Below are positions 1 to 64,000 of a stretch of 64,000 bases of DNA, in pieces (the first letter of the stretch is position 1; the number at the start of each line of letters is the position of its first letter). A program made the translations under genes and the position numbers. The notes beneath the pieces were generated by a model. The model did no database searches. It saw only the letters and a program-made list of their open reading frames with translations, and was not told the DNA's origin. The DNA is from a virus, in the IMG/VR virus record IMGVR_UViG_3300022074_000021, positions 1 through 64,000 of that record, one strand, 5' to 3'.

Positions 1-1
1 C

Positions 2-145
2 ATTAATTTTGATAATGTACGTTTACTTAATAATATTAGTGGTGAATTTATAGTAAGTATTAATAAAGAGTATGGAGTAGTTGTATTTGATCAAGAATCA
101 AAGGATATTAAACTTAAATATATTATATCTTCCCTTACACAATGA
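2..145 (+). CDS. 3' end of an upstream gene, possibly the sliding clamp (gp45-like) C-terminus
   Basis: Frame 2 is open from the window edge (INFDNVRLLNNISGEFIVSINKEYGVVVFD...KYIISSLTQ) to TGA at 143-145, which overlaps the next ATG. The product call rests only on loose resemblance and the replication-gene context. Confidence 0.4.
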   Translation: MNFDNVRLLNNISGEFIVSINKEYGVVVFDQESKDIKLKYIISSLTQ

Positions 146-498
146 GTTCAAATCATCACAAAAATAAACTGAAAACTGCAGGATACTTTATAAAACGATT
201 AAAAGATACAGGGTATGTTACCTTGCGTATGTTTGATAAATATGGTAAAAATGATAGTCGTAAATGGACAGTCCTAGTTGATCCAAGTGGTGCATCAGTT
301 TATATTACTTGTTTTGAAAATAGACCATTTAAGGGGGAGTACTTATTTAGCTTTGAAGATGGTAACCAGAGATTTAGTAGAGGGTACGTTTTAAAAACTA
401 GTTCTATTGAGGTGGTAATACAACGATTAGAAGAACATAAAGTATTACATGTTGAGGATAATGAGTTTGTGACTAAATATAAAAAGAATGAGCGATGA
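142..498 (+). CDS. hypothetical phage protein
   Basis: 118 aa ORF with an ATGA overlap to the upstream gene, inside a co-oriented operon. Confidence 0.75.
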   Translation: MSSNHHKNKLKTAGYFIKRLKDTGYVTLRMFDKYGKNDSRKWTVLVDPSGASVYITCFENRPFKGEYLFSFEDGNQRFSRGYVLKTSSIEVVIQRLEEHKVLHVEDNEFVTKYKKNER

Positions 499-790
499 AA
501 GTAAAGAGCATCAAGAAAAAAAACTCGAGGAGTTACTAAATGACGCTCTTAACTTACAACCAGACAAGCTTAAAGTATTTAAAGATCAACAGGAATTACG
601 TGATAAACTAAAGGGCATTACATCAGAGTACCTTGACTCATTTTATATATTTGGTTATGATATTAATGGAAAAACAGTATTAGTTAAAGGAGCATCTTCA
701 GATCAACAATTAGATGCTTTAGATACATTAGCTGTTAGATTGTTTATGGCGGGAAGTTTAGGAAGTACATATGGAAGCGGAGGAAACTAA
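488..790 (+). CDS. hypothetical phage protein
   Basis: 100 aa ORF overlapping both neighbours; TAAATA at 474-479. Confidence 0.7.
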   Translation: MSDESKEHQEKKLEELLNDALNLQPDKLKVFKDQQELRDKLKGITSEYLDSFYIFGYDINGKTVLVKGASSDQQLDALDTLAVRLFMAGSLGSTYGSGGN

Positions 791-1034
791 AACAAAACAA
801 ACTTATGCAGTTCAGACTGGAGATTATGTAGGTCAGATATTTATAGTTTGTGAGATAACAGAGAAAGGTATAGGTTGTCTATCCGTACCTGCAATGAAAA
901 ATGTGTTAGTACCTACAGACAAGTGGACAATCGGAAGGAACTCTGATATAATTGAATATGTAGAGGAACTTTCACGAGATATTTTTACCGTTTGCGCAGC
1001 TCAATATAAGAAAAATGAAGACTTTAATAATTGA
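771..1034 (+). CDS. hypothetical phage protein
   Basis: 87 aa ORF in the operon, overlapping both neighbours. Confidence 0.7.
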   Translation: MEAEETKTKQTYAVQTGDYVGQIFIVCEITEKGIGCLSVPAMKNVLVPTDKWTIGRNSDIIEYVEELSRDIFTVCAAQYKKNEDFNN

Positions 1035-1884
1035 TGGGAATAATCTTATCCACCGGACATGGTGGACTGCTAAAAGTCAGAGTAAGCGTCAGGATATTGA
1101 AGATGCAGAGCGAATTGCTCGATTACATATATATTTTACTCTGAATGCAATATTTTCTTATACTAATAAATTTAAACCAACTAATGTTATATGCGTGTGG
1201 GATGAAAAGGAAGACTATCAACCTAATATACGTAAGAAGCAGTTAGAAGGATATAAGGGTAATCGATCGAAAGATAGTACACCGCATGCTCAAAATGATC
1301 GTATTAAAGAAATGCTATCATGTTTAGGTATCAAGTCTATTTTTCCACGTGAGCGTGAAGCAGATGATATTGTAGCATATATATGCAAGACATTCCCAGG
1401 GGAGAAGGTTATTGTATCTGTCGATAGAGATTTTTTGCAATTAGTAGATGAGACATCAACGTTATATGATGCTATCCGTAAGCGTGAATTTACTTTATCG
1501 ACGTTTAAAGAAGATACGAGCTACACTAAAGCTGAATGGCTTTATGCAAAGTGTATATTAGGGGATAAATCTGACAACGTACCAGGCATACCGCGATTTG
1601 GTAAAGCTAAAGTACGTAAATGGCTTGATGGAGAACTTCAACTAACAGAAGAGCAGCAAGAAATTTACGATAAAAACTTAACAGTATTTGATCTTAATGA
1701 AGTAATGTCACATACTACCGAATGTGAATATTATAAGCAGCAGATTGATAAACCAATAGACCCGAGATGGTCACAGTTTATTGAATATTGCGAAGAATAC
1801 GAGCTTAACAATATTCTTAAAAAGAAAGATCAATGGCATAATATTTTTGTCTTATCAAGTAAGTTGATATCCATGTTTAGCTAG
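1015..1884 (+). CDS. rnh: T4 RNase H-like 5'-3' exonuclease / flap endonuclease
   Basis: LIIDGNNL, YKGNR, EADD, VSVDRDFLQL and GDKSDNVPGI motifs of the FEN/5'-3' exonuclease family. Confidence 0.92.
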   Translation: MKTLIIDGNNLIHRTWWTAKSQSKRQDIEDAERIARLHIYFTLNAIFSYTNKFKPTNVICVWDEKEDYQPNIRKKQLEGYKGNRSKDSTPHAQNDRIKEMLSCLGIKSIFPREREADDIVAYICKTFPGEKVIVSVDRDFLQLVDETSTLYDAIRKREFTLSTFKEDTSYTKAEWLYAKCILGDKSDNVPGIPRFGKAKVRKWLDGELQLTEEQQEIYDKNLTVFDLNEVMSHTTECEYYKQQIDKPIDPRWSQFIEYCEEYELNNILKKKDQWHNIFVLSSKLISMFS

Positions 1885-1897
1885 GATATAATAAGTT

Positions 1898-2932
1898 GTG
1901 ATTTCACTACCTCAAGAATATATCGTAGCTAAGTTTTACGAATTTGGTAGAGGTCCCATATACAACCGGTTTACTAACGTATATCAGTGTTCTTGTCCGA
2001 TATGCATGGAATCAGTAAAGAAAAAGAGATGTTATTATATACCTAAAAATGATAATGTATATTGTCATAATTGTGGTTGGTCGGGAAAGCCGTTAAGGTG
2101 GGTTAAAGAAGTAAGTGGTTGTACTAATCAAGATATTATTGAAGAAGTTCGTGATTATGATGTTTCAATAGATATCGGTAAAGATGAAGAAGTTACACCA
2201 AAGATACAAGTAGCAACTCTACCTTCAGATAGTATTAACCTATCAGATACGATGCAGCAAGACTTTTATAATAATAATATAATTGTTAGAGCGTGTAATT
2301 ATATTATTAAGTCAAGAAGACTTGATACTGCAGTTAATAGACCTGATAATCTTTATGTTTCATTAACAGATAAGGTTCATAAGAATCGGATTACGATACC
2401 GTTTATAAATGAACATAATGAAATTGAGTTTTATCAAACACGTACAGTTAAGACATCAGAGTTAAAAACAAAACCGAAGTACTTAGGTAAGGTGGGAGCA
2501 GAGAAAACACTATTTAATATTGATAAGGTTACTTCAGATTATGATAAAGTGTATATCTTTGAAGGGCCAATTGATGCTTTTTTTGTACGCAACTCAGTAG
2601 CAGTTGCTGGTATTACTGAACGTGGTAGATCATTCACTCAACGTCAAGAAGAGCAGTTAAACACTACGTTAAAATGGTATGATAAGGTGTGGATACTCGA
2701 TTCTCAGTGGGGTGATAGAGCATCGATGATTAAGTCGGAGGCACTTTTGAAACAAGATGAGGCTGTGTTTATATGGCCGGAAACACTAGGTAAGAAGTAT
2801 AAAGACTTTAATGATTTGGCCATAGCAGCTAATAAAGACGAAATTAGCTGGGATTGGATTGAAAAAAATACCTTCCAAGGACTGGAAGGTATTGTAAAGA
2901 TGACTGAAATTAAAAGATTCAATAACGTTTAG
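1898..2932 (+). CDS. gp61: T4-like DNA primase
   Basis: N-terminal Zn finger (CPIC...CHNCG) and TOPRIM motifs (FEGPIDAFF, LDSQ, KDFND). GTG start. Confidence 0.9.
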   Translation: MISLPQEYIVAKFYEFGRGPIYNRFTNVYQCSCPICMESVKKKRCYYIPKNDNVYCHNCGWSGKPLRWVKEVSGCTNQDIIEEVRDYDVSIDIGKDEEVTPKIQVATLPSDSINLSDTMQQDFYNNNIIVRACNYIIKSRRLDTAVNRPDNLYVSLTDKVHKNRITIPFINEHNEIEFYQTRTVKTSELKTKPKYLGKVGAEKTLFNIDKVTSDYDKVYIFEGPIDAFFVRNSVAVAGITERGRSFTQRQEEQLNTTLKWYDKVWILDSQWGDRASMIKSEALLKQDEAVFIWPETLGKKYKDFNDLAIAANKDEISWDWIEKNTFQGLEGIVKMTEIKRFNNV

Positions 2933-3372
2933 ACTCCTCTAAATTGTGCGTTGTCGGTCTGTGCAAGGTAACCTCTAAATGACTCATTAAGGGAAGCAAG
3001 TTCAGTGGCAACACGAGCTATTTTACGTTGTTCTGACTGCCTCATACGATCAAAAATTGTATCAGCTTGAGCATTGGCTAGAACTGCTTGTACAGAGTTA
3101 GCATCCTCAGCATCATTTAACATCTTAAGAAATTCATCTCCTGATGAAATCCAACCTTTAAGAGTATTAATTTGAGCCTCATGAATCTCCGCGATAGCTC
3201 CGGCAGCTTTTATGGCTGGGTCTTCCATATTTGCAGTAGCCTCAACATCCGCTTCTACATCTACATCAAACTCTTCAGGGGATGTATCATCATCAAGCTC
3301 GAGCTCAAATGCTTCTTTATCCTCATCATTTTCATTGAGTACTTTAAAGAACCTCTTTTCGAAATTTGTCAT
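2929..3372 (-). CDS. acidic late protein, possible head-internal/prohead protein
   Basis: 147 aa; TAAATA 5 nt upstream of ATG; N-terminus MTNFEKRFFKVLNE followed by an acidic tract. Confidence 0.7.
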   Translation of the reverse strand: MTNFEKRFFKVLNENDEDKEAFELELDDDTSPEEFDVDVEADVEATANMEDPAIKAAGAIAEIHEAQINTLKGWISSGDEFLKMLNDAEDANSVQAVLANAQADTIFDRMRQSEQRKIARVATELASLNESFRGYLAQTDNAQFRGV

Positions 3373-3406
3373 GTAATTATTTATGCTCTCGACTAAATAA
3401 TTACAT
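3371..3406. promoter_or_regulatory. back-to-back divergent late promoters forming a perfect 13-bp inverted repeat
   Basis: ATGTAATTATTTA (3371-3383), 10 nt spacer, TAAATAATTACAT (3394-3406). Each arm carries TAAATA directly upstream of a divergent ATG. Confidence 0.7.
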
Positions 3407-3736
3407 ATGAATTCTGGATATTCTTCACCATATTCTGTTAAACCGGATACAACACCTATTCAGCAATCGCTTAATACACAGGGCCAACAACAAATGTATA
3501 AAGAGGATGAAAAAAACCAAAAAGCGCCACCGACATTACCATTTGAAGTGGATGGAATTACTGAAATTTTAGGCAATACATTTGTATCTCTTGCTAATCT
3601 TCATAGAATGCTTAGCAACGTAAAGAATAATGATAGTGTCGAGGAGGATAATATTGAACTAATACAAGCTAAAATAGATAAAATAAACAATTTAATACTT
3701 GAACTTCCTAGAGATATAGCTAAAATATCTATATAA
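3407..3736 (+). CDS. hypothetical protein with coiled-coil C-terminus
   Basis: 109 aa ORF; TAAATA 7 nt upstream. Confidence 0.7.
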   Translation: MNSGYSSPYSVKPDTTPIQQSLNTQGQQQMYKEDEKNQKAPPTLPFEVDGITEILGNTFVSLANLHRMLSNVKNNDSVEEDNIELIQAKIDKINNLILELPRDIAKISI

Positions 3737-4104
3737 TGGTAAGATCCTTATTAATTACAGCAGCTGTAGCAGCATTATTTGCATTTGGTCTTCAAGAGTT
3801 TATTGGGTTTTGGAATACATTTTCACTAACTATAGGTATTCAATTTATAGTGTTTTGGGTTATAAATTCTCGTCAACAGCTTGATAAAGATACTTTATAT
3901 AGTGAATTTGAGACAAATCTAGATAGTATTTTAGAGCTAAGTAGGGTTTCAGTAGAGTGTCCTTGTGGAAACTATGTTTTTAAAGAAGAGGTCTTTATGA
4001 ACTCTGATAATATATATAGATGTCCTAAATGTAACAATAATATTAAACTAGATGCGCAAATCCGGGCAGTGTTACAGACAGATCCAGAAGAAGTAACAGG
4101 ATAA
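3736..4104 (+). CDS. membrane protein with C-terminal Zn-ribbon
   Basis: Two N-terminal hydrophobic helices, then CPC...CPKC. Confidence 0.7.
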   Translation: MVRSLLITAAVAALFAFGLQEFIGFWNTFSLTIGIQFIVFWVINSRQQLDKDTLYSEFETNLDSILELSRVSVECPCGNYVFKEEVFMNSDNIYRCPKCNNNIKLDAQIRAVLQTDPEEVTG

Positions 4105-4127
4105 GGAACTTTTTTATAATTAGATAT

Positions 4128-4388
4128 ATGAATAATATAAATAGTAGTAGCAATATCGAAATAAAGCGTAAAGACGGTAATACCGAGTATATGAGTCAAG
4201 CAGAATTTGCTAGGTGGGCATGTCTAGTAGAAGGTATTCAAGCTGTTGATCAAAAATTACTTAATGCTAAAGTACCTGAGTCTAATACTAAGTGGATTAA
4301 GCCACTTGCCTTTGAGAAGTATGTCCAAGAACGCTTTCATTCAATGCTCCGAGACGTAGAAGTTGAACATCAGCTAGGAAATATTTAA
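4128..4388 (+). CDS. hypothetical protein
   Basis: 86 aa ORF that converges on the giant fibre gene. Confidence 0.65.
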   Translation: MNNINSSSNIEIKRKDGNTEYMSQAEFARWACLVEGIQAVDQKLLNAKVPESNTKWIKPLAFEKYVQERFHSMLRDVEVEHQLGNI

Positions 4389-4401
4389 GTATTAGGAGCA
4401 G

Positions 4402-7400
4402 TTAAGCAGACCCACCAGCAAGTTCAATCTCAAGAATTTTATCAGCTATACCAGGCCCAAGATATATATTGTTACCAATTGAAGTACCAAGAGTGTACCA
4501 ACCATTAGTTGCTCCTGAGTTAGAAAGAGTTGATGTAATATCTTGAAAACCAATCGAATCATTTACTGGGTTAATCCAGATAATATAAGGTATATTCCAG
4601 GGATTTGAGTATACTTTACCATCGCCTCCTAATACTGAACCGAAAGAAGCAGCTTTAGCTGTATCTGCATCTGATTCAGAACCACCATTAAGCATCGCGT
4701 CAATAATAGCTTGTGGATACGGAATTTCAGTAGCTGAATCATTAGAAGTATCTATTTTAAGAATAGAACGTGCTCGGTGACCATGTGCGTAAATACATCC
4801 ATTCCCTGCAAGAGCACCATATTTATACTTGTTAAAGTATGTTTTTGTCTGTAGCATGCCACCAGGTGCAGTACTAAATAGATCGTTGTCGATTGGAGCG
4901 TTACCAGTAATATAGTCAGCACCCCAAGTTGAAATACCAGTGGTTGTATCAACAATATTAATACGAGATGCTCCTAATGGCATGCCATAAATTTTACCAT
5001 TATTACCAGCAACACCCCCTTCCAAAGAATCATAATGTTTAATAGCAGTACCTGAACCTTCTACAGCATAGTTAAACCTTGTTATAAATATAGCATCAGT
5101 TCTTGGAGGGGTAGGGCGTATAATAGATGCTTCTTTACTATCTGTATTTGTATTAACAACTAGCCAGACGTAGTTTCCACTTTTATATGAAGGAATATAC
5201 ACTCGGTTATTATAGTAGGCCGGTCCACGACATTGAAGATTAATTCCCGATGCAAATCCAGTTACTTCAGAAAAGGTTGGAGGGGTTTGTGTAGTATTAA
5301 TAATTAACGGTGCGTCCGCTTGTTGTGGTCCTAGATATATTTTACCATTAGGTGCCATAGCACCACCAATATACTTTGCTAATCCAGAATTACCAAAAGA
5401 TGTAATATCATATTGATCTTGCGACTCATCAGAAAGATTAGTGACTGTAACATAATTAGAAGCATACGGTACTAAGTATAACAACCCATCATTACCTTGA
5501 ATAGCACCACGATACATAATATTAACACCAACTGAAAGATCATTACCTATAAACCGGTAGTTTGTAGGGCCTGGATTTGCAGGAGGTGTTGCGCTCGGTG
5601 TAACTGAAACAGATGGCACCGGAGTGTTTGATACTACTGGTGTAACTGAGACACTAGAAGTAGGAGATACACTTGGTGAAGGTAAAATAATATTAGGGGT
5701 AGTGCTTGGTGTAACTAATAATGACGGTACCGGAGTGTTTGATATTGATGGTGTAACTGAGACACTAGAAGTAGGAGATACACTTGGTGATACAGGTATA
5801 TTGTTAGGAGTAACGCTAGGTGTAACAGAGACTGACGGTACCGGAGTGTTTGATATTGATGGTGTAATAGATGGTGTGGAAGATACACTTGGTGATACAG
5901 GTATATTGTTAGGAGTAACGCTAGGTGTAACAGAGACTGATGGTACAGGTGTAGTTGTGATTGATGGTGTAACAGATGGGGTGGAAGATACGCTTGGTGA
6001 TAGCGGTACAACTCGTACAGGACATTCTAACGTATAGAACCAGCATGGAAGTTCATCTAATGGGTTCTCTACGGTAACATATGCATCACGGGTGTTAGGA
6101 CAATTTAATCTAACCGTAATACTACCGGCTAAAGATGTATCGATAGTAGGATAACCGTCAGGGGATAAGCTTAACCCACTGTAATCTATATTGCGTTTTA
6201 ATAAAGCAGTTATAAATTGCTTACGCTTATGGCCACCATGAGTGTATTCTTCTGAACCAATGAAGCCTGTATCAATTATTACTACCTTTTTGTAAGTAAC
6301 AATAAATCGATCAGGACTTCCTTCACAAACATTATATCTAAAGGTAATATCACGCTCCACAGCAGTTGTTGGTGTTACAGATGGAGTAACTGATAACGTA
6401 ATACTTGGAGTAATACTTGGAGTAACTGATGGAGTAACTGAAGGCGTAACTGAAGAAGTTGGTGTTACAGATGGAGTAACTGATAACGTAACACTTGGAG
6501 TAATACTTGGAGTAACACTTGGAGTTATACTTGGAGTTATACTTGGGGTAACGCTCGATGTTGGTGTTATACTTGGTGTAATCGACGGCGTAGCTGAAGA
6601 AGTTGGTGTTACAGATGGAGTAACTGATAACGTAATACTAGGAGTAATACTAGGAGTAATACTTGGAGTAACACTTGGAGTAATCGACGGAGTTACACTT
6701 GGAGTAACGCTCGATGTTGGTGTTACACTTGGAGTAACGCTCGATGTTGGTGTTATACTTGGAGTAACACTCGGAGTAACACTTGGAGTGGGTGTGATTG
6801 ACGGGGTTGTAGAAGTAGATGCACCTGGTGTTTGAGTAACGCTTGGGGTAATACTAGGTGTTGCACTCTGAGTCGGGGATACAGATGGGGTAACTGAAGG
6901 AGTTATAGAAGATGTAACACTAGGTGTAACTGAGCTCGTAGGTGTAATACTCGGAGTAATAGACAGAGTAATACTCGGAGTAATCGACGGAGTTACACTT
7001 GGAGTAACGCTCGATGTTGGTGTAACTGATGGAGTAATACTCGGAGTAATAGATGGTGTAACACTTGGCGTAACTGAAATCGACGTGGTTATACTTGGAG
7101 TAACACTTGGAGTAATAGACGCAGTAACACTTGGTGTAATCGATGGAGTTATACTTGGAGTTATACTTGGTGTAATCGATGGAGTAACACTTGAAGTAAC
7201 TGATGGTGTAACACTCGGAGTAACAGAGCTCGTTGGAGTTATACTTGGAGTAATACTTGGTGTAATCGACGGAGTTACACTTGGAGTAACGCTAGATGTT
7301 GGTGTTATACTTGGAGTAACACTCGAAGTAACACTCGGAGTAACAGAGCTCGTTGGAGTAATACTTGGAGTAATACTTGGTGTAATCGACGGAGTTACAC

Positions 7401-10400
7401 TTGGAGTAACTGATGGAGTAACACTTGGAGTAACAGAGCTCGTTGGAGTTATACTTGGAGTAATACTTGGTGTAATCGACGGAGTTACACTTGGAGTAAC
7501 TGATGGAGTAACACTTGGAGTAACAGAGCTCGTTGGTGTTACACTTGGAGTAACAGAGATCGTTGGAGTTATACTTGGGGTAACAGAGGGTGTAACACTA
7601 GGTGTAACTGACGCTGGTGGCGACGTTGGTGGTGTATTACTAGGTGTAACGCTTATAGTTGGAGTAACTGAAGGCGTAACTGAAGAAGTTGGTGTTACAG
7701 ATGGAGTAACTGATAACGTAATACTAGGAGTAATACTAGGAGTAATACTTGGTGTAATCGACGGAGTTACACTTGGAGTAACGCTCGATGTTGGTGTAAT
7801 ACTTGGAGTAACTGACGGCGTAACACTAGAGGTTATGCTCGGAGTAATACTTGGTGTAATCGACGGCGTAACACTTGGTGTAACGCTCGATGTTGGTGTT
7901 ATACTTGGAGTAACTGATGGAGTAACTGAAGGCGTAACTGAAGAAGTTGGTGTTACAGATGGAGTAACTGATAACGTAACACTTGGAGTAATACTTTGAG
8001 TAATACTTGGAGTAACACTTGGAGTTATACTTGGAGTAACGCTCGATGTTGGTGTAATACTTGGTGTAATCGACGGCGTAACACTTGGAGTAACGCTCGA
8101 TGTTGGTGTTACACTTGGAGTAACTGATGGAGTAACTGAAGAAGTTGGTGTTACAGATGCAGTAACTGATAACGTAACACTTGGAGTAATACTTGGAGTT
8201 ATACTTGGAGTAATACTTGGTGTAATCGACGGAGTTACACTTGGAGTAACGCTCGATGTTGGTGTTATACTCGGAGTAACACTAGAGGTTATGCTCGGAG
8301 TAATACTTGGTGTAATCGATGAAGTAACACTTGGAGTAACTGAACTTGTGGGAGTAATTGAAGGTGTTACTGACGGCGTAACACTAGAGGTTATGCTCGG
8401 AGTAACACTAGGTGTGGGTGTAACTGACGGTGTAACTGACGGTGTAATACTTACAGAAATCGATGGCGTTACTGATGGAGTAATAGTTGTCGAAGGGGTA
8501 ACTGATGGAGTAATCGACGGTGTAATCGACGGTGTAATCGACGGTGTAACTGATGGAGTAGGTGTTACTGATGGAGTAACTGATGGCGTTACTGATGGAG
8601 TAATAGTTGTCGAAGGGGTAACTGATGGAGTAATCGACGGTGTAATCGACGGTGTAATCGACGGTGTAACTGATGGAGTAGGTGTTACTGATGGAGTAAC
8701 TGATGGAGTAACTGATGAAGTAGGTGTTACTGATGGAGTAACTGATGGAGTAACTGATGGAGTAACTGATGGAGTTACACTTAAGGTAATAGACGGGGTA
8801 ACTGATGGTGTTGTCGATGGTGATGCACCTGGAGAACTAGTAATACTAGGAGTAACAGAGGGTGTAACACTAGAGGTTATACTCGGAGTTACTGATGGAG
8901 TTACTGAGCTTGTAGGAGTAATCGATGGTGTAATCGATGGAGTAATCGATGGAGTTACTGAACTTGTAGGAGTAATCGATGGAGTTACGCTGGGCGTTAC
9001 TGATGGAGTTACAGAGCTTGTAGGTGTAATCGATGGAGTAATCGATGGAGTAATCGATGGGGTAATCGATGGAGTTACTGAGCTTGTAGGAGTAATCGAT
9101 GGTGTAATCGATGGAGTTACGCTGGGCGTTACTGATGGAGTTACAGAGCTTGTAGGTGTTACAGATGGTGTAATCGATGGAGTAATCGATGGAGTAACTG
9201 ATGGTGTTACAGAGCTTGTAGGTGTAATCGATGGAGTAATCGATGGAGTAATCGATGGGGTAATCGATGGAGTTACAGAGCTTGTAGGTGTTACAGATGG
9301 AGTAATCGATGGAGTTACGCTGGGCGTTACTGATGGAGTTACAGAGCTTGTAGGTGTTACAGATGGTGTAATCGATGGAGTAATCGATGGAGTTACTGAG
9401 CTTGTAGGAGTAATCGATGGTGTAATCGATGAAGTAATCGATGGAGTTATGCTGGGAGTTACTGATGGAGTAATACTTGGTGTAACACTAGGTGTAACAC
9501 TAGGAGTAACTGAACTTGTAGGAGTTACACTTGGAGTAATACTTGGTGTAACTGATGGAGTTATACTAGGAGTTGGTGTTATAGAAGGTGTAACACTAGG
9601 AGTAACTGAACTTGTAGGAGTTACACTTGGAGTAATACTTGGTGTAATCGATGAAGTAACACTTGGAGTAACTGAACTTGTGGGAGTAATTGAAGGTGTT
9701 ACTGATGGAGTTATACTAGGAGTAACACTTGGAGTAACTGAACTTGTGGGAGTAATTGAAGGTGTAACACTAGGTGTAACACTAGGAGTAACTGAACTTG
9801 TAGGAGTTACACTTGGAGTAATACTTGGTGTAACTGATGGAGTTATACTAGGAGTAACAGAGCTCGAAGGTGTAATCGACGGTGTAACACTTGGTGTAAT
9901 CGATGGAGTTACACTTGGAGTAATACTTGATGTAATCGATAATGTTGGCGTTATGCTTGGAGTAACACTAGATGTTGGGGTAATCGAGGGGGTAATCGAT
10001 GGAGTAATCGATAAGGATGGTGGTGGTGATGGGGGAGGTGATTGAGTAACACTAGGTGTTACAGAGCTTGTAGGTGTTATACTAGGGGTAACTGAGCTTG
10101 ATGGAGTTATACTAGGAGTAACACTAGGTGTAACACTAGGTGTAATTGATGGAGTTATACTAGGAGTAACAGTGGTTGTAGGAGTAACACTCGGTGTTGG
10201 TGACGAAGGTGGTGATGGAGGTGGTGATGGAGGTGGTGATGTGGAAGCACTTGGTGTAACAGATGGCGTTACTGATGGCGTTACACTTGATGTTGGTGTT
10301 ATGCTTGGAGTAATCGATGGTGTTACTGAGCTTGTAGGAGTAATCGATGGAGTAACTGACGGTGTTACTGACGGTGTTACTGAGCTTGTAGGTGTAATCG

Positions 10401-11451
10401 ATGGAGTAATCGATGGAGTAACGGAAGGTGTAATCGATGGAGTAATCGATGGAGTAATCGATGGAGTAACTGATGGAGTAACAGAAGGTGTTACAGAGCT
10501 TGTAGGTGTTATACTCGGAGTAATAGAAGGTGTTACTGTTGGAGTAACAGAAGGTGTTACAGAGCTTGTAGGTGTTATACTCGGAGTAATAGAAGGTGTT
10601 ACTGTTGGAGTAACAGAAGGTGTTACAGAGCTTGTAGGAGTAATCGATGGAGTAATCGATGGAGTAACTGATGGAGTAACAGAAGGTGTTACAGAGCTTG
10701 TAGGAGTAATCGATGGAGTAATCGATGGAGTAATCGATGGAGTAACTGATGGTGTTACAGAGCTTGTAGGTGTAACAGAAGGTGTTATAGAAGGTGTAAT
10801 CGATGGAGTAACAGAAGGTGTAACAGAGCTTGTAGGTGTAATCGATGGAGTAATCGATGGAGTAATCGATGGTGTTACAGAGCTTGTAGGTGTTATACTC
10901 GGAGTTACTGACGGTGTTACAGAAGGTGTTACAGAGCTTGTAGGTGTAATCGATGGAGTAATCGATGGAGTAACTGATGGTGTTACAGAGCTTGTGGGTG
11001 TAATCGATGGAGTAATTGATGGAGTAATCGATGGTGTTACTGAGCTTGTAGGTGTAATCGATGGAGTAATCGATGGAGTAACTGATGGTGTTACAGAGCT
11101 TGTGGGTGTAATCGATGGAGTAATTGATGGAGTAATCGATGGTGTTACTGAGCTTGTAGGAGTTATACTCGGAGTAATCGATGGGGTAACACTAGGTGTT
11201 ACTGAGCTTGTAGGAGTTATACTCGGAGTAATCGATGGGGTAACACTAGGTGTTACTGAGCTTGTAGGAGTTATACTCGGAGTAGCAGAAGGTGTTGCTG
11301 ATGGAGTAGCAGAAGGTGTTGCTGATGGAGTAGCTGAACTACTAGGACAAGGGGAAGGTGAAGATGAAGATGAACAACCAGAAGGAGTTTTCGACGGCGT
11401 TACAGTCGGCGTTGGAGTAGCAGAAGGTGAAGATGAACTCGAACTAGACAT
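4402..11451 (-). CDS. giant mucin-like Ser/Thr/Pro-rich fibre/adhesin with C-terminal beta-propeller
   Basis: 2349 aa. About 1690 aa of TPS(V/I) repeats, a globular domain (PDRFIV...DTGFIG...PDGYP...WFYTLECP), a second STP linker, then repeated G-x-x-x-x-(N/D)-G-x-x-Y blades ([40 protein letters not shown]). Confidence 0.85.
6362..11345 (-). repeat. degenerate 12-bp / 18-bp coding tandem repeat ([14 protein letters not shown])
   Basis: About 5 kb of units such as ggagtaatcgat, ggagttacactt and gatggagtaact, with higher-order exact duplications (8462-8580 = 8582-8700; a 66-bp unit near 10480-10630). Confidence 0.95.
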
Positions 11452-11480
11452 ATTTCACTAGAGTGTAGCGGTGCTGGTTA

Positions 11481-14120
11481 TTAAGATGGAGACGGAGTCG
11501 GGGTCGGAGTCGGAGTCGGAGTTGAAGTTGGGGCCGGCACATCCATAATTAGGACATCAATAAAAGGCCCGTTACCGTTAATCTGTACTCTCATAGTCTC
11601 AGTACCTTCAGTTATACCATCTTCAAGAGCAGAAAAGATTCTTGCTGCAACATTATTGTTAATTGTAAAGTTGCCTGATGAAGCCTGAGCTATATCACCC
11701 GAACTAATACCACTTACTACATACGGTACGTTTGTTCCATCAGCAAGGTTTGTTGTATTAAGGGTAATAACAACGTTGGCACCTTCATATATAATATCGT
11801 AATTACGACTAAGTGTATATGTTATTGGTGCTGGTGGAGATGGAGCGGGAGTAGCAGAAGGTGTTATTGATGGCGTAGCTGACGGGGATGGAGCTGCTGG
11901 TGTAACTGATGGATTTACACTAGGAGTTGCACTTGGAGTTGCACTTGGAGTAACACTCGTTGTAGGAGTAATTGATGGTGTAATACTAGTAGTGACAGAA
12001 GGTGTAACACTAGTAGTAATAGATGGAGTAACTGAAGCTGCAACCGGTGGTGATGCAACAGGAGAAGCTGATGGAGTTACACTTGGAGTTACACTTGGAG
12101 TTGCACTTGGAGTAACACTCGTTGTAGGAGTAATTGATGGTGTAATACTAGTAGTGACAGAAGGTGTAACACTAGTAGTAATAGATGGCGTTACCGATAG
12201 TGTTACCGGTGGTGATGGATTGGGAGAAGCTGATGGAGTTACACTTGGAGTTACACTTGGGGTTACACTAGGAGTAACGCTCGATGTAGGAGTAATTGAT
12301 GGTGTAATGCTAGTAGTGACAGAAGGCGTAACAGAAAGTGTAACAGATGGTGTAACAGATGGTGTAACAGATGGTGTAGGTGTTGTAGACGTAGTAACAG
12401 ATGGTGTAGGTGTTGTAGACGTAGTAACAGATGGTGTAGGTGTTGTAGACGTAGTAACAGATGGTGTAGGTGTTGTAGACGTAGTAACAGATGGTGTAAT
12501 TGACGAGGATACTGATGGAGATGCAAACGGTGTAAGTGTAACACTAGGTGTAGGTGTTATAGACGGGGTAATTGTTATAGATGGTGTTACAGAAGGAGTA
12601 ACACTGGCTGTATGTGTTATAGACGGGGTAATTGTTATAGATGGTGTTACAGAAGGAGTAACACTGGCAGCGGGGGTGGTAGTAGGGGTAGGAGTAGGTG
12701 TAGCAAACGGTGTAGGTGTTATAGACGGGGTAATTGTTATAGATGGTGTTACAGAAGGAGTAACAGCTATAGAGCATTCAGGGAATGGGTTAATAGGGCT
12801 AAGTATAACTCGTCGAAGTTGTTCAAATCTACGAGAAACATCACATAAATATTCATCAGTTATTCCACATGATAGCGTATAAAACGGACATCCAACAAAT
12901 ACTTCCCAGTCAGTTGTGGATAAGGGTGAGTATACAGTAGCTAGAAGTCGTGATGTATCTGTGTCTTTATAGATAGAGCTTGTCCCCGTGGTCAAAGTAC
13001 TAACCACGTATGGATATCCATCTGGTGCGAGATTAATTAACGGGTAATTTGCATATTTTAAAGAATCTTGTAGTCCGGAAGTAAAGCGGCTTCTTAAAGC
13101 ACCACCGTAATTCCAAGTTTCATTACCCACAAAGCCAGTATCTAATCGAATAATATCATCATATGTATAAACAAACCGGTATGGGTATAAAGGAGTGCTC
13201 CATTTTAGATCGATATCCCCAATATAGGCGGACATTCCGTATAAAATAGAAGTTTCAAATATTCCAGGGTAGCTAGTACCCAGAGTTGATAAATCACAAG
13301 TATTATCAGGGCATCCGAGATTTGGCTCCATTCCTAAAAACGGTAATCTAGGTCTATCTTCTGAAATTGGTAGTTCTTGAGGTACTGATCCAGATGTTAC
13401 GTTATTAATAGCAAATGCTGTTAATGGAGTAAACGCAAAGTTACCTTCTACCGTTTCTTTTTGATTACCTTCAACGTGAAACCCAGTTGTAACGATTGTA
13501 CCATTAGTATTCGAACCGGTAAGAGGCTTAACAAAGGATATCCCTGGGCGATATCGTGAATTAGAATAGACATCAATACTGGAAAGTTCTTGCGTAAGTA
13601 AATGAGTGTAGAAGGTATCAGACTCAGACTTGTAGTCAACAACAACCTTACGACCATAGTTACCAAGCCGTGCACGTACAGTTTTCTTACCTGGACTAAT
13701 TAATTCAAAAGCACTAATCGCTTGAGTTGCAATTATATCGAGATTTTGATCTCTTATCGTAATACTATTAGGTTCATAACTTCTACCTGACCGCGTAGCG
13801 CCGTCTATATATGTAAGTTCTGATGCAAAAACTCCTAGACTATCAAATCCAATACCTAGTATAGGTTTGTTTAAAGGCTGAGAAGATAAAGATGCACTAA
13901 GGAGAGTATTTCCAGAGAACCCAAGATCAGGTCCAACACCTCCACCACTTAACGGAAAACTTGCATCTTGCAAAAACATGCAATATCCAATTTCATCACC
14001 AGACGAGAAGTTACTTAGTTCATAAGTGAATGACCAAGTAATATCATATTGAGGTGACATGCCTTCCTCGAATATCTGCACTGCAACAGCTGAGAGTGGA
14101 AGGTCTGTAGGATAATCCAT
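11481..14120 (-). CDS. lectin-like + STP-repeat + Ig/Calx-beta-like virion surface protein
   Basis: The N-terminus resembles a legume/ConA-type lectin (GYCMFLQD...GGGVGPDLGFSG...LGIGFDSLG...NSITIRD). It carries the same internal domain as the giant ORF (YRF...DTGFVG...PDGYP...WEVFVGCP), about 310 aa of TPS repeats, and a C-terminal EG..V.ITL.T...DG.TEG.ET domain. TAAATA 5 nt upstream. Confidence 0.8.
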   Translation of the reverse strand: MDYPTDLPLSAVAVQIFEEGMSPQYDITWSFTYELSNFSSGDEIGYCMFLQDASFPLSGGGVGPDLGFSGNTLLSASLSSQPLNKPILGIGFDSLGVFASELTYIDGATRSGRSYEPNSITIRDQNLDIIATQAISAFELISPGKKTVRARLGNYGRKVVVDYKSESDTFYTHLLTQELSSIDVYSNSRYRPGISFVKPLTGSNTNGTIVTTGFHVEGNQKETVEGNFAFTPLTAFAINNVTSGSVPQELPISEDRPRLPFLGMEPNLGCPDNTCDLSTLGTSYPGIFETSILYGMSAYIGDIDLKWSTPLYPYRFVYTYDDIIRLDTGFVGNETWNYGGALRSRFTSGLQDSLKYANYPLINLAPDGYPYVVSTLTTGTSSIYKDTDTSRLLATVYSPLSTTDWEVFVGCPFYTLSCGITDEYLCDVSRRFEQLRRVILSPINPFPECSIAVTPSVTPSITITPSITPTPFATPTPTPTTTPAASVTPSVTPSITITPSITHTASVTPSVTPSITITPSITPTPSVTLTPFASPSVSSSITPSVTTSTTPTPSVTTSTTPTPSVTTSTTPTPSVTTSTTPTPSVTPSVTPSVTLSVTPSVTTSITPSITPTSSVTPSVTPSVTPSVTPSASPNPSPPVTLSVTPSITTSVTPSVTTSITPSITPTTSVTPSATPSVTPSVTPSASPVASPPVAASVTPSITTSVTPSVTTSITPSITPTTSVTPSATPSATPSVNPSVTPAAPSPSATPSITPSATPAPSPPAPITYTLSRNYDIIYEGANVVITLNTTNLADGTNVPYVVSGISSGDIAQASSGNFTINNNVAARIFSALEDGITEGTETMRVQINGNGPFIDVLIMDVPAPTSTPTPTPTPTPSPS
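12364..12498 (-). repeat. perfect 30-bp coding tandem repeat, about 4.5 copies (TTSTTPTPSV)
   Basis: gtaacagatggtgtaggtgttgtagacgta repeated exactly. Confidence 0.9.
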
Positions 14121-14175
14121 ACAGATATTTAATCTGATAATCTAAATTTCAAGTAAGTATAAATATAATTAACTA

Positions 14176-15771
14176 TTACATCCCCCATTCAAACTTGACT
14201 ATACCAGGTGCAGTGGCCTCATATGATCCACCAACACTATGATTTGAAGCCCCAGGAGATCCGGCACCTCCCCAAAATGACGGATTACCATTTACTTCTT
14301 CATCACCAGAACTAGTATCCATACCACCCCAAGCTCCAGAAAGAATATGCACAGAAACAACATGAGGATCATTAGGTAAGAATGAACCATTATTAGCGGT
14401 AAGTCCATCAGCCCAAGAGTCTTGTGCGGGAGCAATAGCGCCAATTGAACGGGCTAGCTCAGTACCACCAATAGAAATATATGAAGGTTGCCCATTTGTT
14501 CTAGCAGTAGTACGACCAGCTCCAACCGTGTAACTAATAGAAGTACCTATAGGAGCAGAAAGGATACCATATATAGTTGCAGCGGCTCCACCAGCAACAG
14601 AACCACCAGTTGCACCGGATCCAGTTACCCAAAACTTTGTATAAGTGGCTTTTGTGGTATAAGTGCCGGAACCAGCAGTGTCATAAGCTACTAGACCAGG
14701 CATAGGTAATCCTATTTCAATATCATTATTAAGAAGAGAGAAAGCTGTACTAGTAACGTTAGATCCATTAGAAGAAGCAGTTAATCCATTTGTAACAGTA
14801 ACATTGGATGTTGATACTACATCAGGCAATGCTTTAATAAAGAAGTTAACAGCTTTAGCGCTAACGCTACTTGTACCGGTACCTAAATGATATACGGTAC
14901 CACCTGCTGGATTACTATTTGCACCGTATAACACAGTACTTGCATAATTAGGTAAATTAAAATTAGTATCATTACCACCATATTGTGCACCAATTACACC
15001 AGAAAGAACTCTATAATCTGTACCAGCTAGTTGTTGACCATTACATAGCAACCAACCAGTAGGCATACTTGTTCCCGTAACAGTTTGAACGACTGTACCG
15101 ACCGGTACCGCGGAAGATGAAGAATTAAAAAATACAGTAGTAGAAGACTGTGGCGATGCCCATTTAAGATTTCCGAGACTATCGACGTTAAGAAAGCTAT
15201 TTGCTCCTCCTAATCCACCAGTTGGAAACGAATAGTCAACATTATTAATATTAAGTTTCTGTGGTAAATGTAGGTGACTAGTATTAAATGCTGTAATCCT
15301 ATTCGATTTTATTTGTGTACTACTTAAGGAAATCTGACCACTTACAAGCTCAATTGAATTACCTGTAAGTTCGTTTGAACCACTTAAATGTTGAGATGAT
15401 AGAGTACCTACTGAAATAGTTCCTAATGTATCATTTACGATAATTGAATCATTAGCCGCTACAAAAATTTGAGCAATCTTATTCCAACCTGTAGCTGTTT
15501 TAACATATAATATATTGTTTGTTGTATTATAAGCTATATCTCCTACAGCTCCTTCAACCAAGGCTGTATGATCAGCAACAGATCCTAAAAACTTATTACC
15601 TGTAATAAGACCACCTTGTGTTGAACCATCACCGATATACAACCGTTTACTATCTGTTGTATATCCTAATTCACCTTGATCAAGGGTTATATTTTGACGA
15701 TCAGCATTATCTCCACGACGAACGAGAAGTTTAAGAAGAGTATTTTCGAGAATTTCGATTTTTTTAGCCAT
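14176..15771 (-). CDS. tail fibre protein (Mtd-N-like N-terminus, tail collar domain, Gly-rich C-terminus)
   Basis: RRG...LDQGELGYTTDSKRLYIGDG N-terminal motif; collar motif VPVGTV...PTGWLLCNGQ...Y..L..VIG..YGG...FNLP. Confidence 0.8.
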   Translation of the reverse strand: MAKKIEILENTLLKLLVRRGDNADRQNITLDQGELGYTTDSKRLYIGDGSTQGGLITGNKFLGSVADHTALVEGAVGDIAYNTTNNILYVKTATGWNKIAQIFVAANDSIIVNDTLGTISVGTLSSQHLSGSNELTGNSIELVSGQISLSSTQIKSNRITAFNTSHLHLPQKLNINNVDYSFPTGGLGGANSFLNVDSLGNLKWASPQSSTTVFFNSSSSAVPVGTVVQTVTGTSMPTGWLLCNGQQLAGTDYRVLSGVIGAQYGGNDTNFNLPNYASTVLYGANSNPAGGTVYHLGTGTSSVSAKAVNFFIKALPDVVSTSNVTVTNGLTASSNGSNVTSTAFSLLNNDIEIGLPMPGLVAYDTAGSGTYTTKATYTKFWVTGSGATGGSVAGGAAATIYGILSAPIGTSISYTVGAGRTTARTNGQPSYISIGGTELARSIGAIAPAQDSWADGLTANNGSFLPNDPHVVSVHILSGAWGGMDTSSGDEEVNGNPSFWGGAGSPGASNHSVGGSYEATAPGIVKFEWGM

Positions 15772-15776
15772 GATTT

Positions 15777-16790
15777 TTAGAATTTAAATACTGGGATTGC
15801 GAAGTTACCATCTGCACCGGATGCAATTTGAATGAAACCTGCGGAAGATAGAGCAATGGCCACGGCGGATGTTTGATTACTATTAGCTGATAAAGCATTA
15901 ATAACTGTTTCCCCTGTAGCCCCTGGTCTTGCTGCATTTAGCGATCCAAAGAAGATTTGCTCGTTACCGGTTCCGTCAGTTCCAGAAAGATTTTGTTGAA
16001 CTGCATTAGTTGATGAAGTAATACGACCAGTTGAATCAAATACAGAAGTAAAAAGCGGTTGAGCCGTGCCACCGCCTATAGTTTCAAGAGCAATTGTAGA
16101 ACCGCTTTTTTCAAGACCTGTTCCAAGTGCAGCTGATTGAATAGCATTACCATCAACGGTATTTGTACCTGCAGCAGCAAAGTCAAGCTTACCACCCGTA
16201 AAAGTAAATGCATTAGTAACATCAACACCAATTGCATCACCCGCACCCCCACTAAGGCCTAATCCAATATCCCCAGCACTAATATTAACATGAGATGTTT
16301 CAAGCTCACCGTTCGCATTAATCGTAATAGAGGAATTATCAATTCTTGCTGATAATCCGGTTGATCCATAGGCAAGGCCTCCGCTAAGATCAACAACATT
16401 ACTACTTAATTGAGCAATACCAACACCATTGTTAGAAATATGAAGATTATTGCCAGCAGTATATTCTAAAGTTAGATCATCTGGTCTTGTTCCTATAAAC
16501 GCCCATGATGTTAAATTAGCAGCATATGTGCCGGATAGTTGATATAATAAGTTATCCTCATAAACTAGATCTCCATTAACAGCCTCAGTAAGGTCAGTTC
16601 TGGTACCAACATACATCGGAGTATGTATAACATTACTTATATTATTACCTCCTACAGTAAACCCATCACCAACCCAAACGCGTTTAGCATCAGTTGTATA
16701 CCCGAGTTCACCTTGTTCGAGAGTTACTGCCTTGCGTTGAGCATCAGTACCTCTTCTTAGTTTTAATTTTACTATTTCAATATCTGGCAT
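15777..16790 (-). CDS. tail fibre-associated protein (Mtd-N-like N-terminus)
   Basis: KLRRGT...LEQGELGYTTDAKRVWVGDG, paralogous to the N-terminus of 14176-15771; G(L/I)-rich shaft repeats. Confidence 0.75.
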   Translation of the reverse strand: MPDIEIVKLKLRRGTDAQRKAVTLEQGELGYTTDAKRVWVGDGFTVGGNNISNVIHTPMYVGTRTDLTEAVNGDLVYEDNLLYQLSGTYAANLTSWAFIGTRPDDLTLEYTAGNNLHISNNGVGIAQLSSNVVDLSGGLAYGSTGLSARIDNSSITINANGELETSHVNISAGDIGLGLSGGAGDAIGVDVTNAFTFTGGKLDFAAAGTNTVDGNAIQSAALGTGLEKSGSTIALETIGGGTAQPLFTSVFDSTGRITSSTNAVQQNLSGTDGTGNEQIFFGSLNAARPGATGETVINALSANSNQTSAVAIALSSAGFIQIASGADGNFAIPVFKF

Positions 16791-16802
16791 TATTTTAAAA
16801 TG

Positions 16803-17414
16803 TTAAGCTGTTCTTTGCCATACATACATACCGAATGTTGGCGGAATATTATTATGTGATTGATTACCACCTGTATTATCCGGTAGTAGGGGAGTTGCTT
16901 GTGGTCTAGATGGATTACCATGATCGGCATAGTAGCCTACGTTAGGATCATTTCCTAACCTCGAGGAGTTCTTAATAGGGTGAGTATGTTCTGGTAGTTC
17001 GGTAACTGTTAGTTGATGCTTATACTCCCCAGTTGTATCAACATCACCAGCTGCAACTGTATGGGTATCGCTACTATTATCAGTACCTTGACCAACTCCT
17101 GCTATGAACTTTCCTTTAGATACTTGTAGCCAAGTTGTACCGGTAAATCGATCACCTGGATTAGTATTGTCAATAGAAAAAATAACTGAACCAACTGGGT
17201 AAATTGTATCAGCAATCGCGGCTTTAAAATTGCTACCAAGTGCACCATCTACATCAATTCCTTGACCTGCTCTTCCTAAACTAAGTGCACTTTTATTACC
17301 AAATCCGTCATAAATATCTTCTTGCCCGGACGCTGGTAGAGCCTCACCTTTAGCATGAAGCACACCGACATATGTTTCGGAAATGTTGGTGTTTGTTAAT
17401 GATTCACTTGCCAT
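16803..17414 (-). CDS. baseplate protein with gp10 C-terminal-like domain
   Basis: IYPVGSVIFS...NPG..F.GTTW...KGKF..G, GEYKHQLTVTELPEHTH and GGNQSHNNIPP..G.Y.WQRTA motifs. Start moved to ATG 17414 because TAAATA lies 5 nt upstream. Confidence 0.8.
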   Translation of the reverse strand: MASESLTNTNISETYVGVLHAKGEALPASGQEDIYDGFGNKSALSLGRAGQGIDVDGALGSNFKAAIADTIYPVGSVIFSIDNTNPGDRFTGTTWLQVSKGKFIAGVGQGTDNSSDTHTVAAGDVDTTGEYKHQLTVTELPEHTHPIKNSSRLGNDPNVGYYADHGNPSRPQATPLLPDNTGGNQSHNNIPPTFGMYVWQRTA

Positions 17415-17447
17415 ACATATATTTATGGTAGTGGCAGTATTAAGCAA

Positions 17448-19412
17448 TCAAATTTCTATAATACTGCCTATAGTATATGATGGTTGTACATCAGAACTTA
17501 TATCAGGCTCAACCAAATTAACTAATTTTTCTTGTACCTCATGTACCAGTTTAAAACATCTATTTAAAACTCCGTTAAGATTTTCTTCATTACCATGAAT
17601 ATAGAAATTTTCAAGTTCATTAGTTATAAACTTACTAAAATCAACATTATAATTATAATTATCAAGCTCTAATATATCATTATTAAAAGAACCGGTAAAT
17701 CTACCTATAATATTATTCTTAAGAAGTAACACATCCTCAACTAGTTTAAATATTTCTGTATTAACTATAGATTGCTGTATAAAACTATCACTATTCAACG
17801 AAAATCCTTGACTACCATAATTAGTGTAATTAGGATCCTTTAGAACTCGCTGATAAGAACTCATAATAGGTTCATCGAAAAAGTATAATCTACCGGTAGT
17901 TAGCATAATTGTCCTATCATAGCTACTAGTAGATTGAAAAATTGAAAAACTATTGATCCGTGAATCTAGAAGACCACTTACTTGCTCAGTCTCAATTGCT
18001 TCACCAACTTGTGTACCTAGATTCCAAATAAACTCTGCTTGTGAAAAATTAATATCATTAAAATTCCACCGATTATTTATAGATACTGGATTATTAGATA
18101 TTTCCACAGTTTCATCAGTAAAATCCAAAAGATAAAGTCGCTCAGTTCTGTACCTGCCAACAATTTTTGAAGGACGAGTTTTAAACTTTTTATATACTGT
18201 CTTATTAGTTGCAAAATACCAGTAATTACTATCTGTGCCTGAAAATGTAATATCTATTATTTCTTCTGTTTGAGCAAGTCTATCATCTAGAACTATCTCT
18301 TCTTTAAACCTAAAGTTTTCACCACTAAAACGGTATAAATATGGTATCCGAGATGTAATGTTATTTATAACTACATCTTTATAGGTTAAAATATATAGAG
18401 AATTAAAATCTGGGTCAAACCCCATTGCACCCAATGTCTCTGTATTAAAATTAATAGATGTAATACGAGTTATATAATTAAATTCCTCATCGAAAATTTT
18501 AACTACTTTGTTTCCAGAATCAAAAACCGCAACTGCATTATTAGTAACAGCTAATTTAGTGGGTCTAACAAATTTAGTCTGGCGTCTTGAGTCACCATAA
18601 CCACCTACTAACTCAATATAGTTACGTTTATTTCTAAGAGAACTATCATTATTAACATAACCAGCAATATCATAACGTAAAACAACATTATTACCAGTAT
18701 CAGAAAGATATAAATATTTTTTTGTAGAGGCAATTCCACCTAACTCTTTAAATGTTAGATTATTTTCATCTGTAGTTTCATATCCAGTAGTATCTTCTAT
18801 AACAGTTAAATCTGTGTTAGATCCAGTTAAGCATATAAGATCGGAAGAAGTACACGCAAATAACGAGAAATGATCTTCAAAATCTAAATTAGCTTGCACA
18901 GTTGCATCAACAATATAACCAAAGGCACTTAGATAATGATTATTTTCAAATCTTACATTTTCAACAAATTGAGGATTTTCAGTATTTGATGTATTAATCT
19001 GAAATGCAGATAATGTATTAGAAGAAAGAGAAGCATATCGTATAGATTCAGTATATGGTAACTTATTAGATGCTATAAAAAGTCTAGAATAAACATATGT
19101 ATTATTTTCACGTAAATTATCTAATTTAAGTTTAAATAAATCGTAATTAAAATTATCATTAAGACTGAAGGTACAGTTATCAACGGAGTTTGGTAAAGTA
19201 ATATCAGTATCACTAATAACTCGATCGGTAAAATTATTTGTAAAAAATAAATCTGTAGCAAAAGTGTTTTTAGATGTAAGTGTTTTATTGGTTATTACTT
19301 CTTTAGCAACATTATCTTTAGTTTCAACAAAACCATAAAAATCTGACCCGGTAAGAGTAAACATATTACCGGAAGTATAAACTTTTTTATATGAGGAATA
19401 ATCAATAATCAT
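17448..19412 (-). CDS. virion structural protein with NHL/beta-propeller repeats
   Basis: YLYLSDTGNNVV and F.RPTKLAV...VFDSGNKVVKIFD NHL-like repeats; baseplate/fibre context. Confidence 0.7.
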   Translation of the reverse strand: MIIDYSSYKKVYTSGNMFTLTGSDFYGFVETKDNVAKEVITNKTLTSKNTFATDLFFTNNFTDRVISDTDITLPNSVDNCTFSLNDNFNYDLFKLKLDNLRENNTYVYSRLFIASNKLPYTESIRYASLSSNTLSAFQINTSNTENPQFVENVRFENNHYLSAFGYIVDATVQANLDFEDHFSLFACTSSDLICLTGSNTDLTVIEDTTGYETTDENNLTFKELGGIASTKKYLYLSDTGNNVVLRYDIAGYVNNDSSLRNKRNYIELVGGYGDSRRQTKFVRPTKLAVTNNAVAVFDSGNKVVKIFDEEFNYITRITSINFNTETLGAMGFDPDFNSLYILTYKDVVINNITSRIPYLYRFSGENFRFKEEIVLDDRLAQTEEIIDITFSGTDSNYWYFATNKTVYKKFKTRPSKIVGRYRTERLYLLDFTDETVEISNNPVSINNRWNFNDINFSQAEFIWNLGTQVGEAIETEQVSGLLDSRINSFSIFQSTSSYDRTIMLTTGRLYFFDEPIMSSYQRVLKDPNYTNYGSQGFSLNSDSFIQQSIVNTEIFKLVEDVLLLKNNIIGRFTGSFNNDILELDNYNYNVDFSKFITNELENFYIHGNEENLNGVLNRCFKLVHEVQEKLVNLVEPDISSDVQPSYTIGSIIEI

Positions 19413-19415
19413 TTT

Positions 19416-22400
19416 TTAATAATCTTTAAATACTACATCGTTAATTGTTACCCCGACTGGTGTAAAATCTTTAGCCTCTGCTAAAATAGATGCTTTAATT
19501 TGTTCTCGTATAGTAATATCAGTAATGTTAAGATTTCTTACAACAATATCAATCTGGTTTGAAGAATTATTTCTATTAAATTTAAAGAACTGTTGTATTT
19601 CAGTTTTAGATGTACGCTGACCAGCTGGTAACGAAAGAACTATATTATCTAGCTTCTGTTGCACTAAATATAAAGCATACACTAATTCAGTATCAATAGC
19701 TCTATCGTATATAAAAGGATTTCTTATAGTAAGATCTTTAGTATAATAATAACCTGGTTGTTTAAGATAAGTTGAGAGGTCCATGTTACTCTGGAATCCT
19801 GTAGATCCAATAAAAAACTCATCGCTAAATATATCTTGAATCATATACTTACCAGGAGAGAATGTTTGATTTTCATATAGTTCAGCATTTATATATAAAG
19901 TTGAGTTACCTTGTATAGTATCTAACCTATAAGTAAAATTATAGAATCCTGGTTCGAAATTTGTAGGGTCAAAAGAAATTGTTTTCGTAAGAATATCTTC
20001 TGTATCCAGATAATTTGTTAATGTTAATTTAAAATCTATGGATGAAGAATCATATAAATGATTAATAACATTATAATTTGTTAATTTAGTAGCAGGAGTA
20101 TTATGACCGAACGAAACCCCTGATAAAGCAGCTGCTGTTAATGACGGCATAGTACCTTTGGAAAGATAAAGCTTTTCGTCGTTACCTTCAGCTAATAATA
20201 CCGGATATTGAAAATTTATACCATTTCGGTATTCATTAACCCAATCCATCGAAATAAACGTTCCGCCAGAAAGGGCAACGGTTGTCTCAGTCGCAGGGGT
20301 AGGTATAGTAATACTACCAATTGAGCCTGATAGCTCTAAAATACCACTTGTATTAAAGACAAAATATTCCGTAGGCTTAAGTATGTAAATTTTATCTTGC
20401 GCTACTAAAAAATCTTTAATATTAGTTTTAAGAAAAGCTTCTGGGGCATCGTCTAAGTTATGTTTAACAATAAAATCACTAACTTGGTAAAAAACTGTAG
20501 AATCGTTTTCCCAATTAGTATTAGTTCCTGGTAATTTATATATAGCGTCGTTATATTCTAAAACATTATCATATAGGCAAAATTCTTTTTCGTATACATC
20601 AAATTCAGCTGCAGAAAGAGTGGAAACAGCAAATGTATTGGTATTAATTCTTCGAACGTTTTGATCACTAGAAATAAAATCAATGTTGTTATGCATTTGA
20701 TAATAACCAATATATTCTAAAATATCACTACCACAATCTAATTTAATCTTATTGCCTTGTGTATTGACTTTATAAAAAAGATTACCAGAAGTAGTAACAA
20801 TGTAATCATCTAATGCACTTCTCTTGAATACCTGTTTAATTTTTGTTTTAAATTCTATCTTATTTCTTAATTCAAAATCTGTGTTAAATATGTATAAAGT
20901 TTGATCACTTACAACATGAATAAACGGAGTAACTGTTTGATCTTGGAAAATGCCGAAACCTCTATTTGTATTATTACCTAATAATTCAAATCCGTATTGA
21001 TTGGACGGATCTAAATACATATCAAAATTTAACGTAAAGTTTTTAGTTTTATCTATATCGTCGGATACGTTAAAAACAGTATAAGTACTACCATCAAACG
21101 TTAATTCTCGTGTATCGACATCTGTGCAATAATTTTCTGTTTCCCCTCTAACAATTCTAGAGGTATTGTACATATCGAATGCTGAAACTAATGGGGCCGA
21201 GCTATCAACAATATCTTTAATATCTGAATTACCAATTCTTTGATATTTAATAGCTATATTTGGCTCAATTGCTGCATCACTCTGCTTGTCAAAGAATTTT
21301 TCCTTATTAATAATAGCATCAGATACTTTAATATTAATAGTATCTACACTATCCTGAAAAGAAGGTGCATAAACAGGAGTTGATGAAAGAGCAGCTTTTT
21401 TAGAAATTTTATCTGGATAGTAGTACCTGTCGACCCATAAACCTTCCTCACCTAAATTGTTACCAGATAACCATGTACATAAATAACGGCCATTATCATA
21501 TTGAGTTGTATTTTGTCTCCTAATAAAAATTTTGTCAGATAATATAGGTGAAGGCCCGGCGAAAGAGCCGTTATATACAAATTGTGTATCGTTTATATTA
21601 AGTTTTTCATATGGATATATTGATGAAGGCGCTACAAAAAATGTGTCAGAACCATTTTCAATAAAAATATCTTTATCATAAAAAGTGTAATTAAGATTAA
21701 TCTTATCTATACCTTGCTCTTGGTTATTACCTGAATTTAAATTATAATATTCTCGTGGATCATGCCCGAGACCGTTAGGACTGTCTATCATATTAGAACC
21801 ACGTTTAACAAAATTAAATTCTGACCTGTTAGTGTCTAATGTTAAGTAATTTAATTGAAAACTATCAGCAGATATTGTATTGTATGCTGTTGTAAGCATG
21901 TATTGACCGTCTTCATTTAAACTGCTATTTACAGTATCTAAAATTAAGTTAGAAGCTTTTCGTACATTATAGTTAGCAAAACTTTTATTTATAAACTGCT
22001 TGTTTTGATCTCGCGAGTAATCAATATGTAGTAGATTACTAATACCACGGTTAAGGCTTCCTGATAATAAAGGTGTAAGTGTAAGCTGATCTCCACTTAG
22101 TGCAACTATATTGAGCACATCATTATAAAATTTAAATAGTTGCAAATATCCATCGTCGTCTAAAACATATCTAAATACATCACTTTGCTCACGGACAATA
22201 CTTTTATAATCATCGGTATTTCGATAAAACACGAATTTATTTATCCGTTCGCCTGACGTCGGATCTACGTTGGTATTATAGTTTAGATAAAAATCAAATA
22301 ATCCATCATTATGCTTAATACGACATAAATTATTATTTAACGCTTCAATTTCAAAAAAGTAATTATTTTGAAATAATCCAGTCTTATTGAGTGGTTGTAT

Positions 22401-22754
22401 ACCTAGAGCTTTTTGATCTGTTGTTACACTTTCATTACTCTTAAAAATATAAAAATATTTAGATGGTTGATTATCAGGTATCTCAAATCCAATTTTTGTA
22501 ACTAAAGATACAGCAGTATCTTGAGCAAGGGAAGATACAGATATAAAGTTAGATAGTTTATTTTTATCAGTTAAATAAAATGACGAGTAATTATTAATTT
22601 TACTATCACGCGCTCCGGAAAGAGCATCAATAAGATTAACATTTAACCCTTGCTCTAATGTCGATTTAGTTTGCTCAAATGATATAAATTTATCATTATA
22701 ATCCGCGGAAGGAAAAGAAACTGAACTAACAGAGTATGTATTGGTTGTCGCCAT
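19416..22754 (-). CDS. large virion structural protein (LamG/ConA-like segments)
   Basis: 1112 aa; LTFDGSTY...NFTLNF and FYNFTY...GNSTLYIN...FFIGS resemble LamG; baseplate cluster. Confidence 0.65.
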   Translation of the reverse strand: MATTNTYSVSSVSFPSADYNDKFISFEQTKSTLEQGLNVNLIDALSGARDSKINNYSSFYLTDKNKLSNFISVSSLAQDTAVSLVTKIGFEIPDNQPSKYFYIFKSNESVTTDQKALGIQPLNKTGLFQNNYFFEIEALNNNLCRIKHNDGLFDFYLNYNTNVDPTSGERINKFVFYRNTDDYKSIVREQSDVFRYVLDDDGYLQLFKFYNDVLNIVALSGDQLTLTPLLSGSLNRGISNLLHIDYSRDQNKQFINKSFANYNVRKASNLILDTVNSSLNEDGQYMLTTAYNTISADSFQLNYLTLDTNRSEFNFVKRGSNMIDSPNGLGHDPREYYNLNSGNNQEQGIDKINLNYTFYDKDIFIENGSDTFFVAPSSIYPYEKLNINDTQFVYNGSFAGPSPILSDKIFIRRQNTTQYDNGRYLCTWLSGNNLGEEGLWVDRYYYPDKISKKAALSSTPVYAPSFQDSVDTINIKVSDAIINKEKFFDKQSDAAIEPNIAIKYQRIGNSDIKDIVDSSAPLVSAFDMYNTSRIVRGETENYCTDVDTRELTFDGSTYTVFNVSDDIDKTKNFTLNFDMYLDPSNQYGFELLGNNTNRGFGIFQDQTVTPFIHVVSDQTLYIFNTDFELRNKIEFKTKIKQVFKRSALDDYIVTTSGNLFYKVNTQGNKIKLDCGSDILEYIGYYQMHNNIDFISSDQNVRRINTNTFAVSTLSAAEFDVYEKEFCLYDNVLEYNDAIYKLPGTNTNWENDSTVFYQVSDFIVKHNLDDAPEAFLKTNIKDFLVAQDKIYILKPTEYFVFNTSGILELSGSIGSITIPTPATETTVALSGGTFISMDWVNEYRNGINFQYPVLLAEGNDEKLYLSKGTMPSLTAAALSGVSFGHNTPATKLTNYNVINHLYDSSSIDFKLTLTNYLDTEDILTKTISFDPTNFEPGFYNFTYRLDTIQGNSTLYINAELYENQTFSPGKYMIQDIFSDEFFIGSTGFQSNMDLSTYLKQPGYYYTKDLTIRNPFIYDRAIDTELVYALYLVQQKLDNIVLSLPAGQRTSKTEIQQFFKFNRNNSSNQIDIVVRNLNITDITIREQIKASILAEAKDFTPVGVTINDVVFKDY

Positions 22755-22791
22755 TTACATACATATTTAATGGTACAATCATGAGACGCAA

Positions 22792-23313
22792 TCAATTATT
22801 CAAGAAAGTGATATAGGTAGCGTTATTAAATTTAGATTGCAAATTTGCTATAGTATTACTAGCCGAGGCTCCTATCATTTGAGTTGATGTAATTCCAAGC
22901 TTTTGTATATTATCATAATAGCTTTCACGAATTAATTTTATAGGTTGATTTATATTAGCGTAAAAGCCGTTATTATAATATATTAAAAACTGAGCAGTTA
23001 AATTAGTAAAAAATGAACTAACCGCAGGTACATAAGTATGTTCGTATTGATTCAAAATAGTTCCACCTACTTTACCGTATAAAACTTCATCAAAAATAGA
23101 TTTAGTTTTATAGTTAAATACAATATCTTTTTGTGCGTATTGTATATTACTTGAATCTCCCCAATTAATATCTAATGTAAGAGCTGAACTAGATGTTTCA
23201 GAGATTCCGGTAAGCACGAAATTTATTGTAGGTACTCCTTTAAACAATATCTCATCTCCAAAAACATTTATGTTTTGAGTTACTGATGACAGGTTAATAA
23301 AAATCGTGCTCAT
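22792..23313 (-). CDS. PKD-like structural protein
   Basis: LDINWGDS...YEHTY PKD-type signature. Confidence 0.6.
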   Translation of the reverse strand: MSTIFINLSSVTQNINVFGDEILFKGVPTINFVLTGISETSSSALTLDINWGDSSNIQYAQKDIVFNYKTKSIFDEVLYGKVGGTILNQYEHTYVPAVSSFFTNLTAQFLIYYNNGFYANINQPIKLIRESYYDNIQKLGITSTQMIGASASNTIANLQSKFNNATYITFLNN

Positions 23314-26231
23314 TATACATTAAAGGTAAAGTTTTTAGGATCTCTTGTAAAAGAACCGTTGCTTGCAGAAATTGAGTTAAAGTTAGTAGTATCTCCAAAT
23401 GTGGATGTTCTTGTAATATTATTTAGTGGTTCATATCTATTTGAATTTACAACGGAAAGTTTATTATCTGACATTTTAAAAGATACATCAACTATATGAG
23501 AAAAATCGTTTTTATCATTTACTATATACGTTAACTTAAACAAATCATTCAAACTATTATATGCAATGGTTGGTGTATGAACTGAATCTGGGGTATAGTT
23601 TCTAGCAGATAGTGATGGTATATTTAATTTGAAAGCACTAAGTGTTATATCAGTAGCTCCTTCTGGATATATCTTTCTTGATGTATTTTGTTGAATATTG
23701 TACTCATAAATTTCTGGATAAACAGCTTTATAGTTACTCGCTATTAGTCCGCAGGTATCATTTATATCATTACGAAAACGTGCAAAATAAACCATATTTG
23801 TATCCTCTACGTAGAAACGATTTGTAAATGCCTCTACTGTATTACCACTATTGACTGAATATAACGTATTAGTAGTGGCTGGTTGAGTAAATTTACCATT
23901 CTTATAACCTATTTTATCAATAATAAGAGTAGATTTGGTTTGAAGGAAAATAGTATTTTGGATAATATCAAAATCTATAAGATCTTGACTAATTTGATTT
24001 TGAACTGCAGTTGAATATTTTGTGATCGTTTTAGCTAGAGCAGATGATAGTGGCTCTGATGTTGAATAGCTACCATTCTTAACATATAGTTTTCCTTCAA
24101 AAGATTTTTGTTCTTCTTTAGTAAGTGAGACACCTGATGAGGTAAGATTAGAAACTACTGTTAATCCTCTAGAATCTCTACTATCTATATATCGATAATT
24201 ATCAGAATAAATAAAGTCATTAGGTAGAACAATTTCATCTGTAAAAAATCCACCTTCATATCTCTTATATTGACCTCCTGCCGAGAGGTAATATCTTACA
24301 TCAACGTCAAAAGTAAGTTCGGAGTTTTCTGTAATAATATTAAAAGCTGCTTCCGTGGTAATATCTGATAATGGTGTTTGATTGGTTTGTAGATCTACTG
24401 GAGTAGGAAATGTACCTTCTGCAAGAACTGTATAGTAATAATTAGTAGATGCGGGGTAACCTGGACCTAGCCCTGTAAGTGGGTTAGGAAGCTCTGAGCC
24501 GTCTAAAAAGGTAAAAGCGCCACCGTCTCGCCAATATGGTTTAATGTTCCTAGTATCCTGAATAAGTTCTTGATATGGATAGAATTCTCTCATATATAGA
24601 GTCAGCGGAGTACTTAAAGCTGTAAGGCCGTTTGTATATGTGCTAAGTCCAGACTTAATAGTAGTACCGGAAACACCGGTTGATGAGTAATTAAAATTAT
24701 AACCGTCATTTATATCAAAAAACAAGTGACCATTTAGCAATAAATTTTTAACTTGTGTAGATGCGCTTGTATCTATAGAATTTAAAGGTTCTTTTTTAAA
24801 TAGAGCATATTCATTACCATATATGTCGGTTTGATATTTATTAATTATTCCTTGATTATATAAATCAGTAAAATTTAACTTATAGCTAAGATCATTACGA
24901 TCTTTTAACTGGGTATCGTTACGCTCTTTTGTAGTATACGATTCAAAAGTAGTAGCTTTATTTGTAATTCTGGGGTCCCCAGCCGCTAGCCCACTGGATA
25001 CGTTTCTTGTATTGAACCTATAATCAAATTTGTAATATACTGGGTATACAGGCTGTGGGTTAATTGAAACATTACCGTACTGTGCTGGATCTGGAAAAAT
25101 ATATACATTTCCTGTGTCTAACGAAGTAGTATCTATTTCATACAAAAACGTTTCTGCTTGAAGTTTAAAAAGTCCGATATCATCTTCTTTAAAATTGAGA
25201 CCAACATCTCTCAAAAGTTTGGTTTGATTACTTTCAACTGTCGCTGTATCAACTCCTTGCAAATTGAGAGAATTAGCAGCAGGATTATCCGCCCCTACCA
25301 ATAACCCAGATGTTGCAGGGGTAGTAGTAGTATCAATATAGTATATATCAGTACCAATATATTTAGAAATTAATGATCTTTTTAAAGAATAAAATTGAGC
25401 AATTGATAAGCCACCTGTTTCATATTGATTGTATATTTGAACTAACTCGTTATCAGGATTACAAATAGCATCAAACTCGTCAGGAGTTAAAGAAGGTGGG
25501 TTAATTTTAAATGAGCGTAAATTAGTTAAAAAGTTATCACCAGAGGAAATAGCATTAATACCTGACGGATCTAAGTAATATTTGGTTTCAATTTCATTAA
25601 TATTATTACTATTCCCTGTATCCGGAAGATCGAAATAATCTCCGTATACATCAATAAACTCTTCAATCTCTATACCTAAATTTTCTACTGCTGCAAAAAC
25701 AGATTCATTTTCTGTATCAAGAGAGTCTTCTGTATTAAAGATAAAATTATAAATATTATCGAAAATTGCTTTCTCTAACCCCGAGGTACTACCTTTAATT
25801 TTATTTCTATCAATTACATATTTACCTTCATCACGTTTTTTCTTATAAAATAGCGCAATATCCTTAAGACGGTTAGCGAAAAATGGTATAGCTACATCTA
25901 AATCAGCAGGGTCGTTAAAATTTATTTTTTCAAGGAAACGTTTTTCTGTTTCCGTAGTGTAGTTAATAACAATTTCTTTAATAAACTGCCTATAATAATC
26001 TTTAAATAGAGTTTTTTGCTCTTCTTTTGAAGAACCTTGGGTGGAATACCAACTTTGCAGATAAGCACTATAGTATGAGCTGTACTCTTCCGGTGAATAG
26101 TCAGCCTGTGTATTATTAATAAAATCTAGAAAGGAAAACGGGGCAACAGTATCTCTATATACACCATCTGTTATATCAGGATTAGTGATAGAATACTTAA
26201 CTAGAACTGTTCTTATAGATTGGTCAGGCAT
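23313..26231 (-). CDS. large virion structural protein (baseplate region)
   Basis: 972 aa ORF translationally coupled within the late structural cluster. Confidence 0.65.
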   Translation of the reverse strand: MPDQSIRTVLVKYSITNPDITDGVYRDTVAPFSFLDFINNTQADYSPEEYSSYYSAYLQSWYSTQGSSKEEQKTLFKDYYRQFIKEIVINYTTETEKRFLEKINFNDPADLDVAIPFFANRLKDIALFYKKKRDEGKYVIDRNKIKGSTSGLEKAIFDNIYNFIFNTEDSLDTENESVFAAVENLGIEIEEFIDVYGDYFDLPDTGNSNNINEIETKYYLDPSGINAISSGDNFLTNLRSFKINPPSLTPDEFDAICNPDNELVQIYNQYETGGLSIAQFYSLKRSLISKYIGTDIYYIDTTTTPATSGLLVGADNPAANSLNLQGVDTATVESNQTKLLRDVGLNFKEDDIGLFKLQAETFLYEIDTTSLDTGNVYIFPDPAQYGNVSINPQPVYPVYYKFDYRFNTRNVSSGLAAGDPRITNKATTFESYTTKERNDTQLKDRNDLSYKLNFTDLYNQGIINKYQTDIYGNEYALFKKEPLNSIDTSASTQVKNLLLNGHLFFDINDGYNFNYSSTGVSGTTIKSGLSTYTNGLTALSTPLTLYMREFYPYQELIQDTRNIKPYWRDGGAFTFLDGSELPNPLTGLGPGYPASTNYYYTVLAEGTFPTPVDLQTNQTPLSDITTEAAFNIITENSELTFDVDVRYYLSAGGQYKRYEGGFFTDEIVLPNDFIYSDNYRYIDSRDSRGLTVVSNLTSSGVSLTKEEQKSFEGKLYVKNGSYSTSEPLSSALAKTITKYSTAVQNQISQDLIDFDIIQNTIFLQTKSTLIIDKIGYKNGKFTQPATTNTLYSVNSGNTVEAFTNRFYVEDTNMVYFARFRNDINDTCGLIASNYKAVYPEIYEYNIQQNTSRKIYPEGATDITLSAFKLNIPSLSARNYTPDSVHTPTIAYNSLNDLFKLTYIVNDKNDFSHIVDVSFKMSDNKLSVVNSNRYEPLNNITRTSTFGDTTNFNSISASNGSFTRDPKNFTFNV

Positions 26232-26236
26232 AATTA

Positions 26237-28465
26237 TTAATCTTCAAAAAGTTTGAGGCCTTCATACAAGGATTGTGAAAAAATATTTGACATAGTACCG
26301 TTATTTTTTGACCAATCGTTATAAGAAGTTAAAGTGTAAGAAATAGTATTATTAGGATCTGTAAAGTCAATTATAGAGTCTTCAATATCTGTAGTTACGT
26401 CTTTCTGATAATAAAAATTATAAATATCAAAAAGATCGCGACCCCCGCCTGTTATTAGCGGCCATCCCCATGTTGAATTGTAATCACTTAATCTGTAAAA
26501 TGTTGAGCTAGCAGAGAGAGGTTGAGTAAAGATCTCAACATCATTTTCCGTAGCTATTGCACATTGATTAAATTGCTCTATAGTAATAAATGTACCAGTG
26601 TCAAGCTGATCGGATGTTGCTGATATTAACTGACCGGTGGAAGTGCCATATACAAATCCGGTTGTAGTAGCAATGGTAGGAGTAGTTCTAGCACTTAATG
26701 GTAAAGTAGTGTTTAGAGTAATAAACTTCCCACTATACTTTTCTGCTGCCACTATTGATTGTCCAGCCACTATAGTACTACCTGCTGTTAGTTTATTACC
26801 TAAATTATAACCGTAAAACTCACTATCACTATAGCCGTAAGATTGATAATGGGTTTGATTTCTATTGCGCTTACCAAATAATTGTGATTTACTAATAGAA
26901 AGTAAGTCAATAAGTCTATTTAATTTAGCTGGAAAAGAATACTTATTTAATTCCGGTAAATTAAGCATTTGCAAAATACTATCTAACTCATCAACATTAC
27001 TTTCATCTATTGAAGAGTTGTTACTAAAGAAATTTTGAATCTTTTCATATGTTGCTTTACCAATAGCATCTTGAGTTGAGCTTAAATCACCAAAGATAGA
27101 TCCTAAAAAATCACTCATTAAAATTTTAGAATCGGTAAATAACGGTTGGATTGCAATATCTTTAAAGGTTTGTTTAAAGTCAATATTTTCCCCTTCTTTA
27201 GCAATAGTATAAAAACTACTTGGATATATCGTAAAAGTATTACTAGCTCCAGATATTACATTACCTAGATAAGTAGTATGACCGGAAAGATAAACATTCT
27301 CTAATGTTGAAGCATTATTACTTACAAAATAACCCTTGTAAAAACCACCTGTATCTAATGTAGATAGAGTCAGAAAATTAGAGGTAAATTCAACATTATA
27401 ATTAGTAGTACCGTTAGTTAAAACAAGATTTAACACTTGACCACTATTAGCACTTAACAATGGCATATTTTTTTGAGTAAAATTATTCGTATCTTTAACT
27501 TTAGTAACAAATGCAATTTTTGTAGTTGCAAACTTTGTTGTACTAATATCAAAAGTTGAAAGGGTATTACCTACACCTTCACCGTCTATACCATTAGAAG
27601 TAAACGATAATCTATCATATGTATTGTTGGACTCGATAGTAGCAGATACACCATAATTTGTTGTATTAGCATATTTAAAAATATCACCATGCTTATAACC
27701 AAAAGTAAGATTATAGGTACCTGGAAAATCACTTTTAAAATATACATCAGCTGTACCAGTTAAACCAGCATAAAATGCTTCAGGATCTGTTTTATCAACT
27801 GATACAATTTCAGTACTACTTAATTTAATATAGATAGGGGTATTATCAGTTATTATATTGTTAACATCTATATTTTCAACAACCCCAGATGTAGTTAATG
27901 TTTGAACAAATGATGAATATGGTTTAAGATGGCCATACGTCTCGTCATTATAGCTATTACGAAAGTAATCATTATCTGACCCGGCTGAAGAGTATGCTAC
28001 TATAGACGGTAAATTATTTTTAACAGACCTATAGGAATTGTATCTATTAATAGTGATAGGAGCTTGTAACTGACCAGTATTGGCTGATAATATAGAACTA
28101 GCGCTAATTGTTAACGTATCCTCAATATAGTCCTTAATATTTACTTTTGATGAAAAGGTATCTAAATAACCGGTACCATTTTCATCATATAAATAACATG
28201 TAACTTTATATCTACCGGGAGTTTCATAAGAATGTGAAGCAGTAACACTTTCTACCGTTGTACCATCTCCAAAATCCCATACTACTCTTTTATTAGATAC
28301 AAAATCTTCTATACCATCAGTTAAGTTTGGTATAAATGAAAGAGGTGTAAATGGTAATGCATAGCTCTCGTATGTCTCCACGTTTTTATAATCACGCACG
28401 TGGAAAAAATTATATAGCAAATCGAATTCACCGGAGGAATCGAGTTGTAAAGAACTTAGCGACAT
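26237..28465 (-). CDS. PKD-domain baseplate-associated protein (gp7-position candidate)
   Basis: VWDFGDGT...ASHSYETPGRYKVT PKD motif; directly downstream of gp6; TAAATA 6 nt upstream. Confidence 0.7.
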   Translation of the reverse strand: MSLSSLQLDSSGEFDLLYNFFHVRDYKNVETYESYALPFTPLSFIPNLTDGIEDFVSNKRVVWDFGDGTTVESVTASHSYETPGRYKVTCYLYDENGTGYLDTFSSKVNIKDYIEDTLTISASSILSANTGQLQAPITINRYNSYRSVKNNLPSIVAYSSAGSDNDYFRNSYNDETYGHLKPYSSFVQTLTTSGVVENIDVNNIITDNTPIYIKLSSTEIVSVDKTDPEAFYAGLTGTADVYFKSDFPGTYNLTFGYKHGDIFKYANTTNYGVSATIESNNTYDRLSFTSNGIDGEGVGNTLSTFDISTTKFATTKIAFVTKVKDTNNFTQKNMPLLSANSGQVLNLVLTNGTTNYNVEFTSNFLTLSTLDTGGFYKGYFVSNNASTLENVYLSGHTTYLGNVISGASNTFTIYPSSFYTIAKEGENIDFKQTFKDIAIQPLFTDSKILMSDFLGSIFGDLSSTQDAIGKATYEKIQNFFSNNSSIDESNVDELDSILQMLNLPELNKYSFPAKLNRLIDLLSISKSQLFGKRNRNQTHYQSYGYSDSEFYGYNLGNKLTAGSTIVAGQSIVAAEKYSGKFITLNTTLPLSARTTPTIATTTGFVYGTSTGQLISATSDQLDTGTFITIEQFNQCAIATENDVEIFTQPLSASSTFYRLSDYNSTWGWPLITGGGRDLFDIYNFYYQKDVTTDIEDSIIDFTDPNNTISYTLTSYNDWSKNNGTMSNIFSQSLYEGLKLFED

Positions 28466-28480
28466 ATAACATATTTAATC

Positions 28481-30307
28481 TTACAATCGTCGTATAGCAA
28501 TCTTATTCGTGATATTCTGAGGATTGTAAAAGTACGCAAATTGGAAATCTTCTAATTGATAATTTAATGACTGTAAAACATTATCTTCTTCTTTATAATC
28601 AGGATTCCATATGATAAAATTTAAATTAGGAACTACACTATCACCATTAATAGTGTCGATAGCTGTAACACCCGGTATATTAAGAATATCCGTTGTAAGA
28701 TTAGCAACTGATACTATACTACCTAATTGAACATTATTAAAATAATTGTTAATGATATTATAAATCGAAGATCTAACTGCACCATCATTAATAGCTTGAT
28801 TTTTATCTAAAGTTACTCGTAGAGATGAGTTATTAACAGTATCATCAACTGAATCATCATTAGAATTTGGTGCACCAAAAGCAAATGCTTTAAAAATCGC
28901 ATCAGAAATAACTACATTTTGTGTTACATCTTTTTTACTATTGCAGAATTCTGTAATAAGTTGCTTTTGTGCTGGATTCAAATAGTTCGGAGTTAGTCCG
29001 TTTAATGTAGGATTACTGTCAGGAACTGTATATACGTATACATTATTAAAGGAAGTAGAAGAAGAAAAAAGCACTTGCGAATATAAAACACGAGCATCAT
29101 CATTACCATTTGCTAATCCTATTTCATTGTAATAGGATAATACTTTTGATGTGTAATCTAAATTAGATAAAATTTTAACATCGCGTGTTATATTATTAAA
29201 GTTTCTATTAATTTGGTACTCATAATCATTCTTTGTAACTAAACGATTTTGAGAAGCAAAAACTTTTGGTGCGTTACGTCTTATTTCTGCAACAGTTTCA
29301 GCTACCTTAGTTGGGGATGAAGCAAATTGATTATTAACAAGAATATCACCAAGCTGGGAAGGCACTATCAGTGTTTGATCAGTAGAATATATAATATTTT
29401 TAATAGCATTAAAGTTTGGAGATCCATATAAATTAAATGAACTATTTGTAAGGGCATTAGGGTTTATTATACCAGCTTCGTTATCAGAGGTAACATAATA
29501 GATAATTACTGTATCATTAGCTTCTAATTGCTTACCGTTCAAATTATTACCAAATTTAAACTCATAATTACCACTACCATTAAGACGCTTTTCATATTTT
29601 TTAGCATCAGACTCTTCTAAAAACAACGAAGGAGTTTCAGTATATTCTGACCAAGATCCTGTTGTGTTATTTTGTACAAATATGTTAAAAGTATTATCAC
29701 TAACAAAATTTGTATTACTAACATTAGATACACTCTGTTTAAATTGTTTAGATGTAAACGTATCAACTAAAATAATATTTTCATAAGGCTCACCAGTTGC
29801 ATTAAACGTTGTTTCTGTTACAGCTCCTTGATAGAGAGTACTATTGGAAGTAGGTACAATTTCTAACGTATTATCGGTCGTTTTCTCAAATGTAATATCG
29901 TCTGTGGCAACATACGTGCTACCATTTGTGGCTATAGAACTAAATCTAGGAATTGTATATACGTTTGAAGTTAAATTTACTGCGGAAAGAGATATGTTAA
30001 CTAAAGATGTTTGATCACCCAGTGGGTTATATCCTATATTAGATACCAACTTATTCATGTTTTCATAAATAGTCGCAGTATTAAAAGCAGATTCATTTGA
30101 AGTTGTGTTTAACTGAAACAATAACACGTGATACATATAAGCTACTACATCAATAAACGCACTAAAATTTGATCCCTCAAAGTTTTGATCTGTAAATATT
30201 TCGTTCTCATTAAGCCTATCAATTATTAACCCCTTTAAAGAGTTGGCGTCAAAAGTGAGATAAGCATTCTTTGGAAGGCTGTAGTCTGTAAAATCTTGAA
30301 GGCTCAT
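28481..30307 (-). CDS. gp6: baseplate wedge subunit gp6
   Basis: FTDQNFEGSNFS..IDV.AY, FGN...GK, and ETVAEIRRNAP..FASQNRLVTKNDY motifs. Confidence 0.9.
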   Translation of the reverse strand: MSLQDFTDYSLPKNAYLTFDANSLKGLIIDRLNENEIFTDQNFEGSNFSAFIDVVAYMYHVLLFQLNTTSNESAFNTATIYENMNKLVSNIGYNPLGDQTSLVNISLSAVNLTSNVYTIPRFSSIATNGSTYVATDDITFEKTTDNTLEIVPTSNSTLYQGAVTETTFNATGEPYENIILVDTFTSKQFKQSVSNVSNTNFVSDNTFNIFVQNNTTGSWSEYTETPSLFLEESDAKKYEKRLNGSGNYEFKFGNNLNGKQLEANDTVIIYYVTSDNEAGIINPNALTNSSFNLYGSPNFNAIKNIIYSTDQTLIVPSQLGDILVNNQFASSPTKVAETVAEIRRNAPKVFASQNRLVTKNDYEYQINRNFNNITRDVKILSNLDYTSKVLSYYNEIGLANGNDDARVLYSQVLFSSSTSFNNVYVYTVPDSNPTLNGLTPNYLNPAQKQLITEFCNSKKDVTQNVVISDAIFKAFAFGAPNSNDDSVDDTVNNSSLRVTLDKNQAINDGAVRSSIYNIINNYFNNVQLGSIVSVANLTTDILNIPGVTAIDTINGDSVVPNLNFIIWNPDYKEEDNVLQSLNYQLEDFQFAYFYNPQNITNKIAIRRL

Positions 30308-30333
30308 TGTATATATTTAATCTAGCGGCTTTA

Positions 30334-30819
30334 TTATACTATAACGTAGCCATCTTTATTAAGAGTGGCATTTAAAGAAAGCTCGTTAATATCAAGTTTT
30401 GGAATACTAAACCCAATTTCAATATCATATTGATTATTATCCGGGTTACTAGTAATACGAACTTCATTAAGAGATATACGCGGTTCTTGTACCCCTAGAT
30501 TTAAATAAATAAATTGCCCTAAAAAGTATGAAGTAGTCGTATTAATAGGTTCGAAAAGATAGCTTCTAAAATCTAAACCTAGTAAAGGATTTAGTAGTTT
30601 TTGACCGGGGGTTGTGGTTAATATATTTTTAACTGAGTTAATAACAGCTCGACCATCTTGTAATTCAGCAAGATCTTTTGGCCCGGATGTAGAGTATAAC
30701 TCAGGCTTAACGAAGCGCGAGAATTCTAAATCAAATTTTATATCTTTATATAAGTAGCCCTCCTCTAGAGATTTTTGCTCAAGAGGCGTTCTTTCTAAAT
30801 TATCTAATCTTACTACCAT
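30334..30819 (-). CDS. gp25: baseplate wedge subunit gp25
   Basis: YKDI..D, AVINSVKNILTTTPGQKLLNP.LG....LFEP, EPRI. Confidence 0.9.
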   Translation of the reverse strand: MVVRLDNLERTPLEQKSLEEGYLYKDIKFDLEFSRFVKPELYSTSGPKDLAELQDGRAVINSVKNILTTTPGQKLLNPLLGLDFRSYLFEPINTTTSYFLGQFIYLNLGVQEPRISLNEVRITSNPDNNQYDIEIGFSIPKLDINELSLNATLNKDGYVIV

Positions 30820-30859
30820 AAATTTGTATAATTATTTATCTAAAGGACTAAATAATAGT

Positions 30860-31363
30860 ATGGCTAAAGACAAAAAATTTCTCCATCTATTTGAGTATTA
30901 TATGGCAAAATATCCTGCTCGTGGGATCCAAAGTGGATTTCAGCAGAATGACGTTTTTAAGTTCAATGATAATTTTAAAAGTGATGAAGTTTACGGAGAT
31001 CTTCCAACTAACGTAAAAGAAATTATTGACGATTTTATCGATACTGGTTTACATCTACGGGTAAGAGGTATTAGCCCGGAAGGTGATAAATTAACGTTAT
31101 CTGTTGATCATGGTGGTGGACGATATGTCGGAACAGTTGATGTTCCTTGTCATCTAGGTGAACCTGTTGATTTCGGTGTTAACTTACCATCTATACCCGA
31201 TACTCAAAAGCGTAAGGATGATGTTAATATTACTCCTAAAGAAGTTGAGCAAGATGACGAAAACTTATCTAATAAAACAGATAAAGGAGATGGTAAACTT
31301 ACAGAAACAGAGATTACTTTAAAGAAAGAAAGTTATGTAGCTGACCTGTACTTACCTGAATGA
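30860..31363 (+). CDS. hypothetical late protein
   Basis: Start moved to ATG 30860 (MAKDKKF) because TAAATA is at 30849-30854; ends in TGA. Confidence 0.7.
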   Translation: MAKDKKFLHLFEYYMAKYPARGIQSGFQQNDVFKFNDNFKSDEVYGDLPTNVKEIIDDFIDTGLHLRVRGISPEGDKLTLSVDHGGGRYVGTVDVPCHLGEPVDFGVNLPSIPDTQKRKDDVNITPKEVEQDDENLSNKTDKGDGKLTETEITLKKESYVADLYLPE

Positions 31364-31438
31364 TATGTAAAGGAGCAAAAACAACGTAGTGAGCTCCTAT
31401 ACGCATACGGTCAGTATTGGTAACATATAAGCGAAATT

Positions 31439-32131
31439 ATGACTCAGCAATTTGATGAAGGTTATAAAGAGATACTTATGGGGCTACTATCTTTAGGCGC
31501 TACCGCTTATGAAACTGACTACATTCTCAAAGCTCTTAAAGAAAGACCGGAGCCTATAGAGCAAAAGATAGATGCTGTTGAAAAAGCTGATGAATTAATA
31601 GCTTCTCCTAAATTTGATAAAGTAGCATCTGAATTACTACAACAGCTTAAAATCGAAAAACCACCAACGGAGATTACTTCTAAGCTTGATAATATTCCAG
31701 ACAAAGGCTCGACAGAATATATTCTTAATCGATTGACTGATGGTGGGTTAACAAAAACTGCTGCTATAGGGGTAGTGGCAAATTTGAAAGCAGAATCTAA
31801 TTTAAATCCAGCTATCAAACAACTTGATGGTGGTCCGGGCCGCGGGCTAGCACAATGGGAAAAAGGTGGTAGGTATGATACTGATCCCATTAACTTAACA
31901 AAATTTGCTAAAAGTAGAGGCACAGATTGGAATAATCTCGATACACAAATAGATTTCATTTTATATGAAATGGAAAAACATCCAGAATATAAAAAGGTGA
32001 AGCAGATGTTAAATCAAACAGACAATGTTAAGGATGCTACTATGATTTTCTTAAAACGGTATGAAAAAGCCGGTACACCACATACTAAAAAGCGGTTGAA
32101 ATATGCTACAGAACTAGAGGATATTATATAG
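31439..32131 (+). CDS. phage tail lysozyme-family peptidoglycan hydrolase
   Basis: GLTK.AA.GVVANL.AES.LNP...GPGRGLAQW...Q.DFI..E...F...YE.AG...R..YA (Phage_lysozyme2-type); N-terminal EG.K plus hydrophobic segment. Confidence 0.85.
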   Translation: MTQQFDEGYKEILMGLLSLGATAYETDYILKALKERPEPIEQKIDAVEKADELIASPKFDKVASELLQQLKIEKPPTEITSKLDNIPDKGSTEYILNRLTDGGLTKTAAIGVVANLKAESNLNPAIKQLDGGPGRGLAQWEKGGRYDTDPINLTKFAKSRGTDWNNLDTQIDFILYEMEKHPEYKKVKQMLNQTDNVKDATMIFLKRYEKAGTPHTKKRLKYATELEDII

Positions 32132-32150
32132 TTTGTGTATAAATATATGT

Positions 32151-33893
32151 ATGGTTAAATTTATTTCTCTATATTTAGCTTTTTCTATAAGCATATTTTC
32201 TGCTGAGATAAATCATAGTTTAAAAATTGATGAAATTATTTCGGCAGATTTAAAGTATAAAAAACTATTAATGCCTAAGAAATCATCAGATGATGTATTT
32301 GTTAGAAGGGCTTTTTTAGATATAGTTGGAAGAATACCAACATATGAAGAAAGTATCGGGTTTAAAAAGTATAATGATAGAGAGAAGTTAGTTGAATATC
32401 TTATAAACTCTCAGGGCTATAATGAGTCGATGTTCAATTTCTATGCTGATACTCTTAGATTGAAGAAAAAACTTAACGGTAACGTCTCCGGTGAGACTTA
32501 TATAACTTGGGTTAGAGAGCAAATTAAAAATAATACTCCTTACAATAAATTAGTTAAAGATATTTTAACAGCCCAAGGTACAATATATACTAATCCAGCC
32601 GTTGGATATTTTCTAAGAGATGAAGGTATGTTACTTGATAATGTATCAAATACCTTTCAAGCATTTGCCGGTATGGATGTCTCTTGTGCTCAATGCCATG
32701 ATCATCCATTTGATGATTGGTCACAGATGGAGTATTATGAAATGAGTGCTTTCTTCACCACTGTTAATACCAGAAGTGATAAAGGTATGCGTAAGGAATA
32801 TCAAAGACTTCGTAAGGAGGCAGAAGCAACAGATAAAGCCAAAGAAACAAAAGGAGCTCTTAATGAGATTGGTCAATTCTGGCAACAAGGAGGATATCGT
32901 AATAAAGTAGATAGTGATCTTAAGAAGGTACTCTCTCTACCACACGACTATAAGTATAAAGATGGTGACCCTGGTGAAGTAGTTAAGGCTGCTACACCGG
33001 TTGGTGATAGAGTTAAAGAAACTCGCAAGAGAAATAAATTACAGCCAAGCTTTGCACAATGGATGGTAAGTGAAGAACACCCTACATTTACTGCTAATAT
33101 TGTTAATAGACTTTGGCATAAAGCATTTGGCTTTGCCTTAATAGATAATCTTAACAATATAGCAGAATATGATGAGCTTCGTGAGAGTCGTAATGATAAG
33201 TTATTATTATATCTGGTTGATGTAATGAAGGAAGTTAATTATGATCTTAAGAAGTTTAACTCTATTTTATATAATACAAAGTTTTATGGGTGTGAAACAG
33301 ACCCAGAAGATAATTTTCAAGGTCCTATTATGAGACGTATGACCGCTGCTCAACTTTGGGATAGCCTTATTACTCTATATACGGGAGACATAGATAAATG
33401 GCAGCCAGAGAATAGAATAGAAAAGTTCCGTTATATGTTTCCGGAAGATCTAGCCACACTTAACTCTATACAAGCGTTAAAAGTATATAAAGATTTTAAA
33501 AGAATTGAGAAAGAATATTATAAAGGAGCCCCTAAAGCAGGTAAGGTCTTTGCAATTAGATCCTCTCATATCTTTGACGGTAGGGCTCGAAACTTTATGT
33601 TAGAGTTTGGAGGATCGGATAGAGAGCTAATTGAAAATGGTAATCAAGAAGCCAATATTATGCAAATTTTGACTCTTATGAACTCTGGTATGACCAAAGA
33701 GTTAATGTCAGTTAAGAGTAGACTTGGTCAGAAACTTTTAGATCTAAAAAGAAAAGAAGCAGTTAATTATGTCTTTCGTTCTTATATTGGTAGATCACCC
33801 TCAAAAGATGAGCAGCAAGCATTTAAAGGAGTTGGATTTTCTGATATTGTTTGGGTGCTTATTAACTCTCACGAATTCAAACTAATTATTTAA
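32151..33893 (+). CDS. DUF1549 + DUF1553 (PSCyt2/PSD1) planctomycete-type cytochrome-c-like exported protein
   Basis: DDVFVRRAFLDIVGRIPT, CAQCHDHPFD (CXXCH), F.ANIVNRLW...FG, RRMTAAQLWDSL and WVLINSHEF. Signal peptide from ATG 32151, which follows TATAAATA at 32138-32145. Confidence 0.9.
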   Translation: MVKFISLYLAFSISIFSAEINHSLKIDEIISADLKYKKLLMPKKSSDDVFVRRAFLDIVGRIPTYEESIGFKKYNDREKLVEYLINSQGYNESMFNFYADTLRLKKKLNGNVSGETYITWVREQIKNNTPYNKLVKDILTAQGTIYTNPAVGYFLRDEGMLLDNVSNTFQAFAGMDVSCAQCHDHPFDDWSQMEYYEMSAFFTTVNTRSDKGMRKEYQRLRKEAEATDKAKETKGALNEIGQFWQQGGYRNKVDSDLKKVLSLPHDYKYKDGDPGEVVKAATPVGDRVKETRKRNKLQPSFAQWMVSEEHPTFTANIVNRLWHKAFGFALIDNLNNIAEYDELRESRNDKLLLYLVDVMKEVNYDLKKFNSILYNTKFYGCETDPEDNFQGPIMRRMTAAQLWDSLITLYTGDIDKWQPENRIEKFRYMFPEDLATLNSIQALKVYKDFKRIEKEYYKGAPKAGKVFAIRSSHIFDGRARNFMLEFGGSDRELIENGNQEANIMQILTLMNSGMTKELMSVKSRLGQKLLDLKRKEAVNYVFRSYIGRSPSKDEQQAFKGVGFSDIVWVLINSHEFKLII

Positions 33894-33894
33894 T

Positions 33895-35094
33895 ATGGAA
33901 AGAAGAACATTTATACAAGCATTAGCAACCAGTACTTACGGAGTTAAAGCATATGCAAACGCACCGGTGCCCGAAAAAGTAAAAGCAAAAAACATTATCT
34001 ATATTTACCTTGATGGTGGTATGAGTCATATTGATACTTTTGATCCGAAAGATGATAAAGAGGTAATGGGTGACACGGAAAAAATTATTACACGAGGAGA
34101 TTTCCAGATAGGAAATAGACTTCCTAAATTAGCAGAAGTAATGAATAAAGCCGTTGTAATACGCTCAACAACGTCTAAGACAGGTGCTCATCAGCAAGCT
34201 CAATATCTCAGCAGAACTTCATATAAACAACTTGGTACTATTACTCACCCATCGTTAGGATCATGGGTGTCGCATATATCGGATAGGGATAAAGCTATTC
34301 CGGATTTTGTTCTTGTTAATGGTATAAGCACCCACCCGGGTTCGGGGTTTCTTCCAAAGAGACAATCACCCTTACCTATTATAGATCCTAAAGATGGTCT
34401 TAAGAACTCCAAGGTTGATGATAAGCTTCAAGAAAGAATGGCTTTACTTAAAGTTATTAATAAAAAGATTAACGCACCTATAGCTGATACTTATAACGAA
34501 TTCTATGATGATACAGTTCGGTTTCTTAAATCTAAAGACTTAGAGTTATTTGATATTAGTAAAGAGCCATCTGCTAAGAGAGAGCGTTATGGTACTTCTC
34601 GGTTAGGTCAAGGATTACTTCTTGCTAAAAGATTAGTTAAAGGAGATATTAAATTTATTGAAGTATCATCTGGTGGTTGGGATACCCATACAGATAACTT
34701 TACAAAGCTTGATGACAGAGTTAAAGAGCTTGATGATGGTGTAAGCGCTCTTGTTGAAGATTTAGAAAGTGAAGGCTTACTTGATTCTACTCTTATTGTT
34801 ATCGCCACAGAGTTTGGACGAACACCAAAGATTAATGTTAATACAGGTCGCGATCACTACCCTAAAGCATACTCAACTGTTTTAATAGGAGCTGGTATTA
34901 AGAGTGGTATGGCTTATGGCGAGACTGATGACACAGCTTCAAAGGTTATAAAAGATGCTGTAACGATATCTGACATTAATGCTACTGTCGCACATTTAGC
35001 CGGACTAGATGTTACTAAAGAATATTCATCTCCGTCTGGACGTCCATTTGAATTAGCTGATAAAGGAAAGGTAATTAAAGATGTGTTGGGGTAG
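33895..35094 (+). CDS. DUF1501 family protein with Tat signal
   Basis: MERRTFI twin-arginine motif; KNIIYIYLDGGMSHIDTFDPK, HPSLGSWVS, GGWDTH, TEFGRTPKIN...GRDHYP. Confidence 0.92.
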   Translation: MERRTFIQALATSTYGVKAYANAPVPEKVKAKNIIYIYLDGGMSHIDTFDPKDDKEVMGDTEKIITRGDFQIGNRLPKLAEVMNKAVVIRSTTSKTGAHQQAQYLSRTSYKQLGTITHPSLGSWVSHISDRDKAIPDFVLVNGISTHPGSGFLPKRQSPLPIIDPKDGLKNSKVDDKLQERMALLKVINKKINAPIADTYNEFYDDTVRFLKSKDLELFDISKEPSAKRERYGTSRLGQGLLLAKRLVKGDIKFIEVSSGGWDTHTDNFTKLDDRVKELDDGVSALVEDLESEGLLDSTLIVIATEFGRTPKINVNTGRDHYPKAYSTVLIGAGIKSGMAYGETDDTASKVIKDAVTISDINATVAHLAGLDVTKEYSSPSGRPFELADKGKVIKDVLG

Positions 35095-35134
35095 TCAATA
35101 CTTGCTTAAAGTGCTAAGAGCTATAAATAAAGGT

Positions 35135-36562
35135 ATGAGCACTAACCCTGAGGCAAGTTGGCCTAAGTTTAAATATTTAGAAGGTGAAATAAGCGGTAAC
35201 CTTACTAAAACCCGTACTATGGGAGTTGATGATACTGGTATTATTCATTCATTAGGTTATAAATCTGATATGCATATTAAAACTGATATTGCAGCAGGTA
35301 CAATAGAGAAGCAAGCAGAAGGATTAAAAGGTTTTATCGGTACTGTTGAAGCATCAGATGGTAATACTTATTACATGCCGGCCTATTCAAGCTCTATTGG
35401 TATTCTCAACAAAAAAACAGGTGAGATAACTACTGTCAAAAAATTTAATATGACTCCGCAGGTACGTTCAGGAGCAGAAGGTGCTAATGGTATTATTTAT
35501 ATGCCATCATATACAAGTACATTAAAAATATATACATATGATACAAAAACTGGGGAAGTAGATTCTTTTACACCCACAAAGAAAGGATCACACGGTCACA
35601 TATGGGGAGCAGCAGCTGATAAGAAAGGTGAAGTATATATGCCCCCAGCGCTTAACAATTACGTAGCTAAAATAGATAAGAATGGTGAATTTAAATATTT
35701 AGATGGTCCTAGAGTTACATCTGGAGTGTCTGGGTTTAATGTAAAATATGTTGGTGCTACCTATGTAGAGTCTGTCGACAAAGTATTTTGCTTACCTCGT
35801 AAAGGTAGTAAAATTTTAATTATAAATTGTGCAGATGATACATATGAAGAAATTGATTTACCGGCTGATTACCTCGCAGTTTCAAATGTTAACAGAAACT
35901 TTCATGGCTACTTAGCTCCTGATGGATGGCTGTATAGTGCTTTTTGGGCTGATACATACTGTTTTAGAATCAACCCAGCAACATATGAAATTCAATGGAA
36001 TAATTATGAAAAGGAATTTGAAGATAGTGGTATTCAGAACAGAGGTACAGGATATTCAACAGCTGCTATTACAATAGGGGATGATGTTTATCTTGGATTA
36101 GCAGGAACAACTAAAGCAGTTAAGCTTGAGTTTGAAAAGCAGTTAGTTATTTCTAATGAAGATGTAGCTCCATCACCTTCAACTACTGCTTGTGGCAGTT
36201 GTCCTTCTTCTTCTGCTACTATATGTGGTAGTTCTCCATCACCAACGCCAACAGCTACTGCATGCGGCAGTTGTCCTTCTTCTTCTGCTACTATATGTGG
36301 TAGTTGCCCATCGTCATCTGCTACTATATGTGGTAGTTGTCCTTCTTCTTCTGCTACTATATGTGGTAGTTGTCCTTCTTCTTCAGCTACTATATGTGGT
36401 AGTTGCCCATCGTCATCTGCTACTATATGTGGTAGTTGCCCATCATCTTCAGCTACTATATGTGGTAGTTGTCCTTCCTCTTCAGCTACTATATGTGGTA
36501 GTTGCCCATCATCTTCAGCTACTATATGTTGCAGCTATAGTTGTTGTAATACTTGTTGCTAA
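35135..36562 (+). CDS. beta-propeller protein with C-terminal Cys-rich CGSCPSSSATI repeats
   Basis: Blades ASDGNTYYMP, GANGIIYMP, ADKKGEVYMP, LAPDGWLYS; nine CGSC motifs and a CCSYSCCNTCC tail. Start moved to ATG 35135 (TATAAATA at 35122-35129). Confidence 0.8.
   Translation: MSTNPEASWPKFKYLEGEISGNLTKTRTMGVDDTGIIHSLGYKSDMHIKTDIAAGTIEKQAEGLKGFIGTVEASDGNTYYMPAYSSSIGILNKKTGEITTVKKFNMTPQVRSGAEGANGIIYMPSYTSTLKIYTYDTKTGEVDSFTPTKKGSHGHIWGAAADKKGEVYMPPALNNYVAKIDKNGEFKYLDGPRVTSGVSGFNVKYVGATYVESVDKVFCLPRKGSKILIINCADDTYEEIDLPADYLAVSNVNRNFHGYLAPDGWLYSAFWADTYCFRINPATYEIQWNNYEKEFEDSGIQNRGTGYSTAAITIGDDVYLGLAGTTKAVKLEFEKQLVISNEDVAPSPSTTACGSCPSSSATICGSSPSPTPTATACGSCPSSSATICGSCPSSSATICGSCPSSSATICGSCPSSSATICGSCPSSSATICGSCPSSSATICGSCPSSSATICGSCPSSSATICCSYSCCNTCC
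36263..36526 (+). repeat. 33-bp coding tandem repeat x8 (CGSCPSSSATI)
   Basis: 264 bp = 8 x 33 with synonymous variation; one extra copy starts at 36191. Confidence 0.95.
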
Positions 36563-36571
36563 ACAAAGAAT

Positions 36572-36603
36572 AAAAAACCGGAGATATATCTCCGGTTTTT
36601 TTT
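36572..36603. terminator. bidirectional intrinsic terminator
   Basis: AAAAAACCGGAGAT-AT-ATCTCCGGTTTTTTTT between convergent genes. Confidence 0.85.
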
Positions 36604-36618
36604 GGTTAAAAATTTAAA

Positions 36619-37098
36619 TTACTTAAGAAGTGGTATGCCTTGAAGCTTAGGTTTTACACCATGGGCAGGACTAGCACCTCCGAAGACAACTTCCTCATCT
36701 TCTTCTTTGTGATCTTCATCATCCTTTTCATCCTCATCATCTGCCTCTTCTTCATCGGATTTTTTACCATGCAATTCATACAGAGTAATTTGAACATCTT
36801 CAGCTAGTACCGCTGCTAATTTACCGTTATGCTCTACATAATACTCTTCAATAATACCTTCACCGTTTAAGCTGTGATGGAGAATTTTCTTAACGCCCTC
36901 AAACTGAGGACCTTCAATATGAGATGCTCAGTCGTGTTCGATATTACCACCCTTGAAAGCAGCTTCTCCATTATCTTCAACCGGATTCGGAGCATCAGCT
37001 GATTCAACGACAACTTTCTCTGCCTGTTGATTCATGGACCCGTACGCTTCAGCAAGCATATCCATATCCTTTTTAAAATTATTATGTTGTTTAGCCAT
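36619..37098 (-). CDS. candidate selenoprotein (159 aa, in-frame UGA at codon 57); not in the ORF track
   Basis: TAAATA-N5-ATG at 37098; 56 codons; TGA at 36930-36928 in ...NIEHD-TGA-ASHIEG...; 102 more open codons to TAA at 36621-36619, then the terminator. A SECIS-like hairpin follows the TGA. Confidence 0.75.
36890..36917 (-). promoter_or_regulatory. bacterial SECIS-like stem-loop
   Basis: mRNA reads UGA-GCAUCUCAUA-UUGA-AG-GUCCUCA-GUU-UGAGGGC-G-UUAA: a 7-bp upper stem, a GUU apical loop 23 nt after UGA, and a 4-bp lower stem. Confidence 0.65.
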
Positions 37099-37128
37099 AT
37101 TATTATTTAGTCTAGATATATAGAAAAC

Positions 37129-37167
37129 AATAGGAAACCCTGAGAATTAATTCTCAGGGCTCCTGTT
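37129..37167 (-). terminator. intrinsic terminator-like hairpin after the beta-barrel gene
   Basis: AGGA..CCCTGAGAATT / AATTCTCAGGG.TCCT palindrome with a T-rich tail on the minus strand. Confidence 0.7.
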
Positions 37168-37191
37168 ATGTATAGTATTATTTATTTATTA

Positions 37192-37899
37192 TTAGAACGA
37201 GCGTGAAAGACCAATTCCACCAACTAGTTCAAATCCATCGTTAGTCCAAATACCCTCACGACCATTAAAAGTATATACACCTTTAACGAACGGTGAAATA
37301 GTAGTATCAAGAATTCGTACTGGGAAATCAGGCAACGTGACTACTGCTTCTACATGAGTAGCTTTAAGGTCCTCAAGAAGATATCCTAGCGTACCGGTTA
37401 CATATACCCCTTGATATACTTCACCAAAGTCTGCTCCGATTTCACCATATGAATCGTTATCACCATCAAGTGCTACAAACTGAGTAACAGAATAATTAAC
37501 AAAGCTCAGGCCAAGACCAAGCTCTGACTTAACATCACCAACTAGATCAGTACCTTCAGAATAGTAGTTAAAAACTGCATTACCGGTTACATCACCAATA
37601 ACTGGAAGACTTAACCCATGTGCAGCTCCTAAGCTAAGCTCAACTTCGTTCTGATCATCATTCTCACTCCATGCAAGATTCGCAAAGGACGGTACTCCGA
37701 GAAAGTCCAAATCAGTTGTTAAATCAAGACGGAAATCATCATCTCCTTGATTTTGACCACGCCAGATATCTTTTGTACTAAATGTGCCGATAGCACCAAA
37801 AGATAGTCCGGTCGCAACACTATTTGCTGAAGCGCTTCCTGCTGAGGCAATACCTACAGCAGCTATCATTGTCAATACGATTGTTTTCATCATTACCAC
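37192..37899 (-). CDS. outer-membrane beta-barrel protein (porin-like, host-derived)
   Basis: Signal peptide (MKTIVLTMIAAVGIASA), a KDIWRG motif, amphipathic beta-strands and a C-terminal ...GIGLSRSF with terminal Phe (BAM signal). Confidence 0.8.
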   Translation of the reverse strand: MVMMKTIVLTMIAAVGIASAGSASANSVATGLSFGAIGTFSTKDIWRGQNQGDDDFRLDLTTDLDFLGVPSFANLAWSENDDQNEVELSLGAAHGLSLPVIGDVTGNAVFNYYSEGTDLVGDVKSELGLGLSFVNYSVTQFVALDGDNDSYGEIGADFGEVYQGVYVTGTLGYLLEDLKATHVEAVVTLPDFPVRILDTTISPFVKGVYTFNGREGIWTNDGFELVGGIGLSRSF

Positions 37900-37901
37900 A
37901 T

Positions 37902-37929
37902 ATTATATGATATACATTCTTAGAATCAA
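37902..37929 (-). promoter_or_regulatory. sigma70-like early promoter
   Basis: TTGATT-N16-TATAAT directly upstream of the beta-barrel gene. Confidence 0.65.
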
Positions 37930-37949
37930 GTATATCTACAAGAAAAATT

Positions 37950-38210
37950 CTACTTTCTCTTTTTCTTCCAACTTTTCCTTGCAGGTCCGCGCTTTTTGTA
38001 CTTTTTATTTTTAATTTTTTTACAAGCTGCATGAGTAGGGCGACATGCTGGATAGGATGCTCCTTTTTTTCCAGCTTTTTTACGACCACAAGGCCCGCCA
38101 GTTTTACAGTTAATCCATCCCTTAAACTTTTTTCCTGTGCGCTTGTCAGTACGCGTTTTGAACCAATCGCGTAAGTTTTCACTTAACAATATTGCTTCTT
38201 TACAAGTCAT
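37950..38210 (-). CDS. small basic Cys-containing phage protein
   Basis: LRDWFK...GWINCKTGGPCGRK...YPACRPT...C; very Lys/Arg-rich; abuts the upstream gene. Confidence 0.75.
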   Translation of the reverse strand: MTCKEAILLSENLRDWFKTRTDKRTGKKFKGWINCKTGGPCGRKKAGKKGASYPACRPTHAACKKIKNKKYKKRGPARKSWKKKRK

Positions 38211-38660
38211 TTATTTAATATTTCCTCCACGATTTACACACTTCTGAACGTATCCTGATGCATAAGCTGAAGGCCATACATCATACTTACGCTTAGCTTT
38301 GGCTTGACATTTAGCACGAGTCTTAGATACTTTCTTTTCAGCGTCCTCCTCAGATTTCTTTTTACCACTCTTCATATTAGCACACCAGTGATACATCTTA
38401 CCTTTCTCACCACCATACTTCTTAGCCCTCTTACGAAGCTCAGTTACAGTGCCTTTGCAACTAGCACCTGCACGCTTAACACGACCCGGGCTGCTCTCTG
38501 CATCCTCTTCATTTTCCTTACTAGCTCTAAGTTTATCTCCTGCACTTTTAGCTGCTTTATAAGCTTTACTACCTTTACGAGCACTCTTGGCACCACGCTT
38601 TTTCTTAGCGTTAATATTGGCCCATAACCCTTCAGTATAAAATTCCTTAAATGTCTTCAT
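38211..38660 (-). CDS. basic internal-head-type protein with capsid-targeting-like N-terminus
   Basis: N-terminal MKTFKEFYTE resembles T4 internal-protein targeting sequences (IPI MKTFKEF, IPIII MKTYQEFIAE); C-terminal KRKYDVWPSAYASG module. Confidence 0.75.
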   Translation of the reverse strand: MKTFKEFYTEGLWANINAKKKRGAKSARKGSKAYKAAKSAGDKLRASKENEEDAESSPGRVKRAGASCKGTVTELRKRAKKYGGEKGKMYHWCANMKSGKKKSEEDAEKKVSKTRAKCQAKAKRKYDVWPSAYASGYVQKCVNRGGNIK

Positions 38661-38661
38661 C

Positions 38662-39813
38662 TTACCACTTCTTGCAACTCCAATAACCTGCAGAAAACTT
38701 ATCTTTTTTCTGGTCGCACTTATGACGTGCTCTGAATGACTTACGACGCTTAGGATTGCTCTTCTTAATCTTCATGTTTGGATCACCATAGCGAACAATT
38801 TTCTCCTTACCATCCTTACATGCCTTAACAACAAACTTCTTAGAGCCCCCAGACGTTCTACGAGGTGAGTTACACTTCATACGATCTTTGTCAACTCTCT
38901 CTGCATCTTCTTCAGCATCTTCACCATGTGTCTTTCTTGATCTACCTGGCTTATTAGGGCGTGTACGTCTATACCGACCTCCTGCACCATCTCTCTTAGC
39001 ATCTACATTACTAGGTTTCCAGTTATTTTGTGAATCATAAGACTTACCTTTTGGAGATTTTGAAGTACTTTCTTCACTCTCTTCTCCCATTGTTACATAT
39101 CGATTATATAGTTGATCGAATGTCTCTTCGGATTCTTCTCTACTAAGAGCTTCTAGTCTCTCATCTAAAGCATTAAGTTCAATTCTTAGTTCATCGATAT
39201 CAACATCCCTACCTTGCTCTGCTGCAGATACTTTAGAAGCAAAACGCATGAAGTGATCAGCAAGAGATTCTGACGCCTCAGCATCTTCACCACTATAAGC
39301 ATCTTTAACAAAGTCGATACCTTTACTCACATCACCACCGGTCATGAAATCGGCAAAAGCCAAAGCAGACTTACCGGCTAACTTAGCAGTACCCTTAATA
39401 GCTTTCTTAGCTACTTTCTTAGCTGTTTCACTATCCTCATCACGAAGACGTTTAATCATTCTGACATCGTCTTTATCAATATCCCCTTTATCATATGCAG
39501 CGTCTACTTTATCTTCTTCTTTTGAGTCGGGACCCATAGCTCTACCGGCTCGGTCAACTTTTTCTCCCCGCTCTGCTGCACCAAGTATAGCAGCTACACT
39601 TTTAGGTTTACCTTTTGGAAAAAGAGTGAATTCACCATCCTCATTAGGATTCACATAAGTGGGGTCGGAACGATACTTAGGCCCTCCACGACCGTCAGCA
39701 TCAGCATCTCCAGACTGAAGTCTACCTGCCTTATCATAATGCTTACCTTTCGGAGCTTCTTTAGCTTCCGTATAAATATCTTGTATGTCTTTAAAGAGCT
39801 CGTCAAACTTCAT
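38662..39813 (-). CDS. modular charged late protein (internal-head candidate)
   Basis: TAAATA-N5-ATG; MKFDELF...YTE leader; C-terminal KIVRYGDPNM...RRKSFRARHKC...YWSCKKW module. Confidence 0.75.
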   Translation of the reverse strand: MKFDELFKDIQDIYTEAKEAPKGKHYDKAGRLQSGDADADGRGGPKYRSDPTYVNPNEDGEFTLFPKGKPKSVAAILGAAERGEKVDRAGRAMGPDSKEEDKVDAAYDKGDIDKDDVRMIKRLRDEDSETAKKVAKKAIKGTAKLAGKSALAFADFMTGGDVSKGIDFVKDAYSGEDAEASESLADHFMRFASKVSAAEQGRDVDIDELRIELNALDERLEALSREESEETFDQLYNRYVTMGEESEESTSKSPKGKSYDSQNNWKPSNVDAKRDGAGGRYRRTRPNKPGRSRKTHGEDAEEDAERVDKDRMKCNSPRRTSGGSKKFVVKACKDGKEKIVRYGDPNMKIKKSNPKRRKSFRARHKCDQKKDKFSAGYWSCKKW

Positions 39814-39821
39814 ACGTATAT

Positions 39822-40748
39822 TTATGCTTTAAGAGCCATTTCTAAAGCAACTAGGCACGCAAAGCAGTTAATTTCTTTATCAACTATAAATGCAGTCTTA
39901 TACAAATGATCAGCAATAATAGTAATCATTTGCTTTTTCTTAAACTCATCAATCGGTTGGCTATAAATATAATCTAACAAATTAGCAAGTAATGTATCAT
40001 AGTCTCCTTGAAAGCGATCTTCATTCTCGATAAGATATTTTCGTACTTTTAACGAGTCTTTTTTGATACCTTCGAAGATGCTGTTAAGTAGCTCACTGTC
40101 ACTCCCACTGCTATCAATGCAAAGCTCGCCATCAATAACTGACTTTTGGATTTCGTTGATAGTTTTTCGGAGATCAGGAAAGAGTCTCTTAACCAGTACG
40201 ACAAATTTTTTCTTTTGCTCATCACTTACTTTTACGTTTTCTTTTTTTAATATATTAAAGCAACGTTTAGCTGCTTGTTCGACGACAGGTTTTAAATCGA
40301 GAGATTGACATCTAGATTGTAATGCGGGGATAATCTTATGCTTATAGTTAGCAGTAAGAATAAACCTACAGTACTTAGCGTACGTCTCCATAGTATTACG
40401 AAGCGCAGCCTGTGCCTGAGAGGTTAGCCCATCAGCTTCATCTAATACTACTACCTTTACACCACCATCAAATGATTTAGTTTGTGCAAAGTTTGTAATA
40501 TTATGGCGAATAGTATCAATACCAGATTCGTCAGAAGCATTAATATAAAGATAATTACATCCAAGAATGTCATTAACAATAATTCTTGCAAGAGTAGTTT
40601 TACCAGTACCAGGGCTACCAACAAATAATAAATTAGGAATCTCATCCTTAAATTGTGATACTATTCTAAGGGACTTATCATCGAGTATAAGATCATCTAA
40701 CTTAACCGGTCTATACTTCTCCACCCATATCTTATCAAACTCAATCAT
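39822..40748 (-). CDS. gp44: clamp loader ATPase subunit (RFC-like)
   Basis: WVEKYRP, Walker A GSPGTGKT, INASDE, Walker B VLDEAD, SRC motif. Confidence 0.93.
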   Translation of the reverse strand: MIEFDKIWVEKYRPVKLDDLILDDKSLRIVSQFKDEIPNLLFVGSPGTGKTTLARIIVNDILGCNYLYINASDESGIDTIRHNITNFAQTKSFDGGVKVVVLDEADGLTSQAQAALRNTMETYAKYCRFILTANYKHKIIPALQSRCQSLDLKPVVEQAAKRCFNILKKENVKVSDEQKKKFVVLVKRLFPDLRKTINEIQKSVIDGELCIDSSGSDSELLNSIFEGIKKDSLKVRKYLIENEDRFQGDYDTLLANLLDYIYSQPIDEFKKKQMITIIADHLYKTAFIVDKEINCFACLVALEMALKA

Positions 40749-40751
40749 AAC

Positions 40752-41174
40752 TTATTTACCTGAACTACCGAAGCCCTTATCTCCACGAATAGATTCTTCA
40801 ACAGAACCTTCTGATACTTCCACTGGGTAGTTAGCATATACTACGAACTGGGCAACACGTTCTCCAGCTTTTACTTCGTAATTTTTATCAGTTAGGTTAT
40901 AAAGTTTAACTCCAGCATCACCACGATAGCCTTCGTCGATAATACCTGGATGTGGCATAATGCCATGCTTAAAACCTAAACCAGAACGCCCTTCAACTTT
41001 AACCCAAAAACCTTCTTCAATATAAGCAAACTTGAGACCAACACCAACAACCGCCGAACCTCGAGCTGGAATTGTTACACTTTCAACTGAAGTAACATCC
41101 ATACCCGTATCATTATCATGATTTTTTACTGGTAACACCGCATCAACATGCGTCTTTTCAAACTTTAACTTCAT
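40752..41174 (-). CDS. dut: trimeric dUTPase
   Basis: TGMD, GRSGLG, GIIDEGYRG, AQ and RGDKGFGSSG motifs. Confidence 0.95.
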   Translation of the reverse strand: MKLKFEKTHVDAVLPVKNHDNDTGMDVTSVESVTIPARGSAVVGVGLKFAYIEEGFWVKVEGRSGLGFKHGIMPHPGIIDEGYRGDAGVKLYNLTDKNYEVKAGERVAQFVVYANYPVEVSEGSVEESIRGDKGFGSSGK

Positions 41175-41180
41175 ACATAT

Positions 41181-41211
41181 ATGATATACTACGAATAAAA
41201 ATATTCAACTA
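41181..41211 (-). promoter_or_regulatory. sigma70-like early/middle promoter for dut-gp44
   Basis: TAGTTGAAT-N16-TATCAT. Confidence 0.6.
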
Positions 41212-41248
41212 CGTAGTGGATTATATTAAATGTAGATTAAATATAGTA

Positions 41249-41725
41249 GTGGAAGGTAATAATGCATCTTTTGACCCTACTAATGACGTTGACAATGCTG
41301 TTGATGATATCATTACACAACTGAGTACTCAGAATCATTCAGAGACAAAAGCAAAACAATCTGCTGAAGTACCTGAAACTGATGAACTAGAAGAGTATCT
41401 TGTTAAAACTACAGCAAGACTTATTGATACAACGTTAGATGCTGTTGATAATGTTAAAGATTATATATCATCGGCCCCTGAGAACAGAGATGTAGCTTCT
41501 CTAGCCGAGCTTATGCGTTCCGCAAACGGGGCTATTGAAACTATGCAGAAGATCCATGCTAATAAAGAGAACATTCAATCACGTAAGGATGTTAAGCAGA
41601 TGGATATTGACTCAAAGAAAGAACTTAATATGATAGACAATACAACTAAGTTAGTAATGTCGAGAGAAGATGTTCTTAAAGCTCTTACTAATGGGGAGCA
41701 GGAAGAAGAAGTAATAGATATTTAG
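41249..41725 (+). CDS. probable terminase small subunit (gp16-like)
   Basis: Helical pattern LID....AVD......S.PENRDVASLAELMRS....IETMQK and C-terminal N...LVMSREDVLKAL, reminiscent of T4-like gp16. GTG start 5 nt after TAAATA (41238-41243). Confidence 0.55.
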   Translation: MEGNNASFDPTNDVDNAVDDIITQLSTQNHSETKAKQSAEVPETDELEEYLVKTTARLIDTTLDAVDNVKDYISSAPENRDVASLAELMRSANGAIETMQKIHANKENIQSRKDVKQMDIDSKKELNMIDNTTKLVMSREDVLKALTNGEQEEEVIDI

Positions 41726-43590
41726 TTTAAAGGTGGCAGCGTAGTGTTCTCAATAATGACTTCCGAATCAGGATATTCCAAACTATCTATTACATTACCA
41801 TTAGCTTCTTTAGATATTCCGTTATTAAGAATGTTTTTAATTTTATCAAGTTCACCTATACATACTTTAATCTCTAGAATATTTGTAATTTCCTCTTGAG
41901 ATATTTTAGGAATTTCACTCCAGCCAGTATCACTAATTTTCTTAGAATTATCCATACTCATGCTCTTGTTATTAAATGATTCATTCGCCGGCGATCTTAA
42001 TAGATATTGCCACGCCCCTAAAGTAAAATCAGTAATAATATCTGATTGCGAATTGACATCAATAATTTTAAAATATAGCCAGTCGCTAGTACCAGCTGGT
42101 CTAACAGCAACAAACGCTTGATTGGCTCTTTGATATTTAGCAATACTCGTATCTCTAATAAATTGCTTACGTTTCTTGCTAGTACTTCCTGCTGTATCTC
42201 GACCGAAAAAGGCAGCTAATAATCCTGCACTAACTGCAACACCATCATTGTAGATTTTTTCAGTTTGTGGTTTTAGTTGCTCCATACTTGATTCAGTCAA
42301 CTCATGATCCCATCCGCTTGTAACTAATTGAGCAGCCGTTCCAGTCTCATTACCATCCGGATCATTTAAAACTCCAGTTCGTAATGCTTCCCGTCCAGCG
42401 TCTGTTCTTGCTATCTTTGAAGGAGCGTATATATAATTTTCACCTATGTTACCTACACCGCCAATAGTTTTAAGATCATCAGGGGTTTTATCGTATGTAT
42501 CTATAAAAGCAATCTTGTGTTCCTTATCAATATAGGCTGCAAAAATAGTGTATCGTGGATTACCATTTGGTTTATGCTCTATAATATCTGATATTTTAGT
42601 CTCACCATCTACGTATGTATTTACATTCTCACCTTTAATCCGGGTTTGACTATCAAGTAATGAATTATTATCTTTATAACGTTTAGTCTGTCCTATAGGG
42701 TTTTCATCTGTAGAAATTCCATTAACACTACCTACTCTAGTACCAATACTCCTCTTTTTATTATCTCTTGGGCTGTAAGGATTATATCGAAAGCTTTGCT
42801 CAAATCGTCTAAAACACCCACCCATCTCTTGCCTAACTTTTGCTAAGACGTTACTACTAGCAGCGGAGTAATCATAGTAAGATTGAACATCTGGAGTATA
42901 TCTAAATACACTTGCTGGGTTTCTTAAAGATTTACCGCTATTAATTTTATTATCAATCTCGGATAAATTTTCTTCACCAGCCAATACTTTTTGCACACTC
43001 TTAAATGCTTGTGTAGATGTCTGAATAATTTCGGTATAAGCTTTACTGAATACTAATGGTATTTTTGTTCTAATTGTTTCATCTATACTATTAGTCATAT
43101 TACCAAATGATTCTGATAGCTGACCTACACCAAAGGTATTAGAATTATTTTTATTAGATGCTACTTGCGCTATTCTAGCTACGCTGTCTGATGTTCGAGC
43201 AAATAAATTACAAGGAGAGTTTAAACAATCCAGTAAAGCTTTTTCAAAAAGAGATTGAAAATCATCAGAGAACAAATTTGGAGTGCTCCAACGTGCGCGC
43301 ATCTCTTGTATTGCAGATCCAAATATTGGGTTATGTGTTATTTTAAGTAAATAATACTCAATAGTAGATCCATCCAGTACTGAGCTATTAAGTGTAAGAT
43401 CTTGTACTAGCTTAGTAGCTGAATCTAAATTACCATTAATAGCGCTGTTGTAGTTTAAAGCTAAGTTAATATCTAGCTCCCAATCTGGGTTATCTACCAA
43501 ATCACAAAATGGGGTGTTATACTTTAAGTAATCTTTACTTATAGCCAACCCTTGCAATTTTTCATGAAGATTGTTTCCATATATAATCAT
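41722..43590 (-). CDS. hypothetical tail/baseplate-region protein
   Basis: 622 aa ORF coupled (ATGA) to the gp53-like gene. Confidence 0.6.
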   Translation of the reverse strand: MIIYGNNLHEKLQGLAISKDYLKYNTPFCDLVDNPDWELDINLALNYNSAINGNLDSATKLVQDLTLNSSVLDGSTIEYYLLKITHNPIFGSAIQEMRARWSTPNLFSDDFQSLFEKALLDCLNSPCNLFARTSDSVARIAQVASNKNNSNTFGVGQLSESFGNMTNSIDETIRTKIPLVFSKAYTEIIQTSTQAFKSVQKVLAGEENLSEIDNKINSGKSLRNPASVFRYTPDVQSYYDYSAASSNVLAKVRQEMGGCFRRFEQSFRYNPYSPRDNKKRSIGTRVGSVNGISTDENPIGQTKRYKDNNSLLDSQTRIKGENVNTYVDGETKISDIIEHKPNGNPRYTIFAAYIDKEHKIAFIDTYDKTPDDLKTIGGVGNIGENYIYAPSKIARTDAGREALRTGVLNDPDGNETGTAAQLVTSGWDHELTESSMEQLKPQTEKIYNDGVAVSAGLLAAFFGRDTAGSTSKKRKQFIRDTSIAKYQRANQAFVAVRPAGTSDWLYFKIIDVNSQSDIITDFTLGAWQYLLRSPANESFNNKSMSMDNSKKISDTGWSEIPKISQEEITNILEIKVCIGELDKIKNILNNGISKEANGNVIDSLEYPDSEVIIENTTLPPLN

Positions 43591-43967
43591 GATTGATTAG
43601 ATTTAAGTTGTTCTAAAACTCTATAAAGGGCACCTGGTTTAATATATTTGTATGTCCTGTTAGCTTGCGCTTGAAATATATAGTCTGGTTTGTTTAAAAG
43701 GTAAACTGACCACCATAGTTGAATTGTACTATATAGCTCATACGATAGAGTTGTCCATGGCTTATCACTTATTAAAGTAATTTCATCAATAAAATCATCA
43801 CTGATATCATCTGGAAATGATACTTTATTTAACAGATTATAAAAATAAAAATTGTTATCACCGTTATCAACCAAATTTACATTGAAGATATTTTCATACA
43901 ATTCACTCGAGAGATTATTAAGATCTTCAACTTGATTTTGTTTTGTACCGTTAATTATTGTGCTCAT
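43587..43967 (-). CDS. gp53: baseplate wedge gp53-like (LysM-like) protein
   Basis: D..WTTLSYELYSTIQLWW.VYLLN signature. Confidence 0.75.
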   Translation of the reverse strand: MSTIINGTKQNQVEDLNNLSSELYENIFNVNLVDNGDNNFYFYNLLNKVSFPDDISDDFIDEITLISDKPWTTLSYELYSTIQLWWSVYLLNKPDYIFQAQANRTYKYIKPGALYRVLEQLKSNQS

Positions 43968-45121
43968 TAGTTACCAAATATTACTGTGTTACCATCTAAA
44001 GATGTGTTAAAATTATCTCCTAACATTGTGTTACCATAATCTTTAATTAAGGAAGAAAATGTAATAGACACTTGATACGCATCAGGTACAGGAGTTTCAA
44101 TTAACTTACTATTAATTGTACCACTACCATTACCAGTGGGGACGTATACTTTTGACTTTCTTATTGTACCTTGAAAATCTACTGACATATTAGAAATATA
44201 CGCATATGGCATAGAAAATTGACCTGGTACTGACACAGAGTATATTTTAGGAGGAGGCGTTCTACCAAATGATGTCTTGTAAGGCTTATTCTGAAAAGCC
44301 AAAAGCCATAGCAATTCATAATTTTGCTGGATAGGGCTAACAGTCCCCCGTCTTATAGTATTAGCAAGTGGGAAGGTAACAGTCTCTGAGCGAGGGGAAG
44401 GTTCTTGAAAGTACATAGGCTTTTCGATATATACTCCTGGCTGCGCAATATTAACTACATCGGAAATAGTATTGACAGTTTTCATACCTTTGTCAATAAA
44501 CTTAGAAATGAGATTATCACCACCTGTTTCGCCCCATTCTCCTGTTGTTATAGTTGGACTTTCATAAATTGGTAATCTATATTGGAATCCAGTAGGACGT
44601 GTAAAATAAATACCTTCTAACGATTTAAGATTATTTTGTCTAAGTAGAGCCCTATCTGTATCAGTACCGCTTGTACGGGCTTGAAATCCATCTAAAAAAC
44701 TACCAGCCCCTTCGAAGGCTTTTTTGGTTGCTTCTGATGCTTGAATTTTTTTAAGAGTACTTTGAATAAAATTGCTTTTTAACGATGCATCAATAACATT
44801 TGCTGAAGCGTTGAGATAATATAGAGCTCCACTTATTAATGAGCTTAATAATTGCTCTCGCTCGGTAAGAAAAATACATGGTACTTTATTAAGAGCTGCT
44901 TCAGAAGATGTTGGTCCTGCATACCAACTAAAGTCATTTACAACATCAATTATCTTTCTATTCGGCTTAAGTATAGGTTTATTATCCGTATCAGTAAGCT
45001 GTACGCTAAACTTCTTTAATATGTTTTGAACATCTTTACCTAGTTGTGTGCGATTACTAGCAAGATCTGTTCCTTCTTCGAAACGTGAAAGTCCTTGGGT
45101 GTTAATTAAAACTGTACTCAT
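43967..45121 (-). CDS. tail-tube initiator / baseplate cap (gp48-like)
   Basis: R...VTFPL.N...PPPKIYSVSVPG.F....AYISNMSVDF.G...P....VSITF tube-fold C-terminus; lies between the tape-measure-like gene and gp53. Confidence 0.6.
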   Translation of the reverse strand: MSTVLINTQGLSRFEEGTDLASNRTQLGKDVQNILKKFSVQLTDTDNKPILKPNRKIIDVVNDFSWYAGPTSSEAALNKVPCIFLTEREQLLSSLISGALYYLNASANVIDASLKSNFIQSTLKKIQASEATKKAFEGAGSFLDGFQARTSGTDTDRALLRQNNLKSLEGIYFTRPTGFQYRLPIYESPTITTGEWGETGGDNLISKFIDKGMKTVNTISDVVNIAQPGVYIEKPMYFQEPSPRSETVTFPLANTIRRGTVSPIQQNYELLWLLAFQNKPYKTSFGRTPPPKIYSVSVPGQFSMPYAYISNMSVDFQGTIRKSKVYVPTGNGSGTINSKLIETPVPDAYQVSITFSSLIKDYGNTMLGDNFNTSLDGNTVIFGN

Positions 45122-46656
45122 TATGCGTAGAATTCTGTTGTTAGTTTGTTAGAGGGAAATTGTATATCTGTAGGGCCAGTTTTTCCAGATTGTGATACTA
45201 ATGCATTAATACCATTACGAATAGATATCAATACTGATAGCTGATTTTTATTAATATCACTTATTGTAGACATTGTTTTAGAGTTACCATCAAGCATCTT
45301 ATCGATAGGACCACCAGTCTTAGCAGCAAGTATAGAATCTTCATCATCAAATGCTGTTACATTACCGTTTTTAGAAATATAACCATCTTTAATGTCACTA
45401 GGTAACTTATTTGTCGCTTGAAATGCTTTCTGCTCAGCTGGTGTCAAATGAAGAATTTCTTCTGCTCTTTGCTGCTCCGGAGTCATTCTAGCATCTCTTT
45501 CTTGCTTACGCCTCATCTGTTGTGCGTTCCAAGCTGCCTGTCTTATCTCAGCTTCAGACATGGCATCAGGATCTTCTATTCTATCAATATCAATACCAGG
45601 AATTTTATTAGCTATATCAATTATCTTATTCTGACCCGCACGAACCATGTCCTTAAAAATAGCTATAGCACCTTCAAAGACTGACCTTAGAGAACTACCA
45701 ATTTGATCAAAGACACCCACTATCCATCCCCATGAGTCAGTTGCAATCTCTTTACCTTTTTGATATACGTCGTTAAGTTCGTTACCAGCTAAAGTTGTAA
45801 AAGCATCGAACGCCATTAAAAAATTTTCATTGGCACCTTGTCCGAGCATTGCTGGTATTATCTTTCCCCACGCTTTAAAACCTTCTGCAAAATCTAATTT
45901 AGCCATATGCCCAATACCAACTCCAAATTGATACAAGCCACTTAACAATGGTATTTTACCATCTTTAATATTTTGCCAAACTACTGCTCCTAGCTCACTT
46001 GCCTTTGTATTTAGCCAGGTCCCAAAATCTACATCTCTTTCGCCAGTATTCTCATTCTTAGGGTTATTATATTCATACATGAATTTAATCATGTCCATAC
46101 CAACAGACACTGCAGTACCAATACCAGGAAATAGACCAGCAATACCAGAAGTAAGTTCATATAGACCCTCAAATGGCTTATCCCTCTGAAATGCGTCGTA
46201 TGCATATCCAAAGTTAATAAGCGAACCTACTAGAGGTAAAACTTTTAGCATTTTGATAGGTACGAGTTTCGCTAGCTTTAAAGCCATTGTAGCCAAGTGA
46301 CCAGTATCTGTAACTATTGCAAGAGCAGTTCCGAGAAGACCTGCTCCAAGAAGACCCATGAGGTTTACCCCTCCACCGCCATTACCACCAGCTTGAATCG
46401 CAGCCATCTGACTAGCAGTATCACCTCCTGCCGCGATAGTCCCTCTGCTAATTTTTTGAGCCTCAGGATCAGGATCAATAACATCTTTCATAATCCCGAA
46501 TATTTTAGTATATCTAGATATCTCTTGGGTTGTAAGATTAGGATTGACTTCACCAGGTCTATTATCTTTTCTCACACCACGTTCACTTTCTGGTGCGCTC
46601 TTATTAGTAAGAGCGCCCATTATTGCTGCGAATGGATTGGTAACGTCTTCTGCCAC
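45121..46656 (-). CDS. tape measure / baseplate hub (gp29-like) protein
   Basis: Helical Ala/Gly-rich protein with LKVLPLVGSLI...G...GIAGLFPGIGTAVS tape-measure-type segments. GTG start 5 nt after TAAATA. Confidence 0.6.
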   Translation of the reverse strand: MAEDVTNPFAAIMGALTNKSAPESERGVRKDNRPGEVNPNLTTQEISRYTKIFGIMKDVIDPDPEAQKISRGTIAAGGDTASQMAAIQAGGNGGGGVNLMGLLGAGLLGTALAIVTDTGHLATMALKLAKLVPIKMLKVLPLVGSLINFGYAYDAFQRDKPFEGLYELTSGIAGLFPGIGTAVSVGMDMIKFMYEYNNPKNENTGERDVDFGTWLNTKASELGAVVWQNIKDGKIPLLSGLYQFGVGIGHMAKLDFAEGFKAWGKIIPAMLGQGANENFLMAFDAFTTLAGNELNDVYQKGKEIATDSWGWIVGVFDQIGSSLRSVFEGAIAIFKDMVRAGQNKIIDIANKIPGIDIDRIEDPDAMSEAEIRQAAWNAQQMRRKQERDARMTPEQQRAEEILHLTPAEQKAFQATNKLPSDIKDGYISKNGNVTAFDDEDSILAAKTGGPIDKMLDGNSKTMSTISDINKNQLSVLISIRNGINALVSQSGKTGPTDIQFPSNKLTTEFYA

Positions 46657-46664
46657 CTAATTAT

Positions 46665-47405
46665 TTAATCAGTGGATAGGAAGCTTGCGTTAATTTCTAT
46701 CATAACTTCTTGATCAAATGTAACTGCTCTGTCTGTTACTTTTTTTATACTACTAATATAATCAAGAATTTTATTGCTAAGCTTAAGAGGTAAATTATTT
46801 ACAATTTCTTTACGTTCGAATGAGCTAATATCGCTAAATACAACAGTATTTTCACCAATTTTAATACTATCAATATACTTGCTCGTCTCGTATGATACAA
46901 CCATACCAACACTCTGCTTAAGTTTTTCGCTAGGGTCTGTGATTTTAGCTAGCTCTGCAATGAGTTTGTTATTAATAGCACTATCTATCGATAAGGTTGG
47001 TACACTTAAATCTACAGCAATTTCGTCATGTGATACTGTAGATTTAAGCTTAACATCAGATTTTTTGATAGATGGTAAGTCGTCAATATCATATTCAGCA
47101 TCATTAATTGTAATCTTAGATCCAACAGACTCTCTACGTAAACCTAATAGAATAGCAGGCTTATCAATAATAAGATACTCCTGATCCTCTACACTATTAT
47201 CTGTAATTAAATCGTTAAAAATATTAACTCGTTTAACAACACCATCAATTCCGTCAAATGCTGAGCTGATTAGCTTCTTCTGCTGACTAACACTTGCAAG
47301 TTTGAAAGATGCCTTCTTGGCTATTGATGGAATCTTAACTGTTACTGTATTAGCATTATTAAGCTCTTGAAGACTATTCAAAAAACTTTTAACATCAGAA
47401 CTCAT
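46665..47405 (-). CDS. baseplate hub assembly protein (gp26-like)
   Basis: VKIPS....F....V.QQK.L...DK..IL..LR..SVG pattern; TAAATA-N5-ATG. Confidence 0.65.
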   Translation of the reverse strand: MSSDVKSFLNSLQELNNANTVTVKIPSIAKKASFKLASVSQQKKLISSAFDGIDGVVKRVNIFNDLITDNSVEDQEYLIIDKPAILLGLRRESVGSKITINDAEYDIDDLPSIKKSDVKLKSTVSHDEIAVDLSVPTLSIDSAINNKLIAELAKITDPSEKLKQSVGMVVSYETSKYIDSIKIGENTVVFSDISSFERKEIVNNLPLKLSNKILDYISSIKKVTDRAVTFDQEVMIEINASFLSTD

Positions 47406-47413
47406 ACTAATAT

Positions 47414-48229
47414 TTATCTCTCATTTTGATTTTGCAACTTTTTGTTTTCTGTTGCAACTCTTTCACTGTGTATATTCATTAATATTCTAGATTCTACTGG
47501 TGATAACTTAAAGAATAAATCTGAACCTGGTGTGATTGTATTTTGGAATACATATATTAAAGAGTAAAATGATTTAAGATTAGTTGAAAACAGGTTAGAT
47601 ATAAATTGCATAACACCGTTGCCTAATATATTAATTTTAAGCTCTTCTACTCCAATAGCTTTATTCTGTTCAATTAATGATATGTCTAAGAGATTATTTT
47701 GAATCGTTTCAATGAACTTATTAATACGTTTAAAAAGAAATGCTGGTAGATTGTCCATTACCTGTGATTGTTCCTGCTTACTCAAAGTGCTAAACTCTAA
47801 AACGTTGTCGGCTACCTTAATTGTTTTAATTGTAGATATATATAAATCATCAATATGTTCGTAATATGATATACATGGAAGATCTAATGCTATTTCTATA
47901 CCTCCCTCTTCGAACTTAGTTTCTAAATCCACATAGTTAGTCTCGAGCTTTTCGAGTATAGAGTTTAAATTAACATCAATGTTTTTATTTTCTACATTAA
48001 GAGTTATCGAATCTTCGATGTATATCATTCTTATAAAAATAAGAAGATAAAACCTATCAAAAATGTTCATATCAGGCTCGATAAAGAGCTCTTCAAATAA
48101 TCTACTTAACCCTATTAAGTCATTATTCTGCGTATACTTAATAATAATGAGATAATCTTTATTATTTAACTCTTTGACTCTATACTTCTTACCTGATGGT
48201 AAGACTATTTCTACATTAAATTGCCGCAT
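47414..48229 (-). CDS. second gp26-like hub assembly protein with a gp51-like C-terminus
   Basis: LPSGKKYRV..L...DRFYLLIFIR pattern; C-terminal NLKSFY......L.P.E..I. Confidence 0.5.
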   Translation of the reverse strand: MRQFNVEIVLPSGKKYRVKELNNKDYLIIIKYTQNNDLIGLSRLFEELFIEPDMNIFDRFYLLIFIRMIYIEDSITLNVENKNIDVNLNSILEKLETNYVDLETKFEEGGIEIALDLPCISYYEHIDDLYISTIKTIKVADNVLEFSTLSKQEQSQVMDNLPAFLFKRINKFIETIQNNLLDISLIEQNKAIGVEELKINILGNGVMQFISNLFSTNLKSFYSLIYVFQNTITPGSDLFFKLSPVESRILMNIHSERVATENKKLQNQNER

Positions 48230-48947
48230 CTAATACCCCTCTAGGAGTATTTAGTTGATAATGTTGAAAAGTAAAGCCTACTCCACGAGATAATACATCA
48301 CTTGCATTAAAAGTGTCGTAGCTTATTTTATCACCTTGAACAGTATTGGGAATACAGTCATAAAAAGTATGCATTTTACGAATACCAAATTCTACTTCTT
48401 CATTCTCCCTTCGTCGCTTATTTGATTCCGCTACTTTATCTGGATATCGTATTGCAGTACGGGTATACTGTATAACATCAATATTACATTTAATATCAGG
48501 CTCAAAATCATCTTCTATTAAACCTGCATAAGAAGCAGCGACAGCCCATGGTTGAAAGAAAAAAGAAAATACATCTCTATTAGTTTCTAAAAAAGTAACA
48601 TCTAAATTATTGTTTTCCATTCTATTACCTCCAACTAACGCAGAGCGAAATCCACCTGCTTGTGATATACTAGCTGTGCTGATATCAAATCCCTCTTGTG
48701 GAAATAATACGTTTTGGGCTAATAAAAAACCAACTTCAGTATCAGATACTCGATCAATTAATCCAGTATCAACTCTAAACGTATTTGGTCTATAAGAATT
48801 TAAATAATACTCGATTGCATCCCCAACATTGGACATCGCACCACTGCCTGTTCGTGCGGAAAAATTAATACCCCAAATACTTTTAATTGGAATATCATTT
48901 GTCCAGTCTTGATGAAGCCGGAGACGCTTTCGAATATGATTAGGCAT
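48216..48947 (-). CDS. tail tube-like baseplate protein (gp54-like)
   Basis: LAQNVLFP, LDVTFLET..D....FFQPW, I.V.QY and F.DC.P..V...SY tube-fold motifs. Confidence 0.65.
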   Translation of the reverse strand: MPNHIRKRLRLHQDWTNDIPIKSIWGINFSARTGSGAMSNVGDAIEYYLNSYRPNTFRVDTGLIDRVSDTEVGFLLAQNVLFPQEGFDISTASISQAGGFRSALVGGNRMENNNLDVTFLETNRDVFSFFFQPWAVAASYAGLIEDDFEPDIKCNIDVIQYTRTAIRYPDKVAESNKRRRENEEVEFGIRKMHTFYDCIPNTVQGDKISYDTFNASDVLSRGVGFTFQHYQLNTPRGVLDAAI

Positions 48948-48950
48948 CTT

Positions 48951-49490
48951 TTATCGTTCTTTTGTATAGAAGTGATAAGAGATGGTAGCGTCAATATTAA
49001 CAGTTGTACCAGTACCACCGGCAATATCATAGTTAATACTATTAACATTACGTAGAGAGGCACCTATTAGCTTATACTCAGCAATTGGTTCGAGTTCTTT
49101 ATCGAGCTGTGCCAGTTGAATAAAGAAATCATCATCAGGAGTACCATATTCTCCGGTCGATGTCTGATCATCAAAGAGAGAGCGAGATGCTTGTTCAAAG
49201 TAATTACGAAGAGAGCTCTCAGCGTCAAGATAGAACTGCAGGGAGTAATCACCAGATCCTGGGTATGTTACTGCGCCAGGAACGTTCAATTGAAGACCCA
49301 TATAAGGTACAGCAACGTTTCCAATATTACGACCTGGTAAAGATGCTGTCTTGACATAAATAAGGTCACCTTCCTCGAGAGCAGGTACCCCTTGAAGCTG
49401 CATCTGAGTTACACGGAAAAGAAAATCACGTGAAAAGTCTTTATCAGCAGCTGTGCGATAAAAGTTTTGAATATTCTGATTTACAGGCAT
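48951..49490 (-). CDS. gp19: tail tube protein
   Basis: R..LFRV, KTASLPGR.IG.V.VPYMG....PG..TY, QLDK...YKL.G; follows the sheath gene. Confidence 0.88.
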   Translation of the reverse strand: MPVNQNIQNFYRTAADKDFSRDFLFRVTQMQLQGVPALEEGDLIYVKTASLPGRNIGNVAVPYMGLQLNVPGAVTYPGSGDYSLQFYLDAESSLRNYFEQASRSLFDDQTSTGEYGTPDDDFFIQLAQLDKELEPIAEYKLIGASLRNVNSINYDIAGGTGTTVNIDATISYHFYTKER

Positions 49491-49522
49491 ACTAATATTT
49501 ATGCTTCCAACAGTTAGATTAT

Positions 49523-49551
49523 AAAAAAAGAGGAGGTCTTTCGACCTCCTC
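49523..49551 (-). terminator. intrinsic terminator after the tail sheath gene
   Basis: Minus strand GAGGAGGTC-GAAA-GACCTCCTC-TTTTTTT. Confidence 0.88.
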
Positions 49552-49577
49552 CTGTAAATTTATTTAAGTTTATTAAT

Positions 49578-51920
49578 TTAAGCTCCGATAAGCTCTTCAA
49601 AGCTAGCATCTGTACGCGTAGCATAGAAGTTTACCAAGATAAACTCTGCAGTACGTACTGGCTTTAGGTAAATATCAACCACCAGCTCATTTTGATCAAT
49701 AACTTCAGCTGTATTATTACGCTCGTCGCAAACAATCATAAAGTCATATAGACCGTCATCCGCTTTAACTCGCTCAAAGAACGGTGTTAACGTATTAACA
49801 ACTCGAGTTCTTGTAAACAATGTATTGTTCTCAAAGAGGAAGAACTGCATTGTCTTCTTAGTAATCTTCTCAAGATATAAGAATGTACGACGTACGTTGA
49901 TACGATCAAATGCACTAGGCTTTCTTAGTAAGGTCTTTTGTCCAAAGAATACATTACCTTGATCGGCAAAGTTAGCAATTGGGTTGAGGTTAGCTGTATA
50001 AAGATCATCTCGTTGACGTTGGTTTGGTGTAACAGCGATGTCTGAAGCATCTGTAACTATGCCACGATTAAATCCAGCAGGTGCACCCCATGGGCCAACT
50101 GCAGCATCTGTAGCAGCCATCTTAGCAGCAGCAAATCCAGACGATGGAACCCATACATTTAAACCTGTATAGTTATCATAAACACTCATCCAGTTAGCAT
50201 AGACTGTAGCATATGATGTATTAGCTAATTCAAACTGATGTCTAATTGCCCAGTAAATATCTACGTAGAAGTTTTTAGTAGGATCCTTCTGAACTTTGCT
50301 ATTTGTACCAGTTACAACTAACTGACGAATTGGATCAGCAATGAATAAAATATCACCTCGACCACCCTCTTTGGCAGGTCCTGCAAATGTAGCAAACTTA
50401 TTGAAGACGTTCATGTAAGAACTTCTTGCAAACGTAGTACTTAAATCACCAGATGTTCTTAACGCTTCAATTTCAGTTGTTGTTTTTGTATCATCAAACT
50501 TTGCATCACTTGCTGATACGGTCTCCATATAAGTATTGATAGTACCAAGACCAGCTTCAGCAATCATACTAATATCATACTTACGATCATTACGAACTCG
50601 ATCAAGAGCACGGTCAAGCTTACCTGGAATATTACCGATTACTTTCGTTGTAAGATCGACATCCCCGTAACTACCGAGCGGGGCGAGATTATCAGCTTTT
50701 GAAATTAACATGTCGGGTGAAAATTTTCCCACTGCTGTAGAGAGAGCAAAGAAGGTTGATGGTAATCCTGACACAGTTTGGCTAATTTCCCCCGTTTGAA
50801 CAGCTGCAGATAGGGCATTTGAAAAGACACGAATCTTAAACTTTGGTGTACCATCATCTTTAAGCTGTACTCCAGTATTAGCATTTGATACAAAAGGATT
50901 AACTATTACATCAATATTACGTGATTTTTCTTCAACCGTATCTAAACTGAAATTAACCGGTGCGCCACCATTTTCTGAATTGCGTTGACGGTATTTACCA
51001 ATTGAAGCATTATAACCTTCCTCAAGAAGATAATCAAGTTTATTGGCCTCTTTTGAAAACACTGACTGTCGAAGTTTAAATACACCAACATTTAGAGCAT
51101 CATCAAACTCACGCGTCCCGATATCATATCCTTCAATACGATCTTCCATTACCTGTGAAATCGATCCGTTAGAAGGATTATCACCAAATTCAGGTGTAGC
51201 GGTAAGAGAGAATTCGAATCGCGATGCTGGTACTTCTGTAAATGTTGATATACCACCTGTTTGAGCACCTGTAGTAACTGAAAATACACTCTGTATAGAC
51301 TCAAAACTTGATGCTGGGTTTAAAAGAGTATTGTCAGTTAAACCAACATAATATCCATTGAATTGATTATCAATCACTGTTTGTCCTTTGTTAACAACGA
51401 GCACTGCAGCACCAGATAACCCATTGATATCATTAAATGATGTGATTATATTATTAGTAAAATTAAACAATTGTCCATTCTTGAGCTGTATGTATTGCTC
51501 ATTAGTAATTTCAAACTGAGTTGGTCGACCTAATACATATGTACCACTATTAACTGAATACGTTGTTGAGATAGCATTCGCTGCGTCATCATAAACCACG
51601 GCTGGGTAAGCAAGAACACTTACTTTAGAGCCAAAACCTTGACCAGAACCAGCTCCATATGGGAGACGGTTAACGAGCAAAGAGCCAGAAGAGTTTAAAG
51701 CAGCGCGCGCCGAGTGATAAAAATATCTTTCTGCTGGAGTCTTTGGAGCACCGTAAATTTGTTCAAACTCAGAAATATTTCCAAGTCCGATAACTTCATC
51801 GGTAGGTCCTTCGGAAGCGAATCCAGCAATATACGTTGTGGTGCCTGTTTGAGCTGTGCGTAGTGATAAATCACTCTCACGAATCTCGACACCAGGAGAT
51901 TGAATTGTCCTATTAGCCAT
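49578..51920 (-). CDS. gp18: contractile tail sheath protein
   Basis: SPGVEIRESDLS, PWGAPAGFNRG, FGQKTL...SAFDRINVRRTF, CDERNNT.EVID.N...DIYLKPVRTAEFI. Confidence 0.96.
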   Translation of the reverse strand: MANRTIQSPGVEIRESDLSLRTAQTGTTTYIAGFASEGPTDEVIGLGNISEFEQIYGAPKTPAERYFYHSARAALNSSGSLLVNRLPYGAGSGQGFGSKVSVLAYPAVVYDDAANAISTTYSVNSGTYVLGRPTQFEITNEQYIQLKNGQLFNFTNNIITSFNDINGLSGAAVLVVNKGQTVIDNQFNGYYVGLTDNTLLNPASSFESIQSVFSVTTGAQTGGISTFTEVPASRFEFSLTATPEFGDNPSNGSISQVMEDRIEGYDIGTREFDDALNVGVFKLRQSVFSKEANKLDYLLEEGYNASIGKYRQRNSENGGAPVNFSLDTVEEKSRNIDVIVNPFVSNANTGVQLKDDGTPKFKIRVFSNALSAAVQTGEISQTVSGLPSTFFALSTAVGKFSPDMLISKADNLAPLGSYGDVDLTTKVIGNIPGKLDRALDRVRNDRKYDISMIAEAGLGTINTYMETVSASDAKFDDTKTTTEIEALRTSGDLSTTFARSSYMNVFNKFATFAGPAKEGGRGDILFIADPIRQLVVTGTNSKVQKDPTKNFYVDIYWAIRHQFELANTSYATVYANWMSVYDNYTGLNVWVPSSGFAAAKMAATDAAVGPWGAPAGFNRGIVTDASDIAVTPNQRQRDDLYTANLNPIANFADQGNVFFGQKTLLRKPSAFDRINVRRTFLYLEKITKKTMQFFLFENNTLFTRTRVVNTLTPFFERVKADDGLYDFMIVCDERNNTAEVIDQNELVVDIYLKPVRTAEFILVNFYATRTDASFEELIGA

Positions 51921-51966
51921 ATCATTATTTATGCTTTTCCGGACAAAAATCTGTAACTATTTTAAT

Positions 51967-52545
51967 TTAGTAGTTAATAAGTTTGGAGTGAATTTGTGAA
52001 TAGACAAAAGTCATCGATGAAGTAATTTCATCAGCATTTCTATAGTTATATTGTATTTCTCCTAAAGTTACTGGAAAAGCTTTTGTGTATGTAAATTCAA
52101 TACGTTTATTATTAAACTCATCTAAACCGAATAATGTCATATCAGTCTGATAACTTTTAAAATCTTCATCTGTGACTAAATCAGCAGCATCGTATAGTCC
52201 TTCCTTTTGATCGTGCATCAAATTGAGCCATTTATAAAGCACCCAATAGTTATTGAACCCATTATCAATAGTAAATTCTACAGTTACTGGTGGGAAAGGC
52301 TCTCTTGCATGAGTTGAGTTATACAAGTTTGAACCTGCATAAGGTATCTGTAAGGCCGGGACATCTATTGTAGGTACAACAGCACCATAAACGGAAAACT
52401 GAAAAGCATCTTCATTAACATTGTATGTCTGTCTATCAGTTTTGGAATCAATCTTACGTAAGGCCGGAGGTAAAGAGAAAACAAGAGTAAACTTATCAGC
52501 TCTACTCTTATTAAGAAATGATTGATTATTTTGGTTTACAGCCAT
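51967..52545 (-). CDS. gp3: tail tube terminator / completion protein (gp3-like)
   Basis: FL....F.L, P.I, VTVEFTIDN.FNNY..LYKWL, AFPVTLGEIQY. Confidence 0.7.
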   Translation of the reverse strand: MAVNQNNQSFLNKSRADKFTLVFSLPPALRKIDSKTDRQTYNVNEDAFQFSVYGAVVPTIDVPALQIPYAGSNLYNSTHAREPFPPVTVEFTIDNGFNNYWVLYKWLNLMHDQKEGLYDAADLVTDEDFKSYQTDMTLFGLDEFNNKRIEFTYTKAFPVTLGEIQYNYRNADEITSSMTFVYSQIHSKLINY

Positions 52546-52558
52546 ACTGTTATTTAAT

Positions 52559-54262
52559 CTAGAGTTGCGTAAATCCTTGGTCTAATAGATCATAATAATC
52601 ATCACCCATATCATTATCATCACTATTTGTCATGCCCCAATAAACTGGATTGAGATCAGGACTACCTCCTGTAACTTCATTGTCAGTATAGATTGAAGTA
52701 GGATCTTCAAATAAAGATACTCCAAAGTCTAACGGCTCAATAGTCTTTGGCCGGCCAGTATCATCCTTTTCTATAATTTCAAAGTATTGTTCACATATCT
52801 CGTTATCTAAAACATAGTATCCATACATTAAAGCCATAACTAAGTCATCATGACACCCATGTCTGGCTTTCCAAGTACCATTAGGATAACGTACAAAATT
52901 TCGAAGCTCATTTAAAGTTTCTCCATCCCGCATAACAATTGACTTAAGATCATTCATCCAATAACGCATGTTAATAATACCACGATGCTTTGTATTGGTG
53001 TGGGCAATCATACCTTGCATGCGTTTCTTTCTATGAGCGACCTTGTTACCATATGAAACTAGCTTTGGATAGCTCATATCATATGCAAGGCGATCAACAA
53101 CTTGAGCACCACAATTGTTACGCTCAACTAATGCTAATGGTGAGCCATAGTTACGAAGAATCTTATAAACTTTGTTACTAAACTCCATAGGAGAGATTTT
53201 ATTATTACGATATACTGCTACTTGTCTTACTTCTGCCGGATCAGTAATATCTAGCATCTGTATAATTGAGCTATCCTTTCCAACACCCTCAGCTGTGTCG
53301 ACACCGGCGGCATATATTCTACCCTCTTGTGCTTCTTCCCAAACTCTATAGCAACCATCATCTAGTACAACTTTAGGATCACATATTTGACGCTCCATCA
53401 TTTCATATAAAGCATCATCAATCGAAGCTTCGCCAGAATTAATCCACTCACAACAAAACTCTTGACGCCATGCTTCATCAGATCCAATCGTTTGTTTAGT
53501 AGTAGTCGCCCATTTATTATCCCGACCAGGTACTTCATCCCACATTATTTTTCCATATGCCCAGCCGTTCTCTTTTGTTTCAGCTCCATTATAGAGTCTA
53601 TAAAATAAATTCTGTGTACCATTAGCTGTCGAGCATACGAATGCTTTTGATTTTTTCGAAGAAGATATAATAGGGAAGACAGATTTCCAAAACTCATCTA
53701 CTAAATGAGGCTCAATAAATGCCATCTCGTCAACTACTAAGCAATTAACAGATTGTCCTCGAGCAGCTGTACCAGTTGTAGTCGTAATACCAATACGAGA
53801 ACCATTCTCAAGAGTCATAGATGTCTTAGCATATTCTTTAACAGGAGGTTTAAGCCAGTTGGGTAACTCTTCATAAGCCATTCTAACACGAGAGAAAATT
53901 TCAATAGCAGTTGCTTCTTTGTTTGCAACAAGAAGGATGCGTTGATCTTTTTGAAAGCATGCCTGCCATAATAGGTAGATTGTCATAAGAGTTGACTTAC
54001 CAATCTGACGTGAGGCTAAAAGAATATAAAATCGATTATCTCTCATAGCTCTTAATGCCTTTTTTTGAGCTGGGTATAGCTTTATTTTTTCTCTACCTGC
54101 ATCTAAATTAACTATATAAAAAAAGTTTTCAGCAAAGTAAAGAATATTTTTCTGAGCTCTTTTGAGAGATTTAATTTTATCTGGAGTATATTCTCCTTGC
54201 CAGTTACGATTGGGTAAATTATCATTACCCATATAGAACATACCAGTATCTTTTTTTGACAT
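52559..54262 (-). CDS. gp17: terminase large subunit
   Basis: LYPAQ, SRQIGKST (Walker A), VVDEMAF (Walker B), STANG, RQEF, GVDTAEGVGKD, ERNN, HDDLVMA. No intein seen. Confidence 0.96.
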   Translation of the reverse strand: MSKKDTGMFYMGNDNLPNRNWQGEYTPDKIKSLKRAQKNILYFAENFFYIVNLDAGREKIKLYPAQKKALRAMRDNRFYILLASRQIGKSTLMTIYLLWQACFQKDQRILLVANKEATAIEIFSRVRMAYEELPNWLKPPVKEYAKTSMTLENGSRIGITTTTGTAARGQSVNCLVVDEMAFIEPHLVDEFWKSVFPIISSSKKSKAFVCSTANGTQNLFYRLYNGAETKENGWAYGKIMWDEVPGRDNKWATTTKQTIGSDEAWRQEFCCEWINSGEASIDDALYEMMERQICDPKVVLDDGCYRVWEEAQEGRIYAAGVDTAEGVGKDSSIIQMLDITDPAEVRQVAVYRNNKISPMEFSNKVYKILRNYGSPLALVERNNCGAQVVDRLAYDMSYPKLVSYGNKVAHRKKRMQGMIAHTNTKHRGIINMRYWMNDLKSIVMRDGETLNELRNFVRYPNGTWKARHGCHDDLVMALMYGYYVLDNEICEQYFEIIEKDDTGRPKTIEPLDFGVSLFEDPTSIYTDNEVTGGSPDLNPVYWGMTNSDDNDMGDDYYDLLDQGFTQL

Positions 54263-54340
54263 AGACTATGCTTATTTAATCTTATATTTTTATTTTACAA
54301 CTATTCCTGGTTTTTACTATCAGCTGACATAAATATTAGC

Positions 54341-55330
54341 ATGGCTAAAACAAAAGACCTTAAAGATCTCGGTGAGGTTTATGGTAACCTTGGTAAAGAG
54401 GCTACTGTTGTTGCTGAGAATTTAGAAGCGCAAACAGTTGGTGATAAGAATGCCAATGTTGGTGATGCAGATATCCAACCTGGTGGACCAACAGCAGAGG
54501 GTGGATTTGAAGAATCGGAAGTTGATATTAAAAAGGTAGGGGATGACAATCCTTATAATATTAAAGGACTTTCATACGGGGATGATAACTGCCCTACTCT
54601 TGAGACAGAGCAACCGGAAGAGCAAGAAGCTGGAGAAAAGAAAGATGATCCAGAAAGTTCGACTGAAGAAGAAGACGAAGAAGAATTTTCCGAAGAAGTA
54701 CTTGAAATTGCACGGGAGGGACTAAATAAATATATGGCCAATAAATCTATTTTTGATGAACTCTATGCCAAAGTCATTAACGAAGACTTCGGTATGGAAG
54801 AAGTTGACGACCTTGATGCTCTCGGTATTGAAGATGCAACTCCAGATGAGGAGCTTGCTGACGATGAAGGTGACGACATTGAAGGTGAAGTAACAATTAC
54901 ACTTGACAAAGAACTCGCAAAAGCTCTCCATGATATCCTTATGGCAGCCATGGAGGAAGATGATGATGATTCAGACGACGATGCTGATGCTGATGATGAA
55001 GCTGAAGATGGTGAAATGCATGGACACGAGGATGGCGAAATGCATGGACACGAAGAAGACAACGAGGGAGAGCCAACAGCTTTTAACACCCATTATAATG
55101 ATGGTAAAAGCAATAAAGTTGGTAACACTGGAGACGGCTTCGGTCAACCTAAAGTTCAGCCAATGAATAAAGTACATCACAAACCAGTAGCTGGTGCTTC
55201 TGATACAGGTGGTACTCCACAAGCTCTTAACCATTCTGTGAATGATGGTAAGAATAATAAAGTTGGTAACCAAGGAGATGGCTTCGGTCAACCTAAAGTT
55301 GAGCCAATGAATAAAGCTGTTAAAGCATAA
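54341..55330 (+). CDS. highly acidic late protein (scaffold/prohead-core-like)
   Basis: TAAATA-N5-ATG; D/E-rich; duplicated C-terminal NDGK.NKVGN.GDGFGQPKV.PMNK; strong terminator after it. Confidence 0.75.
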   Translation: MAKTKDLKDLGEVYGNLGKEATVVAENLEAQTVGDKNANVGDADIQPGGPTAEGGFEESEVDIKKVGDDNPYNIKGLSYGDDNCPTLETEQPEEQEAGEKKDDPESSTEEEDEEEFSEEVLEIAREGLNKYMANKSIFDELYAKVINEDFGMEEVDDLDALGIEDATPDEELADDEGDDIEGEVTITLDKELAKALHDILMAAMEEDDDDSDDDADADDEAEDGEMHGHEDGEMHGHEEDNEGEPTAFNTHYNDGKSNKVGNTGDGFGQPKVQPMNKVHHKPVAGASDTGGTPQALNHSVNDGKNNKVGNQGDGFGQPKVEPMNKAVKA

Positions 55331-55353
55331 TTAACTTAAACATATAACAGAAG

Positions 55354-55382
55354 AGACTCGTGCAAAGCACGAGTCTTTTTTT
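55354..55382 (+). terminator. intrinsic terminator
   Basis: AGACTCGTGC-AAA-GCACGAGTCT-TTTTTT. Confidence 0.9.
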
Positions 55383-55413
55383 GTATATTGATATAACTAG
55401 CATAAATATATAC

Positions 55414-55755
55414 ATGCAGACATTTAAGGAGTACTACCAGGGTAATCATATGATGCATGCTAATGCTACATCTGCACGCAAAGGTGGTAAAAGTATTATG
55501 CGCTCTGGTCGTAAACATGAGAACTTAACTAGAAAAGAGTATAAGCATAAATGCCCTCATGTTAAAAACCTTGTAAACGGTGGCGCAGGTTCAATTAATT
55601 TATTAGGTCAACCGCTTATGAATTCTTTACAACTGTATGGTATGGAGTTCGAACCAGGTACAGTAAAAGGTATAGGTAACTCTGATGTAGAAATCGAAAT
55701 GTTTGAAAATGAAGAAGGTCAGCCGCAAGCTATCCTTCGTAGAAAAAATAAATAA
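55414..55755 (+). CDS. late protein with capsid-targeting-like N-terminus
   Basis: Start moved to 55414 (MQTFKEYY); TAAATA at 55403-55408. Confidence 0.7.
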   Translation: MQTFKEYYQGNHMMHANATSARKGGKSIMRSGRKHENLTRKEYKHKCPHVKNLVNGGAGSINLLGQPLMNSLQLYGMEFEPGTVKGIGNSDVEIEMFENEEGQPQAILRRKNK

Positions 55756-56525
55756 TGGCTTGTAATACTAACAGATTAAATTGTACTCCTGAAGAGGTTA
55801 TGATGGCTGCAAGCACTCCTTGTGGTGAATTAGTGAATGCAGATAAATTACAAGCTGAGCAACTAGTATATGATTTAGCCTATCGAGATCTAATTAACAA
55901 TCATGGTATCAATATAGATTATTATATTAAGCCATTTAGTTTATCTGCTGCAAATATGCTGTATGGCGAAGATCCTACAGCTATATTCGAAGCTGCATCA
56001 GGTATGCAAATGTATGTAGAGTTATCTCAAGATGCATTAGCACTTACTCAGTTTGGATTTGATCCGGGTGATGAATTTACTGGCTTTATTCATATTGAAA
56101 CTTTTCGTAATGTAATGAGCGCTAGCGTCTCGTATGATAATTTAGAAGATGTTGAGCCTAAATCAGGTGACCTGGTTGAAATAACTGGACTAGGTTGCGA
56201 CAGACCAGGTGGCCGATCAGCAAACATTTATGAAATTACAGAACGTCGAGATGAAGATATTTCATCTATTAATCCTATATTAGGTCATTACGTATACCGT
56301 ATAAGAGCTAAGCGGTATGAATACTCATTTGAACCTAATGCGCCAAAAGAGTCTAAAAACGAGCAGGTATATGATGACTCACAATTTGGCACACTTAGTA
56401 CTAATCTTAGTGCAGATAGTGTATCAGATGCTAAGACATATGATTGGAACATTGATGATGATTCCCAGCAAAATGTCTATGATATGGATGTAAATGATAA
56501 TAGCATTTACGGAGATTATTATTAA
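55755..56525 (+). CDS. gp14: neck protein gp14-like
   Basis: HG....YY...LYGEDP...F...MYVE...L..FG....DE....I....F...EPKSGDL...YEI...Y.Y.I....YEYS. Confidence 0.8.
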   Translation: MACNTNRLNCTPEEVMMAASTPCGELVNADKLQAEQLVYDLAYRDLINNHGINIDYYIKPFSLSAANMLYGEDPTAIFEAASGMQMYVELSQDALALTQFGFDPGDEFTGFIHIETFRNVMSASVSYDNLEDVEPKSGDLVEITGLGCDRPGGRSANIYEITERRDEDISSINPILGHYVYRIRAKRYEYSFEPNAPKESKNEQVYDDSQFGTLSTNLSADSVSDAKTYDWNIDDDSQQNVYDMDVNDNSIYGDYY

Positions 56526-56559
56526 AAAAAAGCCGGTGGATCATATGATCCACCGGCTT
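56524..56559. terminator. intrinsic terminator between convergent genes
   Basis: AAAAAAAAGCCGGTGGATCA-TA-TGATCCACCGGCTT. Confidence 0.85.
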
Positions 56560-56571
56560 GTTCGAGTTGGG

Positions 56572-56763
56572 TTATTCTTCAACTGTTTCTGTTTCTTCCT
56601 CTTCAGGATCGGACCATTGGTCCTTGGCTTGCTCTTGAATCTTATTAAAAATAACAGTAGCGGCTTCAGCAACCTGAAGGCCTTGTGATTTTACTGCTAC
56701 ATCAATAAGTTTGAAAAGCGCGCCTGTTTCGTTTTCAGTCAATGTTAGTTTAATTTCATTCAT
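56572..56763 (-). CDS. small late protein
   Basis: 63 aa; TAAATA (56769-56774) 5 nt upstream of ATG. Confidence 0.7.
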   Translation of the reverse strand: MNEIKLTLTENETGALFKLIDVAVKSQGLQVAEAATVIFNKIQEQAKDQWSDPEEEETETVEE

Positions 56764-56771
56764 GGGATTAT

Positions 56772-57794
56772 TTATTTTTTACGATTTTTTTTATTTGTTG
56801 CTCGTTTAGCCGCACTTGGTGTAGTTTCTACCACTTGCTGTGCTTTAGATTGTGGAGCCGCGGCCATAGTTGTTTTGGTCGGCTGTAAGAGTGATTTCAG
56901 TATACCGTCTATATCAAACATCTGATTTACGTCATCATAGGGGCATTCATGCAGAGAGCCTGTAAACGTATAATCATATAAATAAGAATCGATAGTACCT
57001 TCTGGAAATTGGACTGGTGCTTTAATATTCGTATGTAAATCATAACCAAATAGTTCTGGTTGCGTGCCTACCCAAACAACTGTTGATGATTTGTTCATAG
57101 CCGCTGCAGCATGTTGGAATGACGAATCAACAAATAAACAACGATCAGCAATACGAATCATATTAAAAAGAGTTTTCTTTGGTACAACTTTTTCATACCT
57201 AATAACATTATTAAGTTTATGATGAAAGTCATAACAAACATGAATAATCTGATAATGCTCCTTCAACTTATCAACAAGATGTTGAGCTACTTCCGGGTGA
57301 ATATCACGAGTCCAAGAATATGAGTCTGCTTGATGCTCTTTGCCAGGTCCGCCAAACGGTTGGAATAAAAGTATCGGTTTAGTTTTCTGTATTGCAGATA
57401 ACTCCGGATCAACATAATTAGCCTCGCGCATATTCATAGGTAGTTTTGGAGCTTCTCCTTTATAGTCAATACCAATCATATTACACCAGGTAAGAATAAG
57501 ATGTTTTTGTTTCTTAATATGACTTGTCTCTTTATAAGGTTCTTGCGAAAACACAACTGTATCTTTAGCATATATATAATCCTCGTAAAAATAAGGTACA
57601 TTACCTAATCTATATACACGTTCTATATCTTTATTACCTAGAAAGATTTCGGGCCAAGCACATACTACAATAATTTTTGTAGATGGATGGTTGTTTTTGT
57701 ATGCCTTTACTACCGCTGTAGAACAAATATGTTTACCAATACCTCCTTCAATATTAAAAACTGCAAATTCAGGACTTTGTTCGCTCATATACAT
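56772..57794 (-). CDS. GT-B glycosyltransferase (GT9/heptosyltransferase-like)
   Basis: GGIGK.ICST.V, LLFQPFGG, and VDSSFQHAAAAM...S.V.W..T.P..FGY motifs. Confidence 0.75.
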   Translation of the reverse strand: MYMSEQSPEFAVFNIEGGIGKHICSTAVVKAYKNNHPSTKIIVVCAWPEIFLGNKDIERVYRLGNVPYFYEDYIYAKDTVVFSQEPYKETSHIKKQKHLILTWCNMIGIDYKGEAPKLPMNMREANYVDPELSAIQKTKPILLFQPFGGPGKEHQADSYSWTRDIHPEVAQHLVDKLKEHYQIIHVCYDFHHKLNNVIRYEKVVPKKTLFNMIRIADRCLFVDSSFQHAAAAMNKSSTVVWVGTQPELFGYDLHTNIKAPVQFPEGTIDSYLYDYTFTGSLHECPYDDVNQMFDIDGILKSLLQPTKTTMAAAPQSKAQQVVETTPSAAKRATNKKNRKK

Positions 57795-57797
57795 AAT

Positions 57798-57828
57798 AAT
57801 TTATATTATGTCGAGCGAAAATCAACTA
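57798..57828 (-). promoter_or_regulatory. sigma70-like promoter
   Basis: TAGTTGATT-N16-TAAATT upstream of the glycosyltransferase gene. Confidence 0.5.
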
Positions 57829-57831
57829 CAT

Positions 57832-58506
57832 TTAAGTAGAGACTTTCAAAGTACCGCTAGAATTCCATACAACACCAACTACTCCTGGATCGGATGTTGG
57901 TAACGTCTTAAGGAATAGGCTCTGCGCGTGAAGCATTTCCGAACTTACAGATGCAACACTAGTCCCTCCCGCTATCGCAGCTCTGCAATGACGGAGATTA
58001 TTAGCATTACCACCAACTATAGCGCCTTCAGCACCTACTGAAGTAATAAGATTATCATCACCTCCTCCTACAAATGAAAAGTTAGCGCAGGTATCATTAT
58101 TATTACCTCCTGCTACGGCTGAACCACCACCAGAAGCATCGTTGTAGTATCCTCCTACTACACTAGCAAAAGGTCCACAGGCTGTTGTATTAAACCCGGA
58201 CTTAAGTTTGTTAAATGTCTGTGTACCAACAAAAGTATTATTTTGATCTATTTGAGCGAAGTCGGCAGATGTTGTTTGGTAAGAAGAATAAACACCGTCC
58301 CAAGTAGCACTTGAAGATTGCACTGTAGTATAAACTCCTGAAGTGGAAGCATATATGGTTTTAGCAACGAACGAATTACTTAAAACATCACCAATATTAG
58401 TTACTGTTGCTACTTTTGTACTGGAGCTTTGAACTAATGCAAACTGTTCTGTTCCAGCTAATGGTGTAGTTGCTGCTGGGAGATCACTAATTTTAATACC
58501 GGCCAT
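57832..58506 (-). CDS. short fibre/spike protein with beta-roll (autotransporter head-like) repeats
   Basis: N-terminal KISDLP.A...L.G.E....VQ...TK fibre motif; S.V.GG..N repeats; LPTSDP...G.VWN.SGTLKVS C-terminus; TAAATA-N5-ATG. Confidence 0.7.
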   Translation of the reverse strand: MAGIKISDLPAATTPLAGTEQFALVQSSSTKVATVTNIGDVLSNSFVAKTIYASTSGVYTTVQSSSATWDGVYSSYQTTSADFAQIDQNNTFVGTQTFNKLKSGFNTTACGPFASVVGGYYNDASGGGSAVAGGNNNDTCANFSFVGGGDDNLITSVGAEGAIVGGNANNLRHCRAAIAGGTSVASVSSEMLHAQSLFLKTLPTSDPGVVGVVWNSSGTLKVST

Positions 58507-58526
58507 ATCATTATTTATGTCAAAGG

Positions 58527-58557
58527 TAGTTGATTAATAGGAACTTCATTATAATAT
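58527..58557 (+). promoter_or_regulatory. sigma70-like promoter
   Basis: TAGTTGATT followed by TATAATAT (58550-58557). Confidence 0.55.
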
Positions 58558-58567
58558 ATTTGTAATA

Positions 58568-59266
58568 ATGAACGCTCCCATAACATTTAGAGAAAAAGAT
58601 CATACTTATACTCACAATGAAACTGGTGAGAGGTTTACATCTGTCACAACATTACTAGGTAAATATAAAAAGCCTTTTGATTCTGACGGTGCTGCAACAC
58701 GAGTAGCAAAACGAGAAGGCGTTACGAAAGAAATGATTCTCGAAATGTGGGAGAAAGAAAAGAATAGAGCCTGTGATAGAGGTACAGAAATTCATAAGCT
58801 TTTAGAAGATTATATTACGTTTGGAGATGAAGCAGATAATTGGGGCTGGTTATATAAAAGTTATGACAAGTCGCGGGAATGGAATATAGATAAATTTGAT
58901 AGAGTATTGTGTGAGCAGTTAGTATGGAGTGAAGATTTTAAAGTATCTGGGCTTGCTGATCTAATCTATGAACATAAAGATGGTACGTTTACGGTTGGGG
59001 ATTTCAAGACTAATAAGAGGTATAGATTTGGATCAGATTTTGGAGAGTGGATGCTTGAACCTTTAGATCATTTATCAGTATGTGAACATTCTACGTATAC
59101 TATGCAACTATCACTATATGCATATCTATACGAACAAATGACGGGTAAAAAATGTCGTAAGCTTGTTATATATTATTTAAACAAAGATAAGTTTGTAGCC
59201 TATCATGGTAATTATATGAAAGCTGAAGTAAAAGAATTGCTAAAACACTTTTTTTACAATGGTTAA
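58568..59266 (+). CDS. PD-(D/E)XK (Cas4/RecB-like) exonuclease
   Basis: SVTTLL, RGTEIH, E, GLADL, GDFKT, Y..QL..Y motifs. Confidence 0.85.
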   Translation: MNAPITFREKDHTYTHNETGERFTSVTTLLGKYKKPFDSDGAATRVAKREGVTKEMILEMWEKEKNRACDRGTEIHKLLEDYITFGDEADNWGWLYKSYDKSREWNIDKFDRVLCEQLVWSEDFKVSGLADLIYEHKDGTFTVGDFKTNKRYRFGSDFGEWMLEPLDHLSVCEHSTYTMQLSLYAYLYEQMTGKKCRKLVIYYLNKDKFVAYHGNYMKAEVKELLKHFFYNG

Positions 59267-59299
59267 TTAAAAGTTATTAAATAAATAGCTTTTATACCC

Positions 59300-59503
59300 A
59301 TGAAGAAGACGACAATCATTTTTAAACTAGAAAAATGTATAGATAGATCTTTAGAAGCATTGTATGATGCACGTGATCTTTTAGAAGAGGCAGAAGATAT
59401 AGAACTAGATCAATTAATAAACGACGTTGTTGAAGAGTTAGAATGTGATATTGCTGATAAGATTGAAACTATCCGTGAAAGAATAGATAAAATATTTGAA
59501 TAA
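59300..59503 (+). CDS. small acidic helical protein
   Basis: 67 aa ORF coupled (TAATG) to the next gene. Confidence 0.6.
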   Translation: MKKTTIIFKLEKCIDRSLEALYDARDLLEEAEDIELDQLINDVVEELECDIADKIETIRERIDKIFE

Positions 59504-60357
59504 TGAGAAAAAAAGTACTTATATTAGGTAGAGGTTATGTGGGTGACTATATATTAGCTAATATGGCAAAAAATCCTGTAATTGATATTGATGTCTATTC
59601 TAAGGCAGAATATGATTACACAGATGAATATTACCTACGTGATCTAATCCAAGAGCATCGTTATAATTATCTAATTAATGCTCAAGGCTTTACAGGTCGA
59701 CCAAACGTCGATCAAGCTGAAGCTATGAAAGAGGATTGTTGGAAGTATAATGTACAAGTACCTTTGATGTTTAGTAGAGTATGTAAAGATTTGAACGTTC
59801 AACCTATCCATATTACATCAGGTTGTATATTTACGGGTTACGATAAAGCGTGGAGTGAAGCTGATGAGCCAAACTTTGGTGTATTTAACTCTGATGCGTC
59901 GTTTTACTCTACTTGTAAACATGCATTCGAATCAGTAAACGACTTCGGCATTACTATACGTATTCGTATGCCATTTTGTAATATTCTCCATGATAGATCA
60001 TACCTAACTAAGATTCATAAGTATGATAATCTTATTCAAGCAGTTAATTCTAAAACATATATTCCAGAATTAGTAGACTTTATTGAAACTCTTGTAGAAG
60101 ACGGTCGTACAGGTACCGATACAATTCACTTCTGTAACCCGGAGCCTCTCTCTACATCAGATGTTGTTGATATTATGAGAGGGTTTGAATTAGAAAATCT
60201 AAATTGGTCATGGGTAGATATTGAAGATCTTAACCTTGCAGCTGGTCGTTCAAACTGCACTCTCGATACAACAAAAGTTAAGGAAGAATATGGATATACT
60301 TTATCAACAGAACGAGAAGCGTTACAAAAGAGCTTAGCTGCTATTACAGCTGCTTGA
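59503..60357 (+). CDS. NDP-4-keto-6-deoxyglucose 3,5-epimerase/4-reductase (RmlD-fold, NRS/ER-like)
   Basis: G.GYVG, GFTGRPNVD..E, H.TSGCIF, YSTCK (YxxxK), RIRMP. Confidence 0.8.
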   Translation: MRKKVLILGRGYVGDYILANMAKNPVIDIDVYSKAEYDYTDEYYLRDLIQEHRYNYLINAQGFTGRPNVDQAEAMKEDCWKYNVQVPLMFSRVCKDLNVQPIHITSGCIFTGYDKAWSEADEPNFGVFNSDASFYSTCKHAFESVNDFGITIRIRMPFCNILHDRSYLTKIHKYDNLIQAVNSKTYIPELVDFIETLVEDGRTGTDTIHFCNPEPLSTSDVVDIMRGFELENLNWSWVDIEDLNLAAGRSNCTLDTTKVKEEYGYTLSTEREALQKSLAAITAA

Positions 60358-60373
60358 TTAAATAAGTATGTAG

Positions 60374-61897
60374 ATGAGCTTTAATATTTTCGAGAATACT
60401 AATCTTGATTTCGATGTGTCGTTAATCAAGATGTCACGTACCCGAGATGAAAATAAAACTCTTAAAGATGTAATTGAGAGTACTACACCTATTGAACCTG
60501 CTGCAGTACTTAGTTTGGATTTACGTGAATCATCTTTGGGGATGGGATTTGTCGGTAGCATTACTATAAATAATAAATTTAAAATATTAGATAATTTAGA
60601 TATTACTACTAATAGTCCTCATGAGGTTTACATTGCAATTAAAATAACAGATCTTGATTTGCAACAGATTGCTGATATACCAGCAGAAGATAAGTGTATC
60701 ACATTGATCGGATTTATTAATAATACATCGTCTGGAGCAATTAATATTATTGATACGGTAGTTGTATTTGAATTTGAAGAAGCTTTTATAGCTGCTTTAA
60801 AACAAACACAAACCTTGCGTAATTTTTTTAATGAAGACAATATTGATGTTATATCTCTTGCAAATAAATTTAATCGACAACTATTTAAATTAGGAAACGA
60901 AGATGAAGATATAGTTACGGCCGACTCTGTTACACCTAATATAAAGCATAATATTAAAACTGCTTTCAATAATCATGACGGTAATGATCCTAGCGTGTAT
61001 GATGCAATGCAAGAAATGCTGAAAGAAACAACAGCCGGCGAGGTTGTATACGATAAACCAGGCCGGGTCTCCTTTTTTAGGTTTGTTAATCGTCTTTCTG
61101 ATTTTGAAGATGATAATAGTGAGGTTATTAGACAATTGCAGTTTGGACCATTTCTATCAGATAGACATTTACAATTTGTTAGATCAGTTTTAGAAAACAA
61201 TCTTGATGGTGATTATAGTGATGTATATACAGAAAAATTTACACTAGGTCCTTTAGCCGAAGCATCCGATGATCCTAGTACAAATTTATACAATAACATT
61301 GAATCCTATAATATTAGCCGTGCTAACACTGGTGAACTAAAAGAGACAATATGGGGAGATTATCGTTTAGATAAAATTATTCCTGGTCAGGACCTATCTA
61401 TCCCTTCTCCCACTACAAAACGTTTTTCAAAAATACAAAAAGACTTTATTAAAATTAATTTACCGGATTTGCCAGTAGGGTTAAATTTACCAGTTTTTAT
61501 AGATGGAGAGTTAAAAGATTTTCATATAGACTTTAATGCTACTTCCAGTAATGATGATGTAGACCGGTCTAGAATTCAAAATCAAAACAAAATAGCCAAC
61601 TTAGTACATAAAAGCTTTTTAACTATAGTAGAGACAATTACATTTAAGGTCAAAGGTAGTGTAATTAGACGTCCTAATACATTTATTTGGATTGAAAATG
61701 GTAAAGAAGAAGAACCATATAAAAAGCTGTGGTATGTAAATAGTGTCGAACATGTTTTTGCTAGTGGAAAATATACTACAAGCATAGTAGCAACTAAAAT
61801 ATTTGGAAATGTTACGCTAAACGATTTTGGAGTTAGTCTTGGTGAGATACCATTAGGAGGGACTGATGGTCGACCCGACCGCACCGGTGAGGCTTAA
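60374..61897 (+). CDS. baseplate hub protein (gp27/GPD-like)
   Basis: N-terminal L.L.ES....GF.GSITI; C-terminal ITF.V.G...RRP..FI.I...W.V..V.H.F..G.Y.T.I.A.K. Confidence 0.6.
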   Translation: MSFNIFENTNLDFDVSLIKMSRTRDENKTLKDVIESTTPIEPAAVLSLDLRESSLGMGFVGSITINNKFKILDNLDITTNSPHEVYIAIKITDLDLQQIADIPAEDKCITLIGFINNTSSGAINIIDTVVVFEFEEAFIAALKQTQTLRNFFNEDNIDVISLANKFNRQLFKLGNEDEDIVTADSVTPNIKHNIKTAFNNHDGNDPSVYDAMQEMLKETTAGEVVYDKPGRVSFFRFVNRLSDFEDDNSEVIRQLQFGPFLSDRHLQFVRSVLENNLDGDYSDVYTEKFTLGPLAEASDDPSTNLYNNIESYNISRANTGELKETIWGDYRLDKIIPGQDLSIPSPTTKRFSKIQKDFIKINLPDLPVGLNLPVFIDGELKDFHIDFNATSSNDDVDRSRIQNQNKIANLVHKSFLTIVETITFKVKGSVIRRPNTFIWIENGKEEEPYKKLWYVNSVEHVFASGKYTTSIVATKIFGNVTLNDFGVSLGEIPLGGTDGRPDRTGEA

Positions 61898-61929
61898 TAG
61901 TTGATTATTTTATATACCTACATTAATAT
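61898..61929 (+). promoter_or_regulatory. sigma70-like promoter
   Basis: TAGTTGATT-N17-TAATAT. Confidence 0.6.
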
Positions 61930-61935
61930 AAACGT

Positions 61936-62505
61936 ATGCATAACCAAGTAGTAGACTCCCATAAGAGTACTGTCTATAAGAAGCTTAAGGCACAAAGTCC
62001 TTTAGATGTAGTCGCTTTTACTGCAGGTAACTTTGATATTATTCACCCTGGTTATACAGCTACGTTTGAAGAGGCTAAAAGACATTGTGATAAGTTCATA
62101 GTATTCTTGCATGGTGATCCTTCTGCTACTCGTAATACAAAATATAGGCCAGTAGTACCATACTACGACCGTTATAAGATGCTCATGTCTATTAAGCATA
62201 TTGATGAAGTCTATATGTACCAGACAGAAAAAGAACTTTTAGAGCTTATGAAGACTTTTGATCTTGATGTCCGTATTTTAGGAGAAGATTATCTTGGTAA
62301 ACCTTTTACTGGTGATGACTTAGACCATGAAGTTATATATACAACGAGATCACATGAATGGTCTACAACTAAGTTTAAGAATCGTATTGCAGCTATGACT
62401 ATGATTCAGAATGAGAAGCTACGCAATAGGGTGTTAGCTCTACTTAACGATGAGGATGCATCAGATGATATACTTAAAGGTGACTTTACAGAATTAGAGA
62501 AATGA
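61936..62505 (+). CDS. cytidylyltransferase (TagD/RfaE-like HxGH nucleotidyltransferase)
   Basis: AGNFDIIHPGY, K.RP......R, LGEDY, R.H..STT. Confidence 0.85.
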   Translation: MHNQVVDSHKSTVYKKLKAQSPLDVVAFTAGNFDIIHPGYTATFEEAKRHCDKFIVFLHGDPSATRNTKYRPVVPYYDRYKMLMSIKHIDEVYMYQTEKELLELMKTFDLDVRILGEDYLGKPFTGDDLDHEVIYTTRSHEWSTTKFKNRIAAMTMIQNEKLRNRVLALLNDEDASDDILKGDFTELEK

Positions 62506-63446
62506 AAGAACAATATAATTACCTCGTAACTGGAGGTGCAGGATTTATTGGCTCACATGTAATCGATGAGCTGCTTAAGCGAGATGACATTTATAGGATA
62601 TATGTTATTGATAAGCTAGGTATGGGTTCTGATATGGATAACGTGGCCGATGATAACCGCGTTAAGTTTATTTTTGAAGATATTGCAAGTGAAATAGCAT
62701 ATGAATATCTTCCCCGGGTTGATTATATTTTACATCTAGCTGCTGAGTCACATGTTGATCGATCTATTACCGATCCTCTTGCATGTATAACTAGTAACGT
62801 AATGGGTACTGCAAAAGTCTTAGATTTAGCCAGTACAGATCAGGCAAGACTAGTTCATGTATCTACAGATGAAGTTTATGGTCATCTTCAAATAGATGAA
62901 CCTCCGTTTACAGAAGAGACTGCATTAGCTCCTCGTAGCCCTTATTCTGCTACCAAGGCCGGATCGGATCTATTAGTACAGTCATACATTACAACCTATG
63001 GTATCAATGCATCAATTACCCGTTGCTGTAACAACTATGGTCCAAGGCAAGCTTGTGAGAAGCTTATACCTACAGTAATTGATAAGCTAGTTAAAGATGA
63101 GCCTATTCCTATCTATGGTAATGGCCAGAATATTCGGGAGTGGATTCATGTTACTGATCATGCTAAAGCTATCATTGAGGTGTTGCATACTGGTCATACT
63201 GATACTGTATACAATATTCCGGGTAGCCTCCATTTAACTAATCTCGAGATGGTCGATAAGATCATTGAAAAAGTTCTCGAGTTTAAATCAGAGATCAACC
63301 CATCAATTGAGTTTGTAGAAGATCGTGCAGGTCATGATTTTAAATACTCTATAAGTACAAAACACTCTTTAAACTCAGTTAGAGAGCAAAGAGACTTTGA
63401 TTTAACTGATACAATAGAATATTATTTAAAAAAACTAGTTGATTAA
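62502..63446 (+). CDS. rmlB: dTDP-glucose 4,6-dehydratase
   Basis: VTGGAGFIGS, HLAAESHVDRS, VSTDEVYG, PYSATKA, NNYGP.Q..EKLIP, REWIHV.DH, DRAGHD. Confidence 0.95.
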   Translation: MKEQYNYLVTGGAGFIGSHVIDELLKRDDIYRIYVIDKLGMGSDMDNVADDNRVKFIFEDIASEIAYEYLPRVDYILHLAAESHVDRSITDPLACITSNVMGTAKVLDLASTDQARLVHVSTDEVYGHLQIDEPPFTEETALAPRSPYSATKAGSDLLVQSYITTYGINASITRCCNNYGPRQACEKLIPTVIDKLVKDEPIPIYGNGQNIREWIHVTDHAKAIIEVLHTGHTDTVYNIPGSLHLTNLEMVDKIIEKVLEFKSEINPSIEFVEDRAGHDFKYSISTKHSLNSVREQRDFDLTDTIEYYLKKLVD

Positions 63447-63466
63447 AAAATAAACGTAGATAAAAT
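63436..63466 (+). promoter_or_regulatory. sigma70-like promoter
   Basis: TAGTTGATT-N16-TAAAAT. Confidence 0.55.
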
Positions 63467-63476
63467 ATAATATATT

Positions 63477-63665
63477 ATGGGTAAGAAGACATTTCCACGT
63501 AAACCTTTTAGGTTCGGTAAATTTATTATCGAATATAAAGAGTGTCCAAAGAGCCCGGTTCATTTCTTGAAGGAAGAAATAAATACAGCGGCAGAAGCAG
63601 AGAGTGTAGCCAACCGGTTAAAACAGCAAGGATACGATAAGGTATTAATTAAGCAGGTAGGTTAA
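63477..63665 (+). CDS. small hypothetical protein
   Basis: 62 aa ORF after the promoter. Confidence 0.6.
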   Translation: MGKKTFPRKPFRFGKFIIEYKECPKSPVHFLKEEINTAAEAESVANRLKQQGYDKVLIKQVG

Positions 63666-63949
63666 TGATTAATGGCAGTGATTTAGAAAATATGACCTGT
63701 ATACACCGGAAGCATTTTAGCGATATCGGTCTACCAAAAGAAGGTACAATAGTTAGTATATACTACAAATATGATAAGAGTTATAATCAGTTGCTTATAA
63801 ATGATTATTCAATACAATTAGTAGTAGATGGAAGAGTTGGTAATAATGTAGCAGATAAAAATAATATTATATCTAGTGAAGTTTACGATTTTTTTTTTAA
63901 AACAACTTATATGGAATTACTTAAACACGTTTTAACACAAATAAAATAA
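63665..63949 (+). CDS. hypothetical protein
   Basis: 94 aa ORF with TAATG coupling. Confidence 0.6.
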   Translation: MINGSDLENMTCIHRKHFSDIGLPKEGTIVSIYYKYDKSYNQLLINDYSIQLVVDGRVGNNVADKNNIISSEVYDFFFKTTYMELLKHVLTQIK

Positions 63950-63952
63950 ATA

Positions 63953-64000
63953 ATGGAAGCAAATATTAATAACTTTCTATTTAAATTAGATAGAAAAAAT
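63953..64000 (+). CDS. 5' end of a gene running off the window (MEANINNFLFKLDRKN...)
   Basis: ATG 3 nt after the previous stop; open to the window edge. Confidence 0.5.
   Translation, partial: MEANINNFLFKLDRKN

What the first reader, a model, noticed from the sequence alone, without database searches (positions are those of the whole stretch)
36619..37098. Hidden late gene with in-frame UGA plus SECIS-like hairpin: candidate phage-encoded selenoprotein
Seen: the apparent gap in the ORF track holds a complete minus-strand gene. It has a late-promoter core TAAATA (37109-37104) 5 nt before ATG 37098 and reads MAKQHNNFKKDMDMLAEAYGSMNQQAEKVVVESADAPNPVEDNGEAAFKGGNIEHD-[TGA 36930-36928]-ASHIEGPQFEGVKKILHHSLNGEGIIEEYYVEHNGKLAAVLAEDVQITLYELHGKK...acidic tail...GIPLLK-TAA, followed by a terminator. 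Right after the UGA the mRNA can fold GUCCUCA-GUU-UGAGGGC, with the loop 23 nt downstream and starting with GU, on a lower UUGA/UUAA stem. TGA is an ordinary stop elsewhere (e.g. 145, 498, 43587, 62505) and Trp is TGG, so this is not genome-wide recoding. Established: bacterial SECIS elements lie immediately 3' of the Sec UGA, with the apical loop about 16-37 nt away and a G near its start that SelB reads. Inference: from memory (unverified), T4-like marine phage proteins carry an HDC-A-x-H/K...H-x-L...G-x-(V/I)..Y.V...H domain with Cys at this position, which would make this a Cys-to-Sec orthologue. Its late promoter and L.EAY-type leader suggest a virion protein. It would rely on host SelA/SelB/tRNA-Sec and could tie full-length synthesis to selenium supply.
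Basis: partly seen in the sequence, partly recalled or inferred. Interest (0 to 1): 0.95.

Follow-up and report, generated by a model that had tools for sequence, protein, structure and literature searches.

The report
Phage gene encoding selenocysteine via SECIS
A small late gene of this uncultured marine T4-like phage runs through an internal UGA "stop" that every related phage keeps exactly where more distant relatives have cysteine, and an RNA hairpin of the bacterial selenocysteine-insertion type always follows, so it most likely encodes a selenoprotein, which I found reported for no virus of bacteria.

Summary
A minus-strand 159-codon gene (37098-36619) has a late-promoter-like TAAATA, its own terminators and one in-frame TGA (36930-36928).

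- **TGA kept:** all 26 related viral loci first fetched have it, as do 32 family hits of a pattern scan and a further sub-family. No family member has TGG.
- **Database artefact:** the "Trp" that protein databases show at this site is most likely TGA read with code 4 on short contigs.
- **Cys homologues:** distant homologues, common in T4-like cyanophages, have Cys there (53 TGT, 1 TGC). Profile-profile probability is 96.6%.
- **Selection:** both sides of the TGA are under purifying selection (dN/dS about 0.15).
- **Hairpin:** five different hairpin sequences, each with a G-U in the loop 22-28 nt from the UGA, follow the TGA. Synonymous variation vanishes there, and Cys forms mostly lack such hairpins.
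- **Decoding:** TGA is an ordinary stop elsewhere. Neither this 76-kb record nor a 93%-complete relative carries tRNA-Sec, a suppressor tRNA or selA/B/D, so decoding must use the host, which is unknown.

Best reading (about 0.85): a phage-encoded selenoprotein with a small beta-barrel H-x-U...H...H domain, possibly a packaged head protein. No selenium incorporation has been shown. The scan has reported similar candidate phage selenoproteins on other DNA; I did not test whether they are the same family.

The parts
37104..37109 (-). T4-type late-promoter-like core TAAATA, 5 nt before the ATG
   Evidence: Read. The same (A/T)TAAATA-N5-ATG arrangement stands before the gene in nearly all related loci. 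Function is inferred from the T4 late-promoter consensus TATAAATA (established knowledge).
36931..37098 (-). Codons 1-56: predicted N-terminal helix (residues 7-23) with an L-A-E site, then a low-confidence linker up to H55-D56
   Evidence: dN/dS is 0.15 over the 13 codons before the TGA. Code-11 gene callers end N-terminal fragments here (P0051, P0076, P0080, P0082).
36928..36930 (-). In-frame UGA, proposed selenocysteine codon (residue 57)
   Evidence: TGA in 26/26 related loci, in 32 family hits of the pattern scan and in 7 further distinct sequences. There are 0 TGG and 0 TGY family hits in the same context. It aligns with Cys in distant homologues. It is unchanged in independent runs.
36892..36914 (-). 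SECIS-like hairpin: 7-bp stem GUCCUCA/UGAGGGC (36911-36895), loop GUU (36904-36902), extended by two outer pairs
   Evidence: Loop G-U lies at +27/+28 from the U of UGA. Zero synonymous variation in codons +7 to +13. One compensatory pair G-C/C-G between clades. Other subfamilies have different hairpin sequences at the same place.
36622..36927 (-). Codons 58-159: rest of the beta-barrel core, an acidic low-complexity stretch and the conserved C-terminal HG(V/A)(K/R)PKLxG(V/I)P motif
   Evidence: dN/dS is 0.14 over 40 codons. pLDDT is about 80 for residues 52-110 and below 50 for residues 111-143 and 153-159.
36769..36945 (-). Core domain (residues 52-110): five-stranded small beta-barrel with invariant H55, U57, A58, H75, G81 and near-invariant H60, L77, Y86, H110
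   Evidence: AlphaFold2 model. Invariant columns. hhalign to the Cys-form family gives 96.6%. Fold matches are only generic KOW/SH3/Tudor barrels with Z up to 4.1.
36619..36621 (-). TAA stop codon
36572..36601 (-). Intrinsic-terminator-like hairpin with an A-run and a T-run (bidirectional), shared with the convergent gene 35081-36562

Best explanation
The gene encodes a 159-residue selenoprotein. In the infected cell the late mRNA is translated to UGA-57. There the host's SelB with Sec-tRNA(Sec) binds the hairpin that starts about 16 nt downstream and inserts selenocysteine, giving the full-length protein. Termination by RF2 gives a 56-residue by-product. Sec sits at the start of the first strand of a small beta-barrel, in a conserved H-x-U-A-x-H ... 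H ... H constellation that in cyanophage relatives is H-x-C-A-x-H/K. This is most likely a metal-binding or redox-active site.

Shown here: the conserved UGA, the Cys homologues, purifying selection on both sides, and a conserved hairpin of bacterial-SECIS geometry.

Inferred: decoding as Sec by host machinery, the chemistry of the site, and a role as a head-internal (packaged) protein.
For: 1. TGA is conserved in every relative. This covers 26/26 loci at 38-80% amino-acid identity plus three distant ones, 32 family hits with 26 distinct sequences, and a further sub-family. No TGG member was found.
2. There is a Sec/Cys pair. An HMM search over 1.8 billion representatives finds homologues with Cys at the site (E 3e-7 to 6e-4). 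In 54 domain copies from viral contigs the codon is 53 TGT and 1 TGC. hhalign gives 96.6%, E 5.5e-10, and aligns the site to Cys.
3. dN/dS is 0.15 upstream and 0.14 downstream in the same frame.
4. A hairpin is always present:
   - window clade: GUCCUCA-GUU-UGAGGGC
   - second clade: GCUCCUC-CGUUU-GGGGAGU
   - L025/26: GCACC-GGUC-GGUGC
   - L027: CAUCCA-GGUC-UGGGUG
   - L210-220: CA(U/C)CCA-AGUU-UGGGUG
   All carry G-U in the loop at +22 to +28. This fits the published description of a 6-8 bp stem with a conserved loop G about 20 nt after the UGA (PMC4605307).
5. Codons +7 to +13 show no synonymous variation, while flanking codons vary freely. pS is 0.28 there against 0.55-0.62 elsewhere.
6. 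Cys forms mostly lack such a hairpin (mean -3.9 against -8.2 kcal/mol).
7. TGA is a normal stop elsewhere.
8. No tRNA at all was found in the 76-kb record. The 93%-complete relative has only tRNA-Leu, -Met and -Arg, so there is no suppressor tRNA.
Against: - No selenium incorporation has been measured.
- The host is unknown, so presence of selA/selB/selC/selD in it is untested. The phage records carry none.
- Within the two closest clades, covariation is statistically weak: one compensatory pair, and 91 of 500 shuffles do as well. The structural argument therefore rests on comparison between subfamilies, which are few independent lineages.
- Seven of 40 Cys forms also have a hairpin of -6 kcal/mol or better.
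- Rfam's SECIS models gave no hit.
- The Sec form lacks the second Cys that many Cys forms have, so a simple CxxU-type redox pair is not evident.
Confidence: 0.85

Rival explanations
1. Programmed UGA read-through with a standard amino acid (Trp, Cys or Arg from a near-cognate tRNA), as in the Q-beta A1 protein. The hairpin would act only as a read-through stimulator and would set the ratio of a 56-residue to a 159-residue product.
For: A conserved UGA with coding sequence on both sides fits this reading too. The host's Sec machinery is unverified. No Sec genes are in the phage.
Against: The homologous position is Cys in all distant relatives, which is the classical signature of Sec. No member ever uses TGG or TGY in the UGA clades. 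The hairpins have SelB-type geometry and loop G-U, including GGUC loops (PMC4605307). To my knowledge, structure-stimulated read-through is not an established bacterial mechanism.
Confidence: 0.09
2. The UGA is a true stop. The locus makes a 56-residue peptide, and the downstream part is either translated separately or not at all.
For: Code-11 gene callers split the locus this way (P0014, P0026, P0051).
Against: Conservation is strongest right across the stop (H-D-U-A-S-H). No ATG, GTG or TTG follows the UGA until well into the conserved core domain, and no ribosome-binding site is evident from reading the sequence. The Cys homologues are continuous through the site. The downstream part is under purifying selection in the same frame.
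Confidence: 0.04
3. A sequencing or assembly error, a fresh nonsense mutation (pseudogene), or genome-wide TGA reassignment (code 4 or 25).
For: Database proteins show W at the site.
Against: Independent runs and dozens of divergent contigs have TGA. dN/dS is about 0.15. TGA ends 13-14 other genes, and no other convincing in-frame TGA exists in the record. Where DNA is available for the W-bearing sequences, it has TGA.
Confidence: 0.01

Closest known systems
Bacterial selenoprotein genes with an in-ORF SECIS read by SelB (prototype E. coli fdhF)
   Same: An in-frame UGA is followed at once by a 5-8 bp hairpin with a G(U) in the apical loop about 20 nt downstream (PMC4605307). Cys-containing homologues exist. 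Coding continues in frame. Two subfamilies even have a GGUC loop like fdhF (the fdhF sequence is recalled from memory).
   Different: The gene is carried by a virus of bacteria that has no tRNA-Sec or selA/B/D in the records examined. The protein family is not among the selenoprotein families I could check, and it is not GOS_A or GOS_B of PMC2398784. Incorporation is untested.
Poxvirus selenoproteins (molluscum contagiosum GPx1-like, fowlpox GPx4-like; review PMC8310308)
   Same: A virus-encoded selenoprotein that depends wholly on host Sec machinery. In fowlpox the SECIS also lies inside the coding region.
   Different: Those are captured cellular glutathione peroxidases with a eukaryotic SECIS. 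This one has a bacterial-type hairpin and belongs to a phage-specific domain family of unknown function.
Cyanophage 'possible cytitidyltransferase' or hypothetical proteins (e.g. P-HM2 PHM2_164; phrog_22379, phrog_11470, phrog_764)
   Same: A homologous domain of about 60 residues, H-x-C-A-x-(H/K)-V ... H-(T/S)-L ... (D/E)G-x-V-x-(H/Y)-Y-(D/N)-V ... H-x-H. The BFVD fold search also hits these proteins.
   Different: They have Cys (TGT) rather than UGA, usually a second Cys (GxGxC), and mostly no hairpin. The domain is often repeated or fused to basic modules. The window protein itself does not reach these PHROG models at E 0.01 or better.
Q-beta A1 read-through protein
   Same: A phage UGA decoded at partial efficiency gives an extended protein alongside a short one.
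   Different: Q-beta uses near-cognate tRNA-Trp without a SECIS, and its relatives show no Sec/Cys pair (from my own knowledge).
T4 internal head proteins (IPI-III) with a capsid-targeting leader
   Same: It is a late gene that sits in a cassette with basic, internal-protein-like genes. The leader has an L-x-E site. A sister sub-family starts MKT(Y/F)NEF, like the T4 leader MKTYQEFIAE (the T4 sequence is from memory). One Cys-form relative has a gp67-like prohead N-terminus (phrog_1064, E 2.9e-5).
   Different: There is no sequence homology to the T4 internal proteins. Neither packaging nor cleavage has been shown.

Membership tests
Bacterial-type selenoprotein gene (SelB/SECIS-dependent) | In-frame UGA conserved among orthologues | tested here: met
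   TGA in all relatives examined: 26 loci, 32 pattern hits and 7 further distinct sequences.
Bacterial-type selenoprotein gene (SelB/SECIS-dependent) | Homologues with Cys aligned to the UGA | tested here: met
   (53 TGT, 1 TGC); hhalign 96.6%, site aligned to Cys.
Bacterial-type selenoprotein gene (SelB/SECIS-dependent) | Coding sequence under purifying selection downstream of the UGA, in the same frame | tested here: met
   dN/dS is 0.14 downstream and 0.15 upstream.
Bacterial-type selenoprotein gene (SelB/SECIS-dependent) | Stem-loop just 3' of the UGA with a conserved G in the apical loop about 16-37 nt away | tested here: met
   Five hairpin types have loop G-U at +22 to +28. There is a valley of synonymous variation over the hairpin. 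The geometry matches PMC4605307.
Bacterial-type selenoprotein gene (SelB/SECIS-dependent) | Base-pair covariation that supports the hairpin | tested here: inconclusive
   Within the two close clades 85.7% of cells pair and there is one compensatory pair, but 91 of 500 shuffles do as well. Support comes instead from the different stem sequences between subfamilies.
Bacterial-type selenoprotein gene (SelB/SECIS-dependent) | tRNA-Sec, SelA, SelB and SelD available in the translating cell | not testable with these tools
   The host is unknown. The phage records, one of them 93% complete, have none.
Bacterial-type selenoprotein gene (SelB/SECIS-dependent) | Selenium in the protein | not testable with these tools
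   Needs 75Se labelling or mass spectrometry.
Cyanophage H-x-C-A-x-H small-barrel domain family (phrog_22379/11470/764) | Significant profile match over the domain | tested here: met
   The A2 profile hits Cys forms at E 3e-7 to 6e-4 against 1.8 billion proteins. hhalign E is 5.5e-10.
Cyanophage H-x-C-A-x-H small-barrel domain family (phrog_22379/11470/764) | Direct match of the window protein to the PHROG models | tested here: not met
   No PHROG at E 0.01 or better. It is therefore a distant branch rather than a member of those PHROGs as built.
Genome-wide TGA reassignment (codes 4 or 25) | Many in-frame TGAs, and TGA not used as a stop | tested here: not met
   TGA ends 13-14 ORFs. The only other same-frame junction (17448) is an ordinary stop followed by its own promoter and ATG.
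T4-type internal head protein | N-terminal capsid-targeting leader ending in (L/I)-x-E, cleaved by the prohead protease, and packaged in the head | tested here: inconclusive
   L-A-E at residues 15-17. A sister sub-family has MKT(Y/F)NEF leaders. The gene lies in a cassette with internal-protein-like genes. Packaging cannot be tested here.

The most novel reading that the evidence does not exclude
This is a selenocysteine-bearing head-internal protein of a widespread marine T4-like phage lineage. It would be packaged through its N-terminal leader and perhaps delivered into the next host. Its H-x-U ... H ... H site would carry out metal-dependent or redox chemistry. Full-length synthesis, and so virion composition and host range, would depend on the host's Sec machinery and selenium supply.
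Probability: 0.3. Interest if true: 0.92.

Novelty: new variant of a known kind. Interest (0 to 1): 0.85.

Why it matters
Selenoproteins are known from cells and from two poxviruses (PMC8310308). I found no paper reporting one encoded by a bacteriophage.

A phage-specific selenoprotein family with its own bacterial-type SECIS would have several consequences:
- Phages would be shown to exploit host Sec machinery.
- Sec capability and the SECIS preference of SelB would become a new genomic marker for host prediction.
- Marine selenium availability would be linked to phage production.
- A new Sec/Cys-His small-barrel domain, common in cyanophages, would be exposed whose chemistry is unknown.

The finding also shows a systematic annotation artefact. 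Such genes are either split at the UGA or "rescued" with Trp by code-4 gene calling on short contigs, which hides them from selenoprotein surveys.

Tried and rejected
- **Phage collection searches:** blastn and tblastn of the locus against 50,697 phage records found nothing.
- **Family libraries:** Pfam and PHROGs gave no match for the window protein.
- **Rfam:** a scan at E up to 10 gave only chance snoRNA-like hits and no SECIS family. A preprint (10.64898/2026.04.03.716425) notes that bacterial SECIS elements are poorly represented in Rfam.
- **Covariation:** the count within the two close clades was not better than shuffles.
- **Structure:** the PDB sequence search gave nothing. The fold search gave only generic small barrels, Z up to 4.1. 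Neither points to a function.
- **Host identification failed.** The clamp loader is under 41% identical to that of any cultured phage. The DUF1501 gene is only 26-40% identical (best local segment; mostly 27-33%) to PVC-group and other MAG genes. The porin-like neighbour resembles Pseudomonadota Gcw_chp/TorF-like porins only by language-model features. No psbA was found.
- **Phage Sec machinery:** searches for tRNA-Sec, selD, selB and selA were all negative.
- **A second candidate:** the in-frame TGA at 17448-17450 is an ordinary stop between two genes.
- **RNA evidence:** the RNA-library contig across the UGA (X20) cannot prove transcription, because DNA may be present in that library.
- **Failed search:** the alignment A6 was too diverse to search with.
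- **GOS families:** the new GOS selenoprotein families GOS_A and GOS_B are not this family.

Full report
**Observation.** The minus strand of 36619-37098 holds a complete transcription unit. A terminator-like hairpin of the upstream gene lies at 37163-37134. TAAATA at 37109-37104 stands five nt before ATG 37098. Then come 56 codons, TGA at 36930-36928, 102 further codons in the same frame and TAA at 36621-36619. A bidirectional terminator-like hairpin follows at 36601-36572. The hairpin GUCCUCA-GUU-UGAGGGC lies at 36911-36895. The 45 nt from the UGA fold at -12.2 kcal/mol, z = -2.4. The window is part of a 76-kb IMG/VR virus record, about 36% complete. It is a T4-like phage with a gp44-type clamp loader and a dUTPase, and it is under 41% identical in the clamp loader to any cultured phage.

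**The TGA is real and conserved.** A search with the read-through product found 33 proteins. Most are full length, so the two halves belong together. They show Trp at the site, which at first sight would refute selenocysteine. The DNA says otherwise.
- All 23 close viral-contig loci have TGA at this codon in frame, with conserved residues on both sides. So do three distant ones with changed neighbours (EHN-U-ATH and QHR-U-AKT).
- Database proteins with W share identical 65-residue cores with loci whose DNA has TGA.
- A further W-bearing sub-family also proved to be TGA throughout.
- All the W-bearing proteins of the first search come from contigs of about 2 kb or less, while longer contigs give split ORFs (P0014, P0026). 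The W is therefore best explained by code-4 gene calling.
- Pattern scans of all viral contigs in the context CAY GAY TGN GCN TCN CAY AT gave 32 family members with TGA (26 distinct sequences). They gave none with TGG (12 hits, all unrelated, mostly a terminase motif) and none with TGY.
- Contigs from independent marine runs cover the codon unchanged.

**Cysteine homologues.** A profile search over 1.8 billion representative proteins found 52 hits. Those covering the site have either W (that is, TGA) or a genuine Cys in H-x-C-A-(S/T)-H-V. The Cys form is common. It has 264 relatives in viral contigs, and 54 inspected domain copies carry 53 TGT and 1 TGC. It occurs in 269 cultured cyanophage records, where it is annotated "possible cytitidyltransferase" or hypothetical. 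Profile-profile comparison of the Sec and Cys families gives 96.6% probability, E 5.5e-10, with the TGA column on Cys. This is the classical Sec/Cys pair.

**Selection.** Across 13 distinct sequences dN/dS is 0.15 for the 13 codons before the TGA and 0.14 for 40 codons after the hairpin region, in the same frame. Synonymous divergence drops to 0.28 in the nine codons after the TGA, against 0.55-0.62 elsewhere. Per-codon counts show no synonymous variation at all in codons +7 to +13, even for codons such as CCG and GGG, while flanking codons vary freely. That indicates an RNA-level constraint lying over the hairpin.

**The hairpin.** Every Sec form has a hairpin of -3.6 to -9.8 kcal/mol (-5.3 or better in all but one, L216), and the hairpin's loop starts at +21 to +27 from the U of UGA (L220's best fold is a larger structure with an earlier loop). 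The sequence differs by subfamily:

| Subfamily | Hairpin |
|---|---|
| Window clade | GUCCUCA-GUU-UGAGGGC |
| Second clade | GCUCCUC-CGUUU-GGGGAGU |
| L025/26 | GCACC-GGUC-GGUGC |
| L027 | CAUCCA-GGUC-UGGGUG |
| L210-220 | CA(U/C)CCA-AGUU-UGGGUG |

All carry a G-U in the loop. This matches the general description of bacterial SECIS elements: a 6-8 bp stem with a conserved loop G about 20 nt after the UGA (PMC4605307). From memory, GGUC is also the fdhF loop. Cys forms mostly lack such hairpins (mean -3.9 against -8.2 kcal/mol, Mann-Whitney p about 1e-6, though the sequences are not independent).

One caveat applies. Within the two closest clades the formal covariation count is weak, with one compensatory G-C/C-G pair and 91 of 500 shuffles doing as well. 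Rfam has no matching model.

**Decoding machinery.** TGA ends 13-14 other ORFs of the record. The only other same-frame junction, at 17448, is an ordinary stop followed by a promoter and an ATG. The 76-kb record has no tRNA. A 197-kb relative, 93% complete, has only tRNA-Leu(UAA), -Met and -Arg(UCU) plus a tmRNA. No tRNA-Sec over threshold and no selD, selB or selA was found in five records. Decoding must therefore use the host.

The host is unknown. There is no psbA. The host-like genes give only weak hints: 26-40% identity (best local segment; mostly 27-33%) to PVC-group and other MAGs, and a Pseudomonadota-like porin. A preprint reports that 135 Pelagibacter genomes lack selC while Actinomarina has the full machinery (10.64898/2026.04.03.716425). 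If that holds, SAR11 would be an unlikely host.

**The protein.** AlphaFold2 with 42 sequences gives an N-terminal helix (residues 7-23), disordered linkers and a five-stranded small beta-barrel (residues 52-110, pLDDT about 80), with residue 57 at the start of strand 1. Fold matches are only generic KOW/SH3/Tudor barrels (Z up to 4.1). In BFVD the best matches are the cyanophage Cys-form proteins. H55, U57, A58, H75 and G81 are invariant, and H60 and H110 are nearly so. This suggests a metal or redox site, which is inference.

The gene always lies in a variable cassette between the baseplate genes and gp44/dUTPase, next to basic internal-protein-like genes. In P-HM2 the Cys domain is fused to modules matching the same PHROGs as the neighbour gene 38211-38660. 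One Cys form has a gp67-like prohead N-terminus. A sister Sec sub-family starts MKT(Y/F)NEF, like the T4 capsid-targeting leader. A head-internal role is therefore plausible but unproven.

**Rivals.** Read-through with a standard amino acid (about 0.09) fits the conserved UGA. It does not fit the Cys homologues, the absence of TGG or TGY, or the SelB-type hairpins. Two separate products (about 0.04) and error, pseudogene or recoding (about 0.01) are contradicted.

**Novelty.** Full-text searches found viral selenoproteins only in poxviruses (PMC8310308) and none in phages. The new GOS families GOS_A and GOS_B are different proteins. Earlier agents of this scan reported similar candidate phage selenoproteins on other genomes, some in marine T4-like phages with cyanophage Cys relatives. 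Sequence look-ups did not link them to this locus, so I cannot say whether they are the same family.

Noticed in passing
L200:15777-16193 (G001, the 197-kb relative that holds L025): ARAGORN calls a phage-encoded tmRNA gene with tag peptide AANKVVDFVLPQAEPQFALAA. The record otherwise has only three tRNAs.
   Followed up: no
window 38211-38660 and 38662-39813 (-); L159:3431-4747: The neighbouring basic genes share PHROGs (11180, 28131) with the C-terminal modules of cyanophage P-HM2 PHM2_164. That protein also carries the Cys-form domain, so the modules are separate genes here and fused there.
   Followed up: partly
window 36920-36930 (-): A mini-hairpin UGAG-NNN-CUCA that includes the UGA itself is kept in most subfamilies (the A/B clades, L025/26, L210-219). 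The Ser codon UCU is nearly fixed.
   Followed up: no
window 17448-17450 (-): Two long ORFs in the same frame are separated by a single TGA. This is an ordinary stop, because the next gene has its own ATAAATA and ATG 30-40 nt downstream.
   Followed up: yes
P0001-P0031 and P0034-P0085 (database proteins): Public protein sets show this family either with Trp at the Sec site (probably code-4 calling on short contigs) or split into fragments at the UGA. This artefact would hide such genes from selenoprotein surveys.
   Followed up: partly
window 32133-35094 (+); L008, L014: The DUF1549/DUF1553 plus DUF1501 gene pair is present in only some relatives. It is only 26-40% identical (best local segment; mostly 27-33%) to genes of Planctomycetota, Verrucomicrobiota and other MAGs, so it is not a recent host capture.
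   Followed up: partly
window 37192-37899 (-): A porin-like outer-membrane protein gene lies between its own terminators. Its family is mostly viral, and by language-model features it is nearest to the Gcw_chp/TorF-like porins of Pseudomonadota.
   Followed up: partly
L036-L047: The peptide HDWASH(I/M) is also a conserved motif near the C-terminus of proteins that look like terminase large subunits in unrelated phages. This explains all TGG pattern hits.
   Followed up: yes
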